Virus record (IMG/VR): IMGVR_UViG_2684622579_000003
Source of the DNA: a virus
Taxonomy: Duplodnaviria; Heunggongvirae; Uroviricota; Caudoviricetes
Direction: 5' to 3' (one strand)
Length of the DNA: 24,498 bases
Shown: piece by piece, positions 1-24,498 of the stretch
How the letters are laid out: each line of letters starts with the position of its first letter
How positions within the stretch are numbered: position 1 is the stretch's first letter
Notes under the pieces: model-generated
Told to the model about the DNA's origin: nothing
What the model saw: the letters and a program-made list of their open reading frames with translations, nothing else
Database searches by the model: none
Made by a program: the position numbers and the translations under genes

Positions 1-1053
1 TTACGGGGTAATGCCAACCGCTGCCGCCACTTTGTCGCCACTTGGCAGCGTTGCCAGAGGATTGAAACGGAGCGCCGTTTCCAGATGATCCGGTGCCAGA
101 TGTGCGTAACGCATAGTCATTTTTATATCGTGGTGTCCGAGAATTTTTTGTAAAGCCAGAATGTTTCCACCCGACATCATGAAGTGCGCCGCAAACGTAT
201 GGCGCAGAACGTGTGTGAGTTGACCGCGAGGGAGCACGATAGACGTTTTTTCCATCACGGATAAAAATTGAAAATAGCAGTCTGTGAAGAAATTGAACCC
301 ATCAAGCGCCATGATCTCTTCGTAAAGCTCTTTACTGATAGGGATGCTTCTGTTTTTCTTCCCCTTCGTTCTTACAAAGGTAATTCGGTATTTGGTCACC
401 TGTGAGCGGGTAAGATTTACGGCTTCTCGCCAGCGTGCGCCTGTGCTTAAGCATATCTTAACTACCAGTGCCAGAATTGGGTCCTGACGTTTGCAATCAG
501 CTAGTAATTCAACAATCTGCTCATGGGTAAGCCATGCCATCTCTTTTTCTGCGATGGTGAATTTTCGCATGTTCTCCAGTGGGTTCGGATACGACCATTC
601 GCCCAGGCGGGATAGTTCGCTAAAAACACTACTTAGATAGCTTTGCTCCAGGTTAATGGTGACCGGGCTTGCTCCTTTCTTCCATTTCTCACTGAAGTAG
701 ATCTCACCTGTCAGGCGTTTATCTCGATAGTGGGCAAACATTTTAGAGGTTAGATCAGTTGCAAGGGGATTGCCCAGAGCGTCAACCATCAGCAGCAATT
801 TGTCATAGACATGCTGCCCAGCAGTCAGAGATTTACCATGTAGTTTGAACCATAGCTCAACCACGTCTTTCAGTGTTCGACGATCCACTGATTCACCCAG
901 CCAGGGCTTTGCTTCGGTTTCTTCCATCGTGTGACGCTCAAAAGCCAGTGCTTCGCCTTTGGTGGCGAATTGTTTACGCACACGACGCCCACTACGTCCG
1001 GCGGGGTAACATTCGCAAAGCCATTTTCCTGTGGTGAGTTTTCGTACTGCCAT
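1..1053 (-). CDS. int: Tyrosine recombinase / phage integrase (P2/186-type), 350 aa; stop codon is the first 3 bases of the window
   Basis: Full ORF on minus strand. C-terminal catalytic region has the integrase-type signature (HVLRHTFA...H.D...TMRYAHL with the terminal Tyr). Position downstream of cI matches P2/186 layout. Confidence 0.9.
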   Translation of the reverse strand: MAVRKLTTGKWLCECYPAGRSGRRVRKQFATKGEALAFERHTMEETEAKPWLGESVDRRTLKDVVELWFKLHGKSLTAGQHVYDKLLLMVDALGNPLATDLTSKMFAHYRDKRLTGEIYFSEKWKKGASPVTINLEQSYLSSVFSELSRLGEWSYPNPLENMRKFTIAEKEMAWLTHEQIVELLADCKRQDPILALVVKICLSTGARWREAVNLTRSQVTKYRITFVRTKGKKNRSIPISKELYEEIMALDGFNFFTDCYFQFLSVMEKTSIVLPRGQLTHVLRHTFAAHFMMSGGNILALQKILGHHDIKMTMRYAHLAPDHLETALRFNPLATLPSGDKVAAAVGITP

Positions 1054-1058
1054 AATAA

Positions 1059-1078
1059 AGCCCTCATATCAGAGGGCT
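1059..1078 (-). terminator. Hairpin (AGCCCTC / loop / GAGGGCT) followed on the minus strand by TTTATT, directly abutting the int ATG
   Basis: 7-bp perfect inverted repeat at 1059-1065 / 1072-1078 read directly from sequence; on the minus strand it sits between the KAP stop and the int start, with a short U-tract. Confidence 0.4.
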
Positions 1079-1139
1079 AAATTTAACTGTATGTTTGACC
1101 AGTGGTCAATGTATGGTTTAGTTTATTCAAACAATGCTT

Positions 1140-2657
1140 TTAATCAAATGATGTGGCCAGTTCAATTAATTCAATGTAATTATGTAAGGCATAAAAAGAT
1201 GTATTCAGACCATTCTCTATAAGGGCTCCTTGCAAATACTTTATAGCTGTATCACCATCAATAGGGCCTTGTTGAGATATAATCATTAGTGAATTTTGCC
1301 CATTGTTTTTTATACTTGATTTAAGCATGTTTATATTATTAATAAAATACAATGCAACATCTAAGTAATTTATTAATGTTAAATTTATTTTGGGCTCGAT
1401 CTGTGAGATGAATAATCTACTGCTCGCCGTTCTATAGATATAATTGACACCTATTCTTTGCTGATTTGTATCAAGATTTAATTCAAGGATGGCTTGAGAA
1501 ACACCTTTTAAATTGGAGCTTTGCTTTATCGAATCAGTGAAACGTTGTGCTGCATTTCTTCGACCAATTAGTCCATCTATAATTTGACGATCCTTATCAT
1601 ATATAATCATTAGCGAAATTATAAAAATATAATCTACTTTCTTTTTGACTAAATCAGATTTAAGAATGTCTATTAACCTTTCAGTATTTCGGATTGAGTC
1701 TCTTAGATTTAACCCAAATGCTTCAAATACGTTGGAAATATTTATTGAAAAGTCTTCTAATGTTGCTGTTAGTGGGTATGTTTTTGATGTGATATTTTCA
1801 AAATCGGTACCAATATAATCACCAACAACACCATTAATTAAATCTTTAAGTTCAGGTTGTTTTAAAGTAAATCTTCTATGAAAAAAACGGCCTAAATAGT
1901 CATTTGCGGAAAAATCATTACCGTAAACATTCTTGATTGAATGTTGTAATTGATCTGTGTCAGTAGCAATAATAAAGACAAAATTTTTAATATCGAATAT
2001 ATGTTTAACAATCTCTAAAAGAGAAATTGCATAATCTGGCCTGCATCTGTCTAATTCATCTATAAAGATAAATATAGGACATGAAAAACTATTTTCATAT
2101 GCCAACCTAGACCATAACGTTAGTTCTTTTTTTAATACCTTAATGCTCTTCAGTTTTTCCTGGTGTTCCTTCAGCATTATTAATGAGGCTTCTTTGGCTA
2201 TATCACCTACGTTATCTACTCCTGCATAAGTCTTGATTAGGCCAGATATGATTTCAGGTAGAACACCTTTTGTAAAGCGTCCGATAGCATGGCCGCTTTG
2301 TATCAATCGAGCATCAAGTTTTCCTGCATATGTTTGCAATTGTTGTGACAAAGAAGAAAAAAGGGTTAAAAATGCATCATCAGAAAAGTCTTGCTTCCAG
2401 GCATCAATGTAAACGCATGGGTGTGCATCTTTTATTGAGTTATAAAATCTCTTTATGAAAAAACTTTTACCAGCTCCCCATTCTGCATTAAGGTTGATTA
2501 CCGTGTTGTTCTTTTGCCCCTTTTCCTTAAGATAAAAATATAGATATTCTGCATAGTGTCTCCGATTAAGTTTGTCTTTGGAAAGAATTTCCTCTTCGTC
2601 GTCTAATATAAAGGTAGTTTCTTCATCCCAGTTCCAATTACAATCACCACATTTCAC
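1140..2657 (-). CDS. KAP-family P-loop NTPase (505 aa), probable GTG start, AT-rich cargo gene
   Basis: Walker A embedded in the KAP-typical context NLNAEWGAGKSFF; Walker B-like IFIFIDELDRCRP (hhhhDELDR). GGAG about 8 nt upstream of the GTG. GC content visibly lower than the phage backbone. Confidence 0.7.
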   Translation of the reverse strand: MKCGDCNWNWDEETTFILDDEEEILSKDKLNRRHYAEYLYFYLKEKGQKNNTVINLNAEWGAGKSFFIKRFYNSIKDAHPCVYIDAWKQDFSDDAFLTLFSSLSQQLQTYAGKLDARLIQSGHAIGRFTKGVLPEIISGLIKTYAGVDNVGDIAKEASLIMLKEHQEKLKSIKVLKKELTLWSRLAYENSFSCPIFIFIDELDRCRPDYAISLLEIVKHIFDIKNFVFIIATDTDQLQHSIKNVYGNDFSANDYLGRFFHRRFTLKQPELKDLINGVVGDYIGTDFENITSKTYPLTATLEDFSINISNVFEAFGLNLRDSIRNTERLIDILKSDLVKKKVDYIFIISLMIIYDKDRQIIDGLIGRRNAAQRFTDSIKQSSNLKGVSQAILELNLDTNQQRIGVNYIYRTASSRLFISQIEPKINLTLINYLDVALYFINNINMLKSSIKNNGQNSLMIISQQGPIDGDTAIKYLQGALIENGLNTSFYALHNYIELIELATSFD

Positions 2658-2682
2658 TATGAAGTCTCCATGAAAAATTTAC

Positions 2683-3606
2683 TTAATGTAAACAACTTAT
2701 AATAACTTTTGCAATAAACTCAATGTCTGTAAGCGAACATTCAAAAGAGTGATTTTGGGATGAAATATAAACTCGTCCTTTAGGTAGTCGAGTTATCATT
2801 CTAAATGAATTCTCTCCATCAATATTTACTAGCCACTTACCATCATGTACATCTTTAAAACCCATTTCACATATTAATTCAGAGTCTTCGGTAGATACTA
2901 CGAATGCATTTTTTAAATTGGAAGGTAGAAAGCATGGGTCAAATAAATATGAGCCATCATTTATTAACTTGCCATTGATTAATACTTTTTTCACTAATGT
3001 TAAAGTATCTTTATTTTTTGCGTTTTTCATTTCTCCTGTACCAAATGAAATCCATTCAATAGAATGGCCCGTTTCTATTGCACACTGCAAAACCCAGTCT
3101 GCAGGAAAAATGTCACGCATGTATCGTGTGGCTAATGTGCTTTTTGAAATACCTAGGTGATCAGCTAATGCTTGGCGCGTTTTGTAACCGTAAGCCTCGA
3201 CAATTCGTTCTATTGTTGCCTTACCCCCTCGGTTAAAATTCATGAGTTTTTCATTATCGAACTTTATAGTGGGAATGTATACTTCATTGCAAAGGCCATT
3301 AACGGCATGTTTTTCAGAATATTGCTCTGATGAAGGAGCAGTATCTGAACCAAGAACTAACCATTCAATTGATGCTCCTGTTTCTATGGAACATATAACA
3401 ACCCAATCTGCAGGAAAGGTATTACGTGCATATCTGTTGGCCATAGTACTTTGGGAAATACCTAGATGATTACATAATGCCTGTCGTGACTTGAAGCCAT
3501 AGGCTAGGAGTATACGCTCAATAACTTTTTGCCCTCCACGATTCTGCATAACTATTGCTTTCAGATCGTTTTTGATATGGCTAAATTTTAATTTTTGAGT
3601 TGACAT
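2683..3606 (-). CDS. CI-repressor paralog with tandem duplicated N-terminal HTH domain plus CI-like C-terminal domain (307 aa)
   Basis: Two consecutive copies of the module IER..AYG.K.RQAL..HLGIS.ST.A.RY.R..FPA.WV..C.IETG.S.EW, followed by a C-terminal region alignable to the C-terminal half of the adjacent 191-aa CI (..DG.Y.FD..FLPS.LKN.FV....S...IC...F.D..DGKW...ID.E...R.ITRLP.GR...). Internal Met at residue 122 (codon 3241-3243). Confidence 0.75.
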   Translation of the reverse strand: MSTQKLKFSHIKNDLKAIVMQNRGGQKVIERILLAYGFKSRQALCNHLGISQSTMANRYARNTFPADWVVICSIETGASIEWLVLGSDTAPSSEQYSEKHAVNGLCNEVYIPTIKFDNEKLMNFNRGGKATIERIVEAYGYKTRQALADHLGISKSTLATRYMRDIFPADWVLQCAIETGHSIEWISFGTGEMKNAKNKDTLTLVKKVLINGKLINDGSYLFDPCFLPSNLKNAFVVSTEDSELICEMGFKDVHDGKWLVNIDGENSFRMITRLPKGRVYISSQNHSFECSLTDIEFIAKVIISCLH

Positions 3607-3656
3607 ATTTTTTACACCACAACAAATGCTTTACCAAGCATAAAAACATTCCTATA

Positions 3657-4232
3657 TTACTCAAAGTACTTAACTGTTATGCTTATAATTTTTCCAATAA
3701 TTTCGATTTCTTCTTTTTTACATTCGAAAGCCCTATTTCCACCTTCAACTAAGATTCTTCCACCAGGTAAACGAGTGATATCGCGGATTGTTACTTCGGC
3801 ATCAATACTTATTACCCATTTGCCGTCACGAATATCGTTAAACTCTTTATCGCAAATAAAAACGGAATTGTTATCGGTGATTACAAACGGATTTTTGAGC
3901 GTAGATGGTAGAAATTCTTTATCGAAAATATAAAAACCATCTTCCTGCAAGGTTCCATCAGATAATACATATTTAACGACTTCCATAGTATTTGTATTAC
4001 CTGAAGTTTGCTTTGAACCATGTCCGGTCGTGAGCCAGTTAAGCGAGGCGCCCGTTTCAAGTGCGCACTGGATTACCCATTCAGCAGGGAATGAGTCACG
4101 CATATAGCGTGTGGCGAGAGTACTTTTAGAGATTCCTAAGTGATCGCACAACGCCTGTCGAGTCTTGAAGCCATATGCTTCTACCATGCGCTCTATAGCG
4201 CCTCGTCCGCCTTTCTCCAAATTCATGGTCAC
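3657..4232 (-). CDS. cI: Immunity repressor CI, phage-186 type (191 aa)
   Basis: Length and sequence recall 186 CI (N-terminal HTH ..EAYGF...LA.HL.IS.S.L..RY.R......CALETGA.L.WL.TG). Located immediately upstream of int and divergent from apl/cII. GGAG-like RBS upstream of the ATG. Confidence 0.85.
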   Translation of the reverse strand: MTMNLEKGGRGAIERMVEAYGFKTRQALCDHLGISKSTLATRYMRDSFPAEWVIQCALETGASLNWLTTGHGSKQTSGNTNTMEVVKYVLSDGTLQEDGFYIFDKEFLPSTLKNPFVITDNNSVFICDKEFNDIRDGKWVISIDAEVTIRDITRLPGGRILVEGGNRAFECKKEEIEIIGKIISITVKYFE

Positions 4233-4250
4233 TCCAAGTGAACTTTTGTC

Positions 4251-4279
4251 TTGACGATTTCATTATGCGATCGTATGTT
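4251..4279 (+). promoter_or_regulatory. Sigma70-like rightward promoter (TTGACG - 17 bp - TATGTT) in the cI/apl switch region; candidate lytic promoter pR
   Basis: Hexamers and 17-bp spacing read directly from sequence, about 70 bp upstream of the apl ATG. The 119-bp cI-apl intergenic region is the expected 186-type switch. Confidence 0.5.
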
Positions 4280-4351
4280 TATGATGTTCACAAAATACAA
4301 ACGATCCGTATTCGTCCTGATTAATCAACATTAAACGAGGAATGTTGCATC

Positions 4352-4573
4352 ATGAAACCTAACATTTCAATCACTCTTACCACGCCTCATGTGACTATTG
4401 AACGTTATAGCGAGCTGACAGGGCTATCCATCGATACTATCAATGACATGTTGGCTGATGGACGTCTTATCCGTCACCGTCTGCGGAAAGATAAAAAACG
4501 CGAAAAAGTGATGATCAACATAGCAGCCATGACCGTTGATGCGCTTTCAGAATGCAATCTAAACCTTAATTAG
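4352..4573 (+). CDS. apl: Apl/Cox-like excisionase and transcriptional regulator (73 aa)
   Basis: Small basic protein encoded first in the rightward operon, divergent from cI, directly preceding cII as in phage 186. Confidence 0.65.
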
Positions 4574-4599
4574 TTCGATTCTGAAATACATCAGAGGCA

Positions 4600-5115
4600 T
4601 TGACCATGTTTGATTACCAAGTTTCCAAACACCCGCATTTTGATGAAGCCTGTAGAGCTTTTGCACTTCGTCACAATATGGCGAAGCTGGCAGAACGTGC
4701 AGGAATGAATGTCCAGACTCTGCGAAACAAACTCAACCCAGATCAACCGCATCAGCTCAATGCGCCAGAAATCTGGCTGCTTACCGATCTGACTGAAGAT
4801 TCAACGCTGGTAGATGGCTTTCTGGCACAGATTCACTGCCTGCCATGTGTACCGATTAATGAGGTGGCAAAAGAGAAACTGCCGCATTACGTCATGAGTG
4901 CAACTGCAGAGATAGGGCGTGTCGCGGCAGGTGCGGTTTCTGGCGATGTAAAAACCAGTGCAGGCCGTCGTGATGCGATCAGCAGCATTAACTCTGTTAC
5001 ACGACTGATGGCGCTGGCTGCTGTTTCATTGCAGGCCCGTTTACAGGCTAATCCTGCGATGGCGAGTGCAGTTGATACCGTGACTGGCCTCGGTGCTTCA
5101 TTCGGTTTGCTGTGA
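4600..5115 (+). CDS. cII: CII-like lysogeny establishment regulator, 186 type (171 aa)
   Basis: Size and position match 186 CII. Possible HTH in the region [21 protein letters not shown]. The Ala/Ser-rich C-terminus is typical of a degradation-prone tail. Confidence 0.7.
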
Positions 5116-5122
5116 GGTGCTT

Positions 5123-5323
5123 ATGCTGACGAAAGAACCATCATTTGCATCGCTGCTGGTAAAACAAAGTCCGGCAATGCACTACGGTCACGGCTGGATC
5201 ATGGGTGAGGATGGTAAACGCTGGCATCCGTGCCGTTCACAAGATGAATTGCTGGCAGAACTATCAACGAAAAAACGGGGGAACCAATGGCTATTGAAGG
5301 CGCTGCGGCGACTGTTCCATTAA
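5123..5323 (+). CDS. Hypothetical early-operon protein (about 66 aa from the ATG at 5123)
   Basis: ORF in the early rightward operon; GAGGTG RBS-like sequence before the ATG at 5123. No recognisable motif. Confidence 0.45.
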   Translation: MLTKEPSFASLLVKQSPAMHYGHGWIMGEDGKRWHPCRSQDELLAELSTKKRGNQWLLKALRRLFH

Positions 5324-5628
5324 GCCCCGGTGAACGCCTGAATGGACTTAATCATATTGCGGAATTAAGAGCGAAAGTTTTTGGCCTGAATATTGAGTCA
5401 GAGCTTGAGCGGTTTATTAAAGATATGCGTGATCCACGGGATATCAATAATGAACAAAATAAACGGGCACTGGCTGCCATATTCTTTATGGCAAAAATTC
5501 CAGCTGAACGTCATAGCATCAGCATTAATGAGCTGACCACTGACGAAAAGCGGGAGCTGATTAAAGCAATGAATCATTTTCGTGCAGTGGTGAGCTTATT
5601 TCCCAGACGGCTAACCATGCCGAATTAA
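5287..5628 (+). CDS. Hypothetical early-operon protein (113 aa)
   Basis: ORF with backbone-like GC, same orientation as the early operon; overlaps the previous ORF by about 37 nt, so the true start is uncertain. Confidence 0.5.
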   Translation: MAIEGAAATVPLSPGERLNGLNHIAELRAKVFGLNIESELERFIKDMRDPRDINNEQNKRALAAIFFMAKIPAERHSISINELTTDEKRELIKAMNHFRAVVSLFPRRLTMPN

Positions 5629-5689
5629 CCAACTAATGAAATTCATGGCGTAAACCCGCCAGGCATCCCTTTATCTAAATTCAGGAGAA

Positions 5690-5929
5690 TTGATTATGCG
5701 TAATATTGAAACCCTCACGACTAAAACCGGACCGGATGATGCAGGGCTTAATATTTTACTGACAGAGGCTCGTCTGGAAGAACGCCGGGCAAGGGCTGAA
5801 GCAATGGCAGCTCGCCTTGATAGCCTGGCGTGTCATATCACATCCCGCCAGCTAAACCACGTCGAAGCGGCAGAACTGCTGCGTGTGACTGCTGAAGCAA
5901 TCCAGAACGAAGCGCAGGAGATCCACTGA
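5690..5929 (+). CDS. Hypothetical early-operon protein (79 aa)
   Basis: AGGAGA RBS about 6 nt upstream of the ATG; stop overlaps the start of the next gene. Confidence 0.55.
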   Translation: MIMRNIETLTTKTGPDDAGLNILLTEARLEERRARAEAMAARLDSLACHITSRQLNHVEAAELLRVTAEAIQNEAQEIH

Positions 5930-6156
5930 TGGCTGATGCAATGGATCTCGTACAGCAGCGCGTTGAAGAAGAACGCCAGCGTCATATCCGTGCTGCCCGC
6001 GCCAAAACGCCGGGCGTATCCCGCGTGCTTTGCATTGAGTGTGAAGCACCAATTCCGCCAGCACGACGTCGCGCCATTCCGGGTGTGCAGCTTTGCATTA
6101 CCTGTCAGGAAATCGCAGAGCTGAAAGGCAAACATTACAACGGAGGTGCTGTATGA
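5929..6156 (+). CDS. TraR/DksA-family C4 zinc-finger protein (75 aa)
   Basis: C-x2-C ... C-x2-C (CIECEAP...CITCQEIA) with a preceding basic helical region, as in phage TraR/DksA-like proteins. Confidence 0.7.
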   Translation: MADAMDLVQQRVEEERQRHIRAARAKTPGVSRVLCIECEAPIPPARRRAIPGVQLCITCQEIAELKGKHYNGGAV

Positions 6157-7010
6157 GCACCATCCTGAAATGGGCGGGTAATAAAACCGCCATTATGCCA
6201 GAACTGAAAAAATACCTTCCTGCTGGCCCGCGACTGGTTGAACCTTTCGCGGGTTCTTGTGCTGTGATGATAGAGACGGATTACCCCAGCTATCTTGTTG
6301 CGGATATTAATCCTGATTTAATCAACCTCTATAAAAAGGTTGCTGCTGATTGCGAGGCGTTTATATCTCGTGCCAGAGCTTTATTTGAGGAAGCAAACAG
6401 GGAGGTGGCTTATTACAACATAAGGCAGGAGTTTAATTACTCCACTGAAATTACTGATTTCATGAAAGCGGTATATTTCCTGTATCTCAATCGTCATGGT
6501 TACCGTGGGTTATGTCGCTATAACAAGAGCGGGCATTTCAACATTCCCTACGGGAATTATAAAAATCCGTATTTCCCTGAAAAAGAAATTCGCAAATTTG
6601 CAGAAAAAGCCCAGCGAGCAACGTTTATCTGCGCCAGCTTTGATGAAACGCTGGCGATGTTGAAGGCGGGGGATGTGGTGTATTGCGATCCGCCTTATGA
6701 CGGTACGTTTTCCGGCTATCACACTGATGGCTTCACTGAGGATGACCAGTATCACCTGGCATCCGTTCTTGAACATCGATCATCTGAAGGTCATCCGGTC
6801 ATTGTTTCTAACAGTGACACATCCCTGATTCGTTCGCTGTATCGCAATTTCACTCACCACTACATCAAGGCAAAACGCAGCATCGGCGTGTCGGCTGGCG
6901 AGAGTAAATCTGCAACAGAAATCATTGCTGTTTCCGGGGCGCGCTGCTGGGTGGGATTTGATCCTTCGCGTGGCGTGGATAGTTCTGCTGTGTACGAGGT
7001 GCGTGTATGA
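6153..7010 (+). CDS. dam: DNA adenine (N6) methyltransferase, Dam-like orphan MTase
   Basis: Motif I (EPFAGSCAV) near the N-terminus and catalytic motif IV DPPY (VYCDPPYDG); N-terminal KWAGNK typical of Dam. Start placed at the ATG at 6153; the track ORF begins further upstream at 6093. Confidence 0.85.
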
Positions 7011-9421
7011 GTCATGATGATATGAGCAACTCTAGCGGCTTTAACGAGGCCGCTGCAGCATTTTCATGGAACGGCCCGAAAAAGGCCATTAACCCTTATC
7101 TGGACCCGGCGGAAGTTGCGCCGGAGTCTGCACTTTCAAACATGATCACTCTGTACGCTGCCGATAACGAGCAGGAACAGCTGCGCCGCGATGCACTGAG
7201 TGAGCAGGTCTGGGAGCGTTATTTCTTTAATGAATCCCGTGATCCTGTCCAGCGCGAAATGGAGCAGGATAATCTCATTAGTCGGGCAAAGCTGGCGCAT
7301 GAGCAGCAGCGTTTTAACCCGGACATGGTCATTCTGGCGGACGTCAGCGCCCAGCCCACCCACATCAGCAAGCCGCTGATGCAACGTATCGAATACTTCA
7401 GCAGCCTGGGCAGGCCAAAGGCTTATTCCCGCTATTTGCGTGAGACGATTAAGTCATGTCTGGAGCGACTGGAGTATGTACGCGACAGTCAGCTATCCGC
7501 TTCTTTCCGTTTTATGGCAAGCCATCAAGGGCTTGAGGGCCTGCTGATCCTGCCTGAAATGAGTCAGGATCAGGTAAAACGCCTGTCCACCTTGGTAGCA
7601 GCGCATATGAGCATGTGTCTTGAGGCCGCTTGTGGTGATTTGTATGCCTCCGATGACGTTAAGCCAGAAGAAATCCGCAAGACATGGGAAAAGGTGGCAG
7701 CGGAAACCCTGCGTCTGGATGTTATCCCGCCTGCGTTTGAGAAACTCCGTCGGAAAAGAAACCGCCGCAAACCCGTGCCCTATGAACTCATACCGGGTTC
7801 GCTGGCACGTATGCTTTGCGCCGACTGGTGGTATCGAAAATTGTGGAAGATACGTTGCGAATGGCGGGAAGAGCAGTTGCGTGCTGTCTGCCTGGTCAGC
7901 AAAAAAGCATCTCCCTATGTCAGCTATGAAGCAGTGACGCATAAACGTGAGCAGCGCCGCAAGTCGCTGGAGTTTTTCCGTTCTCATGAACTGGTGAACG
8001 AAGACGGCGACACGCTGGATATGGAAGACGTGGTAAACGCCAGCAGCAGCAACCCGGCGCACCGCCGCAATGAGATGATGGCCTGTGTTAAAGGTCTGGA
8101 GCTTATCGCGGAAATGCGTGGTGACTGCGCCGTTTTCTACACCATTACCTGTCCGTCACGTTTCCATTCTACGCTCAATAACGGCAGACCAAACCCAACC
8201 TGGACAAATGCGACGGTAAGACAAAGCAGCGATTATCTGGTCGGCATGTTTGCTGCATTTCGTAAGGCTATGCACAAAGCCGGGTTGCGCTGGTATGGCG
8301 TGCGGGTGGCTGAGCCGCACCATGACGGTACTGTGCACTGGCATCTCATGTGTTTCATGCGCAAAAAAGACCGCCGCGCCATTACTGCATTGTTGCGTAA
8401 GTTTGCCATCCGTGAAGACCGCGAGGAACTGGGCAATAACACGGGTCCACGCTTTAAGTCTGAGCTGATAAACCCGCGCAAAGGAACGCCGACAAGCTAC
8501 ATCGCGAAATACATCAGTAAGAACATTGACGGACGTGGTCTGGCTGGCGAGATCAGCAAGGAAACGGGTAAATCCCTGCGTGATAACGCCGAATACGTTA
8601 ATGCCTGGGCGTCTCTGCATCGTGTTCAGCAGTTCCGCTTCTTTGGTATTCCGGGGCGTCAGGCGTACCGTGAACTTCGCTTGCTGGCTGGTCAGGCGGC
8701 AAGGCAACAGGGTGACAAAAAAGCAGGTGCGCCGGTACTGGATGACCCGCGCCTTGATGCCATCCTGGCTGCCGCTGATGCTGGCTGTTTTGCCACCTAC
8801 ATCATGAAGCAGGGCGGCGTACTGGTTCCCCGCAAATATCACCTTATCAGAACAGCTTATGAAATTAACGAAGAGCCGACCGCTTATGGCGATCACGGTA
8901 TTCGTATTTATGGCATCTGGTCACCCATTGTACAGGGCAAGATCTGCACTCATGCAATGAAATGGAAAATGGTTCGTAAGGTCGTTGACGTTCAGGAGGC
9001 GGCAGCCGACCAGGGCGCTTGCGCCCCTTGGACTCGTGGCAATAACTGTCCCCTTGCTGAAAATTTGTACCAACAAGGGAAAGACAAATCAGCTGATGGG
9101 GATACCAGAACGGATATCACCCGTATGGATGACAAGGAGTTGCACGATTACCTGCACAGTATGAACAAAAAAGAACGCCGGGAACTGGCTGCAAGGTTAC
9201 GCCTGGTGAAACCGAAACGGCGTAGAGACTACAAACAGCGAATTACAGACCATCAACGACAGCAGCTCGTCTATGAACTGAAGTCCAGAGGATTTGATGG
9301 CAGCGAGAAAGAGGTCGATTTACTCCTTCGCGGCGGCAGCATTCCGTCAGGAGCAGGCCTGCGTATTTTCTATCGGAACCAGCGTTTGCAGGAAGATGAT
9401 AAGTGGCGGAACCTGTATTAA
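7007..9421 (+). CDS. A: Replication initiation protein A (rolling-circle HUH endonuclease), 804 aa
   Basis: HUH motif ([10 protein letters not shown]) and paired-tyrosine motif ([10 protein letters not shown]). Size and position match P2/186 gene A. Start overlaps the dam stop (ATGA). Confidence 0.9.
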
Positions 9422-9513
9422 TTACGCGGATTAACAATTCGTGCTCTTAATAATACCAGGCATATCAGGCTGATGAACGTAAAAAAACGTTTTACATCAG
9501 TAAGATTATTATA

Positions 9514-9533
9514 TACTGTAAATATAAACAGTG
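9514..9533 (+). promoter_or_regulatory. LexA (SOS) box TACTGTAAATATAAACAGTG overlapping a promoter-like region
   Basis: Perfect CTGT-N8-ACAG with AT-rich spacer, read directly from sequence. Upstream TTTACA (9491-9496) and TATACT (9512-9517) resemble -35/-10 elements. About 40 bp upstream of a small ORF with a strong RBS. Confidence 0.7.
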
Positions 9534-9574
9534 GTTATACATACAGTATTGCTTGTGGTGTCATAGGAGGAAAG

Positions 9575-9763
9575 ATGCAGGACTATTTTTTGGAGTCTTT
9601 GAAGCTCCAACGCATTGATTTTTTTCTTAAGCTTGTAGCGGCTAGTGAGTGTAGTGATGAAGAGAAGGGGCTGGCCCTGCAGTGGGTTTCTGAACTGACA
9701 GATGAACTCATGGCAAAAATCAGAAGCCACGAATACAACCGCTCAATGGATGTCATCAGCTGA
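9575..9763 (+). CDS. Small hypothetical protein (62 aa from the ATG at 9575), first gene of the putative SOS-controlled operon
   Basis: AGGAGG RBS at 9564-9569, then ATG at 9575, within track ORF 9473..9763. Lies downstream of the LexA box. Confidence 0.55.
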   Translation: MQDYFLESLKLQRIDFFLKLVAASECSDEEKGLALQWVSELTDELMAKIRSHEYNRSMDVIS

Positions 9764-9773
9764 GGGGACTTTT

Positions 9774-10007
9774 ATGCGCATTGAAATAATGATCGATAAA
9801 GAGCAGAAGATTAGCCAGTCTACCCTGGACGCCCTTGAATCAGAGCTTTACCGCAATCTGCGCCCCCTGTATCCCAAAACGGTAATTCGTATCCGTAAAG
9901 GTAGCTCTAACGGTGTGGAACTGACCGGACTGCAACTGGACGAAGAAAGGAAACAAGTGATGAAAATTATGCAGAAGGTGTGGGAAGACGACAGCTGGCT
10001 GCATTAA
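9774..10007 (+). CDS. dinI: DinI-family protein (77 aa)
   Basis: MRIEI.I.K ... L..EL.R ... KIMQKVWEDDSWL closely resembles E. coli DinI (MRIEVTIAK ... ETWES.DDWF). Start at the ATG at 9774 within track ORF 9702..10007. Confidence 0.75.
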   Translation: MRIEIMIDKEQKISQSTLDALESELYRNLRPLYPKTVIRIRKGSSNGVELTGLQLDEERKQVMKIMQKVWEDDSWLH

Positions 10008-10391
10008 GAAACGTTGCTGGCGTCTGAACTTGCTTCTGGCGTCAGCAAGGTTGAACAACGAGCTATGCGAGGCGTTAGCCATCTGATCAAAAGACATCAA
10101 ATATCATATTGTATATCGTGGTCAAACGCTGGAAACAATCATTCCCGATCAGAGGGGCTTCTTTCAATGTCCAAAAGAGTGAGATAGAGGATACAGGATG
10201 GGAAGAGCTTTTGATTAATTATCGTCCAAGTTTTTCAAAAGCTTCTTATCTGGCGGTCGATACATGATTTACTGTTGGATATGGTATTTAAAATTAATCT
10301 TTACACTGTGGTATATGCAGAATAGGATATTATCAATACAATCAAACTGTTTTCATACGGTTATTAATATTGCAATGTTATAGGTAATGTC

Positions 10392-11510
10392 ATGTATCTT
10401 TTCAAGTATTACCGTCCGGACTTCTTCTTCGAGAAAGCTATTCGTTATAATGAATTATATTTTTCCGCTCCTGCGCAATTGAATGATCCCAATGATCTCA
10501 ATATAGATTATCGCTTCGATAATAAATTGAAATTATGGGATATTTTATTGCGTTCTCCTTGCGATAAATCCTATAAAAATTTGAGTCACATATTGGATTT
10601 GAGTAATTTGAAAATACATAAGGGATTGAATCGTATTTTTAGAGGAAAAAAAATAAAAAGTAGCATTGAGTCATTAGATAGCCTGTTTGACTCACACGTT
10701 GATGAGATACGTAAGATCATAGATGATGGTTTACTACCTATCAATGTGATTAATTCTGCTATTTATGGAAATATTCCTGAACCACGCCAATATTTAGTTT
10801 CACTTTGCGAGAACAGTATCAAAGAAAGGTTGTATAGGAAAATAGTTCCTGCAGTATTCAGTGTGTCATTTTCAGCTAATGCGTTAGATCGTATGATGTG
10901 GGCGCATTATGCTGCTGGCTTTAGTGGTTGTGTTGTGATTTATGAAACGCAGGATTTTAATATTGATGGTATATCCTATACTGGAATGAAGCTAAGAGAA
11001 AATTTATTTTCATCAGATAAATTTAATTTTCCAGTTAAGCCAATAAAATATAGTAATCAGGCTAAAGAGGTTTCACTTCTAGACCCAAGCGCAAATGTTG
11101 CAGAGTTATTTTTAACTAAAAATAGATTTTGGAGATATGAAGCTGAATATCGAATGTTTATTCCGGAGGCAAATGCAGGAATAGGGAGTGAGCGGCATGT
11201 TCAAAGACGCGTAAATCGAAATATTGGACATATTTTTCATCATGATGCTAATGTTGTTAAAGGGATCATTTTTGGTCCTAGAATGTGTGAAATGAAAAAA
11301 GAAAGCATATGGAATTGTATCAAGTCAAATATGGAGAATTCAAATTCAACAATATGTTATTTTTTTGACTCTGAGTTATCAGCATCAGGAAAGATTACTA
11401 TTTCAAAAGGGCAACGAGCGGAAAAAATGAAAAATTTCACTTTGTTCAGGAACAAGTTAAGTCAGACGGAAATGGCTAAAGTTTTGAAGGAAATTGGCAT
11501 TACGAACTAA
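10392..11510 (+). CDS. DUF2971-like protein (372 aa), AT-rich cargo gene at the tin/old-equivalent locus
   Basis: N-terminal signature LFKYYRP....... ELYFSAPAQLNDPNDL matches the DUF2971 hallmark as I recall it. Very low GC; sits between replication gene A and cos, where P2 carries tin and old. Confidence 0.6.
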   Translation: MYLFKYYRPDFFFEKAIRYNELYFSAPAQLNDPNDLNIDYRFDNKLKLWDILLRSPCDKSYKNLSHILDLSNLKIHKGLNRIFRGKKIKSSIESLDSLFDSHVDEIRKIIDDGLLPINVINSAIYGNIPEPRQYLVSLCENSIKERLYRKIVPAVFSVSFSANALDRMMWAHYAAGFSGCVVIYETQDFNIDGISYTGMKLRENLFSSDKFNFPVKPIKYSNQAKEVSLLDPSANVAELFLTKNRFWRYEAEYRMFIPEANAGIGSERHVQRRVNRNIGHIFHHDANVVKGIIFGPRMCEMKKESIWNCIKSNMENSNSTICYFFDSELSASGKITISKGQRAEKMKNFTLFRNKLSQTEMAKVLKEIGITN

Positions 11511-11576
11511 CCTAACAACAGTGCATGCCTATGCTGCCTGAATTTGCATGACCGTTTGAGGATCGTTTTTGCTAAG

Positions 11577-11604
11577 GCCCGCCAGAACTGGCGGGCTTTT
11601 GCGT
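11577..11604 (+). terminator. Rho-independent terminator (GCCCGCCAG-AA-CTGGCGGGC followed by TTTTG)
   Basis: 9-bp GC-rich perfect stem with U-tract, read directly; about 65 bp after the DUF2971 stop. Confidence 0.7.
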
Positions 11605-11645
11605 GGATCAGGCACCTGCATGAAAACCACTACACAAAGCGGGCA

Positions 11646-11664
11646 GGCGTGGCGGGGATACGAG
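11646..11664. other. cos: Probable cos site (cohesive-end region) of P2/186 type
   Basis: GGCGTGGCGGGGATACGAG resembles the 19-nt cohesive ends of 186/P2 (recalled as GGCG(T/A)GGCGGGGAAAGCA.). Correct position between the accessory locus and portal gene Q. Confidence 0.55.
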
Positions 11665-11869
11665 CGCGCACTCTGGGGTAAAATGGTCAAAATCCACCGC
11701 AATTTACTGGCTCGGGAACGTAGTTAGTTTTGTAGGTATAAACGGCTCTCACGTTAGATAGGCATGCAGGATGTGTTAAATCGTTGTGATGAAGTTAACG
11801 GTGACTGAGACAGTTTAGGTCTAAGATATAACTTCTGGGTTAGTTAAAAATTGGAATAGTAAGACATTT

Positions 11870-12166
11870 ATGAAAACTACTTATAGCTATGATTTTCAAT
11901 ATATGCGCAAAGGTCAGGATCGCCCTGATGATGATGGAGAGGTTGTAGGGTGTAATTCAGAAGACAACTCGCTTTTGATGCTTCCAAATGTGGGAGACTA
12001 CGTAACAATTACGAATAAGGGTGGGCGTGCTCAATTTGATGGGCGGGTGAAAACAAGGCTTTTCAATTACCTACGCATTGCTGATGGTCATGTTCATTGC
12101 TCCATTTGCATTGTAGTTGAGGAAGTTGATATGGACTCCGTATGGGGGGCACTAATTAAAGAATAA
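11870..12166 (+). CDS. Hypothetical protein (98 aa), AT-rich moron between cos and Q
   Basis: ORF with low GC, followed immediately by a hairpin terminator. No recognisable motif; two Cys pairs (C28, C77/C80). Confidence 0.5.
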   Translation: MKTTYSYDFQYMRKGQDRPDDDGEVVGCNSEDNSLLMLPNVGDYVTITNKGGRAQFDGRVKTRLFNYLRIADGHVHCSICIVVEEVDMDSVWGALIKE

Positions 12167-12172
12167 TAGAAT

Positions 12173-12188
12173 GCCTGCAAATGCAGGC
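12173..12188. terminator. Bidirectional hairpin terminator (GCCTGCA-AA-TGCAGGC) between the 98-aa ORF and Q
   Basis: 7-bp inverted repeat flanked by A/T-rich runs on both sides, lying between the convergent stops of ORF 11870..12166 (+) and Q (-). Confidence 0.6.
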
Positions 12189-12196
12189 GCTTTAAT

Positions 12197-13237
12197 TTAC
12201 TCAGAAATATCTAAGTTGTAAGATTCAAAGCAAATCACTTTTTCACCTAGCCAGTTGTTCAGCTCTTGCAGCCGCTTTTGCAGTGGCATCAGTTCATTGC
12301 GGACAAACACTCGACTAGCCTTCTCCACATCCCCAAACCCCCCGACATTATTAGGCATTATCCCCATCATTTGTGGCGGCACACGATGCGCCGCCATCAT
12401 GTCGTCCCGGCTCACGTTCTTGATATTCAGGAACTCATCCTTCGCCGCCACTTCTGACAACGGGATAATCTGAAGCCCGTCCTTTTTACCGTTAGGCGAG
12501 TACATAAACAGGTTACGGAAGTTACCAGGACCTTTGGCGCTTTTCATCGCATTGCGGAGGTTGTTCACATCCTCCTGGTTCTGCGCAGCATCGGTCATGT
12601 ACATGATGAAGCCTGCATGACTGCCGTTAATGTAATACTTGCGGCGGAACAGCGTGGCGGACTCGTTGAGCAGAGCTGACGGAATGGCAGAAAGATAACC
12701 GGGCAGGCCGTAGATCTCCTGGTTAATGTCCGGTTCCATCAGATGAAAAATGCTGCCTTTCGTGAACTGATACGGCTGGGTTGTCATACCGTATTGCACA
12801 AACCAGTAGGTATCCAGGTCTAACCCGCGTCGGGTGTATTTTGCCAGTGCAGGCTCAAGGGCGATAACTTCACCGAAGCGGTTCGTGCGTTTCTCCAGGT
12901 AGGCGTTACCAAAAACCAGATAGTCCTGCACAAAACGCGAAAAAGCCTGCTGGCTGAGCAGCGGGTGAGGGATGTAGGTGCTGGTCAGAATGTTGCACTT
13001 CACTGCAATCGGTGAGCTGTGATGCACGGCGGCGCGGAAGGTTCGCGCCAGTCCGTCGAAACTCACAGGCGGCTCATACCAACGATCCATCTGTACGCAT
13101 TCCACATAGTCCAGCAGTTCGCGGCGGTCCAGAACAGGAACGGGATCACCGAAGCTGAATGCTTCGGCTGAAGTCTGGCTTTTATGCTGGATCTGTTTCG
13201 TCGACGCAGCGCGGTTCTTCTTACTCTTTCCCATCAA
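12197..13237 (-). CDS. Q: Portal vertex protein (P2 gpQ-like), 346 aa
   Basis: Size, position adjacent to cos, orientation opposite to the O-N-M operon, and ATGA coupling to the terminase gene match P2 Q. Confidence 0.85.
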   Translation of the reverse strand: MMGKSKKNRAASTKQIQHKSQTSAEAFSFGDPVPVLDRRELLDYVECVQMDRWYEPPVSFDGLARTFRAAVHHSSPIAVKCNILTSTYIPHPLLSQQAFSRFVQDYLVFGNAYLEKRTNRFGEVIALEPALAKYTRRGLDLDTYWFVQYGMTTQPYQFTKGSIFHLMEPDINQEIYGLPGYLSAIPSALLNESATLFRRKYYINGSHAGFIMYMTDAAQNQEDVNNLRNAMKSAKGPGNFRNLFMYSPNGKKDGLQIIPLSEVAAKDEFLNIKNVSRDDMMAAHRVPPQMMGIMPNNVGGFGDVEKASRVFVRNELMPLQKRLQELNNWLGEKVICFESYNLDISE

Positions 13238-15000
13238 AAAATCTCCACAATATTGCTGGTATTGGCGGACTCGCCCTGCAGCGGTTCGTTAAACAGTGCG
13301 TGCATTGTTGCCCAGGCCAGATCGGCATGGCTGGCTTCTTCGCTGCGGCTGGCTTCATAGGTCGGGCGGTTGCCACTGGCAGTGGTAGCGCGACGGATTG
13401 CCATAAATGACTGCGCAATGTCGGTGTGCCCGGCGTCAAACTCCAGACGGCGGTGGCTGATAATGTCGTAGGCCTTGAGTACCAGGGCGTTTTTAACGTT
13501 GGGGTTGTAGACAAACTCCCTGACGGCAGGAAAAAACGCTTTCACGTTCTCGTAAACCCCGTGACCGACGCCGGTCGAGTCGATGCCGATATAGGTCACG
13601 TTGTACTGTTCGGTCAGTTTTTTGATGGCGTCAGCCTGGGCGCGGAAGTCCATCCCGCGCCACTGGTGACGCTCAAGAATGCGGAACTTACCACCCGGCA
13701 CGGCTGGCGGAGCCACCACCACGCATCCGGCACTATCGCCGTTCTGCGTACCTTTTGCCGGGTCATAACCGATCCACACCTCGCGCCAGCCAAACGGGCG
13801 CAGCGCCAGTGCATGAAAGTCGGTCCAGACTTCCCAGCTGTCCACCATGCACGCCTGCAGCTCGCTGAGCGGAAACACGGACGCGAGATCGTCCACAAAC
13901 TCGCACATCAGCAGGTTCTGGTATTCGTCCGGGCTGTACTCCATGCGCAACTGGTCAAGGTCGAACAGGTTACAGCCGCCGCGCACCGCATCTTCCACGG
14001 TGACTATCTGGCGGTATTGCCCGTCTGCGCACAGCAGGCCGGGGGCCAGATTGCTGTGGGACAGGTCGATGTCCACCTTATCGGCTTTGTTGCGCCCACG
14101 GTTGAACAGCGCACCGGACCAGAACGGATAAGCACTGTGTGTCAGGCTGGATGGCGTGGAAAAATAGGTTTGTCGCCATTTCTTGTGAATAGCCATACCG
14201 GAAGCCACTTTGCGCAGCTCCTGAAATTTCGGTATCCAGAAATATTCATCCAGATACAGGTTGCCGTGGTAACTCTGGGCCGTGCGGGCATTGGTGCCGA
14301 GGAAGTAAAGCGTGGCTCCGTTAGGAAGCACCATCGGATCGCCTTTTAGCTCCACCTCGACTTCTTTGGCGAAGTCGATGATGTATTGTTTAAAGACGTG
14401 GGCCTGAGCCTTACTGGCAGAAAGGAAAATCTGGTTACGTCCGGTAAGCAGGGCGTCAATCAGGGCTTCACGGGCAAAATAGAAGGTTGCGCCGATCTGG
14501 CGAGACTTCAGCAGGTTGCGGATGCGGTTGGTTTTTCCGGCTTCCCACCAGTGGCGCTGGTAGTTGAACATGGAGGAATGGAAGATTTCTTCCAGCTTCT
14601 CAATCTGCTCATCGGTGAAAACATTCTTTTCCGGCTGACGGCGTGGGCCTTTGTTGCGGTTGGCGACGTTAGGGTTTAAGTCGGCTTCGTTACCGCCATT
14701 GTTAAACTTGCCGATCCGCGCGTGGCGCTCCGACTGGCGCGCCAGCAGGTCAATTTCTTTGAAATCTTTCCCTTCTTTGTGCTCCTTCATAATGAGCTGG
14801 CAGTAGCGTGCGGCGGTGGTGAGCTGCATCTGATCCAGCGGCCCATAGTCACCCCACTTGTCGCGTTTCTTCCAGCTGTGAACGGTTGCAACTTTCTCGC
14901 CCAGCATTTCAGCAATGCGGGCTACACGGTATCCCTGAAAGTACAGCAGCATGGCCTGCCGACGGGGATCGAGATCTGCGGGTGTCAGTGTGGTGTTCAT
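13234..15000 (-). CDS. P: Terminase large (ATPase) subunit (P2 gpP-like), 588 aa
   Basis: 588-aa ORF upstream of the portal on the same strand, divergent from the scaffold/capsid operon, as in P2. Confidence 0.85.
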   Translation of the reverse strand: MNTTLTPADLDPRRQAMLLYFQGYRVARIAEMLGEKVATVHSWKKRDKWGDYGPLDQMQLTTAARYCQLIMKEHKEGKDFKEIDLLARQSERHARIGKFNNGGNEADLNPNVANRNKGPRRQPEKNVFTDEQIEKLEEIFHSSMFNYQRHWWEAGKTNRIRNLLKSRQIGATFYFAREALIDALLTGRNQIFLSASKAQAHVFKQYIIDFAKEVEVELKGDPMVLPNGATLYFLGTNARTAQSYHGNLYLDEYFWIPKFQELRKVASGMAIHKKWRQTYFSTPSSLTHSAYPFWSGALFNRGRNKADKVDIDLSHSNLAPGLLCADGQYRQIVTVEDAVRGGCNLFDLDQLRMEYSPDEYQNLLMCEFVDDLASVFPLSELQACMVDSWEVWTDFHALALRPFGWREVWIGYDPAKGTQNGDSAGCVVVAPPAVPGGKFRILERHQWRGMDFRAQADAIKKLTEQYNVTYIGIDSTGVGHGVYENVKAFFPAVREFVYNPNVKNALVLKAYDIISHRRLEFDAGHTDIAQSFMAIRRATTASGNRPTYEASRSEEASHADLAWATMHALFNEPLQGESANTSNIVEIF

Positions 15001-15046
15001 GGCACAAACCTACAGCCTTGAATGACGTCTTTCCCCGCCTGCGGTT

Positions 15047-15064
15047 TGTGTGGTTGTCGGTACA
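15047..15064. promoter_or_regulatory. TGT-N12-ACA element in the P/O divergent intergenic region; candidate Ogr/Delta activator site for late promoters
   Basis: TGTgtggttgtcggtACA read directly from sequence, about 80 bp upstream of the O start. P2 late promoters carry TGT-N12-ACA near -55. Confidence 0.5.
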
Positions 15065-15142
15065 AATACCGCGCATTGTTTCACTGCCCCCATCACCGCA
15101 ACCATAAGGCTCCAGTAAGTTTTTTCTAACGGAGCACGGCTC

Positions 15143-15976
15143 ATGACAGTGAAAGCAAAGCGTTTTCGCATCGGGGTGGAAGGTGCCACCACCGACGGAC
15201 GCGAAATCCAGCGTGAATGGCTGGAACAGATGGCAGCCAGCTACAACCCGGCGGTGTATACCGCGCTGATTAACCTTGAGCACATCAAGTCTTATCTGCC
15301 GGACAGCACCTTTAACCGCTACGGCAAGGTGACGGCGCTGTTTGCTGAAGAAATCACGGAAGGTCCGCTGGCAGGCAAGATGGCGCTGTATGCCGACGTT
15401 GAGCCAACGGAGTCCCTGGTGGAACTGGTGAAAAAAGGCCAGAAATTATTCACCTCTATGGAAGTCAGCCCGAAGTTCGCTGATACGGGCAAAGCCTATC
15501 TGGTCGGCCTGGCTGCCACTGATGACCCTGCCAGTCTGGGTACGGAAATGCTGACATTCAGCGCCAGTGCAGCCCATAACCCGCTGGCAAACCGCAAGCA
15601 GAATCCTGCCAATCTCTTTACCGCTGCAGAGGAAACGGTGATCGAACTGGAAGAAATCCAGGACGACAAACCGTCCCTGTTTGCCCGCGTCACGGCGCTG
15701 TTTACCAAAAAAGAGCAGTCCGATGACGCCCGGTTCTCTGATGTGCATAAGGCCGTGGAGCTGGTCGCCACTGAGCAGCAGAACCTGAGCGCACGCACCG
15801 AAAAATCCCTGTCTGAGCAGGAAGAACGCCTGTCTGAGCTGGAGACTGCCCTGCAGGCACAGCAAACCGCCTTTAACGAACTGGTGGACAAGCTGAGTCA
15901 TGAAGACAGTCGCCAGGACTACCGCCAGCGTGCAACAGGCGGTAACGCCCCCGCTGACACTCTGACCAATTGCTGA
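15143..15976 (+). CDS. O: Capsid scaffolding protein (P2 gpO-like), 277 aa
   Basis: N-terminus (FRIGVEGATTDGREI...INLEH) and C-terminus (ATGG...TNC) recall P2 gpO. Confidence 0.85.
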   Translation: MTVKAKRFRIGVEGATTDGREIQREWLEQMAASYNPAVYTALINLEHIKSYLPDSTFNRYGKVTALFAEEITEGPLAGKMALYADVEPTESLVELVKKGQKLFTSMEVSPKFADTGKAYLVGLAATDDPASLGTEMLTFSASAAHNPLANRKQNPANLFTAAEETVIELEEIQDDKPSLFARVTALFTKKEQSDDARFSDVHKAVELVATEQQNLSARTEKSLSEQEERLSELETALQAQQTAFNELVDKLSHEDSRQDYRQRATGGNAPADTLTNC

Positions 15977-15992
15977 TGGAGCACAAAACCCG

Positions 15993-17051
15993 ATGAAGAA
16001 GAATACCCGCTTTGCTTTTAACGCTTACCTGCAGCAGCTGGCGCGTCTGAACGGTGTGGCAGTTGAAGAACTGTCCAGCAAGTTCACCGTGGAGCCGTCT
16101 GTGCAGCAGACGCTGGAAGACCAGATCCAGCAGTCCGCCGCTTTCCTGACGCTGATTAACGTCACGCCAGTGACTGAGCAGTCCGGTCAGCTGCTGGGGC
16201 TGGGAGTTGGCAGCACCATTGCCGGAACCACTGACACCACCGCGAAAGAGCGTGAACCTGTCGATCCGACGCTGATGGTCGATGTGGAATATAAATGCGA
16301 GCAGACCAACTTTGACACGGTGCTGACCTACGCGAAGCTGGACCTGTGGGCGAAGTTTCAGGATTTCCAGGTGCGCATCCGTGACGCCATCGTGAAACGT
16401 CAGGCTCTGGACCGCATCATGATCGGCTTTAACGGCGTGAAGCGTGCGAAAACCTCCAACCGTAGCGAAAACCCGCTGCTGCAGGATGTGAACAAAGGCT
16501 GGCTGCAGAAAATCCGTGAAGATGCACCGGATCACGTCATGGGCAGCACCACCACGGGCGGTGAAACCACACCGGGTGCGGTGAAAGTCGGGAAAGGTGG
16601 CGAATATGCCAACCTGGACGCCGTGGTGATGGATGCCGTCAATGAGCTTATCGATGTGGTCTACCAGGACGATGACGATCTGGTGGTGATTTGCGGTCGT
16701 GAACTGCTGTCTGACAAGTATTTCCCGCTGGTCAACAAAGAGCAGGAAAACAGTGAAAAACTGGCTGCCGATATGATCATCAGTCAGAAACGCATGGGTG
16801 GCCTGCAGGCCGTGCGTGCGCCGTTCTTCCCGCCGAATGCACTGCTGATCACCCGTCTGGATAACCTGTCCATCTACTGGCAGGAAGACACCCGCCGCCG
16901 CTCAGTTATCGACAACCCGAAACGTGACCGAATTGAAAACTTTGAATCCGTTAACGAAGCCTATGTGGTTGAGGACTACCGCTGCGCCGCACTGGTGGAA
17001 AACATCCAGATTGGCGACTTCAGCGCCGCAGCAGCCGAAACCGGAGCGTAA
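15993..17051 (+). CDS. N: Major capsid protein (P2 gpN-like), 352 aa
   Basis: 352-aa ORF immediately after the scaffold gene; size and position match P2 N. Confidence 0.85.
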   Translation: MKKNTRFAFNAYLQQLARLNGVAVEELSSKFTVEPSVQQTLEDQIQQSAAFLTLINVTPVTEQSGQLLGLGVGSTIAGTTDTTAKEREPVDPTLMVDVEYKCEQTNFDTVLTYAKLDLWAKFQDFQVRIRDAIVKRQALDRIMIGFNGVKRAKTSNRSENPLLQDVNKGWLQKIREDAPDHVMGSTTTGGETTPGAVKVGKGGEYANLDAVVMDAVNELIDVVYQDDDDLVVICGRELLSDKYFPLVNKEQENSEKLAADMIISQKRMGGLQAVRAPFFPPNALLITRLDNLSIYWQEDTRRRSVIDNPKRDRIENFESVNEAYVVEDYRCAALVENIQIGDFSAAAAETGA

Positions 17052-17054
17052 TTC

Positions 17055-17705
17055 ATGAGCCTGAGTCCCGCACGGCAGCATCGCCTGCGCGTTCAGGCTG
17101 AACAGGCCGCCCGCGAGGGCGGCAGCGTTCGCCACGCGTCGGGCTATGACCTGATGCTGCTGCAACTGGCGGAAGACCGCCGCCGTCTCAAGGGCGTTCA
17201 GTCCACGGTCAAAAAAGCGGAAATCAAGGTGGAGCTGCTGCCGAAGTACGCCGCCTGGGCGGAGGGTGTCCTGGCTGCCGGAGGCGCTCAACAGGATGAC
17301 GTGCTGATGTACGTGATGCTGTGGCGCATTGATGCCGGAGATTATGCCGGGGCGCTGGAGATCGGGCGTCACGCCCTGCGTCATGGCTGGGTGATGCCGC
17401 TGGGTAATCGCAATGTGCAGACCGTGCTGGCAGAGGAAATGGCAGACGCGGCGCAGAGCGCAATGCTTGCCGCCACCGGCTTTGATGCCGATCTGTTGCT
17501 GCAGACGCTGGAGCTGACAGACGGTCTGGATATGCCGGACCAGTCACGGGCGCGTCTGCATAAAGCGATTGGCGCTGTCCTGAGTGAAAGCAATCCGGCT
17601 TCCGCCCTTAACCATCTCAACCATGCGTTGCAGCTCGATCCCCGCTGTGGCGTGAAAAAAGACAAACAGCAGCTGGAGCGCAGACTGCGCAATGACAGCC
17701 GCTGA
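17055..17705 (+). CDS. M: Terminase small (endonuclease) subunit (P2 gpM-like), 216 aa
   Basis: Position after N, with size and composition typical of P2 M. Confidence 0.8.
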   Translation: MSLSPARQHRLRVQAEQAAREGGSVRHASGYDLMLLQLAEDRRRLKGVQSTVKKAEIKVELLPKYAAWAEGVLAAGGAQQDDVLMYVMLWRIDAGDYAGALEIGRHALRHGWVMPLGNRNVQTVLAEEMADAAQSAMLAATGFDADLLLQTLELTDGLDMPDQSRARLHKAIGAVLSESNPASALNHLNHALQLDPRCGVKKDKQQLERRLRNDSR

Positions 17706-17800
17706 CAGAACGTGCCCCCGCGCACGGGCGGCACGGGGTGGCGAAAGGCACAGCCACATCAAAACTCCGTCCACCGCCCTCTATTTCAGGAGAAAGCAGC

Positions 17801-18265
17801 ATGAAGTTTGTTGCACCAGAACAGGCACCGGAACAGGCGGAAATCATCAGAAATACGCCGTTCTGGCCTGATGTGGACCTGTCGGAGTTTCGCAGTGTGA
17901 TGCGCACTGACGGCACGGTGACACAGCCGCGTTTAAAGCAGGTTGCGCTGTCGGCAATTTCGGAGGTCAACGCAGAACTGTATGAGTTTCGCAGACGCCA
18001 GCAGATGCTGGGATATGCCTCGCTGGCAGAGGTTCCGGCGGAACAACTGGACGGCAAAAGTGAGCGCATTCAGCACTATTTCAACGCGGTTTACTGCTGG
18101 GCACGCGCCATGCTCAACGAACGTTACCAGGACTATGACGCCACGGCGTCTGGTGTGAAGCGGGGCGAGGAACTGGCGGAAGCCAGCGGTGATTTGTGGC
18201 GTGACGCCCGCTGGGCCATCAGCCGGGTACAGGATGCGCCGCACTGCACAGTGGAGCTTATCTGA
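17801..18265 (+). CDS. L: Head completion/stabilisation protein (P2 gpL-like)
   Basis: Region IIRNTPFWPDVD ... AELYEFRR ... LWRDARWA recalls P2 gpL. Start placed at the ATG at 17801, preceded by an AGGAGA RBS, within track ORF 17738..18265. Confidence 0.8.
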   Translation: MKFVAPEQAPEQAEIIRNTPFWPDVDLSEFRSVMRTDGTVTQPRLKQVALSAISEVNAELYEFRRRQQMLGYASLAEVPAEQLDGKSERIQHYFNAVYCWARAMLNERYQDYDATASGVKRGEELAEASGDLWRDARWAISRVQDAPHCTVELI

Positions 18266-18468
18266 TGAAAGTGCGTGCGCATCAGTATGACACGGTGGAC
18301 GCGCTTTGCTGGCGTCATTACGGGCGCACGCAGGGTGTCACGGAGCAGGTACTGAAGGCAAATCCGGGGCTTGCCGAATATGGCCCCTTTTTACCTCACG
18401 GGCTGCAGGTGGAGCTGCCGGACATTCCGACAACCACCACCGTGCAGACCGTCCAGCTATGGGACTGA
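18265..18468 (+). CDS. X: Tail protein X (P2 gpX-like), 67 aa
   Basis: Small ORF coupled to the L stop, preceding the lysis cassette as in P2. Confidence 0.75.
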   Translation: MKVRAHQYDTVDALCWRHYGRTQGVTEQVLKANPGLAEYGPFLPHGLQVELPDIPTTTTVQTVQLWD

Positions 18469-18471
18469 ATT

Positions 18472-18687
18472 ATGACGCTTGAGCGAATCAGCGCCTTTAT
18501 CACGTATTGCATCGCCGTCGTGCTGGCCTGGCTGGGCGATTTGTCCATCAAGGATGCCTCAACGCTGGGCGGCCTGATGATCGGTGTGCTGATGCTGGCT
18601 ATCAACTGGTACTACAAACACAAAGCCTACCAGCTTCTGCGCTACGGGCAGATCACGCGGGAGGACTATGAATCCATCAATCGTTAA
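18472..18687 (+). CDS. Y: Holin (71 aa, two predicted TM segments)
   Basis: Two hydrophobic stretches (AFITYCIAVVLAWLG and LGGLMIGVLMLAINWYY) with a charged C-terminus, immediately upstream of the endolysin. Confidence 0.7.
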   Translation: MTLERISAFITYCIAVVLAWLGDLSIKDASTLGGLMIGVLMLAINWYYKHKAYQLLRYGQITREDYESINR

Positions 18688-19180
18688 ACGCTGCCTTGTC
18701 GGGACCGTGCTGGCTATTGCTGCCACGCTGCCGGGTTTTCAGCAGCTTCACACCTCCGTGGAGGGACTGAAACTGATTGCCGATTACGAAGGCTGTCGTC
18801 TGCAGCCGTATCAGTGCAGCGCGGGTGTATGGACTGACGGCATTGGTAATACGTCGGGCGTCATTCCCGGCAAAACCATTACGGAACGACAGGCAGCAGA
18901 AGGGCTTATCTCCAACGTGCTGCGTGTGGAGCGGGCGCTGGAAAGATGTGTGAAGCAACAGCCGCCACAAAAGGTGTATGACTCGGTGGTGTCGTTTGCC
19001 TTCAACGTGGGGACAGGCAATGCCTGCAGCTCCACGCTGGTGAAATTGCTCAATCAGCGGCGCTGGGCGGATGCGTGCCGACAGTTGCCGCGCTGGGTTT
19101 ATGTAAAAGGTGTGTTTAATCAGGGGCTGGATAACCGCCGTGCGCGGGAGATGGCCTGGTGTTTACAGGGAGCAAACTGA
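18668..19180 (+). CDS. K: Endolysin, GH24 lysozyme-like with N-terminal SAR-like hydrophobic segment (170 aa)
   Basis: Catalytic-region signature EGLKLIADYEGCRLQPYQC.AGVWTDGIGNT (Glu ... Asp ... Thr triad context). The N-terminus (VGTVLAIAATLPG) is hydrophobic and weakly charged, as in signal-anchor-release endolysins. Confidence 0.8.
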   Translation: MNPSIVKRCLVGTVLAIAATLPGFQQLHTSVEGLKLIADYEGCRLQPYQCSAGVWTDGIGNTSGVIPGKTITERQAAEGLISNVLRVERALERCVKQQPPQKVYDSVVSFAFNVGTGNACSSTLVKLLNQRRWADACRQLPRWVYVKGVFNQGLDNRRAREMAWCLQGAN

Positions 19181-19181
19181 A

Positions 19182-19559
19182 ATGAAAAAGAAATTAATCA
19201 GCGGACTGTTTCTGATGTTATGGATGGCGCTGTTAATCGCAGCAATGGTGTATCCGCAGGGGATCTTTCCGGTACTGGCAGCGTCCGGCGTTTGGGTAGC
19301 CTGTTTGCTGACATGGGCGGTAATTCCGGTAGCACTGGCTGCGTTAATTCAGAATGGCCCGCTCTGGCAGGAGTTAAGGGCATCTTTGCTGAAGACAATT
19401 ACCCGAAAAGAAAACGTATTTATCAGTTGGGTGATGCGATTGCTGATTGTTGTAAGTCTCGCCTGGACGGGGTGGGCTATTACCCTGGTCTTTTATCTAC
19501 TGACCGTTATTGCCTTCTGGATCACCCGTAATCAGATGGCGCAACAGGTAGCAGCATGA
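19182..19559 (+). CDS. lysA: LysA-like membrane protein (lysis timing/antiholin-like), about 125 aa
   Basis: Multiple hydrophobic TM segments. Start at the ATG at 19182 just after the endolysin stop, within track ORF 19110..19559. Position matches P2 lysA. Confidence 0.6.
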   Translation: MKKKLISGLFLMLWMALLIAAMVYPQGIFPVLAASGVWVACLLTWAVIPVALAALIQNGPLWQELRASLLKTITRKENVFISWVMRLLIVVSLAWTGWAITLVFYLLTVIAFWITRNQMAQQVAA

Positions 19560-19984
19560 ACCGGTTGCTGCTGGTTGTGCTGGCGTTATTACTAGCGGCG
19601 CTGGGCTGGCAGACGTGGCGGCTGGCTGATGCCAGCCAGACCATCAGCACGCAGGCAAACGAGCTGCAGAGCAAAAGCCAGGCACTGGCAAAGAGCAACA
19701 GCCAGCTTATCAGCCTGTCCATTCTGACTGAAACCAATAACCGGGAGCAGGCGCGGCTCTATGCCGAAGCAGAACAGACCAGCGCACAGCTGAGACAACG
19801 ACAACGCCGGATCGAGGAACTGAAACGTGAGAACGAGGATTTACGCCACTGGGCTGATACTCCTTTGCCTGCTGACATTATCCGGCTGCGGGAACGTCCG
19901 GCACTCACCGGAGGTGCAGCTTACCGTCAGTGGTTGTCCGCGAGTGACGCCGTGTCGGCTGGAGCAGGCAGCACCGCGCACTAA
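19556..19984 (+). CDS. lysB: LysB, Rz-like inner-membrane spanin (142 aa)
   Basis: N-terminal TM segment (LLLVVLALLLAALGW) followed by a coiled-coil-like, Q/E/R-rich periplasmic domain. Confidence 0.75.
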   Translation: MNRLLLVVLALLLAALGWQTWRLADASQTISTQANELQSKSQALAKSNSQLISLSILTETNNREQARLYAEAEQTSAQLRQRQRRIEELKRENEDLRHWADTPLPADIIRLRERPALTGGAAYRQWLSASDAVSAGAGSTAH

Positions 19985-20117
19985 CGGTGATCTGAATGCG
20001 TTGCTGGATGAAACGGAGGCCGCCTGGGCGGTCTGTGCAGACAAAGTGGACATGATTATTGCGTGTCAGGAGCGAAACAGTGAACAAACCACAATCCCTG
20101 CGCCACGCCCTCAATAA
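19827..20117 (+). CDS. lysC: LysC, Rz1-like outer-membrane lipoprotein spanin (96 aa), overlaps lysB in another frame
   Basis: Lipoprotein signal with lipobox LTLSGC, Pro-rich mature region; embedded in and extending beyond lysB as in P2. Confidence 0.7.
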   Translation: MRTRIYATGLILLCLLTLSGCGNVRHSPEVQLTVSGCPRVTPCRLEQAAPRTNGDLNALLDETEAAWAVCADKVDMIIACQERNSEQTTIPAPRPQ

Positions 20118-20511
20118 AGCGGTGCCTTATGTCCGCAATAACCCGGACAAACTGCATCTGTTTGTGGATAACGGTTCGCTGGTTGCCACGGGGGCCAGCT
20201 CCATGTCATGGGAGTACCGCTACACCCTGAACGTGGTGATTGAGGATTTCAGCGGCGACCAGAATCTGCTGATGGCCCCGGTTTTGCTGTGGCTGCGTGA
20301 TAACCAGCCCGATGCCATCAATAACCCGGCGTTACGGGAAAAGCTATTCACCTTTGAGGTGGATATTCTGCGCAACGATGTCTGTGATATCAGCCTCAAC
20401 CTGCAACTGACGGAGCGTGTGCTGGTCAGCACTGACGGCAGTGTGTCGAGCGTTGAAGCTATAGCGGAACCTGATGAACCTGAAGAAATGTGGACGGTGA
20501 AACGTGGCTGA
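20059..20511 (+). CDS. R: Tail completion protein (P2 gpR-like); true start may be the GTG at 20080
   Basis: KPQSLRHAL...NPDKLHLFVDNGS...YRYTLNVVIEDFSGD...LLMAPVLLWLRDNQPD recalls P2 gpR. Confidence 0.8.
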   Translation: MRVRSETVNKPQSLRHALNKAVPYVRNNPDKLHLFVDNGSLVATGASSMSWEYRYTLNVVIEDFSGDQNLLMAPVLLWLRDNQPDAINNPALREKLFTFEVDILRNDVCDISLNLQLTERVLVSTDGSVSSVEAIAEPDEPEEMWTVKRG

Positions 20512-20950
20512 ACTGCAGAAAGTGGACGACTGGCTGAGTGCCTTGCTGGCGAATCTGGAGCCAGCCGCAAGAAGCCGCATGATGCGCCAGCTGGCGCAGG
20601 AACTACGCCGGACACAGCAGCAAAATATCAGAATGCAGCGCAATCCAGATGGCAGCAGTTATGAACCGCGACGGGTAACAGCACGCAGTAAAAAAGGCCG
20701 TATCAAACGTCAGATGTTTGCAAAGCTGCGCACCACAAAATACCTGAAAACTTCCGCCAGCGCCGACTCTGCCAGCGTGCAGTTTGAAGGCAAGGTGCAG
20801 CGCATTGCCCGCGTTCACCATTACGGCCTGCGAGATCGCGTCAGTCGTAAGGGACCGGAGGTGCGTTACGCAGAGCGTCGCCTTCTGGGTGTAAATGATG
20901 ATGTTGAGGCAATGACCCGCGACATGATTCTGCAATGGCTGGCGGGGTGA
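20504..20950 (+). CDS. S: Tail completion protein (P2 gpS-like), 148 aa
   Basis: Coupled to R by an overlapping start; size and position match P2 S. Confidence 0.8.
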   Translation: MAELQKVDDWLSALLANLEPAARSRMMRQLAQELRRTQQQNIRMQRNPDGSSYEPRRVTARSKKGRIKRQMFAKLRTTKYLKTSASADSASVQFEGKVQRIARVHHYGLRDRVSRKGPEVRYAERRLLGVNDDVEAMTRDMILQWLAG

Positions 20951-20954
20951 TCTT

Positions 20955-20972
20955 TGTATCAGCACTGATACA
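20955..20972. promoter_or_regulatory. TGT-N12-ACA palindromic element (TGTATCAGCACTGATACA) upstream of V; candidate Ogr-dependent late promoter PV site
   Basis: Perfect 18-bp palindrome with TGT-N12-ACA architecture, about 47 bp upstream of the V ATG; read directly from sequence. Confidence 0.6.
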
Positions 20973-21018
20973 AGTTGCAGCACTGCCGCCTTTCTTCCCC
21001 TGATGGCAACCTTTCCCT

Positions 21019-21597
21019 ATGAACGCACAATTAACCGAAATCATGCGCCTTATCACCAACCTGATCCGCACAGGGGTAGTCACCGAAGTGGACAGGGAAA
21101 ACTGGCTTTGCCGGGTGAAAACGGGCGAGCTTGAAACCAACTGGATCAGCTGGCTGACGCTGCGTGCCGGGAATGCCCGTACATGGTGGCGACCATCGGA
21201 AGGTGAGCAGGTGGTGCTGCTGAGTCTGGGCGGCAATCTGGAAACCGCCTTTGCGCTGCCCGCTGTCTATTCGAATCAGTTCGCACCACCGTCGACGTCG
21301 GCGGACGCCTGCGTGACAGAACATCCTGACGGTGGCTGGTTTGAATACGAACCCGCCACCGGGCGCTGGTATGTCAGGGGCATCAAATCAATGGTCATTG
21401 AGGCTGCTGACAACATCACCATGAAAACCAGTGAGTTTGTACTGGAGGCTGACCGCACGCGCATTAACAGCGAAGTGGTGATCAATGGTGGCGTTACCCA
21501 GGGCGGCGGAGCGATGAGTTCTAACGGGATCGTGGTTGATGCGCATCAGCATACTGGCGTCCTGAAAGGCGGCGATACAACCGGAGGCCCGGTATGA
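21019..21597 (+). CDS. V: Baseplate spike/assembly protein (P2 gpV-like), 192 aa
   Basis: RTWWRPSEGEQV...GG.L.TAF.LP..YS and C-terminal HQHTG...GGDTTGGP recall P2 gpV. Confidence 0.85.
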   Translation: MNAQLTEIMRLITNLIRTGVVTEVDRENWLCRVKTGELETNWISWLTLRAGNARTWWRPSEGEQVVLLSLGGNLETAFALPAVYSNQFAPPSTSADACVTEHPDGGWFEYEPATGRWYVRGIKSMVIEAADNITMKTSEFVLEADRTRINSEVVINGGVTQGGGAMSSNGIVVDAHQHTGVLKGGDTTGGPV

Positions 21598-21953
21598 CGC
21601 TTTATAGCGGGATGAACAATACCAGCGGCAAAGTCATTACTGATATTGATCATCTGCGCCAGTCGGTGCGGGACATTCTGCTGACACCGCAGGGTAGCCG
21701 TATTGCCCGCCGGGAATATGGTTCCCTGCTGTCGGCACTGATAGATCAGCCACAAAATCCGGCATTACGCCTGCAGGTCATGTCGGCAGTGTATGTGGCG
21801 CTGAGTCGCTGGGAGCCACGGTTGACGCTGGATTCCATCACCATCAACAGCAATTTTGACGGTTCAATGGTGGTGGAGCTGACCGGGCGGCGGAATAACG
21901 GTGTGCCTGTGTCCCTTTCCGTATCAACAGGAGCAGAGAATGGCAGTGATTGA
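21594..21953 (+). CDS. W: Baseplate wedge protein (P2 gpW-like, GPW/gp25 family), 119 aa
   Basis: Size and position; overlapping start/stop coupling with V and J. Confidence 0.8.
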   Translation: MTLYSGMNNTSGKVITDIDHLRQSVRDILLTPQGSRIARREYGSLLSALIDQPQNPALRLQVMSAVYVALSRWEPRLTLDSITINSNFDGSMVVELTGRRNNGVPVSLSVSTGAENGSD

Positions 21954-22848
21954 CCTTTCGCAGTTGCCTGCACCGCAGATTGTGGATGTGCCGGACTTTG
22001 AGACGCTGCTTGCCGAACGCAAGGCAGAATTTGTGGCGCTTCATCCGAAAGATGAGCAGGAAGCAGTGATCCGCACGCTGGAACTGGAATCTGAACCCGC
22101 CACTAAATTGTTGCAGGAGAACGCTTACCGTGAGTTGCTTCTGCGCCAGCGCATTAACGAAGCCGCGCAGGCGGTGATGGTGGCTTACGCGATGGGCGGC
22201 GATCTTGACCAGCTCGCTGCCAACTACAACGTGACACGCCTGACGGTGACGCCTGCTGATAATGATGCTGTGCCGCCCGTTGCAGCTGTGATGGAAAGCG
22301 ATGAAGCGTTGCGCCTGCGTGTGCCTGCAGCCTTTGAAGGGCTTTCTGTTGCGGGGCCAACTGCAGCTTATGAATTTCATGCCCGAAGCGCCGACGGTCG
22401 GGTGGCGGATGCCAGTGCAACCAGCCCGGCACCTGCAGAGGTGGTGCTGACTGTCCTTAGCCGCGAAGGCGATGGAACTGCAGAAAAAGACCTGCTGGAC
22501 GTGGTGGAAAAAGCTCTGAACAGTGAGAACGTCCGCCCGGTGGCTGACCGTCTTACGGTTCGCAGCGCAGAAATCATCCCGTATCGCGTGGAAGCCACCA
22601 TTTTTCTCTATCCTGGACCGGAAGCAGAGCCGGTAATGGCAGCGGCAAAAGCCAGCCTGCAGAAGTACATCGCCAGTCAGACGCGTCTTGGTCGGGATAT
22701 TCGCCGTAGCGCCATCTTTGCCGCCCTGCATGTTGAGGGGGTGCAGCGTGTGGAGCTGGCTTCTCCTCTGGCGGATGTGGTCCTGAACAAAACACAGGCG
22801 GCATCATGTACGCAGTGGAGCGTAACCAACGGAGGAACGGATGAATAG
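21940..22848 (+). CDS. J: Baseplate assembly protein (P2 gpJ-like)
   Basis: Start placed at the ATG at 21940 (MAVIDLSQLP), overlapping the W stop, within track ORF 21901..22848. Size and position match P2 J. Confidence 0.8.
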   Translation: MAVIDLSQLPAPQIVDVPDFETLLAERKAEFVALHPKDEQEAVIRTLELESEPATKLLQENAYRELLLRQRINEAAQAVMVAYAMGGDLDQLAANYNVTRLTVTPADNDAVPPVAAVMESDEALRLRVPAAFEGLSVAGPTAAYEFHARSADGRVADASATSPAPAEVVLTVLSREGDGTAEKDLLDVVEKALNSENVRPVADRLTVRSAEIIPYRVEATIFLYPGPEAEPVMAAAKASLQKYIASQTRLGRDIRRSAIFAALHVEGVQRVELASPLADVVLNKTQAASCTQWSVTNGGTDE

Positions 22849-23446
22849 TCTGCTGCCACCGGGTTCAACACCACTGGAGCGCCGACTGGCGCAAACCTGC
22901 AGCGGGATTTCTGATCTGCAGGTGCCGCTTCGTGATTTGTGGAATCCGGCAACCTGTCCGGTCAGTTTCCTGCCTTATCTCGCCTGGGCGTTCTCTGTGG
23001 ATCGCTGGGACGAGGGCTGGACAGAAAGCGTCAAGCGCCAGGTGGTGAAGGATGCTTTTTATATTCATCAGCATAAAGGGACCACCAGTGCCGTGCGGCG
23101 GGTGGTGGAGCCGTTCGGATTCCTGATCCGCATTATTGAGTGGTGGCAGACCGGAGAAACACCGGGCACGTTTCGCCTGGATATCGGCGTGCAGGACCAG
23201 GGCATCACTGAAGATACCTATCTGGAACTTGAGCGACTGATAAGCGATGCCAAACCATGTAGCCGCCACATGATCGGCATGTCCATCAATCTGCAGACCA
23301 GCGGCCCGCATTGGGTGGGAGCCGCCAGCTATCTTGGCGAAGAAATCACGATCTATCCGTATATCAACGAAACGATTATTTCCGGTGGCACCGCGCATGA
23401 AGGCGGGGCGGTCCATGTTATTGACACAATGAGAGTGAATCCATGA
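22841..23446 (+). CDS. I: Baseplate/tail-formation protein (P2 gpI-like), 201 aa
   Basis: Follows J with an overlapping start; size matches P2 I. Confidence 0.8.
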   Translation: MNSLLPPGSTPLERRLAQTCSGISDLQVPLRDLWNPATCPVSFLPYLAWAFSVDRWDEGWTESVKRQVVKDAFYIHQHKGTTSAVRRVVEPFGFLIRIIEWWQTGETPGTFRLDIGVQDQGITEDTYLELERLISDAKPCSRHMIGMSINLQTSGPHWVGAASYLGEEITIYPYINETIISGGTAHEGGAVHVIDTMRVNP

Positions 23447-24498
23447 GCACAAAATTTTATACCCTGCTGACGGATATTGGCGCGGCGAAACTTGCCAGCG
23501 CCGCCGCGCTCGGTGTGCCGCTAAAAATTACCCATATGGCGGTGGGCGATGGCGGTGGAGTATTGCCAACGCCGGACGCAAAGCAGACGGCACTGGTAAA
23601 TGAGAAACGCCGGGCTGCGCTGAATATGCTTTATATCGACCCGCAGAACAGCAGCCAGATTATTGCCGAACAGGTGATCCCTGAAAACGAGGGCGGTTGG
23701 TGGATACGTGAAGTGGGCCTGTTTGATGAGTCAGGGGCATTGATTGCCGTGGGCAACTGCCCGGAAAGCTATAAGCCGCAACTGGCTGAAGGTAGCGGGC
23801 GCACTCAGACCGTGCGCATGGTGCTGATTACCAGCAGCACGGACAATATCACCCTGAAAATCGACCCTGCTGTAGTGCTGGCAACCCGCAAGTATGTGGA
23901 TGACAAGGCACTGGAGCTGAAGGTGTACGCGGATGATCAGATGGCAAAACATCTTGCCGCACCGGACCCGCATTCACAGTACGCGCCAAAAGCCAGCCCG
24001 ACATTTACCGGAACCCCCAAAGCGCCAACGCCAGCGGCGGGGAATAATACCACGCAGGTTGCGACCACTGCGTTTGTACAGGCGGCACTGACGGCCCTTA
24101 TTAATGGTGCGCCAGCCACGCTGGACACGCTGAAAGAAATAGCCGCAGCCATTAACAATGATCCGAATTTCAGTACCACCATTAACAATGCGCTGGCACT
24201 AAAAGCACCGTTGTCGAGTCCGGCACTCACCGGAACGCCAACAGCCCCCACGGCGGCGCAGTCGGTCAACAATACACAGATTGCCACTACGGCTTTTGTG
24301 AAATCGGCGATTGCGGCAATGGTGGGTTCTGCACCTGCGGCACTGGATACACTGAACGAACTGGCGGCGGCGCTGGGGAATGACCCGAACTTTGCCACGA
24401 CAATGCTTAATGCACTGGCAGGTAAACAACCGCTGGACAATACGCTGACTAATTTGAGTGGAAAGGATGTAGCTGGTCTTCTCGCATACCTTGGTTTG
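23443..24498 (+). CDS. H: Tail fibre protein (P2 gpH-like), 5' portion only; ORF runs off the window end
   Basis: Translation from the ATG at 23443 gives MSTKFYTLLTDIGAAKLASAAALG...MAVGDGGG...AESYKP.LAEGSGR.QT.RMV...YVDDK and a C-terminal NELAAALGNDPNFATTM.NALAGKQP block, recalled as typical of P2 H. Open to the window end, hence absent from the ORF track. Confidence 0.85.
   Translation, partial: MSTKFYTLLTDIGAAKLASAAALGVPLKITHMAVGDGGGVLPTPDAKQTALVNEKRRAALNMLYIDPQNSSQIIAEQVIPENEGGWWIREVGLFDESGALIAVGNCPESYKPQLAEGSGRTQTVRMVLITSSTDNITLKIDPAVVLATRKYVDDKALELKVYADDQMAKHLAAPDPHSQYAPKASPTFTGTPKAPTPAAGNNTTQVATTAFVQAALTALINGAPATLDTLKEIAAAINNDPNFSTTINNALALKAPLSSPALTGTPTAPTAAQSVNNTQIATTAFVKSAIAAMVGSAPAALDTLNELAAALGNDPNFATTMLNALAGKQPLDNTLTNLSGKDVAGLLAYLGL

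Follow-up and report, generated by a model that had tools for sequence, protein, structure and literature searches.

Two AT-rich genes lie between the repressor gene cI and the integrase gene int of a prophage, and the question is whether they belong together in function or have only been brought together by recombination. One encodes a KAP-family P-loop NTPase and the other a CI-like protein with two HTH modules in tandem. They are found in a stretch of DNA of 24,498 nucleotides (hereafter the window) that carries a 186-like (Peduoviridae) prophage, whose integration site adjoins rcdA; the locus lies in E. coli O127:H6 E2348/69, an EPEC strain in standard laboratory use. A preliminary description took the pair for one module, expressed in the lysogen and acting in defence or exclusion. 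In our view they are more likely two distinct elements that recombination has brought side by side than a new two-gene defence system. Our overall reading, to which we assign a probability of about 0.62, is that a stand-alone KAP cargo gene and a stranded second repressor share a recombination cassette site.

Layout and transcription of the cI-int interval

Four minus-strand ORFs are present in this region, namely int (1-1053), the KAP NTPase gene (1140-2657), the tandem-HTH CI gene (2683-3606) and the resident cI (3657-4232). The intergenic gaps are exactly 50 bp between cI and the tandem-HTH gene, 25 bp between the latter and KAP, and 86 bp between KAP and int. These frames and gaps, the Walker motifs, the two HTH modules and the AT-richness were all as first described. 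That cI and int are neighbours in phage 186 is borne out by its annotation (NC_001317), which has a single lysogenic operon in which the two genes overlap by 1 nt. The integrase (350 aa; Pfam Int_N 3e-32, Phage_integrase 7e-22) forms the conserved left anchor of the hotspot, and its DNA is 96-98% identical to that of relatives, whatever cargo these carry.

The resident cI encodes a single-HTH protein of 191 aa (Pfam Phage_CI_repr 3e-33, Phage_CI_C 7e-27), for which RefSeq places the start ATG at 4226. Next to it lies the lysis-lysogeny switch (4233-4351), where a promoter scan found a pR-like promoter (4251-4279, plus strand) face to face with a pL-like one (4290-4262, minus strand). Beyond the switch are two plus-strand genes, encoding a Cox/Apl-like excisionase-repressor that forms the right anchor (4352-4573; phrog_575, 1.4e-30) and a CII-like activator (4600-5115; Pfam Phage_CP76, 1.1e-43). 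The segment with cI, switch, cox and cII is 92.7% identical to prophages of the L014 type, where this cI is the only repressor, and the resident cI is cognate to the adjacent switch. The resemblance to 186 includes the face-to-face pR and pL with cox/apl and cII, the GTGAA-like operator half-sites, and the presence of Phage_CI_repr and Phage_CI_C in both CI proteins of the window. The best candidate CI operator of the 186 type is GTCAC-N5-GTGAA at 4228-4242, one mismatch away from the 186 FL/FR/pB form TTCAC-N5-GTGAA; an analysis of repeated k-mers in the switch regions gave no clear operators for the resident cI.

In the commonest E. coli relative (L014), cI is followed by a 63-aa ORF of the YdcA family and then by int, and the cassette is absent. 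Homology with L014 in blastn breaks at 1115 and 3616, so with respect to this backbone the block at 1140-3606, singled out earlier as additional DNA between cI and int, is indeed a cassette (1116-3615, minus strand, with KAP and the tandem-HTH CI gene). Other relatives give other boundaries. Homology with Klebsiella phage 4LV2017 has breaks at 3039, 3614 and 4338, and contig L006 is colinear with the window from 42 to 3201 (77% DNA identity), a span that takes in int, KAP and most of the segment for CI residues 122-307. The full cassette, with the stacked arrangement of two repressor genes, was found in only 17 of the 5,426 E. coli genomes, and these copies are near-clonal (99.3-100% identical), with too few substitutions to gauge selection on the stranded repressor.

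The AT-richness had been read as a mark of separately acquired cargo. The contrast itself is clear, with a GC content of 0.319 in KAP and 0.355 in the tandem-HTH CI gene versus 0.526 in the rest of the window. However, it continues past the right edge of the block, as the C-terminal half of the resident cI has a GC content of 0.334 and its HTH half 0.513. Because CI C-terminal domains share the AT-richness, it is not specific to cargo.

The block does belong to the lysogenic operon of the repressor, as proposed earlier: no terminator-like structure was found between cI, the tandem-HTH gene and KAP, including the 50-bp and 25-bp gaps. KAP is preceded by its own conserved GGAG ribosome-binding site. 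An AT-rich perfect palindrome upstream of KAP (2678-2692) was considered as an operator resembling FL of 186, but it is not conserved at other cI-KAP junctions and was put down to chance. A hairpin with a U-rich tail lies just before the int start (1059-1078, minus strand), and its 3' arm bears the Shine-Dalgarno-like sequence GAGGG. The 106-nt int leader has a folding energy of -24.1 kcal/mol (z -3.08; none of 200 shuffled sequences did as well), and both hairpin and T-tract are kept in L006 and L014 despite sequence changes. Placed behind the cargo, this hairpin probably attenuates int.

A repressor class of sister phages, stranded behind another cI

The tandem-HTH protein (307 aa) has two Pfam Phage_CI_repr matches (3.8e-56) and one to Phage_CI_C (1.5e-25). 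On the minus strand, HTH1 covers residues 20-88 (nt 3343-3549) and is followed by a linker, HTH2 covers residues 122-195 (nt 3022-3243), and a C-terminal domain of the oligomerisation type covers residues 196-307 (nt 2686-3021). Residues 122-307 are the counterpart of a complete cI of the L006 type. The protein differs from 186 CI in its two tandem HTH modules, and its gene in being separated from the switch by another cI. Internal translation starting at Met122 is unlikely to yield a single-HTH CI like that of L006, given that the GGAGG ahead of the L006 cI start is replaced by coding sequence without a Shine-Dalgarno.

The idea that this protein is a paralogous accessory of the resident cI did not survive the comparison with sister phages, in which it represents a regular repressor class. 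A contig scan with the protein as single query returned no relative; the family was recovered from the protein database, where it comprises dozens of 90%-identity clusters in Enterobacterales. HTH1 and HTH2 are 90% and 83% identical, respectively, to the protein of 4LV2017, which is the sole repressor of that phage, and the recognition helices of both modules are identical between the two proteins. CIs of this type are the sole repressor, 88 bp from cox and with other cargo, in 4LV2017, H15, WP4, a Salmonella contig and contigs L018-L020. The cargo behind the repressor has GmrSD_N and HEPN_RiboL-PSP domains in the Salmonella contig, and in L018-L020 it is P0131, a protein named by NCBI from Klebsiella pneumoniae. 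Our protein is the tandem-HTH form of the 186-type CI, which serves as sole immunity repressor in the sister phages, and its DNA specificity has likely been kept.

Its gene stands in an unusual place. The homologues in 4LV2017, H15, WP4, L017 and L018 are first in their operon and abut the switch, whereas the gene in the window comes second, 50 bp after cI. Its native upstream region is lost beyond -8; at the right anchor, with cox, homology with 4LV2017, H15 and WP4 begins at 4338. No obvious Shine-Dalgarno precedes it; the sole-repressor relatives are without one too. We saw the exact 307-aa protein only in the stacked arrangement, and the ORF is intact in every stacked copy examined, with 0-2 amino-acid changes. 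A candidate operator of tandem-HTH phages, TGTGA-N8-TCACGA (TCAYGA), was derived from sequence conservation only; its inferred half-sites are in the opposite orientation to those of 186, and TGTGA-N8-TCAYGA has no match within the window. The recognition helix of HTH2 is the same as that of the resident cI, so the tandem-HTH CI might act on the resident switch instead.

These observations suggest the following course of events. By recombination, a heteroimmune relative would have received a cassette of tandem-HTH CI and KAP right behind its cI and switch, joined 8 nt ahead of the start codon of the tandem-HTH gene. The captured repressor gene would have lost its own promoter-operator region in the process and would now come second in the lysogenic operon. 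The transcript from pL is predicted to run through cI, tandem-HTH CI and KAP in the lysogen, with attenuation at the hairpin before int. If still translated, the tandem-HTH CI would bind the operators of incoming tandem-HTH-type relatives, which are common in E. coli and use the same attachment site, and would thereby add a second immunity specificity.

The stranded repressor may provide a second immunity specificity, or it may be a relic. The stronger form of the latter view, possible though short of probable, holds that the gene is a functionless leftover of recent recombination, that only KAP and the resident cI matter, and that the ORF is intact as the event is young. Such a history agrees with the rarity and near-clonality of the arrangement, with the restriction of the exact protein to it, with the loss of the native region upstream of -8, and with the absence of the candidate cognate operator from the window. 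It also finds a precedent in a second, independent stack on contig L009 (cI, KAP, a pseudogenised CI, further cargo and int), where the stranded CI is riddled with stops and frameshifts. It is harder to square with the intact ORF in all copies examined, with the lack of a terminator between cI and the tandem-HTH gene, and with recognition helices that match those of working sole repressors; moreover, an intact repressor, if made, would bind matching incoming operators whether or not it is selected for. A more far-reaching proposal, which we hold only tentatively and consider rather doubtful, is that tandem-HTH CIs form an undescribed class of 186 repressors, each a covalent pseudo-dimer whose operator geometry is its own. 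The captured operator-less copy, expressed from the resident lysogenic operon, would then make the lysogen immune to a second common immunity group, a rival for the same attachment site; cassette recombination would in this way have led to immunity stacking.

KAP as a cargo gene of a variable junction

The KAP gene encodes a soluble protein of 505 aa. It matches Pfam KAP_NTPase (PF07693) at 1e-45 over residues 32-303 (156.7 bits versus a cut-off of 20) and belongs by profile match to phrog_8614. W60, G61, G63 and K64 of the Walker A motif AEWGAGKS (residues 58-65; 2463-2486, minus strand) are invariant in 40 homologues, as are I199, D200, E201, L202, D203, R204 and C205 of the Walker B motif IDELDRC (residues 199-205; 2043-2063, minus strand). 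The C-terminal domain (residues 290-505; 1143-1790, minus strand) is folded confidently in the AF2 model (pLDDT 80.7 for KAP). It has no solved or viral structural relative in the structure libraries searched, and searches with it gave no clue to an effector. Transmembrane helices are lacking, as no hydrophobic segment was found, including between the Walker motifs (the top 19-residue Kyte-Doolittle mean is 1.43). According to Aravind et al. in 2004, helices in or flanking the P-loop domain are reportedly common, and not obligatory, in prokaryotic KAPs. The dN/dS value of 0.08 versus L006 indicates strong purifying selection.

The preliminary description did not recognise the pair as a known system; KAP by itself is already listed among the single-gene candidates of PADLOC. 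Its best match is the PDC-S20 model PDLC04959 (8.2e-78, 261 bits, residues 20-389), with three more PDC-S20 models also matching, and no PADLOC model matches the tandem-HTH CI. PDC-S20 agrees with KAP in consisting of a single gene, the neighbourhoods of KAP being without a conserved partner, and differs in that its profile leaves the last ~115 residues of KAP uncovered. It is a computational candidate, and a literature search found no mention of it or published phenotype.

PifA, QatA and RdrA, all ATPases of anti-phage systems, have a KAP-type or related P-loop core. The HMM of PifA (F plasmid, T7 exclusion) matches residues 26-273 at 1e-16, but only positions 15-261 of its 720 align. The QatA match (7e-14) is limited to the NTPase domain and scores 43.3 bits versus a cut-off of 600; no QatB, QatC or QatD gene is near KAP, whose neighbours are CI and int. 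RdrA of RADAR is the best solved-fold match (Foldseek E 2e-6, TM 0.35-0.39), again over the ATPase core only, and no gene for RdrB or an adenosine deaminase is near KAP. Another analogue is EF_KAP, a single KAP-domain protein on a mobile element, with experimentally validated, Walker B-dependent protection against phages (PMC13552941). In both proteins a KAP NTPase domain is followed by a C-terminal part of unassigned fold, and both are borne by mobile elements, whereas EF_KAP is modelled with transmembrane helices and comes from other hosts and elements. KAP NTPases other than ours have thus been validated by experiment as defences, in PMC13552941 and, under the name 'Reve', in PMC13586616.

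A region related to the locus is present in about 1,336 of the 5,426 E. coli genomes. Among the sampled relatives, int and cox/cII are conserved and the interval between them is variable, as the preliminary description had suggested it might be. Some junctions are empty, and others are occupied by hypothetical genes, nucleases, ATPases, other KAP NTPases or a gene of the PD-Lambda-1 type; the PD-Lambda-1 match is in 813R9 (3e-120, with DUF4041 and T5orf172 domains). PD-Lambda-1 is said to have been validated experimentally by Vassallo et al. in 2022. The well-known hotspots of E. coli P2 phages are gpA-portal (tin/old) and Z/fun, and with these the junction shares a short locus, conserved anchors and a fast turnover of defence-type genes. 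A hotspot of this type has been described before. Among P2 relatives, those resembling K139 have a hotspot between cI and int according to Rousset 2022 (PMC9122126), and PMC13586616 attributes 8% of P2 defence systems to the integrase-primase interval.

What is exchanged in this lineage is the CI C-terminal domain together with the cargo behind it: breakpoints lie inside the repressor gene, where the HTH meets the C-terminal domain, and immediately upstream of int. A repressor domain within the cassette is not described in the available parts of PMC9122126 or PMC13586616, and those of Nilsson et al. 2011 (PMC3448106) mention neither duplicated repressors nor genes between C/cI and int. The closer a KAP is in identity, the closer is also the CI C-terminal domain next to it (Spearman 0.69); HTH and Int identity do not follow KAP in this way, and non-KAP cargo shows the same linkage to the C-terminal domain.

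The relatives of KAP lead to the same separation of the two genes. The order cI-KAP-int, with a cI of 186-188 aa, recurs with KAPs of 79% identity in Klebsiella, 71% on a metagenome contig and 63% in Enterobacter, as well as with KAPs of about 36-38% identity in E. coli itself. In Yersinia the order is cI-327aa-KAP-int, with an extra gene between CI and a KAP of 51% identity. None of the loci of the 79, 71, 63, 51 and ~36% relatives, which represent at least five independent contexts, has a tandem-HTH gene, so KAP needs no such partner. A chromosomal stand-alone copy was found in Pseudoalteromonas. Among 80 loci of distant relatives, 76 are non-prophage and four are beside a P2-type int or CI; two of the distant relatives, from Vibrio and Aeromonas, are flanked by a CII-like match and a P2-type integrase. 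KAP is a stand-alone cargo gene of the cI-int site, and it probably serves the lysogen, in which it would be expressed, as a single-gene defence. The analogy with PifA, RdrA, QatA and the recently validated KAP-fusion proteins suggests that it would act alone as an ATP-dependent sensor or effector of phage infection, with the C-terminal domain as its sensing or effector part, and the tandem-HTH CI would be no component of this mechanism.

Other roles for KAP, and what the locus means

One might instead assign KAP an accessory role in the temperate life of phages like 186, for example in modulating repressor stability, induction or integration, and none against other phages. Such a role would account for KAP staying at the cI-int position, which it keeps from 79% to ~36% identity in Escherichia, Klebsiella, Enterobacter and Yersinia, and it is compatible with the purifying selection and with the co-variation of KAP and the CI C-terminal domain. 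Nevertheless we consider it unlikely, as most related prophages do without KAP, the bulk of its distant relatives are outside prophages, the same slot houses a PD-Lambda-1-type gene and other defence-like genes, and the KAP-family proteins tested so far act as defences (PMC13552941, PMC13586616).

The original view of one defence or exclusion system, with the CI-like protein as regulator or sensor (for example, of an incoming antirepressor), is very unlikely: the genes do adjoin at 25 bp on the same strand, are both AT-rich, make up a single cassette when compared with the commonest backbone, and follow the habit of prophage KAPs of lying directly after a CI-type gene whose C-terminal domain their divergence tracks, but KAP occurs without the tandem-HTH gene at every identity level sampled, tandem-HTH CIs are ordinary immunity repressors with unrelated cargo, the linkage of C-terminal domain and cargo is general and not KAP-specific, PADLOC lists the KAP family as single-gene with no CI model, another gene separates CI from KAP in Yersinia, and the pair was not found together on unrelated backbones. 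The constant place of KAP beside CI down to ~36% identity, together with the C-terminal co-variation, is also what a functional coupling of CI and KAP would lead one to expect. We give very little credence to a KAP tied in function to the C-terminal domain of the preceding CI, for instance in guarding the repressor against antirepressors.

If KAP is protective alone, the catalogued candidate PDC-S20 would become a validated single-gene defence, and its C-terminal domain would be worth solving. The neighbourhood itself is a caution for annotation pipelines, as adjacent genes in a hotspot do not automatically make a 'system'. Beyond this locus, it is useful to know that the oligomerisation domain of an immunity repressor travels with cargo in a swappable cassette, and that complete repressors can accumulate in a stack, where they are afterwards either retained or decay. 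Both points bear on the joint diversification of immunity groups and defence repertoires in P2/186-like phages.

Cargo between the resident repressor and the integrase

The window belongs to a 186-like (Peduoviridae) prophage, and the leftmost 5.2 kb hold the lysogeny region. ORF calling and profile matches place four genes on its minus strand: the resident single-HTH cI (3657-4232), a 307-aa ORF with two Phage_CI_repr HTH domains and one Phage_CI_C domain (dual-HTH CI, 2683-3606), a 505-aa ORF matching the Pfam KAP-family P-loop NTPase (KAP, 1140-2657; 1e-45), and int (1-1053), with gaps of exactly 50, 25 and 86 bp. A cox/apl-like gene (4352-4573) and cII (4600-5115) lie on the plus strand. 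In the annotation of phage 186, cI and int have a one-base overlap and share a single lysogenic operon. KAP (GC content 0.319) and the dual-HTH gene (0.355) are AT-rich against 0.526 for the remainder of the window, as is the C-terminal half of the resident cI (0.334). The ORF, Pfam and GC checks thus confirmed the two extra genes, gap sizes, domains and AT-richness given in the preliminary description. Seventeen complete E. coli genomes, including O127:H6 E2348/69, carry a prophage beside rcdA that is 99.8-100% identical to this region.

The arrangement of the switch resembles that of 186, with opposed pR-like and pL-like promoters found by promoter scan at 4251-4290; the best 186-type operator-like site (TTCAC-N5-GTGAA) is at 4228-4242. 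The E2348/69 copy has three differences from the window within this switch (4274, 4284, 4297), which could be operator or promoter variants, and an almost identical flanking cassette. Folding of the 50-bp and 25-bp gaps gave no terminator-like structure (z 0.2 and 0.27). The int leader (1040-1145; -24.1 kcal/mol, z -3.08) includes a conserved minus-strand hairpin with a U-rich tail (1059-1078) that sequesters a GAGGG Shine-Dalgarno-like sequence before the int ATG, and that is retained with sequence changes in the cI-KAP-int prophage L006 and the commonest E. coli backbone, L014. The hairpin resembles a terminator or a translational attenuator of int and lies downstream of the whole cargo; the cargo would therefore be well placed for expression in the lysogen.

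A related region is present in 1,336 of 5,426 complete E. coli genomes. Among the sampled relatives, int and cox/cII are conserved anchors and the interval between them varies, containing only a 63-aa YdcA-family ORF, assorted hypothetical genes, an ATP-dependent nuclease, an AAA ATPase (with a DUF4276 protein in one sampled genome), SNIPE-associated, DUF4041 or DUF2971 proteins, other KAP NTPases, or IS elements. In Escherichia phage vB_EcoM-813R9 this slot holds a DUF4041/T5orf172 protein matching PADLOC PD-Lambda-1 (3e-120), and in a Salmonella relative it is occupied by two genes whose products carry GmrSD_N and HEPN_RiboL-PSP domains. The variable occupancy bears out a real cassette in a cargo site.

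A second AT-rich cargo gene was observed at 10392-11510 (+; 372 aa, GC 0.33) in an AT-rich block at about 10000-11600, between the replication gene (7007-9421) and minus-strand ORFs at 12197-15000. Its product matches the PADLOC candidate PDC-S31 (9e-24) and, weakly, DUF2971. If the minus-strand ORFs are portal/terminase genes, as we assume from their position, this site would be the classical P2 gpA-portal hotspot. A gene for a DinI-like protein (9702-10007, +; Pfam 1.3e-22) directly follows the replication gene.

The cI-int cargo hotspot is of a type already in the literature: Rousset et al. 2022 (PMC9122126) report one that lies between the cI and integrase genes of K139-like relatives of P2, and in a 2026 census (PMC13586616) the integrase-primase interval accounts for 8% of P2 defence systems. 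The census also names the interval from int to the attachment site as a minor hotspot of P2 defence; an antitoxin-like gene with a SocA/Panacea domain lies there, beyond int, in some relatives (L006 7878-8345; locus L007 4394-4861; E. coli H71).

The KAP NTPase as an independent gene

The preliminary description proposed that KAP and the dual-HTH CI form one lysogen-expressed defence or exclusion module. The dual-HTH gene is absent from all of the following contexts of KAP homologues. The order cI-KAP-int is found with P0002 (79%; Klebsiella pneumoniae by its NCBI name; cI of 186 aa), P0020 (63%; Enterobacter hormaechei; cI of 186 aa) and E. coli homologues (about 36-38%). A metagenome contig (71%) has a 188-aa cI, KAP, more cargo and int; Yersinia (51%) has cI, a 327-aa ORF, KAP and int; and a Pseudoalteromonas homologue (about 40% over the N-terminal three quarters) is a lone chromosomal gene. 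A P2-type integrase or CI lies near only four of 80 more distant relatives, which come from species-representative genomes. Tandem-HTH CIs likewise occur with unrelated cargo. The claim of one system is consequently not supported: what stands is a real cassette in a cargo site with probable lysogen expression, but the preliminary description joined two unrelated things. On present evidence the pairing is rare and recent, and is not a system.

The Walker A and B residues of KAP are invariant across 40 homologues, and the protein matches the PADLOC single-gene candidate PDC-S20 (8e-78). Profile matches to PifA and QatA are confined to the NTPase core, and the closest fold to the AlphaFold model (pLDDT 80.7), RdrA of RADAR, reaches TM-scores of only 0.35-0.39. 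Hydropathy of the 505-aa protein revealed no hydrophobic segment. The dN/dS relative to the P0002 copy in L006 is 0.08, higher in the C-terminal part, which indicates strong purifying selection, and a GGAG ribosome-binding site before KAP is kept in most cI-KAP junctions compared. By these comparisons KAP is a candidate defence gene that stands alone, is already listed in PADLOC and lies in a known kind of hotspot; it may act through ATP-dependent sensing. Of seven amino-acid changes in the KAP of the most divergent E. coli copy examined, five fall within residues 409-462 of the C-terminal domain (window 1281-1433), as do three of four in a second copy; this segment may be a variable surface.

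Origin of the stacked repressor cassette

Many clusters of 290-330-aa proteins with two HTH domains and a C-terminal domain exist in Escherichia, Salmonella, Klebsiella, Enterobacter, Citrobacter and other taxa. In Klebsiella phage 4LV2017, in E. coli H15 and WP4-S18, in a Salmonella contig, and in contigs L018-L020 with P0131, a protein that NCBI assigns to Klebsiella pneumoniae, such a protein is encoded by the sole repressor gene, 88 bp from cox and followed by unrelated cargo. The window protein shares 90% (HTH1) and 83% (HTH2) identity with that of 4LV2017, with identical recognition helices, and its residues 122-307 correspond to an entire cI of the type preceding KAP in L006 (HTH 76%, C-terminal domain 69%). 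The exact 307-aa protein was seen in the protein database solely in the window's arrangement. By homology the dual-HTH CI thus belongs to a widespread tandem-HTH class, regular in sister phages, and is probably an immunity repressor that has been displaced.

Relative to L014, homology breaks at 1115 and 3616, and cI, switch and cox are of the same type (92.7%). Relative to the tandem-HTH phages, homology covers 3039-3614 and returns from 4338, with the resident cI and switch in place of their promoter-operator region. Both comparisons place a junction at 3614-3616, which lies 8 nt before the start codon of the dual-HTH gene. Lineage breakpoints (loci L001, L002, L004-L006) lie at the HTH/C-terminal-domain boundary of CI genes (window 3039, 4007) and immediately before int. 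KAP divergence follows that of the adjacent CI C-terminal domain (Spearman 0.69), not HTH or Int, and non-KAP cargo is similarly linked. From these breakpoints and linkages we infer that the mobile unit is the CI C-terminal domain plus cargo, which would explain why these domains are AT-rich; the HTH part is conserved and GC-richer. Recombination would have put a tandem-HTH CI cassette behind the resident cI and switch.

Role of the stranded repressor

The switches of tandem-HTH phages share a conserved operator pattern (TGTGA-N8-TCAYGA) that has no match in the window, and the dual-HTH CI therefore lacks an evident target within the prophage that carries it. The resident cI, however, has the same recognition helix as HTH2 of this protein. 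Roughly 350 E. coli genomes have partial matches only, and all eight listed match the N-terminal HTH region of the dual-HTH gene. Tandem-HTH-type relatives abound in E. coli and share the attachment site of this prophage, and the protein, if made, should repress such relatives on entry.

Equally, the stranded gene may be a young relic. The locus L009 is an independent stack of cI, KAP, a broken CI gene, further cargo (an 8xMP-domain protein and others) and int, in which the CI gene downstream of KAP (7841-8373) is pseudogenised by in-frame stops and a frameshift; stacked repressors thus appear to be a by-product of cassette recombination, able to decay. The 17 E. coli copies are too similar for a test of selection on the dual-HTH CI.

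If the dual-HTH CI represses incoming relatives, it would give the lysogen a second immunity specificity. The locus is of interest for the unassigned C-terminal domain of KAP, for the ease of testing in E2348/69, and for the view, through cassette stacking, of how immunity and cargo co-evolve.

Follow-up and report, generated by a model that had tools for sequence, protein, structure and literature searches.

Background

The CI repressor of phage 186 forms a wheel from seven of its dimers and wraps DNA around it; its C-terminal domain (CTD) mediates the formation of both the dimer and the wheel. The 186 int gene, downstream of cI, reports leftward transcription (PMC7708051), and in relatives defence genes are carried as cargo between the integrase and the replication gene (PMC13586616). 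A repressor with two DNA-reading domains on one polypeptide is described in PMC9283540, where the mycobacteriophage immunity repressor is monomeric and recognises an asymmetric site; its combination of folds is unrelated to that of the protein considered here, and the likeness is an analogy only. In the literature on tandem-HTH CI, PSP3 CI, PF07022 and the E2348/69 prophage, we found no description of the architecture reported below or of the ORF307 gene. The only paper noticing the extra length of such CI proteins took it for a longer C-terminal domain (PMC3448106).

The sequence analysed here, hereafter the window, is a stretch of 24,498 nucleotides from a virus of the Caudoviricetes (IMG/VR record IMGVR_UViG_2684622579_000003), which has in common with phage 186 a neighbourhood of int, cI, apl, cII, fil and a replication gene. 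The genes discussed are as follows.

1..1053, minus strand: integrase, at the end of the lysogenic (leftward) unit
1140..2657, minus strand: KAP P-loop NTPase, candidate defence gene (PF07693; PADLOC PDC-S20, E 8e-78)
2683..3606, minus strand: ORF307, tandem-HTH 186-type CI repressor with HTH1, linker, HTH2 and CTD (two PF07022 and one PF16452)
3657..4232, minus strand: resident canonical cI, 191 aa from the GTG at 4232 (PF07022 and PF16452)
4352..4573, plus strand: apl, Cox-like excisionase and repressor (phrog_575, E 1.4e-30)

ORF307 has the same PF07022 and PF16452 domains as 186 CI (2FJR, 2FKD), to which it is about 28% identical in the Foldseek alignment. Compared with 186 CI, it is extended N-terminally by a further, diverged HTH module and by ~35 residues of disordered linker and, unlike 186 CI, it lies away from the switch.

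Domain architecture of ORF307

In Pfam, ORF307 contains two PF07022 (Phage_CI_repr) stretches and PF16452 (Phage_CI_C), with E values of 3.8e-56 and 1.5e-25, the PF07022 match lying well over the 22-bit cutoff; the resident cI contains one of each domain. No Peptidase_S24 domain, the mark of self-cleaving repressors of the LexA and lambda CI type, was matched in ORF307 by Pfam, the S24 match of the resident cI is sub-threshold (17.1 bits against a cutoff of 23.3 bits), and Foldseek returned only distant fold similarity of ORF307 to LexA CTDs. The AF2 monomer model of the 307-aa protein alone consists of two helical bundles of five helices each (residues 13-85 and 128-188), a disordered segment between them (91-123) and a beta domain (202-306). 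Together with the domain matches, it divides the gene into the following parts.

3544..3606, minus strand: N-terminal extension, residues 1-21, preceding the HTH1 core (low pLDDT over residues 1-20 in AF2)
3340..3543, minus strand: HTH1 module, residues 22-89, recognition helix SQSTMANRYARN (HMM envelope)
3244..3339, minus strand: flexible inter-HTH linker, residues 90-121, ~35 residues disordered (pLDDT <50 for 91-123)
3031..3243, minus strand: Met122 (3241-3243) and HTH2 module, residues 125-192, recognition helix SKSTLATRYMRD (HMM and family alignment; the HTH2 domain envelope alone is 3031-3234 on this strand)
2701..2988, minus strand: C-terminal (oligomerisation) domain, Phage_CI_C (PF16452, E 1.5e-25)

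The modelled CTD superposes on 2fkd_A with a TM score of 0.90 and a root mean square deviation of 1.6 Å (Foldseek), and an end-to-end alignment pairs residues 131-302 with residues 10-182 of 186 CI in the 2FJR crystal structure.

The initial annotation held that the CI HTH module occurs three times on the minus strand and that ORF307 sets an extra HTH ahead of a complete CI unit, and our comparisons bear out both statements. The three modules are homologous in protein and nucleotide alignments: over 68 residues, CI and HTH2 are 71% identical, CI and HTH1 59% and HTH1 and HTH2 63%, while the mean column identity across the three nucleotide modules is 65%. From Met122 (MNFNRGG) to the stop codon there are 186 aa, a CI-sized unit, as had been noted. 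The module coordinates first given were approximately right, although each omits the 3' part of its module as delimited by the Pfam and HMM domain envelopes from which ours were calculated (for the cI HTH domain, 4011-4202).

A tandem-HTH subfamily of CI repressors

ORF307 has both the N-terminal PF07022 HTH and the C-terminal PF16452 beta domain of the 186-type CI family. It also has two PF07022 modules, a linker of the variable kind (25-50 residues) and then the CTD, the arrangement by which we delimit a tandem-HTH subfamily within the present analysis. In the main clade of this subfamily HTH1 has a SQSTMANRYARD-type helix, and the HTH1 helix of ORF307, SQSTMANRYARN, is one substitution away from the main-clade consensus. 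ORF307 is a complete and probably functional member of the tandem-HTH subfamily of phage 186-type CI immunity repressors.

The tandem-HTH CI is a common natural variant, so far labelled simply CI: with HMMs we found the architecture in 46 of the 120 best clusters at 90% identity, and it is present in 13 of the 87 complete representatives at 50% identity. In all the other contexts that we examined, such a protein is the sole immunity repressor and faces apl/cox; the cases are Salmonella phage PSP3, Klebsiella phage 4LV2017, ECE228, ST11-OXA245phi3.1, the P0002, P0004 and P0005 loci, L098 and L100, and they include prophages of E. coli, Salmonella and Edwardsiella. The CI proteins of 4LV2017 (313 aa, 62% identical overall to ORF307) and PSP3 (286 aa) have the same domain architecture as ORF307, and in P0002-P0006, sole repressors of E. 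coli or Salmonella prophages, HTH1 is 81-86% identical to HTH1 of ORF307. The two modules of PSP3 CI are more like each other than like those of ORF307, which suggests that the tandem HTH of PSP3 is an independent duplication. Whereas the sole-repressor genes face apl/cox directly, ORF307 does not, and its CTD is a different one; it is the second gene behind a canonical cI, and so departs from the position that its homologues hold at all other loci examined.

The initial annotation had allowed for an assembly or frameshift artefact fusing two genes into one long ORF, a reading to which we give virtually no credence. We found no point in its favour, and it is ruled out by the occurrence of the same architecture in 17 complete genomes, in 46 independent protein clusters and in the sequenced phages PSP3 and 4LV2017.

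Substitution rates differ along the protein: dN/dS is 0.10-0.15 in HTH1 and 0.09-0.24 in HTH2 but lies at 0.3-0.8 in the linker, which is variable across the family alignment. By this measure both DNA-binding heads are conserved, and the recognition helix of HTH1 hardly varies within the main clade and is distinct from the HTH2 helix. These rates bear on the proposal that the gene yields two products, one of 307 aa and one of 186 aa starting at Met122, the short one being the working repressor. The stretch from Met122 to the stop is indeed exactly colinear with free-standing 186-aa cI genes. However, methionine occupies this position only in the closest relatives, most others having I, V, L or F; the Met122 AUG is preceded by AAUGAAAAACUC, with no Shine-Dalgarno sequence, where the free-standing homologue has a GGAGG; and the strong purifying selection on HTH1 implies that the long form is the selected product. 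The internal-start product that the initial annotation envisaged is therefore very improbable.

The two-headed architecture of the 307-aa protein is a widespread family trait and is not peculiar to this prophage.

Mosaic origin of the locus

The CTD of ORF307 is 65-70% identical to the CTDs of the 186-aa CI proteins P0033 and P0038, and 47% identical to that of the resident CI. Over residues 122-307, ORF307 is 67-72% identical to the free-standing 186-aa CIs P0033, P0038 and P0030, and the DNA of the phages that carry them is colinear with the window across int and KAP up to the start codon of cI, the homology stopping at the Met122 ATG (position 3242 in the window, 5002 in locus L094). These CIs differ from ORF307 in having a single HTH and a strong Shine-Dalgarno sequence and in being the sole repressor, facing a 67-aa apl-like gene. 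Since the HTH2 coding region (3039-3242) is homologous to both the tandem-HTH genes and the 186-aa cI genes, we place a crossover within it.

Three features mark a further junction on the other side of the gene.

3614..3616, unstranded: recombination joint, with the canonical cI module on one side and the tandem-HTH gene on the other, from homology end points
3612..3641, minus strand: nine-codon remnant ORF, MLGKAFVVV and a stop, from comparison with L084
3600..3605, plus strand: orphan TTGACA, the former pR -35 of the native switch of ORF307 (window GAGTTGACATATTTTTTACACC, native GAGTTGACATATTCTTTATGCGAACCTATTCT)

Homology to the common E. coli type of canonical cI module (L084) ends at window position 3616, and that to L081, L002 and L085 at 3614. 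The nine codons are the remnant of a 63-aa gene normally found after cI, and their stop lies 5 nt before the ORF307 ATG. In main-clade tandem-HTH genes the ATG overlaps the pR -35, and in the sole-repressor relatives the extension codons lie over GTTGACAT, the pR -35. The ORF307 ATG overlaps the remnant pR -35 hexamer, and the -10 and operators of its native switch are deleted. Up to the joint, the initiation region is one position off native (TAAAAAATATG versus TAAAGAATATG); a clear Shine-Dalgarno sequence was not found upstream of the ORF307 ATG.

On these comparisons, the arrangement in the window is a recombination mosaic, for which we propose two steps. A crossover in the HTH2 coding region would have joined the CTD-KAP-int block of a 186-aa-cI phage to a two-HTH N-terminus like those of Klebsiella phage 4LV2017 and the E. 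coli ECE228 prophage. Illegitimate recombination 8-10 nt 5' of the ORF307 ATG would then have swapped the native pR/pL-apl for a canonical cI-pR/pL-apl, leaving ORF307 displaced from its own promoter and operators and no longer the switch repressor here. The three module copies, which the initial annotation presented as standing in tandem, are accordingly not a local triplication; identity and DNA colinearity point to three phage lineages brought together by recombination.

We also considered the cI 5' UTR as a source of the end of the inter-HTH linker or of the N-terminal extension and rejected it, the local alignments to the sequence upstream of cI having p values of 0.044 (in a non-colinear register), 0.43 and 0.68.

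Expression and possible role of ORF307

The gaps along cI, ORF307 and KAP are 50 nt and 25 nt, and no promoter or terminator stands out above chance between these genes (15 promoter-like sites in the scan versus 15.2 expected). By its position and spacing, ORF307 is the predicted second gene of a lysogenic operon, cI-orf307-KAP-int. In lysogens the pL-type lysogenic promoter would drive its transcription, joined while lysogeny is being established by a CII-activated pE-type promoter; translation would start from the nearly native initiation region, perhaps coupled to the nine-codon remnant ORF upstream. The protein would assemble via its own CTD, diverged from the resident one, and bind 186-type pR operators in trans, conferring an extra immunity specificity against phages of the original immunity group and possibly adding to the repression of the resident pR. 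On balance we lean towards this reading, in which a two-headed repressor has been stranded intact: ORF307 would be a displaced mosaic gene that probably functions as an auxiliary or second-specificity immunity repressor.

Alternatively, ORF307 could be a functionless passenger, a recent fossil of the immunity swap that is transcribed only since it lies between cI and int and that has not yet decayed. The loss of its promoter and operators at the illegitimate joint is what one would expect of such a gene, and its distribution is narrow. In 17 complete E. coli genomes the same 3.6 kb is present (99.1-100% identity) and the two genes are each annotated as a CI coding sequence, and the arrangement is confined to these 17 of 5426 E. 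coli genomes. The cI-cI arrangement was seen only in this lineage and in 0 of 78 representative loci, a coarse estimate of rarity given that the scan took one genome per species and covered almost only single-HTH loci. The lack of an upstream Shine-Dalgarno sequence points the same way, as do two changes in the protein: the TFRH motif of most extension-bearing relatives is KFSH in ORF307, and only ORF307 has N in place of D at the end of its HTH1 helix. Taken together, the two changes are mild evidence of relaxed constraint.

Against a passenger, however, ORF307 is uninterrupted by stop codons in the window and in four re-translated carrier copies, one of them on a record labelled plasmid; its one to four substitutions per carrier genome are conservative and confined to the CTD; its initiation region has stayed close to native; dN/dS is ~0.14 in comparisons taking in the window branch; and the strains that carry it are varied in host and country of origin. 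We stress that intactness carries little weight, because the 17 carriers differ by at most 0.9%, that with so few substitutions a within-lineage test of selection has no power, and that the purifying selection measured may be largely older than the displacement. We consider a functionless passenger rather unlikely.

The window illustrates at nucleotide resolution how a repressor can come through an immunity swap intact and stay on as cargo of the lysogenic operon. If ORF307 is active, the prophage would have widened the superinfection immunity of its host at very little cost, in the slot that also has candidate defence genes; should it be inactive, the locus simply gives a dated snapshot of phage recombination by modules.

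Operators and the resident switch

The resident cI, which RefSeq starts at the ATG at 4226 (189 aa), is 92% identical in nucleotide sequence to the common E. coli type L084. The switch that it faces comprises the following elements.

4233..4351, unstranded: resident switch region (consensus scan and alignment with other switches)
4251-4279, plus strand: pR, TTGACG-17-TATGTT (consensus scan)
4290-4262, minus strand: pL-like site (consensus scan)

The window shows no enrichment of TGTGAAC-like half-sites (56, against an expected 70), and searches for direct and inverted repeats in the resident switch, and for inverted repeats inside ORF307 and its homologues, returned only short matches that are possibly due to chance. 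The pR spacer core GCGA(T/A)C is common to the resident switch and the switches of the type native to ORF307, and the resident CI has the very same recognition helix as HTH2; for these two reasons the repressors may share specificity.

This raises the possibility that ORF307 co-regulates the resident switch, acting at the same pR operators through HTH2, alone or mixed with CI, and thereby tightening lysogeny or shifting the induction threshold set by the Tum-like antirepressor. The common helix, the common spacer core (TTATGCGA(T/A)C) and the placing of cI and ORF307 in one operon are consistent with it, and the prophage does carry a LexA-boxed Tum-like antirepressor module, with a Tum-like protein of 62 aa (9575-9763). 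Yet hundreds of E. coli prophages have a closely similar cI-apl module (91% nucleotide identity) without ORF307, and co-assembly with CI, which the initial annotation had suggested, appears less likely because the CTDs are only 47% identical. In phage 186, moreover, an excess of the CI-CTD induces the prophage (PMC7708051); if this effect is read as dominant-negative, by analogy a paralogue that mixed with CI would be harmful, which favours orthogonality. Co-regulation is thus improbable, and a second-specificity repressor, plausible on the features described, is our preferred reading.

A more elaborate version, which we advance only tentatively, is that tandem-HTH CIs form a wheel of the 186 type with two different heads on each subunit, 28 in all, and that the promoter-less copy in the window is kept as second-specificity cargo, its diverged CTD sparing the resident wheel. 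If such a wheel forms, its operator grammar would be unlike the 186 paradigm. Understanding how two heads read operators would extend the 186 CI model and give parts for synthetic switches.

Relationship to the adjacent KAP gene

The initial annotation also envisaged ORF307 as a sensor for the adjacent NTPase. ORF307 and KAP adjoin and co-occur in 17 of 17 E. coli carriers, and KAP matches PDC-S20, as would suit a regulator or sensor dedicated to this candidate defence gene. The adjacency is nevertheless better read as inherited synteny: the cI-KAP-int order is present in single-HTH phages in which the 186-aa cI is the ordinary switch repressor, and KAP of the window is 73% identical in amino acids to its counterpart behind the 186-aa cI of L094. 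Other tandem-HTH CIs adjoin unrelated cargo, ORF307 itself matches none of the PADLOC models, and there is no promoter-like gap before KAP. We find a dedicated KAP sensor extremely improbable. In relatives, the cargo of the integrase-replication gene slot comprises GmrSD with HEPN, a pair of AAA_15 and DUF4276, and KAP.

A CI protein with two DNA-binding modules

The window covers the left half of a prophage of the 186/P2-like kind, in which the genes from int to apl are arranged as listed here; on the plus strand, apl is followed by cII, fil, a dam methylase gene and a replication gene.

Genes from int to apl
1-1053, minus strand: int
1140-2657, minus strand: KAP NTPase of 505 aa, between ORF307 and int
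2683-3606, minus strand: ORF307, the 307-aa CI-like protein
3657-4232, minus strand: cI, the resident repressor
4352-4573, plus strand: apl

Of 5426 complete E. coli genomes, 17 carry the 3.6-kb region 1100-4700 at 99.1-100% identity, EPEC E2348/69 among them; these copies adjoin rcdA and are annotated in the order integrase, KAP NTPase, CI, CI, hypothetical (apl), CII. In one carrier (L092, NZ_JBRERE010000002.1) the int-KAP-ORF307-cI-apl region lies on a record of 150 kb whose label is plasmid, not chromosome.

The initial annotation described ORF307 as an extra helix-turn-helix (HTH) domain fused onto a complete CI, and this reading holds: Pfam assigns ORF307 two Phage_CI_repr HTH stretches with a single Phage_CI_C domain, and cI one of each. 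The three 68-residue modules (cI, HTH1 and HTH2) are, as had been claimed, related yet diverged, with 59-71% pairwise amino acid identity and 65% column identity in the aligned DNA; they lie where they had been placed, but each needs extension toward its 3' end. The unit from the internal Met122 to the stop is indeed CI-sized, at 186 residues, and residues 131-302 of ORF307 can be aligned with the crystal structure of phage 186 CI over its residues 10-182. An AlphaFold model of ORF307 (36 homologues in the alignment) contains two five-helix bundles (residues 13-85 and 128-188), a disordered stretch (residues 91-123, pLDDT <50) and a beta domain (residues 202-306) that superposes on the 186 CI C-terminal domain with a TM of 0.90. 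No internal stops were found in ORF307 in the window or in four re-translated carrier genomes. An assembly artefact is excluded.

The tandem-HTH architecture is widespread in the family. Among 5.8 billion proteins searched, 612 relatives were found, and two HTH modules are present in 46 of the best 120 clusters (290-330 aa); in a library of 50%-identity representatives, 13 of the 87 complete 186-type CIs are tandem-HTH and none has three modules. In every other genomic context that we examined, no CI other than the tandem-HTH protein is present, and its gene directly faces apl/cox: Klebsiella phages 4LV2017 and ST11-OXA245phi3.1, the E. coli ECE228 prophage (at the same rcdA site), the loci of the related proteins P0002, P0004 and P0005, an E. 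coli subtype beside an AAA_15 + DUF4276 gene pair, an Edwardsiella prophage and the classical Salmonella phage PSP3, whose 286-aa "CI; immunity repressor" contains two PF07022 stretches. In literature searches, the only paper found to remark on the CI length difference describes it, in PsP3 and a CFT073 prophage, as "a longer C-terminal domain" (PMC3448106), and no description of a second HTH in such proteins was found; the variant is annotated from sequence, its mechanism unstudied. A 229-aa protein of Dryocola sp. BD586 (P0066; locus L004, 5995-6690) has two HTH modules and no C-terminal domain; it is either a tandem-HTH CI that has been truncated or a variant that naturally consists of the heads alone.

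HTH2 groups, at a mean identity of 72%, with N-terminal domains from CIs that have a single HTH, and it has the same recognition helix, SKST[LM]A[TN]RY[ML]RD, while 35 of the 46 HTH1 modules form a clade of their own, whose near-invariant helix, SQSTMANRYARD, is unlike it. With dN/dS of 0.04-0.15 for HTH1, 0.07-0.24 for HTH2 and 0.3-0.8 for the linker (C-terminal domains being saturated), both heads appear to be functional across the family. Given that the PSP3 modules are 52% identical to each other, against 38-48% to those of ORF307, and that in minor tandem-HTH subtypes the HTH1 helix is of the kind seen in single-HTH CIs, the fusion probably arose more than once. When the tandem-HTH loci L085, L086 and L088 (and L081 or L002) were intercompared, switch DNA, apl and HTH regions were nearly identical, and divergence between the C-terminal domains had reached saturation (dN 0.6-0.9); it seems that this oligomerisation domain is swapped, or that its diversification far outpaces that of the heads that bind DNA.

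Mosaic origin of ORF307

Comparison of the window with related loci by BLAST resolved three segments. The first (1-3242), comprising int, KAP and ORF307 from its stop back to the Met122 ATG, is colinear at 72-78% nucleotide identity with phages L093, L094 and L097, whose only cI encodes a 186-aa single-HTH protein and is followed by KAP (~503 aa) and then int. The window KAP is 73% identical in amino acids to that of the 186-aa-cI phages, and the ORF307 C-terminal domain is 65-70% identical to the 186-aa CIs versus 47% to resident CI. The second segment (3039-3614) is 79% identical to tandem-HTH genes that are sole repressors; because it overlaps the first in the HTH2 coding region, the crossover likely lies there. 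The third (3616-5200) matches L084, a common type in E. coli (int, 63-aa ORF, cI, apl, cII), at 92% identity, and the start of the 63-aa ORF is kept after the cI stop as a nine-codon remnant, MLGKAFVVV* (3641-3612).

At the joint, with homology boundaries at 3614 and 3616, the sequence changes, 8-10 nt before the ORF307 ATG, to that natively found upstream of the tandem-HTH gene. In phages of the main tandem-HTH clade, the cI ATG overlaps the pR -35 (GTTGACAT); this hexamer survives at 3600-3605, and the -10 and everything beyond are gone. ORF307 is therefore a repressor gene without promoter or operators, inside the leftward unit, and it owes its position to modular recombination, as a by-product.

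Expression and proposed role

The cI-ORF307 and ORF307-KAP gaps are 50 and 25 nt, and between the three genes a consensus scan detected neither promoter nor terminator signals beyond those expected by chance. Since int, downstream of cI in phage 186, has been used to report on lysogenic transcription in the leftward direction (PMC7708051), it is reasonable to infer that ORF307 is transcribed in lysogens. Its initiation region is kept up to the joint in nearly native form (TAAAAAATATG versus TAAAGAATATG), and as the remnant ORF stops 5 nt upstream of the ORF307 start, translational coupling between them is possible.

We favour the hypothesis that ORF307 is an auxiliary immunity repressor that lysogens would produce. 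Its own, diverged C-terminal domain would mediate self-assembly, and the protein would bind in trans to pR operators of the 186 type. The benefit would most likely be that lysogens are immune to phages of the immunity group from which ORF307 came, and these circulate in E. coli, as an HTH1-linker probe is at least 80% covered in 45 genomes, 17 of them of the window lineage. We stress that specificity is perhaps not distinct: the HTH2 recognition helix is identical to that of resident CI and resident, tandem-HTH-type and 186-aa-type switches have GCGA(T/A)C in common as the core of the pR spacer, so ORF307 may bind the resident pR too. Co-regulation of the resident switch is the least unlikely of three further readings. 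In phage 186, surplus CI C-terminal domain causes prophage induction (PMC7708051), which we read as a dominant-negative effect, such that a co-resident paralogue should be tolerable only if its C-terminal domain does not mix with the resident's; the 47% identity between the two fits non-mixing but is no proof of it. Less likely is the previously suggested isoform initiated at Met122, which is not conserved among relatives and lacks a Shine-Dalgarno sequence, whereas the free-standing 186-aa homologue has GGAGG before its start; a role as KAP sensor is less likely still.

That ORF307 is instead a functionless recent relic is a serious possibility. The carrier lineage is young (≤0.9% divergence), the arrangement occurs nowhere else among the representative loci examined, and two small signs of relaxed constraint are a D-to-N change in the HTH1 helix and KFSH in place of the TFRH of most extension-bearing relatives, in which the TFRH codons hold a TGTGA motif adjoining the -35.

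Neighbouring cargo and other elements

ORF307 occupies the slot between integrase and replication gene, which has been recognised in P2-like phages as a minor hotspot for defence genes (PMC13586616) and where relatives carry GmrSD + HEPN, the AAA_15 + DUF4276 pair or KAP. The window KAP, a P-loop NTPase, has a PADLOC match to the candidate defence model PDC-S20 (E 8e-78) and weaker ones to PifA and QatA models; its region is AT-rich (27-37% GC), and the cI-KAP-int order also occurs with 186-aa cI. Downstream of the replication gene, a 372-aa ORF (10392-11510, plus strand) with a weak DUF2971 match and a match to PDC-S31 (E 9e-24) is probably defence cargo, in a hotspot between replication and portal genes; the next ORF (11870-12166) is without annotation.

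An inverted repeat in the cI linker-coding region (3958-4004; TCAGATAATACATAT / ATTTGTATTACCTGA, 17 nt apart) has a right arm complementary to a AAATACAAA-containing sequence 281 nt away, just downstream of pR (4287-4301); the position of this candidate resembles the FL flanking site of phage 186, its significance not being established. Further along the window, a perfect LexA box (CTGTAAATATAAACAG, 9516-9531) precedes a 62-aa ORF (9575-9763, plus strand; phrog_698), which is followed by a separate 77-aa DinI-family ORF (9774-10007, plus strand; PF06183). A 101-aa ORF (9702-10007) containing the DinI part matches positions 65-148 of the 151 of phrog_189, and 9516-10007 resembles an antirepressor module of the Tum type, under SOS control, that is divided between two genes.

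Follow-up and report, generated by a model that had tools for sequence, protein, structure and literature searches.

A split tum operon behind a double LexA operator as the probable SOS-induction module of a Fels-2/DuoHS-type prophage

The window, by which we mean the whole stretch of 24,498 nucleotides that was analysed, is a P2/186-like (Peduoviridae) prophage of the Fels-2/DuoHS type. It opens with an integrase gene (1-1053, minus strand), followed by the genes for a KAP-family NTPase (1140-2657, minus strand), for a 307-aa CI-like protein that is a paralogue of CI (2683-3606, minus strand) and for a 191-aa immunity repressor of the 186 CI type (3657-4232, minus strand), the presumed target of the antirepressor discussed below. 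This CI shares 31% identity with 186 CI along the full length (E 2e-38) and 91% with the CI of DuoHS, and it contains the Pfam domains Phage_CI_repr and Phage_CI_C, while its match to Peptidase_S24 is sub-threshold only. Between CI and the Dam methylase gene (6153-7010) lie, in this order, apl-like, cII, fil, DUF5347, DUF2732 and DksA/TraR zinc finger genes, and replication gene A (7007-9421) comes after Dam. The end of gene A is adjoined by a separate rightward unit, the putative SOS operon, with a promoter at 9491-9519 and two open reading frames within 9575-10007; cargo genes follow, and the portal gene is found at 12197-13237 on the minus strand.

The promoter of this unit starts with the -35 hexamer TTTACA (9491-9496, plus strand), assigned from its sequence as the equivalent of that of the 186 promoter p95, whose annotated -35 it matches in position. 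The hexamer is invariant across the window, DuoHS and Fels-2, and SopEPhi likewise carries TTTACA. Separated from it by a 17-bp spacer, TACTGT (9514-9519, plus strand) is the probable -10 of the SOS promoter by analogy with p95, since the identical hexamer is annotated as the p95 -10 and sits inside the LexA box of the 186 record; alternatively, TATACT (9512-9517) may act as the -10 with a spacer of 15 bp. A generic sigma-70 promoter scan did not call the SOS promoter, because TACTGT fits TATAAT at just 3 of 6 positions.

The probable -10 is covered by a LexA box, TACTGTAAATATAAACAGTG (9514-9533; the distal box, hereafter box 1), which agrees with the LexA consensus TACTGTATATATATACAGTA at 17 of 20 positions and keeps both the CTGT and the ACAG cores intact, as had been proposed in a preliminary description of this DNA that placed a LexA box over a promoter just 3' of gene A. 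That description did not contain a second box, CAGTGGTTATACATACAGTA (9529-9548; the proximal box, box 2), which overlaps box 1 by 5 bp and shares CAGTG with it, so that the two together make up a 35-bp double overlapping SOS operator (9514-9548). Box 2 has a perfect right half but a degenerate left half (GTGG, not CTGT), and because the latter is poor we only infer that box 2 is occupied.

Box 1 is the sole CTGT-N8-ACAG in the window, a core that is expected 0.35 times per window by chance and was present in 28 of 100 shuffles. When the 20-mer consensus was searched with up to 3 mismatches, box 1 was the one match in the window and none of the 100 shuffles contained any, and the composite pattern TACTGT-N9-CAGTGG-N8-ACAGT (34 bp), which spans both boxes, likewise had a single occurrence in the window and none in 100 shuffles. 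Elsewhere in the window no further CTGT-N8-ACAG was present and the other matches to CTGT-N9-CAG were at chance level, and there is therefore no evidence of LexA control for the DUF2971 cargo gene.

Comparison with related phages gave a consistent picture, in which box 1 is identical in DuoHS and Fels-2 and every one of the 12 relatives examined has a LexA box 5' of its tum-like ORF. The double box is present also in Fels-2, DuoHS, SopEPhi, YpM_MLG42 and ST437-OXA245phi4.1, and a single box only in 186, PSP3, ESSI-2, ESSI2_ev015, ENT90 and both YenM phages. Among the IMG/VR matches listed, a tumA-family ORF lies directly 3' of the double box in 114 of 120 contigs, and 2 of the 6 exceptions end without downstream sequence.

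The first gene of the operon, ORF62 (tum, tumA-type; 9575-9763, plus strand, with its stop codon at 9761-9763), encodes 62 amino acids and is preceded by the Shine-Dalgarno sequence AGGAGG (9565-9570, plus strand), located 4 nt 5' of its ATG and conserved in DuoHS and Fels-2, which bears out the strong ribosome-binding site noticed earlier. A 96-aa extended reading that appears in some annotations is not credible, because its ATG at 9473 precedes the -35 and thus lies upstream of the promoter. A Pfam search found no family for ORF62 and a PDB sequence search found no match, and the existing labels are "hypothetical protein" in RefSeq (WP_001154431.1) and "unknown function" in PHROGs (phrog_698).

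The preliminary description had suggested an alignment of the locus with 186 Tum. For ORF62 this failed at the level of pairwise comparison, with BLASTP against 186 Tum returning no alignment and tblastn with either antirepressor half, of the ORF62 type or of the Tum type, recovering its own sub-family alone, but it succeeded with profiles. An exhaustive HMMER search with ORF62 yielded 67 representatives, down to about 35% identity, and 29 of them were combined with the window sequence into a family HMM that was searched against 1652 sequences. This HMM matched residues 5-48 of 186 Tum with 36.5 bits (E 3.5e-10), compared with a best score of 8.7 bits among the controls (1000 shuffles and 647 decoy ORFs), and it also matched Tum-like ORFs from phages of Yersinia and Erwinia. 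Alignment of the ORF62 profile with the Tum profile in hhalign gave a probability of 97.3% (E 2.6e-11) over 37 columns, and the core common to the ORF62 family and Tum can be written as (Q/E)R(I/V)-x-h-h-A-(R/K)-L-x6-C-x3-(D/E)-(K/R)-x-h-A-L-x-h-h-(A/S)-E-h. The same HMM does not detect PSP3 TumA (4.5 bits), in which only a C-x7-AL-x2-hA motif aligns, and we make no claim of direct homology between ORF62 and PSP3 TumA beyond this short motif. Given the negative BLASTP and the missed PSP3 TumA, the homology rests on profile methods and bridging sequences, and at that profile level ORF62 is homologous to Tum in its N-terminal half, the one with the antirepressor function. The small gene can be annotated accordingly, as a Tum/TumA-type antirepressor.

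The AF2 model of ORF62 predicts a two-helix hairpin (helices 2-23 and 28-61, pLDDT 88.6), with the conserved Cys26 in its loop. A Foldseek search of this model against the PDB returned no match below E 0.28, and the fold, a generic hairpin without such a match, is therefore uninformative on function.

The second gene of the operon (dinI-like, tumB-type; 9774-10007, plus strand) encodes 77 amino acids and has its own Shine-Dalgarno sequence, GAGGGG (9762-9767), which overlaps the tum stop codon, the two ORFs lying 10 nt apart in different reading frames. As had been noted before, its product belongs to the DinI family: the Pfam DinI profile (PF06183) is matched over positions 1-63 of 63 with 81.3 bits, against a cutoff of 24.2 (E 6.6e-23), the protein aligns end to end with the E. 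coli DinI structure 1GHH (E 2.7e-6), and it carries the acidic C-terminal W-E-D-D-S-W helix of the family. It is 78% identical to PSP3 TumB and 41% identical to residues 71-145 of 186 Tum. By analogy with E. coli DinI, the protein most likely modulates RecA filaments, a role that stays putative, since dinI deletions in the Gifsy phages had no measurable effect on induction.

Directly 3' of the dinI stop codon lies a GC-rich hairpin (10010-10052, plus strand) with no T-run, for which a folding energy of -25.5 kcal/mol was computed with a marginal z-score of -2.36. A generic scan called no intrinsic terminator after dinI, and an Rfam search of 9300-12300 gave no match. The hairpin is possibly the end of the operon or a 3' stabiliser, and the transcript probably ends at or near it. 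The homology to DuoHS and Fels-2 breaks off at this same place, the dinI stop codon and hairpin, and the DUF2971 gene follows after about 340 nt of AT-rich DNA with a promoter-like site of its own and no LexA box.

Genetic evidence comes from DuoHS of E. coli HS, in which tum (ECHS_RS04495), located upstream of the DinI-like gene ECHS_RS04500, is 100% identical to ORF62. Both Tum proteins correspond to WP_001154431.1 and both DinI-like proteins to WP_001217575.1, and the DuoHS promoter and double operator are identical to those of the window except for one base between box 2 and the Shine-Dalgarno sequence. Gene order likewise agrees between the two from CI to dinI, with dam, gene A and tum in between. 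The two differ on the 3' side of dinI, where DuoHS, like Fels-2, carries other ORFs and the window the DUF2971 gene, and between int and CI, where the window encodes the KAP NTPase and the second CI-like protein, and DuoHS no more than a small hypothetical ORF (ECHS_RS23290). The Phollow study (Nat Microbiol 2025, PMC12055606) deleted tum in frame, giving its locus tag in the supplement as ECHS_RS04495, and found that this deletion and a lexA(Ind-) allele each abolished mitomycin-C lysis and virion foci of DuoHS. LexA dependence in vivo has thus been observed in DuoHS only, behind an operator identical to that of the window. The study says of tum just that it "inhibits pro-lysogenic regulators", and with dinI beginning just 10 nt after the deletion, altered translation of dinI may contribute to the phenotype.

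Distribution and conservation of the module were also analysed. About a fifth of complete E. coli genomes (1124 of 5426) carry the 571-bp module, which also occurs in phages of Klebsiella, Salmonella and Yersinia. With a dN/dS of 0.06-0.12 at dS near 1, purifying selection acts on both ORFs, which marks the split form as functional rather than as a product of gene decay. ESSI-2, ENT90, YenM_324 and YenM_201.16 retain a LexA-boxed small ORF that no dinI gene follows. The small ORF is thus what stays constant in the module, and these relatives argue against an obligatory two-protein mechanism. The DinI half of the module is well conserved, while the antirepressor half and CI are both strongly diverged from their 186 counterparts, a pattern that would be expected from co-evolution of the antirepressor with the immunity-specific CI and a DinI part acting on the conserved RecA of the host.

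Taken together, these data make it very probable, in our judgement, that the unit is an SOS-induction operon in which a LexA-repressed promoter drives a Tum antirepressor directed against the 186-type CI, plus a DinI-like modulator of RecA. In the lysogen, LexA bound to the double operator (9514-9548) would cover the -10 and the start region and silence the promoter, presumably as two dimers if the operator behaves like those of colicin genes. After DNA damage, active RecA would stimulate LexA self-cleavage and the promoter would fire, giving one transcript from which Tum and the DinI-like protein would both be made, probably with translational coupling. The Tum hairpin, if it acts as 186 Tum does, would bind CI (3657-4232) reversibly and titrate it off its operators, and this loss of CI would derepress the early lytic promoter and induce the prophage without repressor cleavage. 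The DinI-like protein would act on RecA filaments and tune how strong the SOS signal is or how long it lasts, being dispensable for antirepression itself. The reading of the locus as an SOS-induction module, already put forward from the DNA letters, is thereby supported, and it is also already known for this type of operon. The choice left by the preliminary description, in which either the 62-aa product is the antirepressor or the two proteins act together, falls on the former, through the homology to the N-terminal half of Tum and the loss of SOS induction upon deletion of the identical DuoHS gene, and the latter loses ground with the several relatives that keep the small ORF without dinI.

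We considered what else could account for these observations. ORF62 could be needed for induction without sequestering CI, either because it has another target (Apl, CII, the CI paralogue or a host factor) or because it works only in partnership with the DinI-like protein. Direct CI binding is known from 186 Tum alone, a protein whose antirepressor half has diverged greatly from ORF62, and the DuoHS paper names just "pro-lysogenic regulators" (PMC12055606); on the other hand, ORF62 is homologous to the Tum N-terminal half, the prophage encodes a cognate 186-type CI, and joint divergence of the antirepressor half and CI next to a conserved DinI half fits a specific antirepressor-CI partnership. 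As for the partner, a DinI-like motif occurs within 900 nt 3' of the double box in 93 of 120 IMG/VR contigs among the matches listed, but relatives with the small ORF alone exist. We regard such a mechanism, in either form, as unlikely. The notion that the DinI-like protein is the real inducer, for example by stabilising RecA filaments and so promoting repressor cleavage, with ORF62 as an accessory or a leader peptide, draws on the DinI domain being the only part with a database annotation and on automated annotation calling whole Tum proteins DinI. It is at odds with the loss of DuoHS induction when the small ORF alone is deleted (PMC12055606), with the GenBank record of 186 and the literature on this phage, according to which Tum inhibits DNA binding by CI and does not act via cleavage, with the sub-threshold Peptidase_S24 match of the window CI, and with relatives that have no dinI at all and Gifsy dinI deletions without effect on induction (PMC3121763), and we give it very little credence.

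Two further explanations would deny the locus a role in induction, and both seem to us extremely improbable. One holds that the two ORFs are debris of a frameshifted fused tum through which the prophage is no longer SOS-inducible, as their different frames, the 10 nt between them and the fused gene of 186 might suggest. Each ORF has its own Shine-Dalgarno sequence and start codon, though, the dN/dS of 0.06-0.12 applies to both, the split form is spread over 1124 of 5426 E. coli genomes and over Klebsiella, Salmonella and Yersinia phages and is functional in DuoHS, and in 186, too, a DinI-like protein is produced on its own, from an internal start. According to the other, the LexA box is a palindrome that arose by chance in AT-rich DNA between genes, and the promoter is not SOS-regulated. 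For the 8-base core alone, expected 0.35 times per window and seen in 28% of shuffles, chance would be a reasonable account, but neither the 20-mer with up to 3 mismatches nor the 34-bp double-box pattern arose in any of 100 shuffles, all 12 divergent relatives carry the box in the corresponding position, and lexA(Ind-) blocks induction in DuoHS, where the operator is identical. An SOS-induction operon with a Tum-type antirepressor thus remains our preferred reading.

We also propose, tentatively and at somewhat less than even chances, that in phages of the Fels-2/DuoHS type a colicin-type operator for two LexA dimers tightens repression, raises or delays the SOS threshold and lowers spontaneous induction relative to single-box phages, and that the free DinI-like protein times commitment through feedback on RecA. 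If this is true, the operator difference would be a testable reason for differing induction thresholds among related prophages. The module sets when common prophages of E. coli, Salmonella and Klebsiella kill their host and spread; as its function is already established, the practical value of the present analysis lies in the annotation of a small gene that has no Pfam family. In the literature that could be searched, no description of a double operator at tum promoters was found.

Double boxes are known from colicin operons, where they bind two LexA dimers and bring about tight repression and late induction (PMC2994835). The Fels-2 version of the 43-bp operator region matches 1204 plasmid records, and in the one examined, the ColE1-type plasmid NZ_CP024884, the operator lies 43 nt 5' of the gene for a colicin-like bacteriocin, after which come genes for immunity and lysis. 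Box 2 of Fels-2, which has the same double operator as the window, is identical at 20 of 20 positions to the box of the plasmid bacteriocin, and the 35-bp operator of the window shares about 90% identity and the CAGTGG junction with the bacteriocin operator. The plasmid operator serves a toxin and lysis operon, whereas that of the window serves a phage antirepressor, and the flanks are unrelated, so common descent is indistinguishable here from convergence on LexA contacts.

[quoted passage not shown] They differ in that dinI comes first, reversing the order, and in being lambdoid phages with a repressor of another family.

PSP3 and Fels-2 show the two-gene form. According to Lemire et al. (PMC3121763), tum is split in two in both phages and the upstream gene of PSP3 carries the antirepressor activity. 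Like the window, PSP3 has a tumA/tumB pair that follows gene A and is headed by a LexA box, and its record assigns tumA to "UV induction of prophage" and describes tumB as DinI-like, but it has a single LexA box and its two ORFs are 3 nt apart. In Fels-2 of Salmonella LT2, STM2728 and STM2726.1 were described as a "split tum" (Bunny, Liu and Roth 2002, as cited in PMC3121763), and the unit again comes after gene A. STM2728 shares 96.8% identity with ORF62, and the DinI proteins of Fels-2 and the window are the same, the differences being the other host genus and a 243-codon ORF after dinI that is absent from the window.

Phage 186 itself has the fused form. Its GenBank record places p95, the LexA site and tum directly after gene A, states that Tum "inhibits CI DNA binding" and lists nested internal starts in tum, one of which gives the DinI-like C-terminal part alone ("modulates SOS induction"); in PMC3121763 and PMC7708051, Tum is reported to bind CI and to block its DNA binding without repressor cleavage. 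What the preliminary description says of 186, an SOS-inducible tum under LexA control 3' of gene A with a DinI-like C-terminal half, therefore agrees with the record and with the 41% identity found here. The window differs from 186, in which both domains reside in one 146-aa protein, a single LexA box is present and orf97 follows tum. It shares with 186 the position after gene A, the LexA box over TACTGT, an antirepressor followed by a DinI-like domain and a CI of the 186 type, and all sequence-level features of a 186-type Tum operon, as well as those of the split tumA/tumB arrangement, are present in the ORF62 module.

On the upstream side of the SOS operon, which comprises the LexA-boxed tum-type ORF and the dinI-like gene, a short AT-rich inverted repeat (GAACGT-AAAAAA-ACGTTT; 9474-9493, plus strand), read from sequence only, is situated past the end of gene A and ahead of the -35 element of the SOS promoter, and extends into the T-run found there. 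This repeat is also kept in the closest known prophages, DuoHS of E. coli HS and Fels-2 of Salmonella LT2, and it may act as a weak terminator that protects the SOS promoter against transcription reading through from gene A. At the opposite end, homology to these two prophages stops exactly at the dinI stop codon (10007), a breakpoint whose position is exactly that of a strong GC-rich hairpin (10010-10052, plus strand; -25.5 kcal/mol) without a T-run, placed directly 3' of this codon. The hairpin may be an operon-end element, an RNA-stabilising element or a piece of the cargo insertion junction.

A variable cargo site separates the SOS operon from the portal gene; in the window it contains the gene of a 372-aa DUF2971 protein (10392-11510, plus strand), which PADLOC matches at E 9e-24 to its candidate defence family PDC-S31. 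In L013, a close E. coli relative, a DUF4062 gene comes after the DUF2971 gene. A 98-aa ORF located between the DUF2971 and portal genes (11870-12166, plus strand) matched phrog_12676, labelled "unknown function" in PHROGs (E 5e-52), and gave no match in Pfam or PADLOC.

Additional genes lie between those of the integrase and CI. One of them encodes a 505-aa KAP-family P-loop NTPase (1140-2657, minus strand), for which PADLOC candidate defence family PDC-S20 was matched at E 8e-78, with weaker matches to PifA and QatA; it is probably anti-phage cargo in a P2-type hotspot. The other, adjoining the true CI gene, encodes a CI-like protein of 307 aa (2683-3606, minus strand) with 2 tandem Phage_CI_repr HTH domains followed by 1 Phage_CI_C domain, and 57-58% identical to the adjacent CI. 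Comparable long CI paralogues are found next to an ordinary CI in Klebsiella P2-like phages (4LV2017, 61% identity), and EPEC E2348/69 is one of the 17 E. coli genomes that carry exactly this cargo. The 307-aa protein may serve as a heteroimmune repressor, or else act as a decoy for foreign Tum proteins.

Several database gene calls of tum-like ORFs have starts that precede the LexA box or promoter and are likely mis-annotated. In ENT90 (L005:1459-1698) the annotated start is at 1459, whereas the LexA box occupies 1465-1480; ST437-OXA245phi4.1 (L012:596-889) and P0001 are further examples, and other such calls are 96-aa versions of the ORF of the window.

Many distant Tum-like small proteins, including P0147, P0153, P0156, P0169, P0178, P0181 and those of ESSI2_ev015 (L009:701-913) and YenM_324 (L007), share a conserved glycine-rich C-terminal tail (KNPQxGG..SGGG.., with (F/L)Q as last residues), a candidate signal that might direct degradation or processing. 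In the 2 members with visible context, ESSI2_ev015 and YenM_324, dinI is absent after the tail-bearing ORF. Unlike these many distant relatives, the Tum-type protein of the window does not carry the glycine-rich tail.

Follow-up and report, generated by a model that had tools for sequence, protein, structure and literature searches.

A DUF2971 protein with a predicted ADP-ribosyltransferase-like fold as a candidate single-gene anti-phage cargo of a P2-like prophage in Escherichia coli

The only functional data in the DUF2971 superfamily come from Aristaios, a 316-aa protein encoded by a single gene on the Lactococcus plasmid pUCCL641_199, which was validated as a defence system and has a predicted ADP-ribosyltransferase (ART) fold (Grafakou et al., 2024; PMC11381338). 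Aristaios acts in an Abi-like manner, stopping transcription and protein production of the phage (PMC13064643, PMC12967558); escape mutants were not obtained, and as of 2026 neither PADLOC nor DefenseFinder holds the system under that name. An independent bioinformatic study placed DUF2971 in the ART superfamily, near DarT and AbiGi, and its Table 1 lists for DUF2971 an ExE motif, a strictly conserved Tyr, a poorly conserved His, large helical inserts and 'protein or bacteriophage DNA' as the likely substrate (PMC12522546). In E. coli, the defence system CmdTAC is composed of an ART toxin, an antitoxin and a SecB-like chaperone (Vassallo et al., 2022; PMC9519451), and in P2-like prophages the interval from gene A to the portal gene has been documented as a defence hotspot (Rousset et al., 2022; PMC9122126; Vassallo et al., 2022). 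The PDC families of PADLOC are 'guilt-by-embedding' candidates, derived from embedding within defence systems. DarT of the DarTG system is an ssDNA thymidine ADP-ribosyltransferase toxin, and Old of phage P2 is an AAA/Toprim nuclease.

The window analysed here, a stretch of 24,498 nucleotides, forms part of an E. coli prophage that is P2-like (Peduoviridae-type) (Table 1). Between gpA/DinI and cos, it carries a single AT-rich gene for a 372-aa protein, as described earlier from the bare sequence (the sequence-only reading), with a GC content of 0.33 versus 0.51-0.55 in the flanks; its placement at the equivalent of the P2 tin/old locus was also upheld, with the gene in the opposite orientation to tin/old. 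The DinI-like gene of the near-identical locus L001 (234 nt) is annotated in RefSeq, in which a near-identical copy of the 372-aa gene is annotated as 'DUF2971 domain-containing protein'. An identical protein is already present in NCBI ('DUF2971 domain-containing protein [Escherichia coli]'), the 90%-identity cluster of the protein has 273 members (species E. coli and K. pneumoniae), and the full 1.6-kb locus was found in 27 of 5426 complete E. coli genomes at 98-99.9% identity. The gene is real and no chance ORF, because about 67 homologous clusters were found for its product and the dN/dS among its alleles was 0.09-0.19, demonstrating purifying selection.

Table 1. Positions of features in the window, with strand and supporting evidence
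Feature	Position	Strand	Evidence
Integrase	1-1053	-	
cI-type repressor	3657-4232	-	
Dam methylase	6093-7010		
gpA replication endonuclease (P2 gene A homolog), left anchor of the hotspot	7007-9421	+	Pfam Phage_GPA, E 5.8e-128
Conserved 62-aa gene	9575-9763		
DinI-like gene, final backbone gene ahead of the variable slot	9774-10007	+	Pfam DinI, E 1.3e-22
Backbone spacer, 72 bp, common to cargo-less vB_EcoM-813R9	10008-10079		blastn homology reaches 10079
phrog_2100 small-gene remnant, decayed	10081-10218	+	Alignment with the intact 86-aa gene of L017 and with L022
Candidate sigma-70-type promoter, TTTACA-N17-TAGGAT	10300-10328	+	Consensus scan and cross-backbone conservation
DUF2971/PDC-S31 protein gene, 372 aa	10392-11510	+	
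Conserved backbone block, 150 bp, with GC-rich hairpin and cos-like 19-mer	11520-11669		92% identity to cargo-less vB_EcoM-813R9 (L002)
GC-rich hairpin within the backbone block	11571-11602		dG -27.6 kcal/mol, z -4.2
cos-like 19-mer GGCGTGGCGGGGATACGAG	11646-11664		14/19 match to the P2 cos 19-mer
Second variable slot (cos to Q)	11670-12196	+	Homology breaks at 11669, resumes at about 12250
Acidic 98-aa ORF inside the second slot	11870-12166		phrog_12676, E 4.8e-52
Portal gene Q, right anchor of the hotspot	12197-13237	-	Pfam Phage_portal, E 2.1e-18
Terminase P	13234-15000	-	

The limits of the insert were obtained by blastn against vB_EcoM-813R9, a P2-like phage with an empty slot. Backbone homology ends at 10079 and restarts at 11520, and the insert is therefore 10080-11519 (1440 bp), with the 372-aa gene as its sole intact gene. 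The 384 bp upstream of the gene, previously taken as its own AT-rich region of about 380 bp, proved to be composite: 72 bp of backbone, a remnant of a phrog_2100 gene, and a promoter-proximal stretch of about 100 bp, of which only the last travels with the gene. In the remnant, the ATG start is now ATC and about 120 bp have been lost internally compared to strain p10A (L022). The phrog_2100 gene is decayed also in L022 and in L016, the latter with a premature stop; it is intact (86 aa; intact copy E 2.9e-39) in the related prophage L017 and in phage Cartapus, where it sits ahead of a different gene of 203 aa, and homologs were also found in P22-like and SSU5-like phages. This small ORF was rejected as a partner or antitoxin of the 372-aa protein, since it is decayed in three of these loci and lies beside a different gene in Cartapus; it is an independent small module, neither an antitoxin nor an obligate partner of the gene.

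The last 100 bp or so ahead of the ATG are kept with the gene across four unrelated backbones (the window prophage, the P2-like prophage with the 71% identical allele, a Salmonella ICE and an AlpA-type island), and the sequence farther upstream is not conserved. Within this stretch, the -35 element (10300-10305) lies in an invariant CTTTACA, the spacer is 17 nt, the -10 element (10323-10328) is conserved as TAGGAT, TAATAT or TAAAAT in the four backbones, and the Shine-Dalgarno region is conserved as well. The promoter was called because of this cross-backbone conservation and not because of the scan statistics, which were uninformative by themselves (10 sites vs 7.9 expected). Conservation of the stretch together with the gene indicates that the gene brings its own predicted sigma-70-type promoter, as would be expected for a gene expressed in the lysogen. 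A search of the upstream region for an antitoxin RNA or repeats yielded no Rfam match, no relevant tandem repeats and no convincing inverted repeats.

Downstream of the gene, the strong terminator proposed earlier corresponds to a hairpin that does exist (dG computed for a 56-nt context) and is followed by just four U; because it is located inside the backbone block that cargo-less vB_EcoM-813R9 also has, it is no terminator of the cargo itself. Transcription may well end at this hairpin, but it may just as well be an element of the packaging region. The cos-like 19-mer in the same block was the top match in the window, with 5 mismatches to the P2 cos 19-mer. A blastn alignment of the P2 cos junction to the window was not obtained, and cos was assigned because of the match to the P2 19-mer together with the position of the site at a homology break. 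Homology with relatives is lost 5 bp past the site and regained near 12250, and a second variable slot is therefore present between cos and Q. A single DUF2971 allele was accompanied by at least five slot-2 contents (the 98-aa ORF, DUF262, AIPR, a group II intron RT and a 557-aa hypothetical protein), and slot 2 of other prophages carried DUF262, HIRAN or Hypoth_Ymh genes. Slots 1 and 2 assort independently of each other, and the P2 'hotspot' in fact comprises two separate slots, one on each side of cos.

The occupants of the hotspot were surveyed in 5426 E. coli genomes using positions 7007-15000 of the window as the query. The backbone was present in 1291 genomes and the DUF2971 cargo in just 29. 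Other cargos included retrons Ec67/St85, TIR, DprA+ComF, AIPR/HEPN, PIN and KAP NTPase genes, DUF262, DUF4145, TIGR02391, a NotI-type RM system and an ATP-dependent old-like nuclease. This range agrees with Rousset et al. (2022; PMC9122126) and Vassallo et al. (2022; PMC9519451), and it bears out the view of the slot as a recognised anti-phage hotspot; a survey of occupants in related prophages had been proposed as a check in the sequence-only reading. Table S5 of Rousset et al. (2022) mentions DUF2971 genes at least 18 times among P2 loci, and DUF2971 is absent from the table of tested systems in that paper; the text of Vassallo et al. (2022) does not contain DUF2971, and the literature searched contained no published test or mention of PDC-S31. 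Thus the PADLOC candidacy of the family, a validated distant relative, a published ART prediction and the tabulation at the hotspot are already known, and the novelty implied by the sequence-only reading was not sustained.

Membership of the 372-aa protein in Pfam DUF2971 (PF11185), suggested before any profile search, was recovered by HMM at a marginal score (22.9 bits vs the cut-off of 22, E 2.3e-4, full profile 1-89), and the profile was matched by all 43 relatives (best E 1.1e-8). The N-terminal signature on which the suggestion had been based, ELYFS...NDPxD, is indeed invariant across generic DUF2971 proteins, but the Pfam match itself is at residues 169-255. This motif, MWxHYA and YExExR are common to the 372-aa protein and generic family members, and E21, F24, N31, D32, W170, H172, Y173, E250, E252 and R254 are kept in at least 120 of 133 sequences. 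The PADLOC match was PDC-S31 (PDLC04990; E 9.2e-24, profile positions 9-236 of 259, residues 3-312), a bare HMM result to which the coverage and E-value cut-offs of PADLOC itself were not applied; three further PDC-S31 models matched (four in all), and PADLOC families other than PDC-S31 gave no match. Generic DUF2971 proteins of about 260 aa fit the PDC-S31 models far better (E 9e-59), and PDC-S31 is therefore DUF2971, with the 372-aa protein as a diverged branch. The PHROGs match was phrog_1762, a function-unknown family, the NCBIfam search had no match, and Pfam at E <= 10 returned DUF2971 alone for all 43 members, with no ART family and no DarT.

An exhaustive search of 1.84 billion representatives recovered 6243 proteins at E <= 1e-3 and 23 at E <= 1e-30. 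Members of about 370 aa form a subfamily with sharp limits (E <= 1e-88, with the next matches at 4e-14), a gammaproteobacterial group clearly set apart from the rest. Compared to generic members, it has an extra helical insertion of about 100 aa (about residues 46-150) and a C-terminal alpha/beta extension (about residues 300-372). With a pI of 9.2 the protein is basic, and it lacks transmembrane segments.

The AlphaFold2 model of the 372-aa protein (pLDDT 93.2, pTM 0.86) had DarT and Tpt1 as its closest solved folds, at 8-13% identity to DarT and with no sequence-level match. Across 133 diverse members of the superfamily, once aligned, Y173, G179, K243, E250 and E252 were invariant (133/133); R254, W170, N31, D32 and G295 were nearly invariant, as was S159-F160-S161 in the form S/C-F-S/T; and position 5 was R (77) or K (48), that is, R/K in 125 of 126 non-gap sequences. 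In the model, strand 155-161 carries the S-x-S and precedes helix 167-173, and strand 252-258 begins with E252; these are the canonical positions of ART motifs II and III. The tripartite signature [H/R] - [Y or S-x-S] - [E or E-x-E] is present in the sequence, in an order that agrees with the model. From the model we infer the assignment of these residues to ART motifs and their spatial arrangement, and the protein is predicted to have an ART-like fold with catalytic-type residues; the earlier statement that no enzymatic motif is evident is contradicted by this signature (E250-x-E252 and Y173). The prediction accords with Table 1 of PMC12522546 and with the Aristaios paper. A profile search against PDB sequences returned just a spurious peptide deformylase match. 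The ART resemblance might reflect mere distant fold kinship, the protein being a non-catalytic binder or sensor, or using other chemistry, in a role without ADP-ribosylation; we regard this as unlikely.

Several features were shared with, and several set the locus apart from, the systems described above. Like Aristaios, the window encodes a DUF2971 protein with a predicted ART fold as a single gene; Aristaios is a 316-aa protein of a Gram-positive plasmid, whereas the window protein belongs to a 372-aa gammaproteobacterial subfamily with the insertion and the C-terminal extension, and the kinship between the two, taken from their shared Pfam family, appears distant. A tblastn search of PLSDB for Aristaios gave no Lactococcus match. 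One 316-aa match was found (P0189), and it carries no name. The match to four PDC-S31 models, as a single gene, is a further likeness, but these models fit the generic proteins of about 260 aa far better and the family is a computational candidate. Unlike DarTG, the window protein has no DarG, has K/R rather than H in motif I, and contains large insertions; membership in DarTG was rejected, since no DarG macrodomain gene is nearby, no second intact gene is present, and neither Pfam nor PADLOC gave a DarT match. CmdTAC is likewise prophage-associated in E. coli and has an ART-like toxin as its effector, but it comprises three genes, whereas neither antitoxin nor chaperone accompanies the window gene, and PADLOC gave no match to CmdTAC models. 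The P2 tin/old genes occupy the same slot between gene A and cos as non-essential lysogenic-conversion cargo; the P2 pair lies between orf91 and cosR on the minus strand with a promoter near cos, whereas the window gene is on the plus strand with its own predicted promoter and has no homology to them. Homology to Old or Tin was rejected, as DUF2971 and PDC-S31 were the sole Pfam and PADLOC matches.

To place the gene among its relatives, nine genomic contexts were sampled: the 71% identical relative (P0004) occupied the same slot of another P2-like prophage; three relatives of 34-40% identity (P0024, P0049, P0046) were in lambdoid prophages, in two of the three as a lone opposite-strand gene amid early genes, with GIY-YIG, HNH, DUF7380/EMARD or DUF6602 genes as neighbours; the 62% identical relative (P0012) was amid T4SS genes of a Salmonella ICE; the 63% identical relative (P0013) was in an AlpA-type island with a dynamin-like GTPase; a 34% identical relative (P0058) adjoined Thoeris ThsB/ThsA and a transposase; and two relatives of about 35% identity (P0033, P0037) were in Pseudomonas chromosomal islets with uninformative neighbours. 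The relatives recur in mobile-element or defence contexts, and conserved housekeeping contexts, which had been named as grounds for dropping an anti-phage role, were not observed in the nine. The two Pseudomonas islets had no obvious mobile or defence genes nearby, which counts against a defence reading.

The anti-phage role that had been the leading hypothesis from location is strengthened by the PDC-S31 match, the validated Aristaios and the mobile-element or defence contexts of the relatives. At even odds (a probability of roughly 0.5), the gene would be a single-gene, NAD+-dependent, ADP-ribosylating defence of the abortive-infection type, a self-contained moron protecting the lysogen against other phages. 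For such a system we infer an enzymatic activity, a substrate, a trigger, autoinhibition and a defence phenotype as follows. The accessory 'moron' would use its own promoter for expression in the lysogen, and the protein would be a cytosolic NAD+-dependent ADP-ribosyltransferase of the DUF2971 branch. In uninfected cells it would be kept inactive, probably by the helical insertion and/or the C-terminal domain, which are specific to the subfamily and the obvious candidates for autoinhibition or sensing. Upon infection, it may ADP-ribosylate DNA, RNA or a component of the transcription or translation machinery, and this modification would block phage gene expression in an abortive-infection-like manner, as for its distant relative Aristaios. 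A DNA or RNA substrate is mildly favoured because the protein is basic and cytosolic and nucleic acids are what the nearest folds modify. The locus shows neither an antitoxin nor an immunity partner, which counts against this defence reading; with a constitutive-looking promoter, an active DarT-like toxin would need some further control. It is conceivable, though on the whole doubtful, that proteins of the subfamily of about 370 aa combine sensor and effector ART in one chain and need no antitoxin, with the insertion and C-terminal domain sensing a phage cue and unlocking a DarT/Tpt1-like core for ADP-ribosylation of phage (or host) nucleic acid. If true, their regulation, and possibly their substrate, would differ from what has been described for DarTG, CmdTAC and Aristaios.

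Phages also use ART enzymes for their own ends; T4 Alt, ModA and ModB ADP-ribosylate host targets. The window protein is phage-encoded with an ART-like predicted fold, and its relatives recur across several prophage types, so that it might serve the prophage or phage itself in host takeover, counter-defence or lysogenic conversion, and about 18% of DUF2971 proteins are predicted secreted effectors (PMC12522546). We consider this quite improbable, since the gene is a sporadic accessory (29/1291 backbones) in a slot dominated by defence genes, has relatives outside phages (in the ICE and beside Thoeris), matches a family that PADLOC derived from embedding within defence systems, and has its own sigma-70-type promoter outside early or late phage operons; a 2026 P2/P4 survey reported very few anti-defence genes in P2-like elements (PMC13586616). 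Least probably, the protein has no dedicated anti-phage role and is the toxin half of a selfish, toxin-antitoxin-like addiction module for prophage stability whose antitoxin (such as a small RNA or host factor) has gone unrecognised: DarT toxins are the closest solved folds, the gene is AT-rich and horizontally mobile, and the conserved 5' region goes with it, but the 1440-bp cargo has no partner ORF, its sole neighbour is a pseudogene here and unlinked elsewhere, neither an Rfam match nor tandem or antitoxin-like repeats were found upstream, the adjacent genes include no macrodomain gene, and DarTG and CmdTAC are themselves defensive, so that this explanation overlaps the defence reading.

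If the protein is active in defence, E. coli and P2-like prophages would gain their first demonstrated DUF2971/PDC-S31-type defence, and a superfamily of about 6,000 representative clusters would gain a model that is tractable through E. coli genetics and coliphage panels. Such activity would also raise the mechanistic question of a DarT-like ART without an antitoxin, including its trigger and whether its target is DNA, RNA or protein. The DUF2971 superfamily is widespread on plasmids and prophages, and enterobacterial plasmids commonly carry distant DUF2971 genes.

The interval bounded by the integrase (1-1053) and the cI repressor (3657-4232) contains the gene for a KAP-family NTPase, and a gene for a second CI-like protein adjoins it. 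The NTPase matched the PADLOC candidate PDC-S20 (E = 8.2e-78), and its similarity to PifA and QatA was weaker. The integrase-to-cI interval looks like a third cargo slot, with the KAP NTPase as another candidate defence gene.

The second variable slot, from cos to portal gene Q (11670-12196), holds a 98-aa acidic ORF, for which searches of Pfam, PADLOC and NCBIfam yielded no match, and a bidirectional hairpin is located 3' of this ORF at 12172-12189. The same slot was occupied in related prophages by DUF262, a 306-aa gene plus HIRAN, Hypoth_Ymh/TIGR02391, AIPR, or a group II intron RT, and these genes assorted independently of the DUF2971 gene across the related prophages.

Features of the prophage DNA outside the DUF2971 gene
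Feature	Position	Strand	Description
KAP-family P-loop NTPase, 505 aa	1140-2657	-	Pfam E 1e-45
Second, longer CI-like protein, 307 aa	2683-3606	-	two Phage_CI_repr HTH stretches; adjoins the KAP NTPase gene
D12-class Dam-type adenine methylase	6093-7010	+	Pfam E 3.5e-77
phrog_2100 small-gene pseudogene remnant	10081-10218		ATG changed to ATC; ~120 bp missing by comparison with E. coli p10A
Acidic ORF, 98 aa (pI 4.9)	11870-12166	+	phrog_12676, E 4.8e-52

Upstream of the DUF2971 gene, a remnant of a phrog_2100 small gene was found; the gene is intact in a related P2-like prophage, phage Cartapus, and P22-like and SSU5-like phages, and a different gene adjoins the intact copy in phage Cartapus. 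A second conserved TTTAC motif was detected at 10265-10275, about 30 bp 5' of the invariant -35 element CTTTACA (10299-10305), in all four backbones compared. This upstream motif could be a regulator-binding site.

Left of the DUF2971 slot, the Dam-type methylase gene is located directly 5' of gene A, the two overlapping, a placement shared with many 186/P2-like prophages. The mechanically called 96-aa ORF at 9473-9763 was too long: only its C-terminal 62 aa (9575-9763) matched phrog_698 (E = 2.4e-37) and the gene as annotated by RefSeq in relatives.

Two Pseudomonas relatives of the DUF2971 gene, at chromosomal loci L007 and L013, each have a small ORF (89-113 aa) in front of them and are followed 3', on the same strand, by a gene for a ~218-aa protein (9516-10175 in L007; 7477-8130 in L013) with no Pfam match. 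This neighbour gene may represent a lineage-specific partner without a counterpart in the enterobacterial loci.
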